Notes: generated by a model from the sequence alone, not told the origin. A DNA stretch of 54,904 bases, filler included, from Bipalium vagum (GCA_037834085.1; 3 parts of 3 records of this genome joined end to end with filler, not necessarily neighbours in it), one strand, 5' to 3'. Counted from the whole stretch's first letter, positions 1 through 54,904 are shown. Made by a program: numbers and translations.

Positions 1-77
1 CGTCTAATATCAACAACGGTTTATATCATTGGAATTGTGTTCAAAAAGCAATGTGATATTAAGCGGGTTTGACTGTA
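1..77. mobile_element. End of pogo/Tigger-like element (TIR)
   Basis: Ends GTGATATTAAGCGGGTTTGACTGTA, the reverse complement of a TA-CAGTCAAACC-type terminus. Confidence 0.5.
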
Positions 78-709
78 ATTCAAATTTCTTTCTAAAACTT
101 TTAAGGCATTTCTTAATCCTCAGTAATATCTATTAAATGAAAATCTTAAGTTTTATTAATTCCATATTTATAAAAAAAATAATGTCAAGGATGATTTATT
201 GTAAAATTTTAACTCAAGGTATTTTAAAGTAAACAAATTTTATTTTAAAAATAAATTTTGAAAAATATTTTAAAAAGGTTTACTATTGGGACAAATATTT
301 AATTTTTTTTATTTAACTCAAATGACGAACGAATTCCTTGTTTTACAATCTTAAATTATAATAGTTAATTAAAATCAGTTCAAACGCATTTTTTCAGTTT
401 TCTTAAAAAATATGAACAATTTTCAATTTTTATTCAAAATTAAAACAATTTTGTACGTATTCATAACAAGTGAGAAGTCAGTGAAAATTTATTAAAATCC
501 ATAAATGACAAATTAATAAAAATGCTTACAAAAAAGAGTACTATTGATATCTATTTGAAAAGATGGTTCCGAAAGAGCCAATATAAGTAATTGTTTTTCA
601 ACAGAACAATATGTTTTACATGCAAATATGTAGCTTCAAAGTTACAATAGAAATAGTTTAAAGTTTTAAGGATTGTCTTCGACTGATATACGATGTGCCG
701 TCTATTGTT

Positions 710-3700
710 TTAATTGACTGCAATAATAATGACTAAGACAATAGCAACCAAAGCAGCAACTGTAGCATGAAGGCCCAGCATGAAATATTTGAACATCCGA
801 CCCTGATTAATAAATAATCTTTATTTTTAAGATAATATAACTCACTGATTGTTTCGGTGGCAACGGCTTGGTCTGAGGAGTCTGATTTGTGATCAAAGCT
901 GCGTTGTATTCTTCAAATTCCATTTCATAAGTTTGTCTTTTATCTGTAAATATAAGGAAAATGGTTATCTTTCTATTAAATATTGAAAATTTTTTTCAAT
1001 TAGTTTTTGTAAAGGATAAATTTGTTCACATTAAATATGAAAAATTGACTACTTTCACATTATTAAGTCTACATATATTGTTTAAATAAAACGAAATCTT
1101 GAAAACATGGCAATATTGAATTGTTCTGAAAATCACTTCGCATTTTTTTAGTAAAAGGTAAGTATTGGTAATAAATATTTTAATCAATGATGTATTGTCC
1201 TTTTTGTTCCAAGACCTTTGCCGTCCACCAGGCAATTTGAATATCTCAACCTTTAAAATTACTCAAGGGCTTTAAGTTAATATTTTAAAATAGGTATAAA
1301 AAATTGAAGTGACTTTCCGAACAGCCCAATACTACTGCTACTAGTAAAAAATAATAATAATAATTCAAATATTACCTTTATTACGTCTATAGTACAAGCA
1401 ACCGTGTATTTCTAGAATGATTTCGACAATAAATTGGAAAATAACGAAGACAATAAGAATCCACTGAGGATATTCTAATTGAGAAAGTTGAAATCCAGCT
1501 GCTGGAAGTCTCATTCCAATCATAATTGTTGGCACTGATAAGCAATAGGCAACTGTTCCAATAAAAAAATGAAACCAGTTAAACCACGGTCTATCTTTGG
1601 AACTGGGCTTGCATCGACAAAGGGCAACTAAAGGCTAAAGAACATAATGTTGAATTGAATAAGAATATAATTGTAAAATATCTTACATTTAAAAACGATA
1701 AAATAAAAACTATAATTCCCAAAATTGGATGAGCTTTATATGGTAGACTATCCAATTTTGAGTATCCACCAACATGGATAAATATAAGGATAAAAGAAAT
1801 CGTGGTTAATAAAACACAAGTGCCTTGAAGACATCTATGAATTTGAAACCATAACATTTCTTGAGCAATTCCGGTGTAAGGCCACATTTCTTTATAATAT
1901 CTAGCTAGAATGATTCCAACGGAGCTACAGAATATCCATGCTATAACCATAAGAATACCATGACTTTTCGCTAATGATGAATCGAATGACGATGTTCCAC
2001 TAACACCATTGAAGGAACCCCTATATAGATTAATTTAGTTAAAAGTTAAAGTAAAAATTAGTGCATACCTTGAAAAGTCAATAGGAATATCACTTAATAT
2101 TAAGCTACCCGAAGAAGGTTGACCCATACCATATTGAGTAGCTTCTGTACCTCTAACCGTTATCAAATAGTATTGGTTTCCCGGCGACAAATCCTTCAGT
2201 TGTAACGAAGCTTGTGATGGTTTCAATGCTCGCAAGAATCGACACATCAATCGTTTTGATATATCATTAAACTGACCACCATAACGTTTATTTCCAGTGG
2301 TAATCAGTAAATTCTATTTTTAAAAAATTGAATATTAAAACTTGTTCATATATCAACTCCATGTGTTTTTAACTTCAAAAAAAGAAACAAGAAATATATT
2401 ACAGATCAAACTAAAATAAATGCAAGAAAAGAGAATGCATTTACCATAGAAACTTCAATTGCATTGTAAATAGCATATGAAGTTTATTTCAACAATAACA
2501 TTACTTGAAAATTATTGATTAATTTATTAAGTCACGTCTTCATTAAAAGCAAAAATATTAAATAAATAAAAACTTTATTTCTCAAATTCACTTTTATTAA
2601 TCTAATATTTGATTTCACTTTTTGATAAATTTGTCCAGGGAAATACTTTAACTGTCTTTNNNNNNNNNNNNNNNNNNNNNNNNNNNNNNNNNNNNNNNNN
2701 NNNNNNNNNNNNNNNNNNNNNNNNNNNNNNNNNNNNNNNNNNNNNNNNNNNNNNNNNNNNNNNNNNNNNNNNNNNNNNNNNNNNNNNNNAATAATGTAAC
2801 AGATAAAAATGAATCATAAAAAAGATATTAATTAAAAAAGATATTTTACAAATGATTTACCATTGAATTTGTAACATCACAAATGATGTGCAAATTTATA
2901 TTTCAAATCTACTCATAGCTATATAGAACAGTTAATAATAAAATATTAATAAATTAAGTGATATAATTTATATTAAAAAATAATCTTATAATCACATTAA
3001 ATTTATCCAAACTTAATCCTGTTTATGATTACATTTACGAAACCACATTAAACGGTACTCAACTGATGTAAGTTTCATAACTTTCGGTCGCAGAATGAAT
3101 AATTTTTGTTTTATTTTATCTATTCTTTCAAAATAAATAATTAGGAGAAAAAACTTTGATTTCTCAAAATTTTCATTGTTTAAAATCTAACTGTAAAGTT
3201 TTGATCTTTCTCTCAGCGGGATCTGCAAATTAAAGTATTATGCAACAGAATCCGTGAAATTTTTCGATCTCCAATAATATTGTGTATTTACAAAACTTTT
3301 CACACATAAATAAATCACATACTCTTTAAAATAAGTAAATACAATTCAAAGATAAATAAATAAAATAGCGGAATACTTAACATGGAAATATTACATAACA
3401 ATTTTACAGTTCGTAATTGATTTATTACTGGAATTAAAAAGAGGGAAACTTATATTTCCAAAATTTAACAAAACCAAAGAAAAGTAAAAATATGCTTTAA
3501 TAAATTCATAATTTCAGAGGGTCGAAAGAAAATGATAAAATCTTATTAGTAATAAAAAAATTTTAAAATTAAGAATTATTAAAACAAAAAATCTGAAATT
3601 TTAGATTAATCATCGACAAAATATTTTATTTAATAATTACTTTTTCTGCTTTTCAGATTTTCTCCAATCGATTTCTACGACATTTTCAGAAAGAAATTAT

Positions 3701-5431
3701 TATTATATAATACGAAATACAGGTCTTAATTTATGACGAATCGAATATAAATGTCCATTTTACTAAATCAAAGCAGAATTACATAATTCCACAAATGCTT
3801 GACCAAGTCAGATCAAGAAATAAACAATTTTTCCAAAAGAACCCAGCTTAAGATTTTGTAGACAAATATAAATTTTGGCTTACATTCAGAAATAGCCGCA
3901 CGACTTTTTTGTTTAAAAAATCGGTTCACACACAATGATCGGCATCATTTCTATGATTAATCCGGTGCAGTTCTATGAGAAAAATGCACCCATTCACTGA
4001 CATGCACATCAATAATGATGAATTCCATTCCATTACTGTTTTACAGTTTCTCGGTCAATCGTTGGATTTTCTAAAGTCTGTGCTGCTTAATTAAATGTTT
4101 CTTCAGATTTTTTCGTTAGCGAAGGTTTTTTTACCGAAATTATTAGAAAAAATAATATAATGATAACAATATCTGACATTGGTTCACAAATCAACACAAA
4201 ATGAATTAATAAAATATTTATTATTTACAGAAGGAAATATCATTAATAAAAACTCGATTGCTTCATTGTGACCGATGAAGAACTGTGTATCATGAAAATA
4301 AACGTTCGGAAAAATGATATATTTCAAAGTGATAAACATAAAAAAATCGTTTAGATAATATTTTGTGAAAAAAAAATCACAGATAAAATGAAATGAAAAA
4401 TATTTTTTGATTAAGCTTCAGAAAACCATGACATTGTTGAATACTGTTTATAATACAGTTAATACCGCCAACAAACGTTATCTATTGATCAAAAGTTATT
4501 GGCTCACTTTTTTAGATCAATGTGGTTCTTAGTTATTTTCCAGAGAAATTTATTTATATTTTCGAAAAGTGATTGAACGGATTGTTATGTTATTTTCAGC
4601 GTACAAAAGTAAAATTGAATCAATATTTAATATTCTTTTGTTGTCCACGAAATCTAAGTTAATAGAAAGGAAATCTATATTTACACATAGAATGTTAAAA
4701 ACGCTAGTCTTCATTCGGTAATGGAACCGTCAAACGATGATAGTAATCTTAAATATTTTTAGCCTGTTATTAATACACGATTACTGTTGTAGGCTTGTGA
4801 ATGAGATTCAGTCTCTTAACAAATTTTTACTGTGCCATCGACCCAGTCTCTGCATTTCTTACTTTCATGTATGTAATACACATCAGTACAGTCAAAATGA
4901 TAATCGAGGAAAATAGTACCGAAAATTAATCAATTTTTACACTTGTTTGATGACGATTAATTTTTTAAATTGGTCAGATCATATTCATTCTATTTTAATA
5001 TAAAATGAAATGATACTTACATCATCGAAGAGAGTTTTAATATCTGATCGTTCACTATTTTCCAATGAGCCAGCAACAACCTTGACTTCTTTGTTTTCCA
5101 CGTAACAACTAACAAAACCATCATTTCCCTTAAAATTAGATTAAAAAAATCTCATATTTTTCAAAACTATTACCAGTGATTTATCTTCTGAAAACAAAAG
5201 CATGATGTAACCGTTATCACTGTAAACATTGCCTATCATCTCAAATTCTAAGAAATCCTTATCTTCATAGCGTATCGGTTTCCAAGAAATTCCAAATTCA
5301 CAATTGTCCACAGTGCATGCTCTAGATGTTTTAAAACATGCTTTGGTATGTTCACAGTCATAGAAAGACATTGATTCTATAGCGTAACATGAATAACTAA
5401 GTGATAATATCACTAGTATTTCTTTCAACAT
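710..5431 (-). CDS. Ferric-chelate reductase (FRRS1/SDR2-like): signal peptide + DOMON + cytochrome b561, complete, 464 aa
   Basis: Exons 5174-5431, 5021-5128, 2069-2313, 1687-2020, 1376-1634, 846-943, 710-802 are all GT-AG and phase-consistent, from ATG to TAA. The four b561 His are present (KSHGILM, FQIHRCLQ, KAHPILG, NWFHFFIG). DOMON-like N-terminus (GYIMLLFSEDKSLGNDGFVSC). No Reeler domain seen. Confidence 0.9.
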
Positions 5432-6199
5432 TTCAAAAATTCCGATTATTAATTATTGAAAGTCGCTAACGATATTTTAATTGAAATCAAATTAAAAAAT
5501 TGCTATTTATATATATAGATAGTTAAATGTTATTAATACAGATAAACAATTTTTAACTTTAAAATAAAATACTAAAAATAATTAAATGAAAAATAATACA
5601 GTAACAAAATTAATTTTATTTTATTATTAAAATGTAATACTTAATCGAAATTCAATGTTCAATGGCTTTGCCTGGTTTATTAACTTTATATTATATTTGA
5701 ATAAAAATAATTAAAAAGATTAGACGTTTAGTGTTTTCAAATTGTTTCTATTGAGAAGTTTGATAATTGATTTCTTGAGCTTTGTAAGTAGGACTATTAT
5801 GATGTAAAGGGAGAAGAAAAAGTTTTTTTATTATATATTTTTGCTCAGAGATAGAGCGAATTAATTTTTCATTAAGTGAGTTGATGGTCTCATTGGCCCC
5901 AAAATAAAAAAAAATCAGCTCTCAAAAGGAGAGATATAAAAAACTACAATTTTTGATTAAAATAAATAAACTTATTATTTTTGACTGAAACCAGAATATT
6001 TAGGATTAAACTTAAGAAAAATAAAAAATATTTCGATGAGTTTAATTTTAACTGAAGAATTCCTAAGGGTTACAATTATTTCTTCAGTGTACGGAGAAGC
6101 AAAATAACTGAAAGGTGTGTGGATGTTTAATTAATTCTTTTATTATTTTCGTTTTGTTTTGTCCCTTTTATTACCAATTATAGATTTTGATTAACATGA

Positions 6200-7060
6200 C
6201 TTCTAAAATAAGGTGACCAGTGATTTGCAAGTCATACGACTGTTAGAATTCACTAAACATTGATATGAGAATCACATTCAAAATCCAGGTAGTTGGAATT
6301 GATCAATGAGGGACGAGTTTGGTTATGAAGAGGAATTGATTTCTGATTTGGGCATGAAATATTTTCAAAGATTTTCACATTTGATTTCAGTTCATTTCAT
6401 TTCATTCTTGATATACTTTGGGCGTTTGAACTGACATGTACATAAATAATCGGTATAAGATCAATCATCCATAGCTGAATAAGTCTTAATCATTGTGATG
6501 AATTTTTTTCAGTGAAGTTAATATCCATTTTATATGAAAAATAAGAGTGACGCTATTTGTTCCTCAGCAAATTGACCAATTAAAAAAGAAAAATGCGTTT
6601 TACCAAAACAGTAGAAAAATAAAGAGATGAAACTCATTTTGAAAAAGTTTTTTTCAATTTGACCGAAAAATCAATAATTTTAAATTTGAAAAAAAGGGAT
6701 CAAAATTCTAATCAAAGGTCCAAACGACTGATAATCAGAAAATTTCCGGTTGATAACGCAGCGCTGTTATTTCGTTTTGCAATGAAAGTTTCACATCAGC
6801 TTTTGTAACTACAGTCGATTTCGATTTCAAAGTAAAATAGAATGCATCATTATAAAAAGTGAGCTTAAGAAGTTGGTATCCAATTGTGCAAGGAGATTGA
6901 ACCATCACAATAACTTATCATTGAGAGATTATGGGCTTTCTTTTAAAGTATGATATTATTAATGAGAAATCGCATTTTGAACATGATGGAGAATTTTTAA
7001 GTTGTGACGAAGACAGAGAAATTGATAATTATGCCCAGAGGATGTAAAATTCTACGATAT
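6200..7060 (+). mobile_element. Decayed IS630/Tc1-like transposase remnant
   Basis: Disrupted frames with VDNAA and LIIERLWAF motifs; ends not defined. Confidence 0.4.
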
Positions 7061-7150
7061 GTAATGTTTATTAATATTTATAATCTTAATTTATAAACAT
7101 AATAATATTTTGTAAAAATTATAATTGTGAGATAAATTGAAAATTAGTCG

Positions 7151-7216
7151 GGGGATGTAGCTCAGCGGTCAGAGCAGTGCATGTGAAGATCCAGGGTTCG
7201 AATCCCGGTATCTCCG
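7151..7216 (+). pseudogene. tRNA-Ala-derived sequence in 5' LTR (anticodon arm deleted)
   Basis: GGGGATGTAGCTCAGCGG (A box) ... GGTTCGAATCC (B box) ... TATCTCC, with a G3:U70 pair. Lacks 6 nt of the anticodon region relative to the 3' LTR. Confidence 0.8.
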
Positions 7217-7389
7217 ATTAATTTTCACTAACATGGCGACCACACCAGGACACCAACCAGCGGACGAGGTCTCGAAAGTGAAAATGAAAAGTAAAATGAA
7301 AGGAAATAGAATTAAGAGACTCGGGGCGGTTAAGGATATGGTTGTGAGCTTTAAAGGTGGGGGATGTGAGATAAATTGAAAATTAGTCG

Positions 7390-7461
7390 GGGGATGTAGC
7401 TCAGTGGTCAGAGCAGTGCATGCGCATGTGAAGGTCTAGGGTTCGAATCCCGTTATCTCCG
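7390..7461 (+). pseudogene. tRNA-Ala(CGC)-derived sequence in 3' LTR
   Basis: Colinear with eukaryotic tRNA-Ala, with A and B boxes intact. CGC sits at the anticodon position (loop TGCGCAT), but the anticodon stem does not pair. Confidence 0.8.
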
Positions 7462-7584
7462 ATTAATTTTTACTAACAATAATTATCAGTTTTCCTAATA
7501 TAAAATAAAATATTAATTTTTATTTTCATTAGATTATGTTCGGATTAAAAGTTTTTTAACTGTTTTATGAATGAGACAGATGAA

Positions 7585-7805
7585 AAGAAATGATGGAATG
7601 GAAATTGATTTTCAGGTCGTTCTCAGTCAAATACGTGTCAGGTGGGCGCATAATTAAAGTTCCGGGGTTTCTTATAGTTAATGAAAAAGAGAAGATGAAG
7701 GGTAATAAATGAAAGGAAATTGATAACTTTTTTCTCTCAGTCCACGAAAAGCTCCCGTTTTTTCACATCAGTTAATGAAAAACGAGAGAAGAGAAAGGTA
7801 ATGTA
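7585..7805 (+). repeat. Degenerate tandem duplication, unit about 110-120 bp
   Basis: Repeated ordered motifs GGAAATTGAT...TCTCAGTC...AGTTAATGAAAAA...AGAAGA...GGTAAT. Confidence 0.55.
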
Positions 7806-7859
7806 GTGCATCGAAAAGATTAAAATAGAATGAGCTGCCAGTATCGGCTGATTTGATTT

Positions 7860-8788
7860 TTTTCCGTAGTTATATAGAAATTTTCAATTACTCCTTGATC
7901 CATTGACTGTGCTTTAGCAATAATATTTGGCATACAAACACAATTCTATATTCCTCAATTGTATATTGGTTGGATGAGCTCTGCGATTATCAACAAATAG
8001 TAAGATCTTTCTATCGGTGTTTTGGAGTTTTTTATTTCAATATTTAAGCCATTTCTCCAAGATATTGGCAGTCATACATGTCTTTGTATTGGAATTATAA
8101 GCAATTGAAATTTTTTTATTTTTGAAACATTGTGGCCTTGCATATTTCCGAATAATAAATAGAGGTGTTTTTCAGTTCCAATCATATTGACTCAAACGAG
8201 AACAGTATCAGGATCTTATATTTCATCGACTTTTATCATAATTGCCAATTCTTTTACTTTTTCTTTTAAAAGAAAACCATTTACAAGAGCATTTTGATTC
8301 CTGTTTTGTTTGAACCATACCAAAATAGACTGGTCAAGATCATCACATTGTGTGGATCTTATCATTACACATTTTGAGCATTTACCATTAATCAATGCAT
8401 CTTAAATGACCTTTTTTATCTTATTATTCCATTTATAGTTGTTCATGATATGGCAACCTTTTAGCTAATTCATTTAAGGATTTCTTTCTTTTAATGTAGT
8501 GTTAGCTTTTGTCGTTTAGATTTCTCAGGCTTCATTTATGTGTGCTTAAAGATTTAATATTTCATTATTTAAAAATTATTTAAAATGACTTAAAATTATA
8601 TGGAAGTAATTTTAAAATAAATGATATACATTTTAAATGTAGGGTCTAAAATTTTGACGTTATGGAGAGGCTTGTCGTTCTAGAAAGGCGACTCTCTATA
8701 AAGGTATTTTTCTTAAAATCTACTTATATATATATTTAAAAGTAAATGACGTTAAATGGAGGTGACTTTATAAAGAGGTTCGATTGTA
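7860..8788 (-). mobile_element. pogo/Tigger (CENP-B-like) transposon remnant
   Basis: DLDQSILVWFKQNRNQNALVNGFLLKEK (CENP-B HTH), RKILLFVDNRRAHP and QSMDQGVIENF (DDE). Terminus TACAATCGAACCTCTTTATAAAGTCAC with subterminal repeats at about 8655-8788. Confidence 0.8.
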
Positions 8789-10382
8789 TCAATAATCAAT
8801 AAGCCAAATATGATTTAAAGGGTCAAAAAGAAAGGAAAAATAAAAATAAAGTAATACAAAACTCACAGTTTTAGGAGACGATTAGTCCTATGGTTAATTG
8901 GTGAGTCCAAACGAGTACGCTCATAAACGCCCTAACAGCGCAGGACACATTGTTGGCTTCTGTCGCATAAAAATAGGCATAGTATATATATATATATATA
9001 TGGTAATTTTCTTCCACAGTAAATAAACTGGTTCTTCCGACGTCCTATGATCCAGAAAGACGACGTTTTTAACCAGAAAGTAGTACAAAGCCATGATAAA
9101 AAAATTGAAATTGAAGAGAAATGACACTTATATAAGACTATGTCAAATATTATATAATACTTATTATTATATTATATTATATTATTCTTTCCTGGTTAAT
9201 ATTAAAATATATAACATCTTTTAAAAATTTTTTAAAAAATTTGACATCTTTACCAGACTTCTTAAATGAAATAAAAGTATTATTTATAGAATTAAATCAT
9301 TGAAATAGTTATATATGTATAATATTAGTAAACTTCATCATTTTGTTATCCTTATTGAATAAAAATGTCTCGATTTTCTGATTGTATTATTTCGATGTTA
9401 TTCACTTTCATCATTATTAATTTTTTTGGTACCATTCACTCTATGATTAAGATTTACTTGGATTTTTACATCTGAATTTTATTTAAACAATTGAGCAGTG
9501 TTTCGCTTCTTTTTTCTCGTTGAAAATCTGGGAAGAGTTTCAAACTATCAATTGTCTGGTCACATGGACATCTCCAAATTCGTATTAGAGACCATAGGAG
9601 AAAAAAATAACCTGGTGTTTCATTTTATTAGAGTTGAATCACAAAAAAGAACTAATCTCAAATTTTTATTTTCAAAACAATAATGTTGCTTTCTCAATAT
9701 CTGCATTATTGATTATGATATATTTTTTGATACTAAATAATAATAATATAATAATATAATTGATTAATTGCTTTTATAATTTCCAAATAAAAATGTGTCT
9801 GAAAAGAAGAAAGATCAAAATTATTAAAAAGTTACGTATAAAAAATAATAAAATATTAATTTTACTATTATATTATCAAAATACGCATATTTAAACACGA
9901 GAATTTCAAACAAAATTAATAATAAAAATAGAAGTGAAGAATTATATTTTTAAATGCTTTCTAATTAAGATTAATATTTGACATAAACCGATGGATAGAT
10001 TTTCTTTTACCAATAATTTCACAAGACAAAATTATTAAAGATTCCTAGACTAATTTGTCTCTAAATTATAATGACCTTTATAATAAAAACAAAAACAAAT
10101 TAAAAATCGAAAATAATATTTTTATTAATATATCAAATGAAATTCGAAATGAACTAAGTAAATTAATCGCTATAACCAATCAAAGGTTAAGACAGCCATT
10201 GAGAATCAAATAAACAAAAAATTCAATAAATAATTGGAAATCCAATATTCACATTGATACAAAAATCAAGAGTTACAAATCATAGATTATATAGACTAAA
10301 TAATAATAAAAATAAAAATTATAATAATAGCTATCACTTTCAGTTACACTTATCAGTGGCATATAAATTCCCTAGATTACCC

Positions 10383-13300
10383 TCAAATAAGTGCCCATTG
10401 AACTATTGCCGTATCTTGTCCTCCTGCACTTATAACACGTTGATCCCCGGCAAGAAACATCACCCCAGTAACGTGACTACTATGACCTTTGTATGTTTTA
10501 TGACCAGCCTTAAAAGAATGATATAAAACAATAAAACAACATTTAAAAATAAAAAAACAATAGAGTAATCACTGAAATTATGGAAAAAATATAGAAATAA
10601 AAACAACCAAAATTATTTTTGTATGTATTGAGGAATTTTATTTATCGAAAACGTTTAAAACAGAAAATTTTCTTCAAGGAGATCTGTAATTATTTCATAG
10701 AGCATATTACAAAATTCGGCAAAAATATATTCTTGAAAAATCTTCATAAATTTACAGAATATAGACAAATAATCTTTTTGATAAAACCTATAAATTTTAT
10801 CAAAATAATCATTTTCCAATTAAATGAATGTTGACTGTCAGAAAATATCTATGATAATGTTCCAATAAATTAATAAATAATAATTTTATTGATTCTTCTA
10901 ACGAAAAGTTCTCTGTATTTTTAATGAATCTATACAAACTGTTATTTGTTTGACAAATAAAGTCAGTCAAATTAATGATAGAAAATAATAGAAAAATAGC
11001 ATAAATTGATTGACGTCAAGTTCTCTCTAATAATAAACAATAAATTTACTATTTTACCAAAGTGAGCTCTTAGTTCAAATCTTAAAACTTCTACAAGACA
11101 ATTAGAGTGAATTTTATGGAAAATTGATCTCAGTAATCTGAAATTATCAACAATCGCGAATAATTTGATTTTGTCAACAGGCGTAGAAAAATTTCATTTT
11201 CAGCCTGTCAGAATATCTTTACAGATTTTTCTCAGCGGCGCATTTACACAAACATGAAGCCTTTCCGAAACGATTTGTCGCCATAGTTATCACCGTTCCA
11301 ATAATAAATCTCAACAAACCACTTTAATACACGTAAAAAGAACCGACTTTGCTGAATTATTACCCAGATTTTATTTAAAGAGTCAATTTGACAAGCTATT
11401 TAAACAAATTGTTCTTATTGATTAGAGTGAGATATTTCCAAATAATGTAACTCAATTTTATATTTTCCTTATCAGAAAATGAGGTTTGTTAATTAAATCA
11501 ATTTATTTTCTATCCTTGCTTCAATGAAATCAGGAACCAAATTTTCCATAAATTAAACTAGTGTAATATTAATCATTAATAAATTAAATTCCTTTTAATT
11601 AAAGTATTTGGTTACTACATAATGTTTTGCCTATTTTTAGCATTATATTTCATGACTTCGACAATTTATCAAGCAAGAAAAAACTATTTAAACTAATATT
11701 TGTCTTAATTTACATTTGTTTGAATTTCCAGAAGTAATACAGGGATACCAAATTCAGTTAACATCAAATATTTCAAGTAATAAGAAATAATATAACGAAT
11801 TTAAAATATATGTTAAATGAAAGATGAATTCTTAGATTAAAAAAATTACAATTTCAGAAAAAATGAAATGATAAAAAATTTCTATTCAAATGCATTCATT
11901 TATCTTACCTTTGGAGTGTTTGATGGATAACGATACAAATTAACTTTTCCGAAATCATCAGCTGTTGCTGCCAAGGGTCTATCATGTGCTCTTGTAACGG
12001 CATTAATGTCTGTACCATCGGATCCTTCTGGCCAGATTCCGGTAACCTCAAAAGCCAATGTACAATTACAAGTGTGCCATTTGACATCAGAAAGTGTGCT
12101 TGGTGAAGTTATCTAAAAACATCAAATATTCAATACATTTCAAAATTTTAAAATCTCTACTTGTTTGCAATCTCCAGCTTTCCAAAACAGAATCTCATAA
12201 TCACCAGAATTACTTCGAAGATATTGACCATCGGACGACCAATCAATGTGGGTGATGAAACTAGAATGTCCGGAACATTTTCCAACTTTTGTTACCTCCG
12301 TACCTTCTGGATTTACTTTGTAAATATAAATCAGATTGTCTCTGGATCCAAGAGCCAAATATAAATTATCTGAAAAATATTACTATCATATCACATATAT
12401 ATACTGAAGAAATCTCTTACCTGGACTAAATTCACAACATTGTATAGGTTCGTTTCCATCTCTTCCTTGGTACAAGCTTTTAAGTTCTTCAGCATCGTAA
12501 ATGAACCAATACCCTTCCAAACAACCGAGACCCAATAAATTCCCTTCAGAATTAATACAAGTAGATTGGATGCTTTTCTCTATCTGCTTCCATAATAGGA
12601 CATTATGACTAACAGAATCCCACACGATTATTTTACGATCATGACCGGTACTTATAAATTTTTCTTTTGTGGGATGACTAGAGATGCCCCACACTTCATC
12701 AAAATGTCCATTCAATAAGCTAATTGACTCGTTGCTTTCCGTAATCTTAATAATTATTAAGAAATTATTTTTTGATCGATATTAATTAAGAACTCACTTC
12801 TAAAATTCCATTATTTGTTGTACCGACTATTAAATGATCATCAACTTCAGAGACAACTCTGCAACATCCCTGATCACTTGTTAACTCAATACTTCGTCCT
12901 GATTTTTCTTTCGTACTCAAATCCCATTCTTGAATCATATGATCTTTTCCACCCCCAGATATAAGTGTACCATTTTTACTGATCAATAAGGAAAATATAG
13001 GACCATTGTGAGCTTGGATGATTGTCGAAATAATGGATCTTTTTTCTAAATCCATTATCATTTTATTTCAAAGAGAATCTTCAACTTACCCTTGCTCCAA
13101 AAGAAAATATTCCCCGTTGAATCGCCACTGATAAGATCTCCGCTGTTCGTGAATGTAACGCAAGTGACAAATTTTGGTTTCTCATATTTCTTAACAATTT
13201 AAAATATAATTAAAATTAAAATAATTTAATAAATTTTAAATTTAACATGAAAATTATGATTAAAACACACCTCAAAAATTGCCATTTTCTTAATCAAGTT

Positions 13301-13550
13301 ACCCTTTTCAATAATCCAAAATGCTAAGTGATTTTTACCACATGTGACGACTAAATTGTTATCAGTCGGATTGAATTCTGCTTCAATCACTGGTTCCGTG
13401 GAACTCTAAACATATCATTTCAAAAATAAAAATAAAAGATAAATTTTTATAAACTTTTGAAGTGCAAACACTTTTATTCACTGTCCAATTCCAAACTGTT
13501 AGATTGTGATCATTTGCCTCGTCAACACTACACAGTAACTTCCCACCATC
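10383..13550 (-). CDS. EML: Echinoderm microtubule-associated protein-like (EML/EMAP) WD40 TAPE domain, 5'-partial
   Basis: Exons 13455-13550, 13271-13405, 13090-13189, 12798-13045, 12421-12745, 12161-12369, 11909-12112, 10383-10508 are phase-consistent. Diagnostic motifs GHSSFITHIDWS, SNSGDYEILFW, GIWPEGSDGTDINA, ADDFGKVNLYRYP, GHSSHVTGVMF...VQWALI*. Upstream HELP-region exons not found. Confidence 0.93.
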
Positions 13551-15583
13551 CTAAAGAGAAAGACAAAGCTGTCATAATAATATTTAATATCGGATCCCAG
13601 AAATAGATTCATACCTTATTTGCTTAATCAACTATTACTAATAATCAAGTTCAGTATAAATTATGAAAAATATGTTTCATAATTTTTATCAGTACAAATT
13701 AATGGTACAATATTCTTTTAAAAAATCGAATATATTTCTTTTATACATTTTCGCAAATTATCGAAAATTTACATTGGTAATATTTTAATTTTGAGATTTA
13801 AGATATTTCTACCTCATGTTTCCTTAATGCAGTCAGACACGTTCTTCAAATTTATTAGGGGAAAAATCAACCTAATTATTGAATAAAAAATCCTGGCAAG
13901 AACATTTGTCAATTACATTTAGATATATAAAATATATAGAATGTAAACTAATATATATTTGTGAAACCATTGTCAAACAAAATTAACAATTTTCTTAAAT
14001 AGATTGATCGAAACTATTCAGATCGCTGTATTTTCTATTGAATATTCAATTATCAACTTGCTAATTTTGATCGGCATGACAATTATAGATTCTTTATAAA
14101 TAAATAAATAAATTTTGTTTATCACTTATTTACTGTTTATTCTCAGGATTCATAGATTGTTAATTACCATGAATATTAAAATAAATGTTTGTCAATAACT
14201 CTTTAGCATGATATTTTTAATTATGATGTCTCAAAGAAAAATTTCCAAGTAATAAACAGCTTATAAAAAGTTTAAATGTAGCCATTAATATAGCCATTTA
14301 ATTAATTTTTCTCAAAGAACTTTCAAATAAAGAAATTTTGTTGAAAACTTAAACAGGAAACTTTAAAATGAGATTCTAATTAGGTCCATTTTCTAATACC
14401 GATAATAAAATTAAATAACTTTGTATACATATACTTGTATTTGTATTTGTATTGTTTTTAAAGACAATAAAAATAAAAGATTCCATTAAAAATTTAAATA
14501 ATTTATTGCAAGAGAAAATATAATATTTATGGGTAATAACAGTAAAGACAGACTTAAATTGAAAAGCCAAAAATATTAATATAAACAAAACTTTCATATA
14601 TTAAAATATGGAGACATTCTCAAAGGAAAATTGAAACAAACATCGATTTAAACAAACCAATAAATTAAATTTTATTTCACTTCACAGATTTATATACTGA
14701 TACGAATATAAAAATGATGTTAAAATAAACCAATATTCTCCATCCAAAAATATTTGTCTCATGGTTTAATTCGATAATTGTTAAACAAATCAAATATGCA
14801 TATTAATAACAATGTCGTTTTATTATTGAATAAATTATCATTTTTAGGAAAACAGTTACAATACAATTGACACAATAAAAAACAGAACTTAATAAACTAT
14901 TCATTTTATAGGACTAGATTAACAGAATATAAAAAAGAAACAATATATATATTGTAAAAATAATATTATTAAATGAATAGACACTAATTTCAGGATCACC
15001 AGAATCAGCCTAACTGATTAATAATGGATGTTAATTATTTTTGTGAAGAATATGTAAAAACCTGGGGTTCAGAATTAAGGTTTTTAAAGCGGATACACAC
15101 AATATACGTAATCACCTTATTTTTTGAATATTATTATTTATATTTGGACTTATATTAAAAACATTTGATTAGAATTCTAAAAATCGAATTTTTTTTACAA
15201 CTAATTATATCATATGGTCAATATAAAAAATATTAAGTTTATTTTTTTTTAACATAAAGTATATTTTCCAACTTTTTTACAGAACACATAATAATAGAGT
15301 GGAAAACTATGTATGAATGTATTTAATAATGCTTTAAGTTTATTTTATTTCATAGTAAATACTAAATTAAAAAAAATTTCCACTGAAAAATAAATAATAT
15401 GTAATTGAATAATTATTGTATTTCGTATGGTCTATAATAAAAATTATTTTTAAAAGTTCCTTAAAATTTTCCAATATTCATATAATAATAAAAATTACTA
15501 TTGGTGCATGTTAGCAGCTATTTCAATGAAGTCACTCATAGTTTCAAAAATTTTATTAATCCAATAAAAATAAAAATACTTAA

Positions 15584-15683
15584 NNNNNNNNNNNNNNNNN
15601 NNNNNNNNNNNNNNNNNNNNNNNNNNNTTAATTAATTAANNNNNNNNNNNNNNNNNNNNNNNNNNNNNNNNNNNNNNNNNNNN
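15584..15683. other. Artificial contig linker N44-TTAATTAATTAA-N44
   Basis: Exactly 100 nt with stops in all six frames; identical structure at 34921-35020. Confidence 0.95.
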
Positions 15684-16199
15684 TTCATATTTTTTTTAAC
15701 CCTCTATCTTGCTCTTATTCAAGTATTAATCTGTTTTGCTTTTAAATGAAAATAAACTAACATTTTCCCATTTTAATGTAGAATATAGTGTCGAGATTTA
15801 TTTTATGGATTTATTTTTATGGGTTTCAATATTTGTAATATTTTTTTAATCTTGTGAACAGAGCAATTTATTTTTTAAACTGTTCAATGTATCGCGGAGT
15901 GTGAAAAAAAGGATTAGTGCAGTAGAATTTTGCGCAATAAAAATAATGAAGATCACAGTACATATTTTAGTTGTTTTAGATTTCTTATACCATTACTTAC
16001 CGCAATAATCAAAAAATTATAAAAAAATTGGCACAAAAAAAAGAAAAGTTTAATTATTTCAGCAACATAATTTCCTGTTTCAGTCTTCTAGTACTATTAA
16101 GTAACCAATTAAACAAAAAACTAAAAAACACAGCTAGGTAAAATTTGGTTTTTCCAGATATTAAATAAAGAAGTGTCATATATAATATACAATACTAAA

Positions 16200-16858
16200 T
16201 TTTCAAATTACTGTAAATCAGCTTTGATATTAAATTTTATTCCAATTTTTATGAATATATATTTATTGGAGTATATCATACAACGTTGTTGTTATAATAA
16301 TTATATATAATAGTTATTTGTTAACGTTAATCAATTTTTCAGTATTGGCAGTTAAAATGTTCAAATACAACAATAATAATAAAGTGAAAATTGTTGAATT
16401 TTTCTTTTCAAATAGAAAATTATTCATTCAAACACAGAGAAACTACCAAAGACACTTCAATGCTAAAGAAGCTCCCAGTGAAAACATGATTAGAAATTTA
16501 ATTAAGCGATTTGAAGAAACTGGGTCTGTTGCAGATCTTACTAAGAAGATTCTAGGGAAAACTGTGCGTACTGAATTGATGGTCGAATCTGTGCGACAAA
16601 GCGTTCAAGAACATCCAAAAACAGTTAAAAGAAAATATCCGAAGTGAGATATTGGATCCAGTGATGGAAAATGCCTTAAAAAGGGCAATTTTGTGAGCAA
16701 GAAAATGGTATTCATTTAAAAGGCATTATTCTCCGGTCTTAGAAAACTTAAATTCTAACCTTGTATCTTTCAAATAAACTATTTGGATTTAATAAAATTT
16801 GTTTTACTAAAAGTTATTTTAGATTAAAGTCCTTCTGTCTTCCAGCGCCTACCCTGTA
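16200..16858 (+). mobile_element. Internally deleted Tc1/mariner element with DUF4817-type HTH N-terminus
   Basis: ORF ...QTQRNYQRHFNAKEAPSENMIRNLIKRFEETGSVAD; right end ACCCTGTA. Confidence 0.7.
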
Positions 16859-17032
16859 TAAGTAAACAAATCTATCTTGGAAAATTAAGAATTACTTCAG
16901 TATATTATTAAACCTTATTAACATTTTACATTGCTAAAACTTTTTAAATAAAATGTTACATATCATTTATTCTATGTTATTCCTATTTTCATCTACTTGT
17001 AAGTCATTTTGCTTAAAAGTCATTAATTATAC

Positions 17033-20000
17033 CTTTGACTTTCAAACAGAATGTAAAGTCTGGAATTGGACCATGAAGCACTCACGGCTCTTGTATAAAA
17101 GAATTCGTTTGCTCCATTTCCCACCGGACAGACAACGTCTGCTTTGGCCGTGGTTCCAAAGTTATATTGATTATGATCGTAAACGCCTCCTTTGTCCTTT
17201 TTACATATTCGTATCAATCTTGTCACATAAACCATTCTAGAGTCGGAATTAACAGAACAGTCGGAGACACTTCGACTCCTTGCTGTGACGGGCTCAACTG
17301 CAAGAAAATAAACTTCGTATTCTGTTTCGAATACTTCCAGAAAGTTGGAGTTACCTAAATAATAATATTACAATTAGATTTAACATATAAATTTTAAAAA
17401 ATAATCAAATTATTAAGAAAATTAAAACAAAACCATTTTTATTTTACAATCTGATCCTTTCTTTTTTATTTATTTTTTCTTTCAATCTTATTCTTTTTAC
17501 AAACTTTTTTATTAATTATAAAATATTATTATGCTGAGAAATATATAATATTTTAATTAAAATTTATTTTTCTAAATGATAACAAAATAAGGAATTTTGT
17601 TGTTTTAATATTTGCTTGAAAGTAAAATTTGTCGACATCTGTTACAGGCCTTTAAGAAAATAACAAAATAGTACTGATTATCGGAGTGACTTGTACAAGA
17701 CTTATCCATGGGAAAAGGGTTTGTTCTTCATTTTGTGATAGTTAATACAGAAAAAGTAACGTTTTTCTAAATCATGATTTATAAGAAATAAATTAATTAT
17801 AAAATAACCGGAATAATTAACTGGTTCAATGTTTCATTTTTGCTAAATTTGACTCCTAATTATTAAATAAAATAAGGAAATTTAACATTTTATTTTTTAT
17901 TTATTATTTTATAAATATTATTTATATTAGTTTTTATTAATAATAATAAAGCTAATATATAAAATAATTTATTAATAAAAAATATGTGATAATTTAAATA
18001 GTTCCAAAATAAAAAATCTATAAAAAATTTAATATCTTAAATGAAAACTTTTGTTTTAATCATTAATTAAATCTAATTAAAATATTTATTCTTGTTTTAT
18101 TTAATAAACCTAATGAAAGATATAGAAATGTCAATTGTCATAGAACTACAGAAATAAAAAATCAATTTTTTGTTTTAATAAACTACACAAATATTTTTCA
18201 ATAAGAATGATAATATAAATTATTAATTGTATTTTTTTATAATTAATACCTTAATTTTTTGTATTTATGAAGTACTATTTTGTATTATTTTATATTAATC
18301 AGTATAATACTTTATTTAAGCACGCCTTTGATTGAAAATTCTCGGTATTAAAACAAATATTAAATTAGATTTCTCTTGATGAATTAATTTGGATAATTAC
18401 AATCAATTATGATAATTAATGGATTAAACAGAAACAATTTTAATGATTTTAAATCTTTTTTCTCTTTGAAAAAATAAATATACAATTGCAAATCAAAAAT
18501 TTAATTAAAATATTAAAATGGATATCTCTGATTATTATCTTTTCCGATAAAAATTCCTCTTTCTCTTTGTTATAATATTCGATTGTTCTTATTTTTTAAT
18601 GATTTAAAATATTTTTTGATTTTTATTAAATTTTTAGAAAAATATTTAAAAATTGTATAAATATTCTTTTATTCTTATAATTATTTTATAAATCATAAAT
18701 ACTTTTGGGAATATAGATGTGATCTTGACAACATTTCTGTCAGGTTGATTCATAATTAATGCATGTTTTTATGTAATAATTTCAAAACTAACTCTTTCAA
18801 AAATAAACTTTATTCATCAAAATGAGACCCAAAAGATTCAACACACTGATGCCAATGAGAAACAAGCTTATTTAGTCCGATAACTTTAAAAAGTTCTGAA
18901 GTCCATGAAACATCTAATGGAATTTTCAACATCATCCATCACTTTGAACGGTTTCTTTAGGAAGAACTTCATAACCTAACTCTCTGAGCTTCTGTTGCAC
19001 CATTCATGCAACAATTGGTCTGATATTGTCTTGGAAACGTATTGGGTCTTTTTCTTGACCAATGCAGGAAAAAAACTTACGCGCATTTCATAGTAATTTT
19101 AGTAATACTTTAACGGTTTCACTTATTTTCAGACCGTTATAGTCAATGATGCCATTAGAATTCCTCCAAACACGTAATATGATCTTATTTAGGAGAAAAT
19201 TTATTTTGGGAAATTATTTCGAAGACTTGTATTTGTCGAACCATTGAGAAGAACACTGTCTGTTCTCATAAAGAACCTAATTCTCATCACATGTCACAAG
19301 ACAATAGAGAAATGAATCACTTTCGTTCTGTTTAAGAAGTGAGAGACTGATCTCATAATGACATAATTTTTGTTGTGATTCGGATGATGTAGTTATCATT
19401 TGTCAAATTTTTAATCCTTTCTGTCTACCGGAAAGAATTGTTGTATGATTAAAGGCGAGTTCTAAAGTAGCTTTTCGTGTTGATTTCAGGAGGCCAACTT
19501 CGATGATGTCCTTCAGTTGATCGTTGTTAACATCTCCAATGCGATTACCACCTTTACAATCTACAAAAAGTTCTTGACATCTTCAACTGAATGAAGTTGT
19601 TGCTTGTCCAGATTATTTGGAGCGATCAAAATGGATGGAAATCCGAAAGAGTCACATTTGGTTCTGCACTGCTTCCCAGCCGTTTGCGTTTTGCCACCAA
19701 AGCAATATATGGTTTAGATCACATTGGTGAAAGATCATATTATTTCTGTTCATTAATTTCGGTTGTTCCTACAGTATCTCCTTCAATTATTTTAGCTGAT
19801 CACAATTATGAGGAGGCTAATCAGACCTGGGGAATTTTTTAATTATTTTAAAATATTTAAAAAGTATGAATGAAATTTTAAAAATTAACTTATTTTTAAA
19901 ATTTAATAAAAAATGGAATTTCCAGATCTGAGAAAAATTGTTTAAATATTATTTGTTTGATAACTTAATAAATCTAATCAAAAAATGACTTCTAATTCTG

Positions 20001-23000
20001 AGTATAAACCAATTGATATTAACATGGCAACTACGCCAGGATATTAAAAACAATACCTTTCCGTCTTAATAGTCCAAAATAGAAACAGCTCATATTAAAT
20101 AATCCCCTTTTATTCCCACAAAATGAATAACATCACCTTCTCGGATGTTAATCTAGTTCCATAATTGCTTACGATAACTCAAGTGGATCGCAACCTTGAC
20201 CGCCGACGCTTAATATTGCTGTAAATAATCCGTTTTCAATTCCATTTTTCATACACTTCAGTCAAATGATTTCAATTTTATGAAGATTCAGACCATAATT
20301 TTTTCTTTTCGACAATTCGAGGGAACCAAAATATACATCTTTTTTGTCATCCCAAGTTGTTTTAAGCACTTTGCAATTGTAGAATGTTCAATAGCAAAGT
20401 TGTGCGCTATTTTTCGTGTTCGGATATGCTCATCTGTCTTGATTGTGACCCCGATTTCTGGTATTCTTAGAGACTGAAATTTTCAGAACAGAAAGAAGTA
20501 GACCATCTCTGTCAGATAACAGAGTTTATGGAAAAATAACAGCATACACTGCATACTTCTGCCGCATTTACCCTTTTTCAAATAAAAAAAACTTAAAACA
20601 TGTCTAAAATTCTGCTTTAGATTTTCAGTTTGATTTGCTTCATTCATTTTGATATTTTTAAAAATTTTGATATTCAATTAAATTATCGCCAAAAAAATGC
20701 GGATATTATTTAAATCTACTTGTGATCAATAATTGAATAAAATTTTGATTTGAATTTAGTATTTGAAAATAATACAGAACTTATTCCACAATCTAATATT
20801 TTTTGAAAAATAACATTTATCTTTACATTAAATTGAAATATTATTAAAATATATAGTACCTATGTTATTATGTTTCTAATATTTCTTCCTTTCCTTTAAA
20901 TTTCTTTAAAATTATTAAGCTTTTTTTTCATTATTTAATTTGAGTCTGCTCTAGTTTCATTATGCTTTCAACCATAAAAAATTAATAGATTATTTTATTA
21001 TTTTAAAATATTTTCCTTTATCTTTTAACTCAACTATATCCAATTTTATTTTATTTTTTTAATATTTTTAAAAAAACTAATTTTTAACTTAGTCAAAGAT
21101 TTTATTTCAATAAAATATTATTATTATAATTATAATTATTATAATAATAATTATTTTTTTATTAATATCAAAAATTTTACTGTATAAGAAAAATTAATTT
21201 AATTATATAATTAAATTCTATAATGAAAAAAGCCTACGGTTATTAACTCGGTTTTATTTAATTATTAATGAAGCTATTTTTAGCTTTTAACGAAGCGTTT
21301 TATATTTTATTTACGTAATAAATTGATAATTTATTTTAAATTTCTTAATATTTTTCAATCTTTTGATTTAGGAATCGTTTTTCCTTTTCAAATAACTTTT
21401 TCATATAAATCAAATTTTAATAATCTGTCTTGACTTCAAATATAAATAATTAATCTAGATTAGAAAATATATCTCCGAATAATTTTCCTTCTTCCATTAA
21501 TAACTTTAATTATTATAAATAATTTATTTAAATTAAAAAATGGTTCTAAAATATTTTCATATTTCAAAATAATATTTTCGGATAAATATAATATTCGTAT
21601 GTTAAAAATTATAAACATTAAAATTACGTACACCTGATATTAAATTTTAATAAATTTATTTATATATTATGAAAAATAATTTTTGAATGCCATACGAAAA
21701 TGGCTTGAGGGATTTTTGGCTTCCAAAAAGCCAGAATTTTTTCAAGATGGAATTCATGAACTGTCTGCAAGATGACATAAAGTTATCCATAACAATGGTG
21801 ATTACGTTGATTAACTTGTATCACTTATATTAAAATAAACTTAGAAGCTAGTTTAACATTTTGGATTATTTATTTGTACATCTAATATATTAACAAAAAC
21901 TCTCGCTATCTTACGGTACCTGGTTTAATTGGCATTTAACAGAACGAATATAACAGGACATATTAGAAAACCAAAAAGATATAATTTTATTTTAATGAAT
22001 TAGAAAAACAAATTATGATTAAAATATAAGTGTTGGAGTGATAGTAACGTCTTAATTAATATGAAAATTTAAAGATAAAAATGTGTAAACACTGATTTTC
22101 TAACTTTTTCCAATAATTTATTCTCCGGGAATAGATTTAGGAATCTTCCTTGCAAAGAATCTTTGACTTACATCAGAGAATGTTAGTTACATTTTTGACC
22201 AATATAAAGTTTATAAAGATAAGAGCGAATCTTTTTTCATAATAGAAATACGAATTGTTTAAATATTCAAAATTAAAAGAAAATGATAAAAACCGTCATC
22301 TTTTGCATTTGAAATAAATATTAAAAATGGGAAAGAATTCTGTGAAATTCGTTAAATCTGTGAAGTCTGTGAATCTTTGAAGTAGCAAAGAGAATTGGAA
22401 CCCGTTAGTGAATATTAAGCAGTACTCAATACGGACTGTGCACAGAAAATCTGAATTTTAACTAACATCAGAATGAAAGAACAATGGATTTCAGATCAAT
22501 TGTAACTTAAATCTCACTATTTCTATGGTTTCAATAAAATTAAAAACCAAAAGTCAAGTAAAATTAATGTCAGTTTCAGAATTTCAAGGATTCAACTGCT
22601 AACGTGGTTTTTGAACTGTGTATAACATCAATCAATGTAACTCTCTCGATCTTAATATCATGAGTCTTGTAAATAATTAAATAATATAAAAATTCAGGCT
22701 TTTTTTTAATATAATAAAATAATTATTTTATTAATATTAAACCGAAAAAATTTTCAATTAATTTTTCTTTAAATTCGTTTTTTAATAAAATCAATATTGA
22801 ATTTTTTAGGTAAGAAATTGATCTAATAATAAAAATATTGATTAAAATTTTTTTAATTTAATGTTTTGTTACTTTAATATCATACTTTTTACTGTCTGGA
22901 AATCAGTTCGGTCACCTAATGCTTGTTAAAAAATGTTTATGAAATTATATTTTTCCTAGGAATATCGACAGAGTTCTTAAATGGAAATCACTGGGATTTC

Positions 23001-26000
23001 GAAATTGAAAGTTTATTTTTTAAAAGTAATAATAAATTATCTAAAACACTTTTTCATTCATAATAAATTCTGTTTCAGAAGTTCCATTTGTAATGTCAAT
23101 CACTTAGATTATTTACAATCTGAAATTTACCTACCTGGTGTACACATTTATAATTTCTTCACTTCCACATGGTAAAATAAAGAAGTGTTTCCTTTCACTA
23201 CCCTCTTTATTTACATCTTAAAATTTAGGCAAATATTACCAACAAATTTTGAGATAACTTTTCTAGACAAAATATTGTAATGTTTTATATTTACTCTTAT
23301 ATATGAAAAAATATATAATTTTATATTTATCAATATTTATAATTATTATTTTTTATTTTTATAAAATAATATAATATTTATAAATATAAAAATAATATTT
23401 ATAATACTCAAAAAACATTTGTTAAACTTTTACCAGTAATTCATTATGTTATGACTTCGAAATTATTATTGGTGTAAATGATACTTGACATGTGCACACA
23501 CAAATAGTCCGTATATTCTCAATGTGTGTCTTCAAGCTGCAATTGCTAATCACTGAGCAAAACATTAAAAAGTTTAACACAGTCACCACAGAATTCATGT
23601 GAAAAGATTAAATATTAAATATTAACAGCCTGTTCAGATAAATAAAACTGTATTAATAATAAATAATATCTTAGATTCAAAACTGATGTTTTCGTGAATT
23701 TTTACTCTCAAATTTATACTAGTGGTCAAAAAAGTACCGATATATATATATATATAGTGCTCCAACTAGTTATTGCCGCACTAAGAAATAATAATAATAA
23801 GTAATATAATAATATATCCATCCTATATATATATAAGAAAAAAAATTTTTAATAAAGTAAAAATTAACAAAAAAATACCAATAATTTACAAAAGACGTAT
23901 ATCATAACAAAAAATACATTTTGAATTATTTTTCGATTGTTAATACTTAGTTGAACTTCCATGGGAATAAATCAATTCATAAATTCTATTTGGCATAGAA
24001 TTTACCAGTACTCGCAGGACGGTGTTATTGACTTCTTCTCGTTCCAGCTTTGAAATTGATTCATATTTTTTCCCATTAGCATATACCCCACATGCTAGTA
24101 TCCCCCAAAGATTTTCTAGGGGATTCAGTTCTGGTGAATATGGCGGCCAAGACATAACATTGATATTTCTGTCTTGTAGCCATTGCGAAGTGGAATGTGC
24201 AACATGGCATCAACAATTATCCTGTTGGAAAATTGGTTTGTCTCCGTCAAAATCATTCATAAAGAGAGGTAAATGCTCTCCTCAAAGCATTTGATAATCA
24301 AATTGATTTAGCCTGGCGGTAATAATTGCGAGAGTCGACTTCCCGTGGTAATTGAAACAACCCCAAAATCAACCAGGCGCCTCCTCCAGTGTGTCTATTC
24401 AAAAAAGATATCTCCTTCTTCCGCAAATCGTGTCAATAATATGCGTAACTACCAGGTCCATCCAAATAAAACCTCTTCTCGTCACTCCAGGTGACCTTTT
24501 CCCATTCCATGACCCACGACATTTTCTCTTTAGCCCACCAGACACAATTGATCTTATGTTGTGGCTTCAAAGAGGGTTTTACCAACATCTTATACCGAAT
24601 CGTCCCAGATTTTTTAAAGTCTTTCTAATACTCTCTACGGACCAATTTAGGTTGAAAAGTGTTTTTATTTTCGCACAGGATATGCTTTGGTTGCTGGCAT
24701 TCCTAATAATGGAACGCTTCGTTGCTGCGGAAATCTTCGCCTTAGGACCCCGGGTCTTCTTTTCTTTATTTTTATTCTTCAAAATTATCTTATACTACTT
24801 TCATTCTTCCCTAACTTAGTTCAGATCCATCTGTTCGATTTTCCGGCGTCGTGATAAGCATAGATCATTCCCTTCTTGGTGCCGGTTAATCTTGAATTTT
24901 ACTCATCTTACTAAATATTATTTTTATAAAATCTTAGTATTCGACAGACAGAAGTACTTACATTTAATATTTAATCTTCCAATGTTTAATTTATATAATT
25001 AGATTTAAATAATTTCACTTTTAAATTAGTGCGGAAATAATTAGTTGGAATTAATTATCTGATATATTATAACAAATCAGTTTTATGTTAAGTAAATAGT
25101 TGATTAGTTAGCCAAAAGTTATTTTAAAATCTTACAAATATTTCATGCATAATACAATAATCAAAAAAAATTATTTCAATTTAAATTAGTTAAGATTTAT
25201 TATATTTTCAAGGTGTGGCAATAATTAGTTGAAGCACTGTATATTGACGTTATAAATTCATAGTTTCAAAATTTCTTCAATAAATATGTACAAATTCAAT
25301 GAAATCAATATTTTTATATAATAATAGGGCCTTTTTAGACGTTCTCAACATTTTATTAATATTAATTATGACCTTCATATTTCTGTAAGCATTACTTAAG
25401 TTTTCCAGGCATACTGGATTCGACGATTCATAAGATATTCTGCCACTTATCAACCCAATATTGATGATCACTAGCCAATTGTTATCTATCAATTCTCTGA
25501 TAATAACCAAGTGGAATTCTAATGTCAGGAAAGCAAGAGTCCAGTATTCTTTTTATTGCAATTTGTAATGATCAATTTAATTTCTTTTTCTCGTAATTCA
25601 TTCTTTCCGAGTTTGGAAACCTAATTAAAACTATTTCGTTTTATACTTACAATCAAAGATGATTTTCGACTGGCTGTAGTTTTGGAAAGACAACCAGATC
25701 CAATTTTTCTAGCAACATAGTGCTCATTCCGATACATTTCCCACCATTTTTAACATTCTTTTATCACATTATCATTCTATTAAGAAATACCACTTACTGA
25801 GAGCTGCCTCCAACAAGCCACCTAAACAACCTTCTTGGAATTCTGATAATTGAATCATATATTTTAACTGATAGGCTAATAAAAGCTGAAATAGATGTAA
25901 CCTAAATAAAGTACCACGGCGTAATACTTATTAATCAGAAACATTCTTTTATTTTAAAATTTATAACATGTGCTTAGTGAGGTACTTTTTCGGCCAACAG

Positions 26001-28042
26001 TATATTTCATATAACTTTTATAGATTTTTTCGATTATTACTGTGAGAATTTGAACATATTTCGAATTTTAAAATTTTTATAAAGTGTCCTTTTTAAAATT
26101 CGATGTGAATATTAAATTAATTTTAAAATATCTTTTTTAAAAAATAATAAAAGAGACTTTATTTTAATTAATTAATTTAAGGAAATTTGTTTAAGTTTTT
26201 TTTTATTGGAATAATAAAATTTTTGAAACTATGTGTGAATTTATTGAAATAGCTGCTAACAATTACCACTTTTAATATTTTATTTTTTAAAAGTTTTACG
26301 CCGATTTAGTTTACACATGATGTTAATTTTAAAAGGCTCTGGTAATGTATTTAACCATTCCATATTCTTAATTTATGTGTTGAACTGTCAACTTGGATAT
26401 GAGCTAGTTAATCAAGTCCTAGATTATAACCGAGAAATAGAATACCATTCGATATTCATCTGATACTAAGAAATTATTAATGACCTTCCATGTTTTTCTC
26501 TTGAAAATATTCTCATTCTATGTCTTAGATACCTTTCTTCACAAGGACCAACCTTCGAGTTTGGAACACTTGTTCGCTTTCTATAACATCAGACATCAGA
26601 AAAATGTATTTGGAAATAAAAAATATGGAGATATTTCAAATTGTTTTAATTTGAAGACAATAGTAGTCCTAAATAAATCATTATATAAAATAAAATAATG
26701 TTACAAAAATATTGATTTATCATAATTTTTCTTTAAATTAAAATATAAATAAAGTGTCTTCAAGGATGTGATTTTAATTAGTTTAATGATTTTTGGGAAA
26801 ATGAGAATGTAAACTGATTAATTATAAAAATTAACTTTTAAAATAAGTTTTTTCTTTTTTAATTAAGTATTCTGGTGCTAAGATTAATTATATGAACAAT
26901 AATGATAAAAATATAAAAGAAGATCTACTTTCAAAATAAAATTCTGCGTGGGGTGTAGTCAAATCGGTGGATGTATCAACATGACCAAGGACATCGGGCA
27001 GTCTTGTCCTTAAGATACTCAAATACCCATCCACAAATGAACCAATGAAGATGTGATCTTCAGTCTGAAGAGAATAGGTCTTGTGATAATATACATCCGA
27101 CGTGTATCTCTTTTTCTTCCACCTAAGATCTGTATTGAGGATTTTATTCTGCAGAAGAATTAAAGTGGTTCATAACATCATTTTTTTACTTTTGGTATTA
27201 TGCAGTTTGTTAAAGGAGGACTAGCTAAATAATGTTGAGGTACTATATAACAGAACCAGATCATTTTCTGATTAAGAAGAACAATTTCTGAAATATGGTT
27301 GATTATTAGATTTTCTTCACAATCTGAAACCTTTGAAAAATAAGTTTTAAGAATTAAATATCAACAATAATAATTACTATTTATAATTAATATTATTAAA
27401 AACCTTTGAAGAAATTAGACGTCTATAATAATACCTTTGTTATTCCATAATTGTTAGGAAATGTCAATAAAGTCCACAAAACAATATCAAGCCAAAAATT
27501 GTTTTGGATGAACCAAAACGTGTACAATTATTTATCAACGCTTTTTTACCTTTGTTTTGGTAGTTTTTGTTTTCATTTTGTAAATTTTTTGAAATTTAAT
27601 TTTAAAAACGTTATAAAATTAGTCAACTCAGTGTAACAGATGAAAAAACAAGTTTATTATACCTAGGCTCTAATCAATATATATTTTAACACCATTAAGT
27701 TCACAAATATTCACCTTTGTTATCAATTTTCAATTTGAAATCTTCAATAAATTTCTCACACTTTCGTTCATCTTCAGTTAACGCGCTCAATTCATTAAAT
27801 GCTGTACAAAGTCAGTGAGTTCTTCTTTTATTATAATAGCAATATTAATTTTTTATAATATTAATATTTTATTTATTAGACAATGAAAAAGTTAATAAAT
27901 TCTGTACACATATAGTTGCAAGATTTTTATTCAGCTGTAAAGTCTCAAGGAGCACAATAAGACCTTTCAGTTAGTTAGTTTTAACATTTGTTATTTTTAT
28001 TTATATTTATAATTATATTTTTTTTAACTTATGGAATATTAC

Positions 28043-28077
<35 letters not shown>

Positions 28078-28861
28078 TTAATAATTATTATTATTAACAT
28101 CTTTAATAATCATTATTGTTACCAATAAGGTATAAATATTCGATTACCAAATAGATTTATTGGGTTTTTAATAAAGAAACCTTGATACATTTTATTGGTC
28201 GAAAATAGATAATAAATAATAATAAATCAAATAGATAATACACCCTCCATTCCAAAAATAACCGAACTTTAAAAAAAGGCAACCGATATTTATTTTGAAA
28301 AAAATAATTTTTATTAATCAATGTAATTGCCTTCTGCATCGATATACAAATTTGCACGCACTAACAAGTTGTCAAACGACTTCTCTATGTCCTTTTTGGT
28401 AATGGTCTTTAGGACATCGGTCACCGTACTTTTGATGGCCTCAACCGACTCGTGAAGCTTTCCTTTGATCGTCAAATGAAGCTAATGTCATGAAATTTTT
28501 ATCGGTTGTCAATGCCCACGTTATCTATGGATATAATGTTAAAATAAATGGCACTTGTAGTTCTATTTTTTTAAAAAGTTCGGTTATTTTTGGAATGGAG
28601 GGTATATGTAGACCTTAATTATCAATTAATTTCTTTCACCTGCTCCATAAGTTTTTTAAAGTCAATTGATTTTAAGTCGAAAGTTTTAATTCAATTGTTT
28701 AAGAGCTGTCATATCATTTAATGAATCAAATTTCCAATCATTTATTTTGGATAACCAAGATGTGTATGGCCTTGTATTTTTATTTTGGTTACTTATGTTA
28801 CTTATATATTAATTAATTACTAATTATGATTATTTATTTGATTAATAATTGGATATTATAC

Positions 28862-28906
<45 letters not shown>

Positions 28907-28989
28907 TTACCATGGAATCAACACATGCATCAATTTTGTGAACACTGAGTATCCCCATCGATTCTACATCTAATTCTAATATGGTATCA
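17033..28989 (-). CDS. Divergent Sema-domain protein (semaphorin/plexin superfamily), partial at both ends
   Basis: Exons 28911(or 28925)-28989, 27715-27801, 27663-27669, 27404-27422(or 27434), 27190-27330, 26929-27148, 17033-17354. Translation includes ERKCEKF...VSDCEENLIINHISEIV...WFC...PLTNC and NFLEVFETEYEVYFL...YVTRLIRICKKDKGG...TTAKADVVC, matching the Sema SRVARVCKxDxGG...FLKARLNC block. The 9.6-kb intron joins in phase 1. Confidence 0.75.
18780..19820 (-). mobile_element. Decayed mariner-like element
   Basis: Fragmented transposase-like frames on the minus strand with many stops; boundaries approximate. Confidence 0.45.
19992..20047 (+). mobile_element. Decayed fragment (LTR end + PBS) of the tRNA-LTR TRIM family
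   Basis: AATTGATATTAACATGGCAACTACGCCAGGATATTAA aligns without gaps to AATTTTCACTAACATGGCGACCACACCAGGACACCAA (7220-7256); most differences are transitions. Confidence 0.6.
20055..20797 (-). mobile_element. mariner transposase remnant (5' half)
   Basis: QNFRHVLSFFY N-terminus, NIKRRRS and KVMLFILWE*KGII*YEL motifs; terminus ...TTCCACAATCTAATA. Confidence 0.75.
21690..21887 (+). mobile_element. mariner 3' end fragment
   Basis: KWLEGFLASKKPEFFQDGIHELSAR*HKVIHNNGDYVD* followed by TIR-like ...TTTGTACATCTAATA. Confidence 0.75.
23719..26000 (-). mobile_element. Older Tc1-like element hosting the 23755-25239 insertion
   Basis: Termini CTAGTGGTCAAAAAAGTACC and rc CTGTTGGCCGAAAAAGTACC match at 16/20 and are flanked by TA. 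Transposase start MIQLSEFQEGCLGGLLEAALS...RKIGSGCLSKTT at about 25650-25858. Confidence 0.6.
23755..25239 (-). mobile_element. Near full-length Tc1/Tc3-like (DD34E-type) transposon, inactivated
   Basis: 27-bp imperfect TIRs at 23755-23781 and 25213-25239 flanked by TA; motifs RGPKAKIS, FQQDN, WPPYSPELNPLENLWGIL, SMPNRI. Confidence 0.88.
28241..28604 (-). mobile_element. mariner deletion derivative / MITE
   Basis: About 30-bp near-perfect TIRs (ACCCTCCATTCCAAAAATAACCGAACTTT) with TA flanks; interior keeps the open transposase C-terminus IKGKLHESVEAIK...IDAEGNYID*. Confidence 0.9.
28862..28905. repeat. (AAT)n microsatellite; others at about 28043-28075, 49918-50005 (AAT/AATAATATG), 53883-53922, 54859-54904
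   Basis: Directly visible trinucleotide runs. Confidence 0.95.
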
Positions 28990-29959
28990 CTATAAAAAAA
29001 TGAAGAAATATATGTTATAAAATATTTATGAAGCAATTAAAACAAAAGAATGGTGCTCGTTTAAAAATTTGTATTATTATTATAAAATTAAATTGTTTTA
29101 ATTCTTATACATCTGAAAAAAAGTTAATTATAAAATGGACTGTCTTTTGTTTTAAATGAGCTTTGGGAATTGCTGAGAATGAACGTCTGTTATAATAAAC
29201 AACGCTGTTTTGTTAAAGATTTAAACACCTCTCTCAGATTTTATTATTAATAAAATTATTCTATTCTAGAAAGTTAGAATTTCCTCACAGTGAACGCATC
29301 ACTTTTTATTTAAAGTTTTAAATAAATAAACGAAACCATTAACCATGAAGACAATAAAATACATCACCAACATGAGTAAAAGGTTCCGACAACAGAGCTT
29401 CAGAGATTAGTTTTTTATTGATTTATTTAATTTTCATTAATGTAAATCAAAAGTTTTTAATTGATTTAAAGAGATCATTTTCTAATTAGTCACCGAAAAG
29501 ATCAATCATCGATTTTTCGAATCTCAATGCTCAAAGGTCGACGTATTTGTATTAAATGTCAGCGGAACGATGTCCTATTCCAAACTCATGGCCCATGACC
29601 CAAAGATCAAAACTTTCTGTGAACATAAAATCACTGAAGACTTCATGAAAATATTTTTGTTTAGGATATTGGACTTTTAATACCAGTATGATCTTATCAT
29701 AAGATTTACGAAGTTAATGACTAAATTTCCAACAGCGTGTCGCCTTTTTTTGACTGGGTAATGAAAATAATATATAAAATATAATTCAAGGAAAATATAA
29801 AAGGAAAACTTTTAATAAAATCATAATTTCAATTTCCAGCTGATTGGATATACTTTGAGTACCTTTCTAATGATTTTAACTGGACTTCCTGTTAGGTGAC
29901 ATGAAATATCTGAATTACTTTAAGTAGAATTTACTGATAAAAGATCTGTTTTATGATAA

Positions 29960-31330
29960 ATTTTGTAAAAAAAGAAATATTTTGAAGTTTTCTGTAGTTT
30001 CGGCATGAATTTTTCGTTCTACATCTCGGGGACTCTCGATATCTATTGCTCTAAATTACTCTTATTTGTTTAGTTAATGTGATAAAATATTAATAATATT
30101 GTTCTTGTTGTAAAAAATTCTTATTGAAGAAAAGCGTCTGAAAATAGCAGTTTGAAACGTTTAGGTCGGAAAGAAAGTGATTCGTATTTTACATGAAAAT
30201 GTTCGGTAACATTTTAGAAGCAACATTTTTATTCACTAAAATAATTTCCATGATTATTCATGACCATTAACTATCTTCCACGTACCAAATCATTCTTTTC
30301 TAAAACAAGACCAATTTTAATGAACCAACTTTGATATTCTCCTTCATCCTAAATGTTTTTCTCTTTCAAAAAATATTGGTAGTTAAAATTACGTTTTTGC
30401 GCTTCTAGAATACAAAGAACTCTCAATGTCTCATAAGCTTGACGTCACACATTTTAGACTCAAAAAGAGGAAACAATACAACAATAATAAATGTAAAAAA
30501 ATGTATGTTTTTATATTGAAGCGATATTATGTAGTTAATATAAACAAAAAATTCAAAAAATACGGTATCACCATTTTGCTAACATGCTGCAATATTATTA
30601 TTATTATTTATAAATATTATTATTGTACTATTTTGAGCCTCTATTCTATCAACGTTGATATTATTTTTCTGTGATATCATTTTAAAATTATTAGGTGTTC
30701 AGATGAATAATGAGGATTTATGTAAATCGATTCGCTGACATACGATATATCGTACCTGTAATATAATTTTGAAATCAAATCAAATCCGTTTGGTTTTAAT
30801 AATCGCTATTTACTTGAGTAATTATTCACATTTTCATAAAATATTAGTGCATTCAATAGTTCTAAATCTATACACTTATCCCAGGCAAAGATCAAGTTGT
30901 GGGAGGTTCTTATTTGTTATTTTGTGAAGAACAAAAGTGCTTCAGAAAGCTACCGAATACTTTATGAGGCTTATGGAAAACATGAAAGCTTCAAAAATAA
31001 TGATTTTTGTGTAACGGAAAAAGAACCTCCAGGTCATCCTTCCTAATGTGAAAATAAAGATTTAGTCTCAAAAACATCTTGCCATAAAATTAGGTTTTAC
31101 TCATCAGACAATATGTGCAAAATTTTAAAGGAATGAAAATGAAAAGCTTTATCAATTGGATAAAAGATAACTGGAAAACCTAAAAGTGATAAGTAAGATG
31201 TTAAAACGATGTGAAAGAAAGTCATTCTTAAATCAAATTTTGACAGACGAAAAGTGGTTTTTTTTAATCCGAGACGCCCGATAACAACCCCAAGTCAGAT
31301 GTAAAAAAAGACAGCATTGGAAAAAATACC
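29960..31330. mobile_element. Two decayed mariner remnants (minus about 29960-30440, plus about 30690-31330)
   Basis: Mariner N-terminal HTH-like text and FLNQILTDEKWFF on the plus strand; TIR-like TTAGGTGTTCAGATGAAT at about 30691. Confidence 0.55.
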
Positions 31331-31699
31331 AGTTTTTTCAATATTAAATGGTAATAACTGAAAATATAGTTTTCTTGTTTTAATAATACTTTTTCATCTC
31401 AGTAAGAATGTCAAAGAAGAAAGTAATAATGTCTGAGAACCCCTTGTACACTACAATAAATTGGCATCGAACATAACCTTTAAAGGTTCAAGATTCAGAA
31501 TGAAAAAAAAATGTTTAAACATACTTTCTAGTTACAATGAACATTGATTTGTGGTTCTTCTGATTGATAATTTGGAACAATGTAAAATTGTTGAAGTTTG
31601 GATGAGAGAATGAAGTCTCCAACAGAGCTTGCTCTATGTAAAAATCGCAATTTATCAATTGTCACAAATTTTTTACAAACTTTTTTGTTAATAATATAC

Positions 31700-32862
31700 G
31701 TATGTTTAAAAATAAAAAAATATGTTTAAAATCTTTTTTGCATAAAATTAGTTTCTTTGAATTTTCAACAGTGATCTTATATAAATTTATTGATATTTTA
31801 AACATGGTAACATTCCTCGCATCGAGAGGCCATAATTAATTTGAGCCAATCAAAGATGAAACCCTCTATTATTGCAGCAAGCCTAAATGCTCGATTCCAT
31901 TTGATCTCGAAGTCCTGAAACAGTGGTGGAAAAGAAAGAACATAGTCGACGAAGAACTGTTTTTTGTTGAATCATCAAAATGCGAATCACAAGAAATGAC
32001 GGGGTCAGTTTGAATAAAATGGCAAAGGATCTCCAAATGTCTCGTTCAACTCTTCAGTCAATGTTCATAGTGACCTTGGCTTTTAAAGTTATCGCTTGAT
32101 CAATGAAAAATTTCTCACTGACCAGCAAAACAAAAAAGGTAAGGAAAATGAAAGTTGTGTGATTTTTCAAGGTGCCCGCATCGAAAAGGTTCTTAGAATA
32201 ATAAGGTGCCTAGAATAACCGCCAACTTCTCAATCCATCTCTCAAGAACACTCCCAAACGGAAAATTGCTACAAAAGACCAGTTCCAAAAAGTTTGATGG
32301 CTTGTGGTGATGTCAGTGCTGCAGGCAAGACTTCGTTGGTTTTTATTGACAAAAACGTAAAATTAATGCTATCAGGAAGAGATTCTGGAATAAGCTGTGG
32401 TGTCGCGGAAGAGAAACCATTTTTATATTATTTTTCATCAGGACTGGGCTTCAGGTCACGGAGTCAAAACTAATTTTTTTTTCTCGACACAAAAAATTTG
32501 CTCTTTTATGACGAAGAATCTCTGGTCAACGAACCACCCAGATCTCAACCCGTTAAACTGTTCTGTTTGAGGCTTTGTAGAAGCACAATTAAGAAGTCGA
32601 AAAGTACAGAATTTGAATAATTTATGCAAAGAATCCATAAAAATCTGAAACGATTTAGACATCAATTACCGGCGGTGCACCTTCGATTCTGCGAAAAAGC
32701 GAATTGAAGTCTGTATCGAAGCCGATGGAGGCCACTTTGAAAATTCGTTATAAAAGTCGTTTCTAAGTTTATTTGTTTTATTAAAAAGTTTTAGCCAATT
32801 GACTTTCCTTATTGTTCCGGTATCTTAACCTAAATATTACACCAATTTACAGGCCACCCTGC
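31700..32862 (+). mobile_element. Tc1/mariner DD37D (maT)-like remnant
   Basis: FHQDWASGH, WSTNHPDLNPLNCSV*G, CIEADGGHFE motifs; right end GGCCACCCTG. Confidence 0.75.
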
Positions 32863-34920
32863 ATAGTTTTTTTGTGAATGGAGTCTGGACTTAAGGAAAA
32901 CCTTAGAAATTTTTTTTAGAAAATTTATTCTGAAAAAAATTGTAAAAATATCCTGATATTTAAATTCAATATAATTGATAATAATATCATTTTGATAATT
33001 AAACATTATTTTCTTTTATTGAATTAATAATGAAAAAATAAATAATTTTTTTAAATAACAATTTTATATCGATTTTCCAANNNNNNNNNNNNNNNNNNNN
33101 NNNNNNNNNNNNNNNNNNNNNNNNNNNNNNNNNNNNNNNNNNNNNNNNNNNNNNNNNNNNNNNNNNNNNNNNNNNNNNNNNNNNNNNNNNNNNNNNNNNN
33201 NNNNNNNNNNNNNNNNNNNNNNNNNNNNNNNNNNNNNNCAGTTTTTACTGGATCCACCCTGCAATATTGATCTGAGGTGAATCGAATAATTCGTCAGTGC
33301 TTATATTTATTATTGTAAAACTTGAACTTAAATTATTGGCAGCCGATCCAACGTCGGTTAAGAAAAATAAATAATCTTAAAATGTAAATATAAACCATGT
33401 ACATTCACAGAAAAATAAAATAGCATGAGGACAAATTAAGTTCAGTAAGGAAAATTATATTATTTATTTTTATTTTACAAAATTTACCTCAAACTATAAA
33501 ATATTTATTTATAAATATAAAGATATGGATACAGTGTATTGTTAGGAGTAATTTCGTCCAAAGCCCCTTTCATGAGCAAATCATTCTGTAAGATGAAATG
33601 GATTTTGAGGATAGATATTGCGGATGGATTTTGGGGAGGGATTTTCGAAGATGGACATTTGGGATCATTTAATCCACAACGCGTTCCTCAATACCATCTC
33701 GAAATAAGATAAATGCTTAAAAGTCTGGAAGATATATATTCTACTCTATGGCTAATCGGCTTTGGCTTATGGAAACAATATTAACGAGACGAAAAATATT
33801 AATAATTTCGGAAATTTCAATAAAAGGTTATTTATTAAACTAATTAAATAAAATATTAAGTTTATTATAAATAATATTTTAAAATGTTAAAATAAATAGA
33901 AAAAATATAATTAAAATATGAATAATTATTTTTGACGCCTTGTTAATTTAGAGGATGAATTTTCAGTGGAATTTATTTAATTATAATTAAAATGAATATA
34001 TTTATAAATAATATTTTTATTTAAAGTTTCTCTGAAATAAAAATTATAAATAAACAGATAAAGGTGGCTGTAGATTTTCACTTAAGCAATATCTTTTCAG
34101 AAAATATTTTTAAAAAAATAAAAATTCCTCTTCATTAAAACAAATTCACTTTGAAAAATATTAATAATATTTCAATTGGAAAAACGATAAAAATTCATTT
34201 GTTTAAAACAAATACTTTGAGATCTTCTTTGAATTTGAATTTAGAAAAATTATCATTTAGATAATTAAAAAAACCCAATTTATTTTTCCAGGACATGGAG
34301 ATGAAAGATTCTGAAATTATTTTTTAAGTCTGTCATTAAAATCTGAACCTCAGAGGTTCGACAAATTCTGATTTTTATGTTAATTTCCTATAGAAAATTA
34401 ATTATCACAGAAATTGCCAACCGCCCTCCACCCCAGTTGCGTATTAATTGCCAATAACCCTGAAAGGCAGCGTTATTTTAGCCCGTTTGCAGCCGATTTA
34501 TCTTGACGAGTTCTCGTTTGTCAAAGCTGGCCAGTCTGGTAGGTTTGATCTTTACCATTCTGTCACTCTCAAAATTAAGTAAATAAATATTGATCATTGA
34601 CCTATGTGTGATAAAAAGTCAATTCCAATTAACTGCTTATTCTCTATAGCATTTTGGCAATTCTGCCAACTGAACTTGTAGAAAATCTGTCTTTTAAGGT
34701 TAAATTAAGCGCTGCTTTTATTTTTTAAAAATAATAAAAACTGATAACAAGTTATTGATGATGGTAAATATAAATATTATTTTTTTATGAATTTTAAAAT
34801 TAAAAATAAACAAAAAAACATTTAAATTTATAATTTATAAATTAATAATAATTGTAAATAAAAAAAAATTTTTAAAAATTAAATAAATTTTGGTCAAGCG
34901 AATATTTATTTTAATTAATA

Positions 34921-35020
34921 NNNNNNNNNNNNNNNNNNNNNNNNNNNNNNNNNNNNNNNNNNNNTTAATTAATTAANNNNNNNNNNNNNNNNNNNNNNNN
35001 NNNNNNNNNNNNNNNNNNNN
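34921..35020. other. Artificial contig linker N44-TTAATTAATTAA-N44
   Basis: Same structure as 15584-15683. Confidence 0.95.
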
Positions 35021-35312
35021 GGAAACACTACAAACACAATGGGTTTCAATGACCTCTGAAATTCTCCGGAAATTGCTCCTTCGTATGCCAAGAATTTATG
35101 CAGCTGTTGTTAAAAATAAAGGAGGCTACTTTGACGAATCTATTATGTAGTAAAAAATAAATATTTTTTTTGTTAGATCGATTATATATGAAAAGGATTA
35201 TTAAATTTTTTAAATAAATTTATTTCGAAAAAATTGTCATGAATAAAAGTGTACTATTTATATTATATTTAAAAATTCAAGTACCTGCCTAATACTTTTG
35301 AGCGGTAGTGTA
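35021..35312 (+). mobile_element. Tc1-like 3' end
   Basis: SMP-R...AVVKNKGGYFDE followed by TIR-like CCTAATACTTTTGAGCGGTAGTGTA. Confidence 0.7.
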
Positions 35313-35339
35313 TATTTAAAAATATTTTATTATTACAAT

Positions 35340-36710
35340 ACACCAGGTTTGCCAAAAATAAAATTCGTCTTTTACCAAAACAAAATTTCTTTCAGAAGCA
35401 ACAATGAAACAGTTTCAATTATCAATAACTCTGCCATCTTTGACACAAAGAATGGATTCCATTCTTACAAGTCTTCGAAAGAATTATTCACAAAATTATG
35501 ACATCCATATTTTGACCACATCGTTAATTTTGAATATCTTATTGTCCAAAGAATGGTGCATTGATCTAAATAGATGGTAACCAGATGGAGCTACATCTGG
35601 AATATAGGTCGAATAGCACAAAATTATCCAGTCAATTCCTTGATTTTCTGTTGAGTCATATTTGTAATGTGCGAGCTACCGTTGTCATGTAGAATTTTTT
35701 AATGTATTTATAGTTGACAGCACAAAGATCGGTCAACACGGTTGATTTGTTCTGCATATAGTCCTGAAATAACAGTTTGACCGTTATCCAGCTGTTCGAA
35801 ATATACAAAACCTTTGGTGTTCCATCATACTCAAGGCATGACTTTGAAAAAATAATTTTGGCTTTGGAGTCGGTTTTGGTTGTTCACTATCGTCTAATCA
35901 ATGTTGTTTTCTTCTCGAATTGTTTCATAATATCCATTTTCACCTGACGTTACAATACAATTAAGGAATCTGCTGTTCTTAGCTTTACAAAGAAGATTTC
36001 CAACATTGATCGCTCATGTCGCCTTGTTGTAATTGCCAATCCCGAATTCCGCTTCTATTTACTTTTCCAATTGCGTGTATGTGGCTTTCAATAGTATTTT
36101 GAGTGTAAGCAAATTATTCTGCAAGCTCACGAGTATTTTAGCAGGGATCTAACATGATGGTTTCTTTTAATGCTTCGTTGTTACGACGAGGTTGATGTTT
36201 TTCGTCTTCTAGACTTTCATTACCATTTTGGAAATTCTGAAACCATCACTGACATTGGCATAATGCTGGAACATAATCTCCGAATACCTGACAAAAATTG
36301 CGATGAGATTTACCTTGTTGGAATTTGTATAGGAAACAAATCCGCACTCTATTTTTGATCTATCATTTTCTATAGATTTATTATTTCAAAATTAAATCAA
36401 TTTTATGTAAATAATATATCAAATTACTTGATTAAAACAGCTTTATCATATAAATAACTTTTTACATAAATATTTTATAATAGCAAAAATNNNNNNNNNN
36501 NNNNNNNNNNNNNNNNNNNNNNNNNNNNNNNNNNNNNNNNNNNNNNNNNNNNNNNNNNNNNNNNNNNNNNNNNNNNNNNNNNNNNNNNNNATATATCAAA
36601 TTACTTGATTAAAACAGCTTTATCATATAAATAACTTTTTACATAAATATTTTATAATAGCAAAAATTTAAGAAAATGCTTGTCGACTTTTATAGTTGGC
36701 CAATCTAATA
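35340..36710 (-). mobile_element. mariner element, decayed, near full length
   Basis: Minus-strand motifs FLNCIVTSGEKW, LHDNGSSH, PYIPDVAPSGY; terminus TTGGCCAATCTAATA. Confidence 0.75.
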
Positions 36711-36912
36711 TATTTTAATGTCATCAAATTTTTATTAAATTATGAATAAACGGATTTTATAAATAACAAAGATATTAATAAAGTGAAAAATATTTAATAT
36801 TTAGAAAAATAATATTTATTTAGAGAAAATAATATTTTATTATAATATTTAATTTTATGAATAAATAATAAATGTAAAAATAATAGATACTGAAAATTAT
36901 CTGAGAGCTTAC

Positions 36913-39900
36913 TATAATCCTTTAATTGTAGACCAAGAGTCAAAATTCGGGACTTAACCATTTGAAATATTTCTGATTTTTCAACATCTTTTCCATCTCC
37001 GCTTAAGAACTTATTGAAGGTATCCACGGACACAGAAGTCTAGATGAAAAAATGCTTACTTTTAAAAGGTGGTACAGAAAATAGAATTTTCTTTATAGAA
37101 ATGAACGCAAAATCATTCACTTCTGATCCAAATCGACTAAAATAATGTTTCAGTTCAATATTTAGAGCAATTAATAAATAAATTGGTTTAATATTATTTC
37201 CAATAAAAATTCCGGACTGATTTTGACGAAAAAAGTGGTTAAGCAATGTAAGTATCTCTATATTTATTATCAGATAAGAGTCAGTATGAGAGATAATATA
37301 ATTAAATAATAAAAAAATACAAGGTTTGCTAATACATGAATGAAAATTATATAAAAAGAAATATCTTTTTAGAAAAATAACATCTTATTAATAAAATAAT
37401 TTCCTTCATTTTAAACAATTTTATCGCATTTTTGTACAATTTTCTTTATATATCTAACATAAAATTCTCATTTCTTTGATGAAGAAAATAACTAATATAA
37501 TCTCTCAGCTCTTCTTCAGTGTCAAAATGCAGTTCTGAAAAGGGATTTTTAGTGAATAAACAAGTGAAAGTCTGATGACACCGAGTTAGGTAAGTATGGA
37601 GGATACTAAAGAGCCTCCTAGTTCATTTTCTTGATAATTTTTGCCAGACCTAACACATGGGGGCGAGTGTTTTCACGGAAAAGAATCATATCTTTTTGAA
37701 AGGTATAGGATTGCTTTATACCTATTTTAAGCAATTTAGTTGGTCCGCATGAATGGTTCCAGTTACTTTTATGTTCTTTGGCGAAAATTCCCAATAAATG
37801 GTCCTTTTCAAATTCCACCATACACACAAATATTTTTGAATGAATTCACAATTTTGGAATTGGTTCAGGCGTTTGATCAATCATTTGCTTTCGACCTCTG
37901 AACTTGGTCTGCAAGACTCACATTTTATCACCAATTAGATTTTGTCACAATTTGATTCAGAAAAGATTCATAACTGTGGTGAAAATAATGAAATTTGCAA
38001 ATCTACAGACGTTGTTTCTCGTTTTATTTAGGAACTCCCTTTTGTAACTTTACAATAGGTTTGAGATTATTGTAGACCATTTTCTTAATATTGAAATTGA
38101 CTTGTAAGTTCATTCTGTGGTACATATTGATCTTCATCGATGGGATAAAAATCCCTTACATAAATATTCTTAATTTCGGAAGTTCACCAAAAATAAGTTG
38201 CTTTGCAAAATATTTTTCCAGAGAATTTTTCGTTGTGTAAACTATAATAATCAGTAGCAAAAAATTAAAATAAATAATATAATAAAAAATAAAGGACTTA
38301 TTTTATCTTTATTTATCTAAAAGACATCTTAAATAGAATTGAATTATATTCTAAAAATGCTTATTTCAGAGTATTCTACAATCAATGATAAAACCTCTAA
38401 TTTTTTTTTCATTTAGCCCTCATTTATTACACTTAATCTAATACTTAGTCGGAATAACAATAATCCCCAAAACACCAATTTGTTATTCTGATAATCCAAT
38501 TTGTTTCAATCATTTATTAATCAAAAATTATTTCCCAGCTGAAAATTAATAAAGCTTGTCAGTTCCTATAATTCTAGTTCAGTGAGCAATTGAAATAATG
38601 CCAGGAACAATTGACAAGGAGATATTTCGATTTGCAGATATTTCTAAAAATCATTTTAATCAATAAATAATTTTTAAAGTCACTGAAGGATTAGTTAAAT
38701 TTTAAAATTTGTTAACTTAAAGCTTACTTTTTTATTATTTTAAAATAAATTTTGTTTTACTTTTCTCTAATATTGATAATTCAATTTCTTAATTAAAACA
38801 ATGAACTTTTAATAAATAAATTAATAAAATGTATTTTTAATTTAAATTTAGTTTTATAATTTTATTTTATTATTTTTTAAAAATTTTTTAATGAATGTAA
38901 ACATTTTTAATATTAAAATTAAACATTAAATCTTTTTTAAATTATAAATAAAAATGTCAAGATTATATATATATAAAACTGAATTATCGGCAGTAGTTTT
39001 AAAACCTTTTCCACGTTCAACTCTTTCAGGTGTTTTAGTTCAATTGATAAGTAACAATATAAAGTGAGCTAATCCCTGACACGATTTTATATCTTCTCTA
39101 TCAACAATTCCCTCGTCATCTGTACCAGTTTTTATTTTCTCATAAATAAAACTTTAATATTTCAGCGTTGGTTTTAAAAATAAGTTTCCATCATAATTTA
39201 TTGTTTTAATTTTATCAAGAAAACCATTTCTCAAAATTTAATTGAAGCTGACTAAAAGTGGATTTCTCTTGAGATCTTATATATTCCCATAAGATATATT
39301 ATTGATATTAAGATTATTAATAATGATAGGAATAATAATATCTTTAATGTATTCTGTAGCGTAATTTTTATTTTAATAAAAAAACTAAACACATTTTTAT
39401 AAAATTTAGACTTTATTAATGAGGTCAATATTCTTAGAATTTAAAAAATGATATACCTAGGATGCTGGGAAAGTTTGAGGAAACTAGTACTTAATAAATC
39501 AAGCCAAATCAAATCAGTAGTACATTTATTTCTTTCAAAATAATCGTTTTTAAAGTCATCAGAATTTTCCTTGCGATCCAACCAACTTTTGAAGCATTTT
39601 TTTATTCTAAAGTTGGTCTTTCAGATACCCTTACATCAAATTTTGAAATAGCTGGTTCAGGTGTCGAAAAGTTCACAGCATAATTTCTTTTTGATAGTTA
39701 GGAACTACATGTAATCAAGATGTGATAAGTCAAATGAATATGGAGTGTCATTAATAGTAAATTTTCAGTGGGTTTGACGGATTTGTCATAACGAAGAACT
39801 ATTTTTCAATTTTGATTGTTCTCTTTAATTTTGGAAATCACCTTTGATAGCAAGAAATTTTATACCATTCAATATCGGAAGTTCCTTATTTCTTTTAATT

Positions 39901-42900
39901 TATTGTTGTCACATTTTTAAAAAACCAAAATAACTGGCAATCATTTTTCTTTGCAGAGCTGTGAGACATGACAACCTTTGTTTGTTTTAGTTTACTCTAA
40001 ATTCCCAGACTGCGGATTGTTGGTTATTTTTAGGTTTGTACGATACACGTTTCATTATCAGTAACAATGTTGTACATTAAATTTTAACTACCTATGTTAA
40101 TTTTTGGGTTCCTTAACTATTTCACTCATAAAGCTGTAAAGCTACTTAATTGAGACCCTGTATTATAAATAAGATTGTACTTACTCCATACCATAAAAAA
40201 GCCTTTGTAAGTCTAGTTTGTTTAATTGGTTTAATATTGATTATAATAGATGGCGCTATCTAATGATAAGACAATATTAATCTTAAGCCGACTCTAGTGT
40301 AAATTGGTAAAGTACAGCCACAGTACGAAACAGTTAAAAGTCTAAAAGATTACGCGCACACACCTTACGAAAGAAATTTTTTGAAATATTTACACTAGAC
40401 AAAAAGAGTGGTTCAGGAAGAAAGAATATCGAATTACATGTTGAGAGACGAGAACGAGTTGTGGAATCTATTCGGAAGCGGAGATCCTCTAGAATTACGT
40501 GTATTTATTAGGAGACTGAGATTCCACATACAAGTATTCAAAAAATTATAAAAAAAGGAATGAGACTTATATCAAGAAGAACATGTCCTTTGTTAAGTGA
40601 TGACCGAACAGAATCTTCATCATCATGATAGCAGTCCGCGAACAAAACAGCCAATACTCAGTAAGGGTAATCCATGATTCTCACTGGTATTTCAAAGCCT
40701 GGTGTTGAAAATAAATTTATTGAATTGATTGGTATTTTGGGGATTCAGAAAAATGTCGAGGTCCAGTGTTCTCCAAAAAATCATCATAAGGATGACTCAT
40801 ACAAAATTGATTGCACAATAACGGCAGATAGTTTATATGACTTGATGNNNNNNNNNNNNNNNNNNNNNNNNNNNNNNNNNNNNNNNNNNNNNNNNNNNNN
40901 NNNNNNNNNNNNNNNNNNNNNNNNNNNNNNNNNNNNNNNNNNNNNNNCTCCAAAAAATCATCATAAGGATGACTCATACAAAATTGATTGCACAATAACG
41001 GCAGATAGTTTATATGACTTGATGACCATTGATGCTATGCCTATGATTTGTAACAAAATGCAGTCGTGTCAGAATGTGACTGAGCAAATGGAAAATGCTT
41101 GCCTACACATTGGAAAGAATAATGTTGAACAATTCAATGACTTTGGAGATAGTCTTGTTCTCAGCATAACAACTATTAATCAACCAGCACAGTTTCCAGA
41201 TTTAAATGCAAATGACATTGTTTTTTTCACGTCTCTCAATAATCGAGTTCTCAGGAAAAATGTAAAATGTTGACGAATTGTGGTTTCCATTAAAAAAGAA
41301 TTTCTGATCAACTAAATCTGAAAAGTTCACCTCTATTTTTGAAAGCAAATCTCGGATAGTAGAATAAAGCAGAAAGGTTTAAATGTTAATGTACCACATT
41401 CGTTATAATAAACCTTGTTATAATTATTTGTCTTATAATATTATAATTAATTTTAACAAATCGGGATTTTTTATGGTATGGAGTAAGTACTTTTTAATTA
41501 TTTTATTAAGAAAATATTTATTGGAAATGACCACCAGACACGCTTGGATCGGATTACAAAAAATTTGTTGCCAAATATAATTTTTATATGTAAAAATATA
41601 TATCTCAAAAGTTTTTTAATAGTTTAAGTTGTGAACTCGTCAGTTAACAAAAGGGTTTGGATTGAATTAATAAATGGGTCCCAAATCGATTGGAAGAAAG
41701 TATTCAGTACGTAGAATAGCTTTATAAAATGCAAAATTTAGAAATTTTTAACTTGAAATATTACTAAGTCCTCACAATAATTATGCAAATGAAGCCCGTA
41801 TTAAATGAAAAAGAAAGAATAATAAATCAAACATTAAAAGATTGTTTAAATGGCCAACGAAAATATGAAGGAGATCAGATTTAAAAGATAAGAAAATTTT
41901 TAAAATAATTTCTTCTATTTAAAAATATTATAAATTTTTTTTATGTATTTAAAAATATAATAATAATATATTTTTGGTGTAATAATATATTTAATTAAAT
42001 ATTTACATGTTAAATAAAAATATTAAAGGAAAATTACTAACAGATGAAACGGTTTTTTCTCGTCGTACTGTCCGATAAATGCCTATTGGTATCTCACATG
42101 TGGTACTGCACATTCGTTGATAAAGTCGTCCGTAGGTTTTGATCCACAAATCCTTTTCTCTTATGTGACACTAAAAACAATTCAGCGGTTATTTTTCAGT
42201 TATTAAAAGTTTTATATTTTATCGATTTGTATTATTTTCTGAAATAAGAATATCATGTGATCATTAAAAAAATGACAAAAACCTCTTCATTTAAAAAAAA
42301 TCAAAAAATACAGTGTTTGGAAAAAATACATAAAATAAATTATCTGACACAAATTTTTGGTTTTCATTAACGCTCAAATTTTCGGTATATTGTTGTATAT
42401 TTAAATATATTTTAATTTAAATTATAAACTAAAAGTTTTATACATTTTAATTTAAGTTAAATGAATTTTAAAAATAACCTATTAACTATTTTTAAAATAA
42501 ATTATAATTTATAAAAATTTAATAAAATAATTTGTTTAAATATTAAATAAAGGTAAAGCATTTTTTACTTTATTTAATTATTATTGTAAATAAATATTTT
42601 GTTCCACTCTGACTTGATGAATTCCAATAACATAGATACAGTTGCAGTAACTAACAGTTGAAAAATAAGATGACACCACATTGTCACTCAAGAACCACAT
42701 GTATCATTATTTAAACCTTCATCTAAATTTTCTTGAATTATCATAAAATTAAGTATAAAAACTGAAAATGACGAAAATTTCTGGATCATTTTTTTGACCG
42801 ATAAAAAAGATACTTGTAAAACAAGCACAATATATTGAAAAATAAACAAATATTTTTCGATTTACAAATTTAGGACATGATAAATTGATTAGCAATTCCT

Positions 42901-45900
42901 CAATTGAATATTCTTTAGTTTCCCCAAATCGACTCAGTTCTTTGGGTGTGAGCATTAGTCTCCCTGTTAACAAAATTCATCTTATGGTTGAAAGTTCAAT
43001 AAACATAGTTTTCATCTTTAGACAATAGGCCACTCATTATAGATATAAAATTACCGAAATAATGATTCATCTATTAGAATCACTAGTTCGGGTCCACCAA
43101 TCTTATTAGATTTTTCAAGACAAGATCTCACAGTTTTTCCTCATTGCTGCATAGAGAATAATAACTTCAGATTATTCAGCCCGTGTTTTCAGTGGCTGAC
43201 TTTTATGATCTGTCCAAAGCTCATAAATGTAAGAAATGGATACTTCGAGATATTTTGAATTTCATCATATCAAAAAAGATATTTGATGCAATCGATCGGT
43301 CAAGAAAGATACTTGATGTAATCGATTTTTTCCTCGGTCAAGAAAGTCTTAGTCAATAAGGTCAAAAAAACATGATCAAAATATTTTTTATAAAATATTA
43401 TAGAAGATAATTTAATTTATTTTAAAATTTAATAAATTATTAATATTAAAATGTCAAAATTATTCTAACATTTATAATGATAAAGTAAAATCCCAGTCTG
43501 ATAAAATATGTTTGAAAATTAAGACTATTTATGTTACTTAAGAAATCATTAAAATTGTCTTCTCTTATTGATTGGAAACAAATAGATGTTAATACTGTCC
43601 AGCAATTCAGATTCTTTTTATATAATTTAAGATATTTATTCTACTCTAAAAAATATTAAATTTTATATAACATTTTTATGTTTAATCTTCAATATAAGAG
43701 CTTTATTTGAACAAGCAAATAATTAGTTTTTTACTTTATGGGGGAACAAGATTTATGCGATACCATCAAGCGTTTGGTAATTGAATTAAAAATATTTCCA
43801 AACTGAAGTCAATGCATATATGCCTCTTTATATACCTAATGTCACAAATATTTAAGGAAAAAAATTGTAGAACTTTCGAAAACCGGTTAACAGAAAAAGA
43901 GAAAGTCGAATTCTCTGCTTCAGAGATATTTTATTTTCATATAATTTTACAATTCCTTGAATAGTAATTGAAAACCCCCACCACCAAATTTTATACTTAT
44001 CTTTAAATATTTGAAACAAAAATTATTTTTATTGAGAAAGTGTTATACACATATGTCAATCATATTAAATTATTTATTACATCTGTCACAATTAGTTTAT
44101 ATATTCTACTCCATGAAAGGAATAAACAATTGATAAATGTACTTTATATTGATTTGAAAGGGCTCTTAAAGTCCATCCAGTGGTAAAATTACCTTTTTTC
44201 AATAAATTTCAATCATTTTTGAAACATTATTCACTTAGATTTTCAATTTTTGCAGAAAAATTATTCGGTGTGTTAAGCAAAATTTTGTTATTTTCCATTG
44301 GTTTATGCAAAGCAAAGGAGATCCTCTGCAAATGCTTCCATTCTATTTCTCCACAAGACTGATTTGTGAGCATCAATTCCTAGAGGATTTTAGACCTCAA
44401 ATTTTCAAACAAATTTCATTTATCACGTATATAATGATCACCATTTTGATTAATTTTCACAATTGTCTATTTCACGTTAGATTTTATTTTAATTAGTTTT
44501 TTCAACATAAAAATTGTTTTCAATAGCGTTCGACAACTACTTTTTATTTTTTGAGCTCTTTTGTTTTAAAAAATCATTTATACTTAGAATAAAATCCTAA
44601 AAATGATATATACAGTGAATTACAATATACAATTCAAATATCCAGTCAATATACGATAATATATATATTGGGTAATATTTAAACAAATTACTAAGAGAGT
44701 TAATTTTTTTTTGTAAAAATTACGCTTATTGTTCACAATGCTCGTTTTTAATGAGAAATATCTATGATTACTATGGATTTTTAAAAAAGATTTCTTAAGG
44801 TTTGTACATTAAACAAAATGTTCACTTTTTGCAGGTTTGTATACGTAATAAAATAATATAAATAAATACATTTTTATATTATGAAAATTAGTATTGATTT
44901 AACCAATGAAATTATATTCTGAAAAAATATTTTGGAAATTGAGATATAAGAATATTCTATCTATCTTTTTTCACATTTATTTTTTACAAAAGAAATAATT
45001 TATATTGACAATGATATCCCGAGGTCTTGTTTTTGTATTGAAAGTCCAACAATGAAAGATATAGGACAGAGAGTAATATTTAAGTGTAAGAAAAATAAAA
45101 ATATTGGGACAAAGAAAGTTTTATATATTAATTTTGGGATATATGTAAAAAATACATTTCAATTTCTGAATTTTTTTATTTTATTAATAAATATAATTTC
45201 CTACGCATGTCAAGTGTCCGGATCCCACAGCCTGGTCTATTCCAAGAAGCAATCGCACGAATTTGATAAGATAGGACTTCACAAAAGCTTGGTATAATAA
45301 GGTATCCAACATATTGGCTGAGAAAACATTTCCTGCTGCAAAAGGCAGCCGAAATATATAGCTTATATGAGATCCGCGAGCTCTTTCTTTCTACATTAAT
45401 AAAATAATCGTTATGTTTAAGGAGGTTTAGAAATTTTTAAATAAAAAAAGTTATGATTTTAAATAAATTTTTACATATATTTATCTATTAATATTTATAT
45501 TTAATAAAATTAATATATTTATTATTATTAATATATATTAAAAATTCAAAAGATTCAGTAATTTAAAAAAAATTTCCAATTCCAAAAAATTGATCCTTCT
45601 CAATGAGGAATTTCGACACATTATCCTTCATGTCATCCTATGAAACAAGTTTATGTCCTCTCATGTTTCTTCAGGTGACTGAACAATCAAAATTACCTTC
45701 GCAAGATCCGGACGGTATGGAGTGTTGATATAGCTGCATAAACTCAGCTTTTGTTAATGTTTTTATGTTTTCTTAGACGTCTGAATAAGAGCATTATCCG
45801 GGAACAAAAAAGCCTCTGGTTTTGTGCTTTCATTGGATGCTGCGGATTTCAAAAATTGGATTACTCTATTAATCAGAATTTAAGATATCTTCATTAAAAT

Positions 45901-48900
45901 CTAACTTCAAGATGCCATTTATATCTCAAAACATATTAAACATGGTATATTTATGATGCAAGATTCCGAGACACAAGACCTTGAATGAGTTCTTATTTTC
46001 AAAAACCAATTCCTATGCTATCTTTTAGAGTAAGGAAGGCAGAGGCTCAATGGTGCCTCGTCCTTAAGTATTACACTCGATAAAAATTGGTCCGACTGCA
46101 CACAGACAACGAAGGTTCCTTTCACAGGCCATTATCCGTCTAGCCATAATATCAGCTATTAAAAATCTCGTCGAAAATTTCTACACAACGTTCGGATTCT
46201 CATTTTGTCTAGAAATAACTGGACACCTTTTACCCTTCATACACTTAGGTTCCCAGATAATTGAGTTAATCAAATTGAGCTTAAATATTAACGTTGTATA
46301 ATAATTTATAATAAGTATAATAATGTAAGAATTTGGGGATTGACCTAAACGTTCAATATTAGTCAGTTCTGGACTCTCGGTTTTCGATGATTTATTTAAC
46401 AAATGCGACTAAGGACTTAATTTAAAAACTACACTAGAAGCTCAATTCAATGGTTGAAGAAGATTTCCGAAAGAGGAATTGTTGTATGAAATAAATAAAT
46501 GCTGATCAGTATTATATTAAATAATAAAATAGCTATTAATATCAAATTGATGAGGTCTTGAGATTCAATTCGGACAATAAGAGGACAGCAACACCAAAAT
46601 ATGAATATTTATCTGCTTTGGGTCAATTTATAAAAAAATACTTATAATTTACACAAATCTGTCAAAAAGAATAACCTTTTCCAATTTCGACATACTCAAG
46701 GCATATTTATCATCAGGAGAAAATAATGTAAATCGCATATTGGAACTTTGGCTGAGCTCTGTGATGATCTTGATCTGAGGAAAAAGACGATAGATTGTCT
46801 GAACTGCGACGATGGTATTACAGTCTGACAGCGCGTCTTCTTCTGCAGAGTTACTGGTCTCTTTATTCACTATTACTACATTGTCAGCTAATGTTATGCC
46901 AGCCTTCAAAAGGTCATCAATACTAAATTGTAATATAAGACGACTTTAAAGTAAAATCCACTGTAATTGTAATAATTAAATTTATTGATTCATTACTTTT
47001 CATAATGAACATGTTACCGAGACCATTAAAATATTTATTTGATAAATTAATATTACGAAACTTTTCAAATCTCTAAATTTCCTTTGTTAAATTTTGCGCC
47101 TAATTAAATTAAAGTTTCATTTTAAATAAAAGATTATTAGTCGCACGAAAACTGATAATATGATTTCAATTTTGCTAATTTAAACAAAAAATAAATTGAA
47201 TTTTCAGGTCCTTTCAAATTTTACCACGGATAAATAAGTCATTCCGCTTTCGTTAATTTTTATATGAATCGTCATTAATTTCGTCGACCCTTTTAAATCA
47301 TTTAGAAAACAATTAAATAAAATTAACGTTTTAAACAAATATTTGATTCTTGCTCGATTGTGAAAAAATGATAAAGAATTCAATTAACGCAATTAATTTT
47401 GTTGAGATAAATGAAATATTTCTTTAATGAAAATGGTTGGCAAAATGAATGCGACAGTTAAGTCAGAAGAATTATTATATGGAAGCTTTTATTATTTAAA
47501 TAAGTTTCTATCCCCAGTTGTTAATGGATCGATTTATTAAAAATGTTTCATCAGTGAAGAGGATTTATGGTTTAATAAAAGCAAGATGATAAACCACCAA
47601 AGGATGAATTTTGGCTAAAATAGATTAGTGGAAGAATAAAAAAGTAGAGGGCATCATAGAACTCTTGATAACCTTAATCTTGCCAAAGTGATGTAACTGT
47701 TTTCTTACAAAGATGTATAAAACCAGTTTGGTGTTAAGCTTGAATGAATTTTTAATAAAATAATAAATAAGATTTTAAAAATGTTAAAATTCATTTCTCT
47801 ATAGCATTCACGTCTGTGGTCATTAAAATTTATTAATAAAAATATATTTCATTGCGTAATTAATAAATTTTGTTCTCGAACTTTGAGGTTAAACCAGTTT
47901 GATGTTTATGAATTTAATATGTTTATGTTGAAAATGTGTGAATTGCAAATTTTATAATAAAATATAAACATTTTAAACATATATTTTTTCATTTTAATAG
48001 ACGCTTTGAGAGTAAGAAAAATAAATTAATATAAAGTTTATCGATCTATTAAATAATTTTGTCAACCAATTAAATTAATTTGTCAATCAAGTAAATAATT
48101 TTGTCAAAAAAATTATGTAATTGGTCGGAAAACTCTGAAAAGTCTTCTTTAATGTATGTATTTTCATATCTGAAATTTGTCAAACTTAAATAGTGAGAAT
48201 ATTCAAAAGCTGCAAGTTGAGAAAAAAGATTACTCAAGGCAGAAAAGACCAATGATATCAAATAATGACAAGAAGAGGATTATAGCTAAAACAGTGGTAG
48301 GCTATTCCGTAAAGACGATTAAGATGAAGCATCAAACTGTGAATGCCATTGTTAAATGGTTTTTCAAGAAAGATAAGGTACAAACAACTAAGCGCGATAG
48401 TGACAGACGTTCAAGTTAAGCTTGGAAATAAAAGAATGAGTTGTTGTTTCTAGTGAATAAAGAATGCACTGAACCTTTAAAACAACTTTCAGCCTGGGTT
48501 GAAGATAAGTTTTTATTGAAATTTTTATCATTGAATGCTGTTGACAGAGCTCCGGCAATTTCATTATACTCTTAAGAGGACCATGTTGATTCAAGGTAGA
48601 AGAAAATGCGAAAATACAATTAACTTAAGAGACTTATGCTTTAACATTTAGGAACCTGGAAGTCAACACTGAAAATAAGAATCTTATTTTTTAGATGAAA
48701 CAGTATCTTATTTTGTGGAAAATCAAGATTTCTAATGTTCCAGTACCTCGTAGCAGAACTATTTATTGTTGCTGTAATGAATAAATATGATATGATTTAT
48801 CATAAGATTCATGAACAAAAAACGAACAAGAGTTAAGGAGCTTACTTTTAAGTAAGTTTGATCCAATTACTGAATTACTGTTCAATAGAGAAATGGTTAA

Positions 48901-49870
48901 TGATTAAAAAATGTTATTTGTTGTTTTTAAATTAAAAATATTTTTTTAAAATTATTTAATTGATTGATAAATTGCTGTAATTGGTTGACAACATTATTAA
49001 ATTGATCGAAATAACCTATAAAATAAGTAATATAAAAAGCTATTTAATTACAAAAAGTATTTAATTTTATTATAACTATAATTAATGAATTAATAGTTGA
49101 ATATAATAATAATATTATGTTATAATATTATTAAAAAATGAAAATAATTAAAATTTTATAAAAATAAATGCTTTTGAAATAGTAAATAAAATATTTATTA
49201 ACTATTAAATTATATATGAGTCATTTATTATTTATGATTATTTTTAATAGTTTATTTGAAACTAATAGATCTAATAGATTTTATATAATTTTTGTATGTT
49301 GTCAAAATTGTATTCTCAGTTTATAAAAAAATTGATTAATTTTCTCAATTTAATGTACTTGTAAAAAATATGAATTAAATTTTAAAGTAAAAAATCGGTC
49401 ATTTGTTTTAATAAATTAATTAGTCTACTATACTAAGAAATATTAAATTTATAATGCAAAAATGTCTTGGAAATTAAATTAGAATATTAATATTAAATTG
49501 ATTTATCAGAATAATGTACCGTTCGATTGAACCAAGAATCCAATAAATGAGAGGAAAATAACTGATGGACTCTAGGAAATAGGTGTCTGGTTCTTTTTCC
49601 AGTAGCAAAATGATGGGTTTCAGTGAATAAATGGAACGCCAGTGACTTCGAAGAGGCACAACGAAATTGAATAGACCATAACTTGCATAATCCGAAAATA
49701 CAATAACACTGCGATTTCTCCAATTGTAATCGGAGACGTTTTGATGAGGTGAATGTTCACAAGGCTTTATCAGTTGCAGACAGCAAAGGGGTCGTTTCAC
49801 TTTCATTAGGTGACACAAGCACGGACTCGTTCCAATGTATGGAATAACCGGTGGAAATCCTTTGATACAA
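36913..49870 (-). CDS. slo-2: Slo2/KCNT-family potassium channel, C-terminal RCK region, partial
   Basis: Exons 49520-49870, 46676-46922, 45205-45390, 42042-42170, 36913-37039 are phase-consistent. Motifs [107 protein letters not shown]. Upstream and terminal exons not found. Confidence 0.92.
37480..38240 (-). mobile_element. mariner remnant
   Basis: Degenerate FVCMVEFEK (KxMLCVWW-like) and [10 protein letters not shown] motifs. Confidence 0.6.
39458..40162 (-). mobile_element. mariner remnant
   Basis: Mariner-like 5' region and termini (AGGATGCTGGGAAAGTT; GAGACCCTGTA); heavily decayed. Confidence 0.5.
40178..41489 (+). mobile_element. DD39D-like (plant-mariner-type) Tc1/mariner element
   Basis: Perfect 23-bp inverted ends TACTTACTCCATACCATAAAAAA (including TA); transposase EQMENACLH...[20 protein letters not shown]. 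Confidence 0.85.
43720..44560 (-). mobile_element. mariner remnant
   Basis: Decayed minus-strand frames with KVSIKFGGG (KxxLxVWW-like) and NLVP motif remnants. Confidence 0.5.
45590..46480 (-). mobile_element. Tc1/mariner remnant
   Basis: Minus-strand PDNAL and TPYRPDLA (PPYSPDLAP-like) motifs. Confidence 0.55.
48033..49018 (+). mobile_element. IS630/Tc1 (DD37E-like) element with long, internally repetitive TIRs
   Basis: Left TCGATCTATTAAATAATTTTGTCAACCAATT matches the reverse complement of the right end (TCGATCAATTTAATAATGTTGTCAACCAATT), with repeated TTGTCAA units. Transposase start [10 protein letters not shown]; IFLDET-like remnant. Confidence 0.7.
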
Positions 49871-49912
49871 CTGAAATTGATCATAACAATTCAGTAAAGG
49901 CAAAACATGTGG

Positions 49913-49944
<32 letters not shown>

Positions 49945-50599
49945 TGAATAATAATATGAATAATAATATGAAAAATAATATGAATAATAATATGAATAAT
50001 AATAAATATAATTCATATATTCATATTGGATATAAAAAGTTTTGACATATTAAACGATTTGAAGTCTTTGATGTTCCCAATCATTCTTTTCAATAATGAA
50101 TTGTTCCAGCACTTTACGGAAAGCTTCTCATGGTCGGTAAAGTTGTCCATATTTAGATAGATACCAGGATGGCTTAGAAAAATGCATTATTGCTAATGGG
50201 GGTGTTATCTTTTTTCTTTTGACTTATTATCTTTTTCTTAAAAGAACGGTTATTTTTAAACGGAAAATTTAAGAGAAATCCATATACATATTGAATAGAA
50301 AAGAAGTTTCCAAATAGTTTTTACAAGGCACAGCAAAAATAGAAAACACAAATTATATAATTTGTTTTATCAATACCGTTAAATAAATTAACCAAAATTA
50401 TTGATTATTTTCAATTATTGAACCTTAAGAATTATAAAATGTTTTTTTTAATTTTAACAGAATTTTGGTAATTGTGCTCAGATGAAAAATATGTTCAAAC
50501 AATAAAATCAGCTGATTTTAAAAAATTACAAAAAATAATAAATATAAAATTACAAAAAATAAAATATTTTTAGCTTTATTTTAGCTTAACTTTTAATGC

Positions 50600-51824
50600 A
50601 AGTGAAAACGATTATTTACTGATACCAAAATGATATGACTTTTAATAAAGAGGAAAACAGCAGTGAGCTTGTACCCTTTGAACTGTGAGACCAAAAGGTG
50701 TTTGAGAAAAGATGATGTAATTTATTTTTTGATCTATCACATTTCGATCTTCGACAAATCTGACTAAGTAATAAATTCTGATTGCATGTTGACCAGGTAG
50801 AAATATTCACGGCAAATACGGTAGAAAGTGCAGAATATTGAAGTAAACATAACAATAATCTTGTGAACAAAATCAACTCATTTTTCAAATGCTCGCTTTT
50901 CATCAGTTGACTACAAAATTTGTCTTACCGTTTGTTATTTTGAAACATGCTTCGAAATTTATATCAGTTCCTCTCCAGTTATTAATATTAGATATTATTC
51001 AGATTAATTTCCATTAAATGTAAGGTTGTTTCATTATTATCTAGTTTTTTGTTTCATAAAGTTTCGCACAAAACTCGAGTGAGAAAATTAAAAAAATATA
51101 TTTTGCTTCACAGTTTTTTAATCTTTCGATTTCTATTTGGAGTGAAAGAATCGTTCTTATTAAAATGAAAACAATAAAAAGAATTTGATTATAAAATAAT
51201 TGTTTAAATCCAAAGATAATTGTTTGACTTATTTGCCTTCATCATTGATTATTTTAATTGCTATGACAATTATTAGAAGTATGAAGAATATAATTCAAAA
51301 TTATCTCTCAACAGGAAACACCAAAACAATGAATTTCTATGTAAAGTGGAGAGAAGAAAATGTTTATACCAACCATTCGAAACCTTTCCACAAGGAATGG
51401 TCTTTTCATATTTCATTTAATAAGCGATTCGATTATATTAAAGCCAAGCAATATAAGACGAAGAAAATTTTTTTAATCATGGCAGTGTACCCTCTCACAC
51501 ATCACTTTTTCACTAGCAAAATTAGACAACTTAAGCTTTTGATTGATATCTTAACATTAGGCACCCAGTGACTCCTTTTTATTTCCAAAATTCAAGATTT
51601 TTTTCCAGCAAGAGATTCAATTCAAATGAGAAGTGAAACAGAAAACTAAACAGTATTTTGGAAGATTTCCGTCAATGTATTTTTTAGAAGGCATAATAAA
51701 AATTAAAAATCAGTGGTATCGTCGTATTTATCTATAAAGGTCTTATATTTATTAAAATAAATGCTTTTGTCTAATTTCATTGTTCTTTTTTGACTTGACC
51801 AAGAACTTTCAGAATTACCTTGTA
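50600..51824. mobile_element. Cluster of decayed mariner fragments
   Basis: Plus-strand mariner 3' end finishing AAGAACTTTCAGAATTACCTTGTA; other fragmented frames upstream. Confidence 0.55.
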
Positions 51825-51967
51825 TTATGATATTAAGGGTTCCAGATCTATAATTTATTTTTATACCATAAAGTTTCAAAAAAATAAAATTAATTATTAG
51901 AAATTATATTTTCAGAGAACTTCCAATTAAGTTACAATTAAAAAGTATATTATTTATTTAAATGAAA

Positions 51968-52560
51968 TACTTTCTCCATACCATAAAAACCGATTTATTT
52001 ATTTTAGAAGAGTTTGTAAGTCTAGTTTGTTTAATTGTCGAGGCCCAACGTCCACCGAAATATCATCATAAGGGTAACTCATACAAAATTAATTGCAAAA
52101 TAATGGCAGATAGTTTCTATGAGTTGATGACCATTAATGTTATGCCTATGATTAAAATGCAGTCGTGTCAGAATGTGACTATGCAAATGGACAATGCTTG
52201 CCCACAAATTTGAAAGAATAATGTTAAACAATTCAATGACTTTGGAGATCAAAACCACTATTAACCAACCAGCACAGTCTTCAGACTTAAATGCAAACGA
52301 CATCGGTTTTTTCATGTCTTTCAATAAGCGAAATCTCAGGAATAAATGTAAAAATGTTGACGAATTGTGGTTTTCATTAGGAAAGATTTTCTGGTCAACT
52401 AAACCTGAAAAGTTGTCTTTTATTATTGAAAGCAAATCTCGCATAGTAACGGAAATTATAAAGCAGAAAGGTTTAAATGTTAATGTTCCACATTCGTTAT
52501 AATAAACTTTGTTAATGTTATTTGTCCTATTTTATTATCTGTTTTTTTATGGAGTAAGTA
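51968..52560 (+). mobile_element. Internally deleted second copy of the 40178-41489 element
   Basis: Same TIR family and colinear 3' transposase (MQMDNAC, QPAQSSDLNANDIGFF); the 5' transposase region is deleted. Confidence 0.88.
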
Positions 52561-53259
52561 TTATATCATTGTCCTTAGCTGTATAAAACATTAAAAATGA
52601 AAAATTTAATACTTTTACTAACATTTTAATATTTATTATAATTATTTTAATTTATATATTATTATTAAAACCAAATTATATTTTTAAACGTAAAACGCCC
52701 AATGATATTATCAAATTCTTTGTAACGGAAATGAAAGATATTCACTCTAATTTATTCTTCCAATGGGTTTGACTCATGTGGATGTCGTCTCATATGAGAT
52801 TAAAGATCTCTATACTCTAAGAGTCTTCGTTAATGTTATATTTTGGATCACGTTTCCACATTTCATTTTGCCAATCAATTAAAATAGAGTTTCTGTCTAA
52901 TGCATCTTATTATCATATGTTTAAAGATAGTCGACCTTAATAAATAGTATGTTGGGTTCGCAAAGGCACGAACCCTAGACATTAAAATAATAATAATAAA
53001 AATAATAATATCATTTTCTCAATGACGAGATAATATTATAATAAATTAATATTAATATAATATGTTCAGTATATATTAGACATACTGAAAAATATTAATA
53101 AATCCTATTAATCTTTTTCTTAATTTCAAAATTAAATTGAAAACTAGAATCTTCTTAGAATACAATATGGTATTTTGGTTACAGAACCATACGTTATTAT
53201 TTATATCTTGCAATTCTTTGTAGCAACCACTTGTAAATTATCACCTTTTATATTGTCTA

Positions 53260-53882
53260 TTTAATGGAGATGAGAATGTCCAAAGAAAACGAAGTTGGAA
53301 ACTCATGGGCGAGGCCACAGAGCACATATCGAAGACAGGCTTCTATGCAGGAAAGGTGTTGTTGATGATTTGTTTGGATTGCAAAGAAATTATTTTCTAT
53401 TCTTTTCTTGCATCAAACAAAATCTTTAATTCTGATTTATATTGCAAATAGTTAGATGAACTAAGTAAAGCAATTCAGGAGAATTGTCCAAGTTTAGTCA
53501 ATCGAAAAGGATAGTGTTTCATCATGACAATGCAAGCCCGCATACTTCAAAACCAACTCAAAGAGAAACTGAAGATCTAATTTGGAATCTCCTCATTCTC
53601 CCGATCTCGCACCATCAGAATTTTATCTTTTTCGATCATTGCAAAACAGTAGTAGGTAAGAAATTCACATCATTAGAAGGTATCAAAAATCACCTAAATG
53701 GTTTTTCAACATCAAACCAATCGGTATTATACAAAAAAGTCATTCAAATGTTACCACATCGTTGCAGACATAATAAAAAGTGAAGGGAATTATATAATTG
53801 ATTAATTTTTTTCGTTATATTTGACCTTATTCATTCAATATTTATCCTATATAAATCGTAACATTATTTTTTGCAATGACCC

Positions 53883-53886
<4 letters not shown>
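53260..53886 (+). mobile_element. mariner 3' half
   Basis: GKVLLMICLDCKEIIFY, RIVFHHDNASPHT, SPDLAPSEF, GKKFTSLE; terminus GCAATGACCCAATA. Confidence 0.85.
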
Positions 53887-53925
<39 letters not shown>

Positions 53926-53929
53926 CTAT

Positions 53930-54400
53930 AACCAAACGATGGGAACTAATTCCCATACCTCATATTATTCTTGTATTTTTCCAAAAAGTAGAAATGGTCT
54001 CCGAACATCAAAGAAAATATGCTCAGTCTCTACTAAAAATGTTATGCCAGACATTTTTTGTTATTCATTAGGCAAAAGTGAGATTTATCTCTTGTTTTGA
54101 TAGTTTAGGATCTTGTAAATAATAATAATATATTAATTAAGTTCAAGACTCATTGACCGACATCTGCCAAATTTCAGCTTATCTATAATCGTCATATCAG
54201 CGCTCTCAAATCGAGGATCCCAAGATTGTAAAAGCTTACAATTCATCGTATTTTACCTTCAAATTCACATATTATTCTAGAGACCTGCGATGCTTTCACT
54301 CCAATAATGCCGTAGAAAACCACGAATAACAATTTTGTCAATGTCCATTTCCTGAATTCTAATTTAATCTAAAATTATTTTTTTAAAAAGTAATCATAAA
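53930..54400 (-). mobile_element. mariner 5' remnant
   Basis: MDIDKIVIRGFLRHYW...ASQVSRIICEFEG N-terminus with a frameshift. Confidence 0.6.
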
Positions 54401-54855
54401 CTAGGGATTCAGATAAACAAGAGCTACAGGTTTATATCAAATTTATTATAAATGTGTTTTTAATGTTACACTTTAATGTTAAAATCTTCATTATAAAATG
54501 GTAGATTACATATGGAACAATCTGATATATGAAATTGTTACTTATTGACCTTTAATGCGATAGAAATATTAAAATGTTTCAAAGTAAAAAACATCACTCA
54601 ATTATAGTTGCAGTTAAAAGACTTGAAATTATTAAGTAATAAGTAAATATTCCCCTCTCTATTATTTCGAAGAGTATTACCATCGGGAAAAGTGAGATTT
54701 TTTACAACTTTACATCGTAATTAAATAAGAAATGTATTCGACCATGACGAATATAAATTCTCCTATTTAGAAACTTATTGACTGTCAAGTTTGATAAAAA
54801 AATAAAAATCATGTTTTTTTACTGTCATGTGACGTTTAAAAGATGAATACACAAA

Positions 54856-54904
<49 letters not shown>

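What the first reader, a model, noticed from the sequence alone, without database searches (positions are those of the whole stretch)
7121..7483. Miniature LTR retrotransposon whose LTRs are built around a captured tRNA-Ala gene
Seen: what looks like two tandem tRNA pseudogenes is a complete 353-bp element: TSD ATAAT, LTR (TG..CA, 108 bp), PBS, 131-bp noncoding interior, PPT, LTR (114 bp), TSD ATAAT. About 60% of each LTR is tRNA-Ala-derived with intact A and B boxes. Known: plant Cassandra TRIMs carry 5S rRNA Pol III promoters in their LTRs. From memory (verify), tRNA-bearing TRIMs have been described as Helenus, with 4-bp TSDs in animals, whereas this TSD is 5 bp. Inference: a SINE-like Pol III promoter on an LTR-retrotransposon chassis, mobilised in trans by an autonomous element, possibly an undescribed family. 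tRNA finders would mislabel it as a tRNA pseudogene.
Basis: partly seen in the sequence, partly recalled or inferred. Interest (0 to 1): 0.9.

Follow-up and report, generated by a model that had tools for sequence, protein, structure and literature searches.

The report
Miniature LTR retrotransposon with tRNA-derived LTRs
This is a real 353-bp non-coding LTR retrotransposon whose two terminal repeats are built around a decayed tRNA-Ala copy; it belongs to the recently described "Helenus" kind, is present in hundreds to thousands of copies in this genome, and probably borrows the enzymes of a Gypsy-type element.

Summary
Window 7126-7478 is LTR (108 bp), a 131-bp non-coding interior, then LTR (114 bp). 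The element runs TG..CA and is flanked by ATAAT/ATAAT. Each LTR holds a tRNA-like module that passes Rfam's tRNA threshold and has intact A and B boxes.

It is not a local duplication. The own genome holds many copies at 85-92% identity. Of 20 distinct full copies, 13 have perfect, mutually different 5-bp target-site duplications. Solo LTRs outnumber full elements about 3:1.

The 18 nt after the 5' LTR match the 3' end of the host tRNA-Arg(ACG) at 17 of 18 positions (18 of 18 in one copy). A purine tract abuts the 3' LTR.

A candidate helper exists: a Ty3/Gypsy-type family with 256-bp LTRs. It shares the LTR termini (TGTGAG...CA[G/A]CTAACA), the PBS type, the PPT type and the 5-bp duplication.

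By definition this is a Helenus-type TRIM (Kojima 2024). It differs from every animal Helenus listed there, which all give 4-bp duplications, and five of its signature motifs are absent from that paper's sequence file.

The host taxon is unresolved.

Verdict: a new member, or minor variant, of a known kind.

The parts
7121..7125 (.). Left copy of the 5-bp target-site duplication (ATAAT)
   Evidence: It is identical to 7479-7483. Thirteen of 20 full copies elsewhere have perfect 5-bp duplications of other sequences.
7126..7233 (+). 5' LTR, 108 bp, TGTGAG...CACTAACA
   Evidence: Genome-wide matches begin and end at these bases.
7126..7150 (+). 25-bp LTR head (U3-like). It carries the TGTGAG terminus shared with Gypsy family B and an ATAAAT motif 14-19 nt upstream of the tRNA-like start.
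   Evidence: A role for ATAAAT is inference only.
7151..7216 (+). tRNA-Ala-like module of the 5' LTR. A box TAGCTCAGCGG is at 7158-7168 and B box GGTTCGAATCC at 7195-7205. The anticodon arm is truncated.
   Evidence: Rfam tRNA 39.3 bits. ARAGORN finds no tRNA. The acceptor and D arm match host tRNA-Ala genes.
7222..7225 (+). T4 run 5 nt after the tRNA-like end and 8 nt before the LTR end; a Pol III terminator-like site
   Evidence: In all 20 full copies this is the only run of four or more T per LTR on the sense strand.
7234..7251 (+). Primer-binding site, 18 nt, complementary to the 3' end (positions 59-76 including CCA) of host tRNA-Arg(ACG)
   Evidence: tRNA gene in L081: 17 of 18 positions match, and copy L013 has 18 of 18. 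There are 746 places in the genome at up to 2 mismatches, against 0 in the controls.
7234..7364 (+). Non-coding interior, 131 bp, purine-rich (69% A+G)
   Evidence: No ORF. Its length is conserved at 129-132 bp in 20 copies.
7353..7364 (+). Polypurine tract AAAGGTGGGGGA abutting the 3' LTR
   Evidence: Most copies have AAAGGAGGGGGA at the same place. Family B has AGGGGGGA there.
7365..7478 (+). 3' LTR, 114 bp
7390..7461 (+). tRNA-Ala-like module of the 3' LTR. A box is at 7397-7407 and B box at 7440-7450. It retains CGCATGTGAA, matching the anticodon CGC and the 3' anticodon stem of host tRNA-Ala(CGC).
   Evidence: Rfam tRNA 36.4 bits. It folds as a loose cloverleaf with an unremarkable energy.
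7467..7471 (+). T5 run of the 3' LTR; the likely end of a Pol III transcript, if one is made
7479..7483 (.). Right copy of the target-site duplication (ATAAT)

Best explanation
Window 7126-7478 is one moderately old copy of a high-copy terminal-repeat retrotransposon in miniature (TRIM) of the Helenus/TRIMp3 kind. It is a non-coding LTR retroelement in which each LTR consists of a 25-bp head, a decayed tRNA-Ala(CGC)-derived module with intact Pol III A and B boxes, a T4-5 run and an 8-bp tail.

Shown: it spread by LTR-type retrotransposition. The evidence is distinct 5-bp target duplications at many loci, abundant solo LTRs, a PBS that is the complement of the last 18 nt of host tRNA-Arg(ACG), and a PPT at the 3' LTR.

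Inferred: it encodes nothing, so reverse transcriptase and integrase come in trans. The most likely source is a Ty3/Gypsy-type family in the same genome ('family B', 256-bp LTRs). Family B has the same LTR termini (TGTGAG...CA[G/A]CTAACA), the same PBS type, a GGGGGA-type PPT and the same 5-bp duplication.

Inferred, not tested: the template RNA starts at the tRNA-like promoter of the 5' LTR (Pol III), reads through the weak T4 there and ends at the T run of the 3' LTR. On that model R is about 75 nt (the tRNA-like module), U3 is 25 nt and U5 is 8 nt.
For: Structure at the stated coordinates.

tRNA-like modules score above the Rfam threshold.

Copy number. At least 40 scored full-length copies at 85-92% identity, out of 3088 first-look candidates. 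505 exact copies of a 22-mer from the tRNA-like part. 391 exact LTR ends.

TSDs. Thirteen of 20 distinct full copies have perfect 5-bp duplications, all different, and 3 more match at 4 of 5 positions.

Solo LTRs. Only 22 of 100 sampled LTR ends are followed by the PBS, which implies roughly 3 solo LTRs per full element.

PBS. It matches tRNA-Arg(ACG) at 17-18 of 18 positions and ends exactly before A58. There are 746 genomic places against 0 in controls.

Priming. Loci L069 and L080 carry an LTR end of this type followed by a much longer copy of tRNA-Arg. That is the signature of plus-strand synthesis reading on into the primer, so this tRNA really primes elements with this terminus.

Family B. 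zf-CCHC gag, RVP protease, and Integrase_H2C2 plus rve at the 3' end. Its nearest relatives have PR-RVT_1-RT_RNaseH-IN order. A deletion derivative with the same PBS carries RT_RNaseH_2. Its solo LTRs show 5 perfect 5-bp TSDs and one 4/5. The termini are shared with the TRIM.

No free SINE. About 95 of 100 sampled tRNA-like 22-mers are followed by the LTR tail.

The class is defined in Kojima 2024.
Against: The T4 run in the 5' LTR would stop Pol III before the PBS unless it is read through.

The absence of other T4 runs on the sense strand is not significant on its own. About 0.9 would be expected by chance, and all the copies share ancestry.

A and B boxes are only slightly better conserved among copies than the rest of the LTR.

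The partner assignment rests on short shared termini, PBS, PPT and TSD length. There is no shared interior sequence. At least four other LTR families carry the same PBS.
Confidence: 0.85

Rival explanations
1. It is a genuine TRIM, but the tRNA-like module is a passenger. The template RNA would be made by Pol II, either from the short LTR head (ATAAAT motif) or as read-through from host genes, and the A and B boxes would play no part in mobility.
For: The T4 terminator-like run sits between the tRNA-like module and the PBS in every 5' LTR, which is awkward for a Pol III template. Box conservation is barely above background. The fold energy of the module is unremarkable. Kojima 2024 himself notes that Pol III use by Helenus is unvalidated.
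Against: Only 25 bp of LTR lie upstream of the module, which is very little for a Pol II promoter. The module fills 61-63% of a minimal LTR and has kept canonical A and B boxes and a tRNA-gene-like T run through a large amplification. In Cassandra, the 5S analogue, Pol III transcription from LTR to LTR is reported (as cited in PMC10886601).
Confidence: 0.3
2. It is not a retrotransposon: two tandem tRNA pseudogenes, or a tandemly duplicated tRNA-derived SINE.
For: There are two tRNA-like hits 239 bp apart on the same strand.
Against: The same two-repeat unit, with the same interior, occurs at many unlinked loci. Each is bounded by TG..CA and by its own 5-bp duplication. PBS and PPT sit exactly at the inner LTR edges. 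Solo LTRs are present. There is no A-rich or LINE-like tail. The tRNA-like 22-mer is almost never seen outside the LTR context.
Confidence: 0.01
3. The LTR modules are working tRNA-Ala genes that are being spread by the element, expanding the tRNA gene set.
For: The acceptor stem with G3:U70, the D arm and the T arm are tRNA-Ala-like.
Against: The anticodon arm is destroyed: 10-16 nt stand in place of 17, and there is no U33. ARAGORN rejects it. The discriminator is G rather than the A of tRNA-Ala (the A73 expectation is from my own knowledge). Half of the 20 full copies carry 6-26-bp deletions inside the module.
Confidence: 0.02

Closest known systems
Helenus (TRIMp3; Kojima 2024, Biology 13:119, PMC10886601)
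   Same: [quoted passage not shown] It also shares PBS and PPT, conserved A and B boxes, a non-functional tRNA, a size within the 311-1263 bp range, the presence of solo LTRs, and copy numbers of hundreds to thousands. Animal Helenus families are inferred to depend on Gypsy elements, as this one is.
   Different: All 90-odd animal families in Table S1 as far as it was read (part 1 of 2) give 4-bp TSDs, and the paper's text says the same of animal Helenus in general; this one gives 5 bp. The module is tRNA-Ala-like, whereas the hymenopteran families were aligned to tRNA-Lys. The PBS is tRNA-Arg(ACG); the only Arg-primed families listed use Arg-TCT with a different sequence. Five signature motifs of this element are absent from the paper's sequence file. 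Here the candidate partner shares the LTR termini. In the paper the link was made through PBS-region similarity, plus interior similarity in one fungal case.
Cassandra and Ajax (TRIMs with a 5S rRNA-derived Pol III promoter in the LTR)
   Same: The same architecture: a small-RNA-gene promoter and terminator inside each LTR of a TRIM. Ajax also gives 5-bp TSDs in an animal.
   Different: Their module derives from 5S rRNA (type 1 promoter: box A, IE, box C), not from a tRNA (type 2: boxes A and B). There is no sequence relation.
Ordinary animal TRIMs (PbTRIM of ants, PMC3532108)
   Same: Short LTRs, a non-coding interior with PBS and PPT, abundant solo LTRs, and dependence on a helper.
   Different: PbTRIM has a TATA-box U3 (Pol II), a tRNA-Leu PBS, 4-bp ATAT duplications, 152-184-bp LTRs and no small-RNA module.
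tRNA-derived SINEs (SINE2)
   Same: A tRNA-derived head with A and B boxes, non-coding, high copy number, and mislabelled by tRNA scans.
   Different: SINEs have no LTRs, PBS or PPT. They end in a LINE-like or A-rich tail, are copied by LINE machinery, and have variable-length duplications (general knowledge; contrast drawn). No free SINE with this head was seen.

Membership tests
Helenus (TRIM with tRNA-derived LTR) | Two direct terminal repeats bounded by TG..CA around a short non-coding interior | tested here: met
   LTRs of 100-115 bp and interiors of 129-132 bp in 20 copies. No ORF.
Helenus (TRIM with tRNA-derived LTR) | tRNA-derived sequence inside each LTR, with box A (TRGCY..YGG) and box B (GGTTC) kept | tested here: met
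   Rfam tRNA 39.3 and 36.4 bits. TAGCTCAGCGG and GGTTCGAATCC are present in both LTRs.
Helenus (TRIM with tRNA-derived LTR) | PBS next to the 5' LTR and PPT next to the 3' LTR | tested here: met
   The PBS matches host tRNA-Arg(ACG) at 17-18 of 18 positions. The PPT is AAAGG[T/A]GGGGGA.
Helenus (TRIM with tRNA-derived LTR) | Dispersed copies with target-site duplications of fixed length | tested here: met
   Thirteen of 20 copies have perfect 5-bp TSDs. The length differs from the 4 bp of all listed animal families but equals that of the fungal and plant families.
Helenus (TRIM with tRNA-derived LTR) | Sequence relationship to an already named Helenus family | tested here: not met
   Five motifs of 10-18 nt from the LTR, PBS and junction are absent from the paper's DataS1.fa. 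Caveat: line wrapping could hide some matches, and Repbase and Dfam were not available.
TRIMp3 (Pol III-transcribed TRIM) | Template RNA made by RNA polymerase III from the LTR promoter | not testable with these tools
Only promoter boxes and T runs are seen.
Cassandra / Ajax | 5S rRNA-derived sequence in the LTR | tested here: not met
   An Rfam scan of the window finds only tRNA, no 5S.
tRNA-derived SINE | Single tRNA-like head, LINE-like or A-rich tail, no LTR, PBS or PPT | tested here: not met
Ty3/Gypsy (candidate helper, family B; not in the window) | Order gag-PR-RT-RNaseH-IN with RVT_1 and Integrase_H2C2/rve | tested here: inconclusive
   The own-genome pieces show zf-CCHC, RVP, and Integrase_H2C2 plus rve next to the 3' LTR. 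A same-PBS derivative has RT_RNaseH_2. The full domain order is seen only in outside relatives at 45-60% identity. No full own copy could be read.

The most novel reading that the evidence does not exclude
This is an undescribed Helenus lineage, and the first animal one that makes 5-bp duplications. It arose independently from a tRNA-Ala(CGC) copy. It is paired with an identifiable Gypsy-type helper that shares its integrase-recognition termini and its tRNA-Arg primer. It may sit in a phylum where none has been reported: two of the assembly's three COX1 contigs need the flatworm/echinoderm mitochondrial code. With its T4 run between promoter and PBS, it would be a compact natural system for asking how a Pol III-made RNA gets past its own terminator to become an LTR-retrotransposon template.
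Probability: 0.45. Interest if true: 0.5.

Novelty: new member of a known kind. Interest (0 to 1): 0.38.

Why it matters
Practical. Each full element adds two, and each solo LTR one, tRNA-like hits above Rfam's threshold. With hundreds to thousands of LTRs, this family would inflate tRNA or pseudogene counts in any annotation of this genome and should be masked as a repeat.

Biological. It extends the small set of LTR retroelements that carry a Pol III promoter. It breaks the published generalisation that animal Helenus families make 4-bp duplications. It also offers a concrete helper candidate chosen by shared LTR termini, which is rare for this class.

The class itself is already described, so this is an incremental finding.

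Tried and rejected

Searches that found nothing:
- A tRNA gene whose 3' end matches the PBS 18 of 18, with acceptor GACCACA: none.
- The PBS preceded by a wholly different LTR end: none for that strict pattern. Other families were later found by sampling.
- One metagenome scan for a 33-mer of the LTR: 0 hits.
- Papers: no later report on Helenus beyond citations.

Organism:
- The look-up of encoding contigs found nothing.
- The listing of cluster members returned no names.
- The protein atlas gave only generic WD40 or retropepsin clusters.
- COX1 contigs are heterogeneous, so the taxon stays open.

Weak tests I do not lean on:
- T-run depletion on the sense strand: expected about 0.9 extra runs, observed 0, and the copies are not independent.
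- Fold energies of the tRNA-like RNA: z-scores from -0.1 to -0.8.
- Region-wise conservation among 40 LTRs: 1.5-6% deviation with no clear promoter signal.

Also noted:
- Interior similarity between the TRIM and family B beyond PBS and PPT: none seen by eye. This was not run as a BLAST of TRIM against family B.

Full report
**1. The observation**

- ATAAT at 7121-7125.
- A repeat at 7126-7233 (108 bp) that begins TGTGAG and ends CTAACA.
- A 131-bp stretch at 7234-7364.
- The repeat again at 7365-7478 (114 bp).
- ATAAT again at 7479-7483.

The repeat finder and the alignment of the two repeats with their flanks show that similarity begins at TG and ends at CA. The repeats differ by one 6-bp indel and five substitutions (95.4% identity outside the gap).

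Rfam's tRNA model matches 7151-7216 (39.3 bits) and 7390-7461 (36.4 bits), against a gathering score of 29. ARAGORN reports nothing. The tRNA-like part is 61-63% of each LTR.

**2. Is it a mobile element or a local duplication?**

The window's own assembly has 440.8 Mb in 272,664 contigs. It returned 40 scored matches to the whole element at 85-92% identity, out of 3088 first-look candidates. Almost all of these matches start at query base 5-6 and end at 358-360, which are the TG and the CA.

Mapping LTR and interior separately on the fetched loci shows the same LTR-interior-LTR layout everywhere. Among 20 distinct full copies:
- 13 have perfect 5-bp duplications, all different from each other (for example TAGTT, ATCTG, TACCC, GTGAC);
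- three more match at 4 of 5 positions.

Interiors are 129-132 bp long. The two LTRs of a copy are 89.6-99.1% identical, so the family was active over a long period. The window's copy is middle-aged.

Abundance:
- An exact 22-mer from the tRNA-like part occurs 505 times.
- An exact 20-mer of the LTR end occurs 391 times.
- Of the first 100 LTR ends, listed in contig order, only 22 are followed by the PBS.

After allowing for the pattern's last-base filter, that last figure implies roughly three solo LTRs per full element. This disposes of the 'tandem tRNA pseudogenes or SINE dimer' reading.

**3. Priming signals**

The interior begins with TGGCGACCACACCAGGAC. This 18-mer occurs 746 times in the genome at up to 2 mismatches, against none for the reversed control.

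A scan for T-arm-plus-acceptor ends of the form ...GGTCG found a multi-copy gene that ARAGORN calls tRNA-Arg(ACG). It ends ...GTTCGAGTCCTGGCGTGGTCG and is followed by a T run.
- With CCA added, its last 18 nt (positions 59-76) are complementary to the PBS at 17 of 18 positions.
- Copy L013 carries the 18 of 18 version.
- The match stops exactly before A58, the classical stop of plus-strand strong-stop synthesis (that interpretation is from general retroviral knowledge).

The same scan turned up loci L069 and L080. There, an LTR end ...AACTAACA is followed by TGG and then 36-73 nt of tRNA-Arg sequence. This is what is expected when plus-strand synthesis reads further into the primer. I take it as direct evidence that this tRNA primes elements with this LTR terminus.

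The interior ends with AAAGGTGGGGGA against the 3' LTR. Most other copies have AAAGGAGGGGGA.

**4. The tRNA-like module**

Host tRNA-Ala genes read ...ATGTAGCTCAGTGGTAGAGCGTTCGCTTCGCA (anticodon CGC) and ...TTTGCA (anticodon TGC).

The LTR module compares as follows.
- It shares the acceptor 5' strand and the D arm, with one extra C in the D loop.
- It keeps G3:U70 and a canonical T arm.
- In the 114-bp LTR form it retains CGCATGTGAA, which matches the anticodon CGC plus the 3' anticodon stem.
- The 5' half of the anticodon arm is scrambled.
- There is no encoded CCA, and a G stands at the discriminator position.

So 'tRNA-Ala-derived' is right, and the source was probably the CGC isoacceptor. 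It is not a working tRNA.

The A box (TAGCTCAGCGG) and B box (GGTTCGAATCC) are canonical. The RNA folds into a loose cloverleaf that is no more stable than shuffled sequence.

About 95 of 100 sampled occurrences of the module's 3' 22-mer are followed by the LTR tail ATTAATTTTCA(A)CTAACA. I therefore saw no free SINE with this head.

**5. Who moves it?**

Of 30 loci sampled in contig order by the exact PBS, 23 are copies of this TRIM and 7 belong to other LTR families. One such family ('B'), reached through L080, has the following features.
- A 256-bp AT-rich LTR that begins TGTGAGTATT and ends GCA[G/A]CTAACA, with 1281 first-look candidates.
- Interiors that start with a decayed form of the same PBS and end ...AGAAGGGGGGA.
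- ORF pieces that hit zf-CCHC, RVP and, next to the 3' LTR, Integrase_H2C2/zf-H2C2 and rve.

The protease-region piece finds relatives (45-60% identity for the ones scanned) whose Pfam order is protease, RVT_1, RT_RNaseH, Integrase_H2C2, rve. That order is Ty3/Gypsy, not Copia or BEL. A deletion derivative with the exact PBS (L043) runs straight into RT_RNaseH_2.

Solo LTRs of family B carry 5-bp duplications: 5 perfect and one 4/5.

The TRIM's LTRs begin TGTGAGAT and end CA(A/G/-)CTAACA. So the TRIM and family B share 6 nt at the 5' terminus, about 9 nt at the 3' terminus, the primer tRNA, the PPT type and the duplication length. That is the usual basis for pairing a TRIM with its helper, and I think family B or a close relative is the helper.

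It is an inference, for three reasons. No interior similarity was seen. Other families share the PBS.

**6. How the template RNA is made**

What the sequence shows is as follows.
- Only 25 bp of LTR precede the module.
- Every LTR of all 20 full copies has exactly one run of four or more T on the sense strand. It lies 5 nt after the module and 7-8 nt before the LTR end. There is none anywhere else in the element.

This layout mimics a tRNA gene with its terminator. [quoted passage not shown] Here that would make R about 75 nt, U3 25 nt and U5 8 nt.

The difficulty is that the 5' LTR's own T4 must be read through. The lack of other T runs is not statistically telling, since about 0.9 would be expected and the copies share ancestry. 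Promoter boxes are only marginally better conserved among copies than the rest of the LTR. A Pol II or read-through template therefore remains a live rival.

**7. Comparison with what is known**

[quoted passage not shown] By that definition this element is a Helenus.

It differs in four respects.
- TSD length. Every animal family in the part of Table S1 that I read (part 1 of 2: ctenophore, fishes, bivalves, brachiopod, nemerteans and the first wasp families) has a 4-bp TSD or none determined. The paper's text states 4 bp for animal Helenus generally. Five base pairs is reported only for fungi and Selaginella (and for the 5S-bearing Ajax). This family gives 5 bp, in step with its 5-bp Gypsy-type candidate helper.
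- tRNA source. The hymenopteran families were aligned to tRNA-Lys, not tRNA-Ala.
- Primer. The listed Arg-primed families use tRNA-Arg-TCT with a different PBS.
- Sequence. Five signature motifs of this element are absent from the paper's sequence file.

Ant PbTRIM (PMC3532108) is an ordinary Pol II TRIM with 4-bp ATAT duplications and a tRNA-Leu PBS. I found no later paper that extends Helenus. Repbase and Dfam could not be consulted.

**8. Host**

The flanking genes are animal-type.
- Exons of an echinoderm-microtubule-associated-protein-like gene lie at 12143-13061 (minus strand).
- A cytochrome b561-type exon lies at 1594-1950 (minus strand).

The element lies between them, about 1.7 kb upstream of a signal-peptide-like first ORF at 5431.

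The assembly contains at least three divergent COX1 sequences. Two of them make sense only if AAA = Asn, ATA = Ile and AGA = Ser, which is the flatworm/echinoderm code. A third looks like an ordinary invertebrate COX1. My reading of the conserved positions there is from general knowledge. I therefore leave the taxon open and cannot say whether it lies inside a group where Helenus is already catalogued.

**9. Verdict**

The element is a genuine, high-copy Helenus-type TRIM: a new member of a known kind, with a minor departure from the published animal pattern. The kind itself was described in 2024, and the one mechanistically interesting claim (Pol III-driven LTR retrotransposition) remains untested here. 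Interest is moderate to low.

I have referred the one experiment that would need a working helper.

Noticed in passing
L069:100-200 and L080:1480-1530 (own-genome contigs C104860 and C255542): An LTR end ...AACTAACA is followed by TGG and then 36-73 nt of tRNA-Arg(ACG) sequence. In L069 this is a whole tRNA copy that ARAGORN calls tRNA-Arg. It looks like plus-strand strong-stop synthesis reading far into the primer tRNA. L065 and L079 show similar junctions.
   Followed up: partly
Loci L004, L010-L013, L022, L023, L027, L056 and window 7126-7233: Ten of 20 full copies have a 6-26-bp deletion inside the tRNA-like module in only one of their two LTRs (7 in the 5' LTR, 3 in the 3' LTR). Four independent copies share the same 13-bp loss, between the direct repeats TCCCGG, which removes the B box. 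This could be slippage at the T-arm hairpin, possibly during reverse transcription. The 7:3 skew is not significant.
   Followed up: partly
L031, L032, L033 (contigs C253947, C246471, C253320): The assembly holds at least three divergent COX1 genes. Two need the flatworm/echinoderm mitochondrial code (AAA=Asn, ATA=Ile) and one looks like another invertebrate. This points either to nuclear copies or to more than one organism in the assembly.
   Followed up: partly
L066, L071-L074, L082 (short contigs of about 210-570 bp): Many short contigs carry only the 3' half of tRNA-Arg, from the anticodon loop onwards and with the gene's own T-run trailer. It is preceded by unrelated AT-rich sequence that is similar between contigs. 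This may be a repeat built on a half-tRNA, or tRNA genes with a large insertion.
   Followed up: no
L034, L049, L058; L043 and L065; L048 and L059; L051: At least four further LTR families carry the exact 18-nt tRNA-Arg PBS behind different LTR ends (...ATATAACT, ...ATTAACA, ...GATTTAAC, ...GTAACTAACA). L043 is a deletion derivative in which the PBS runs in frame into the RT-RNase H region.
   Followed up: partly
window 7578-7724, and the L081 spacer: Purine-rich GAAATG-like imperfect repeats lie just downstream of the element. They resemble part of the TRIM interior (38 nt at 82%) and the spacer between two tRNA-Arg genes. This is probably a common low-complexity motif of this genome.
   Followed up: no
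window 2660-2789: A run of N (assembly gap or masked) lies inside the cytochrome b561/DOMON-like gene region. It was left untouched.
   Followed up: no
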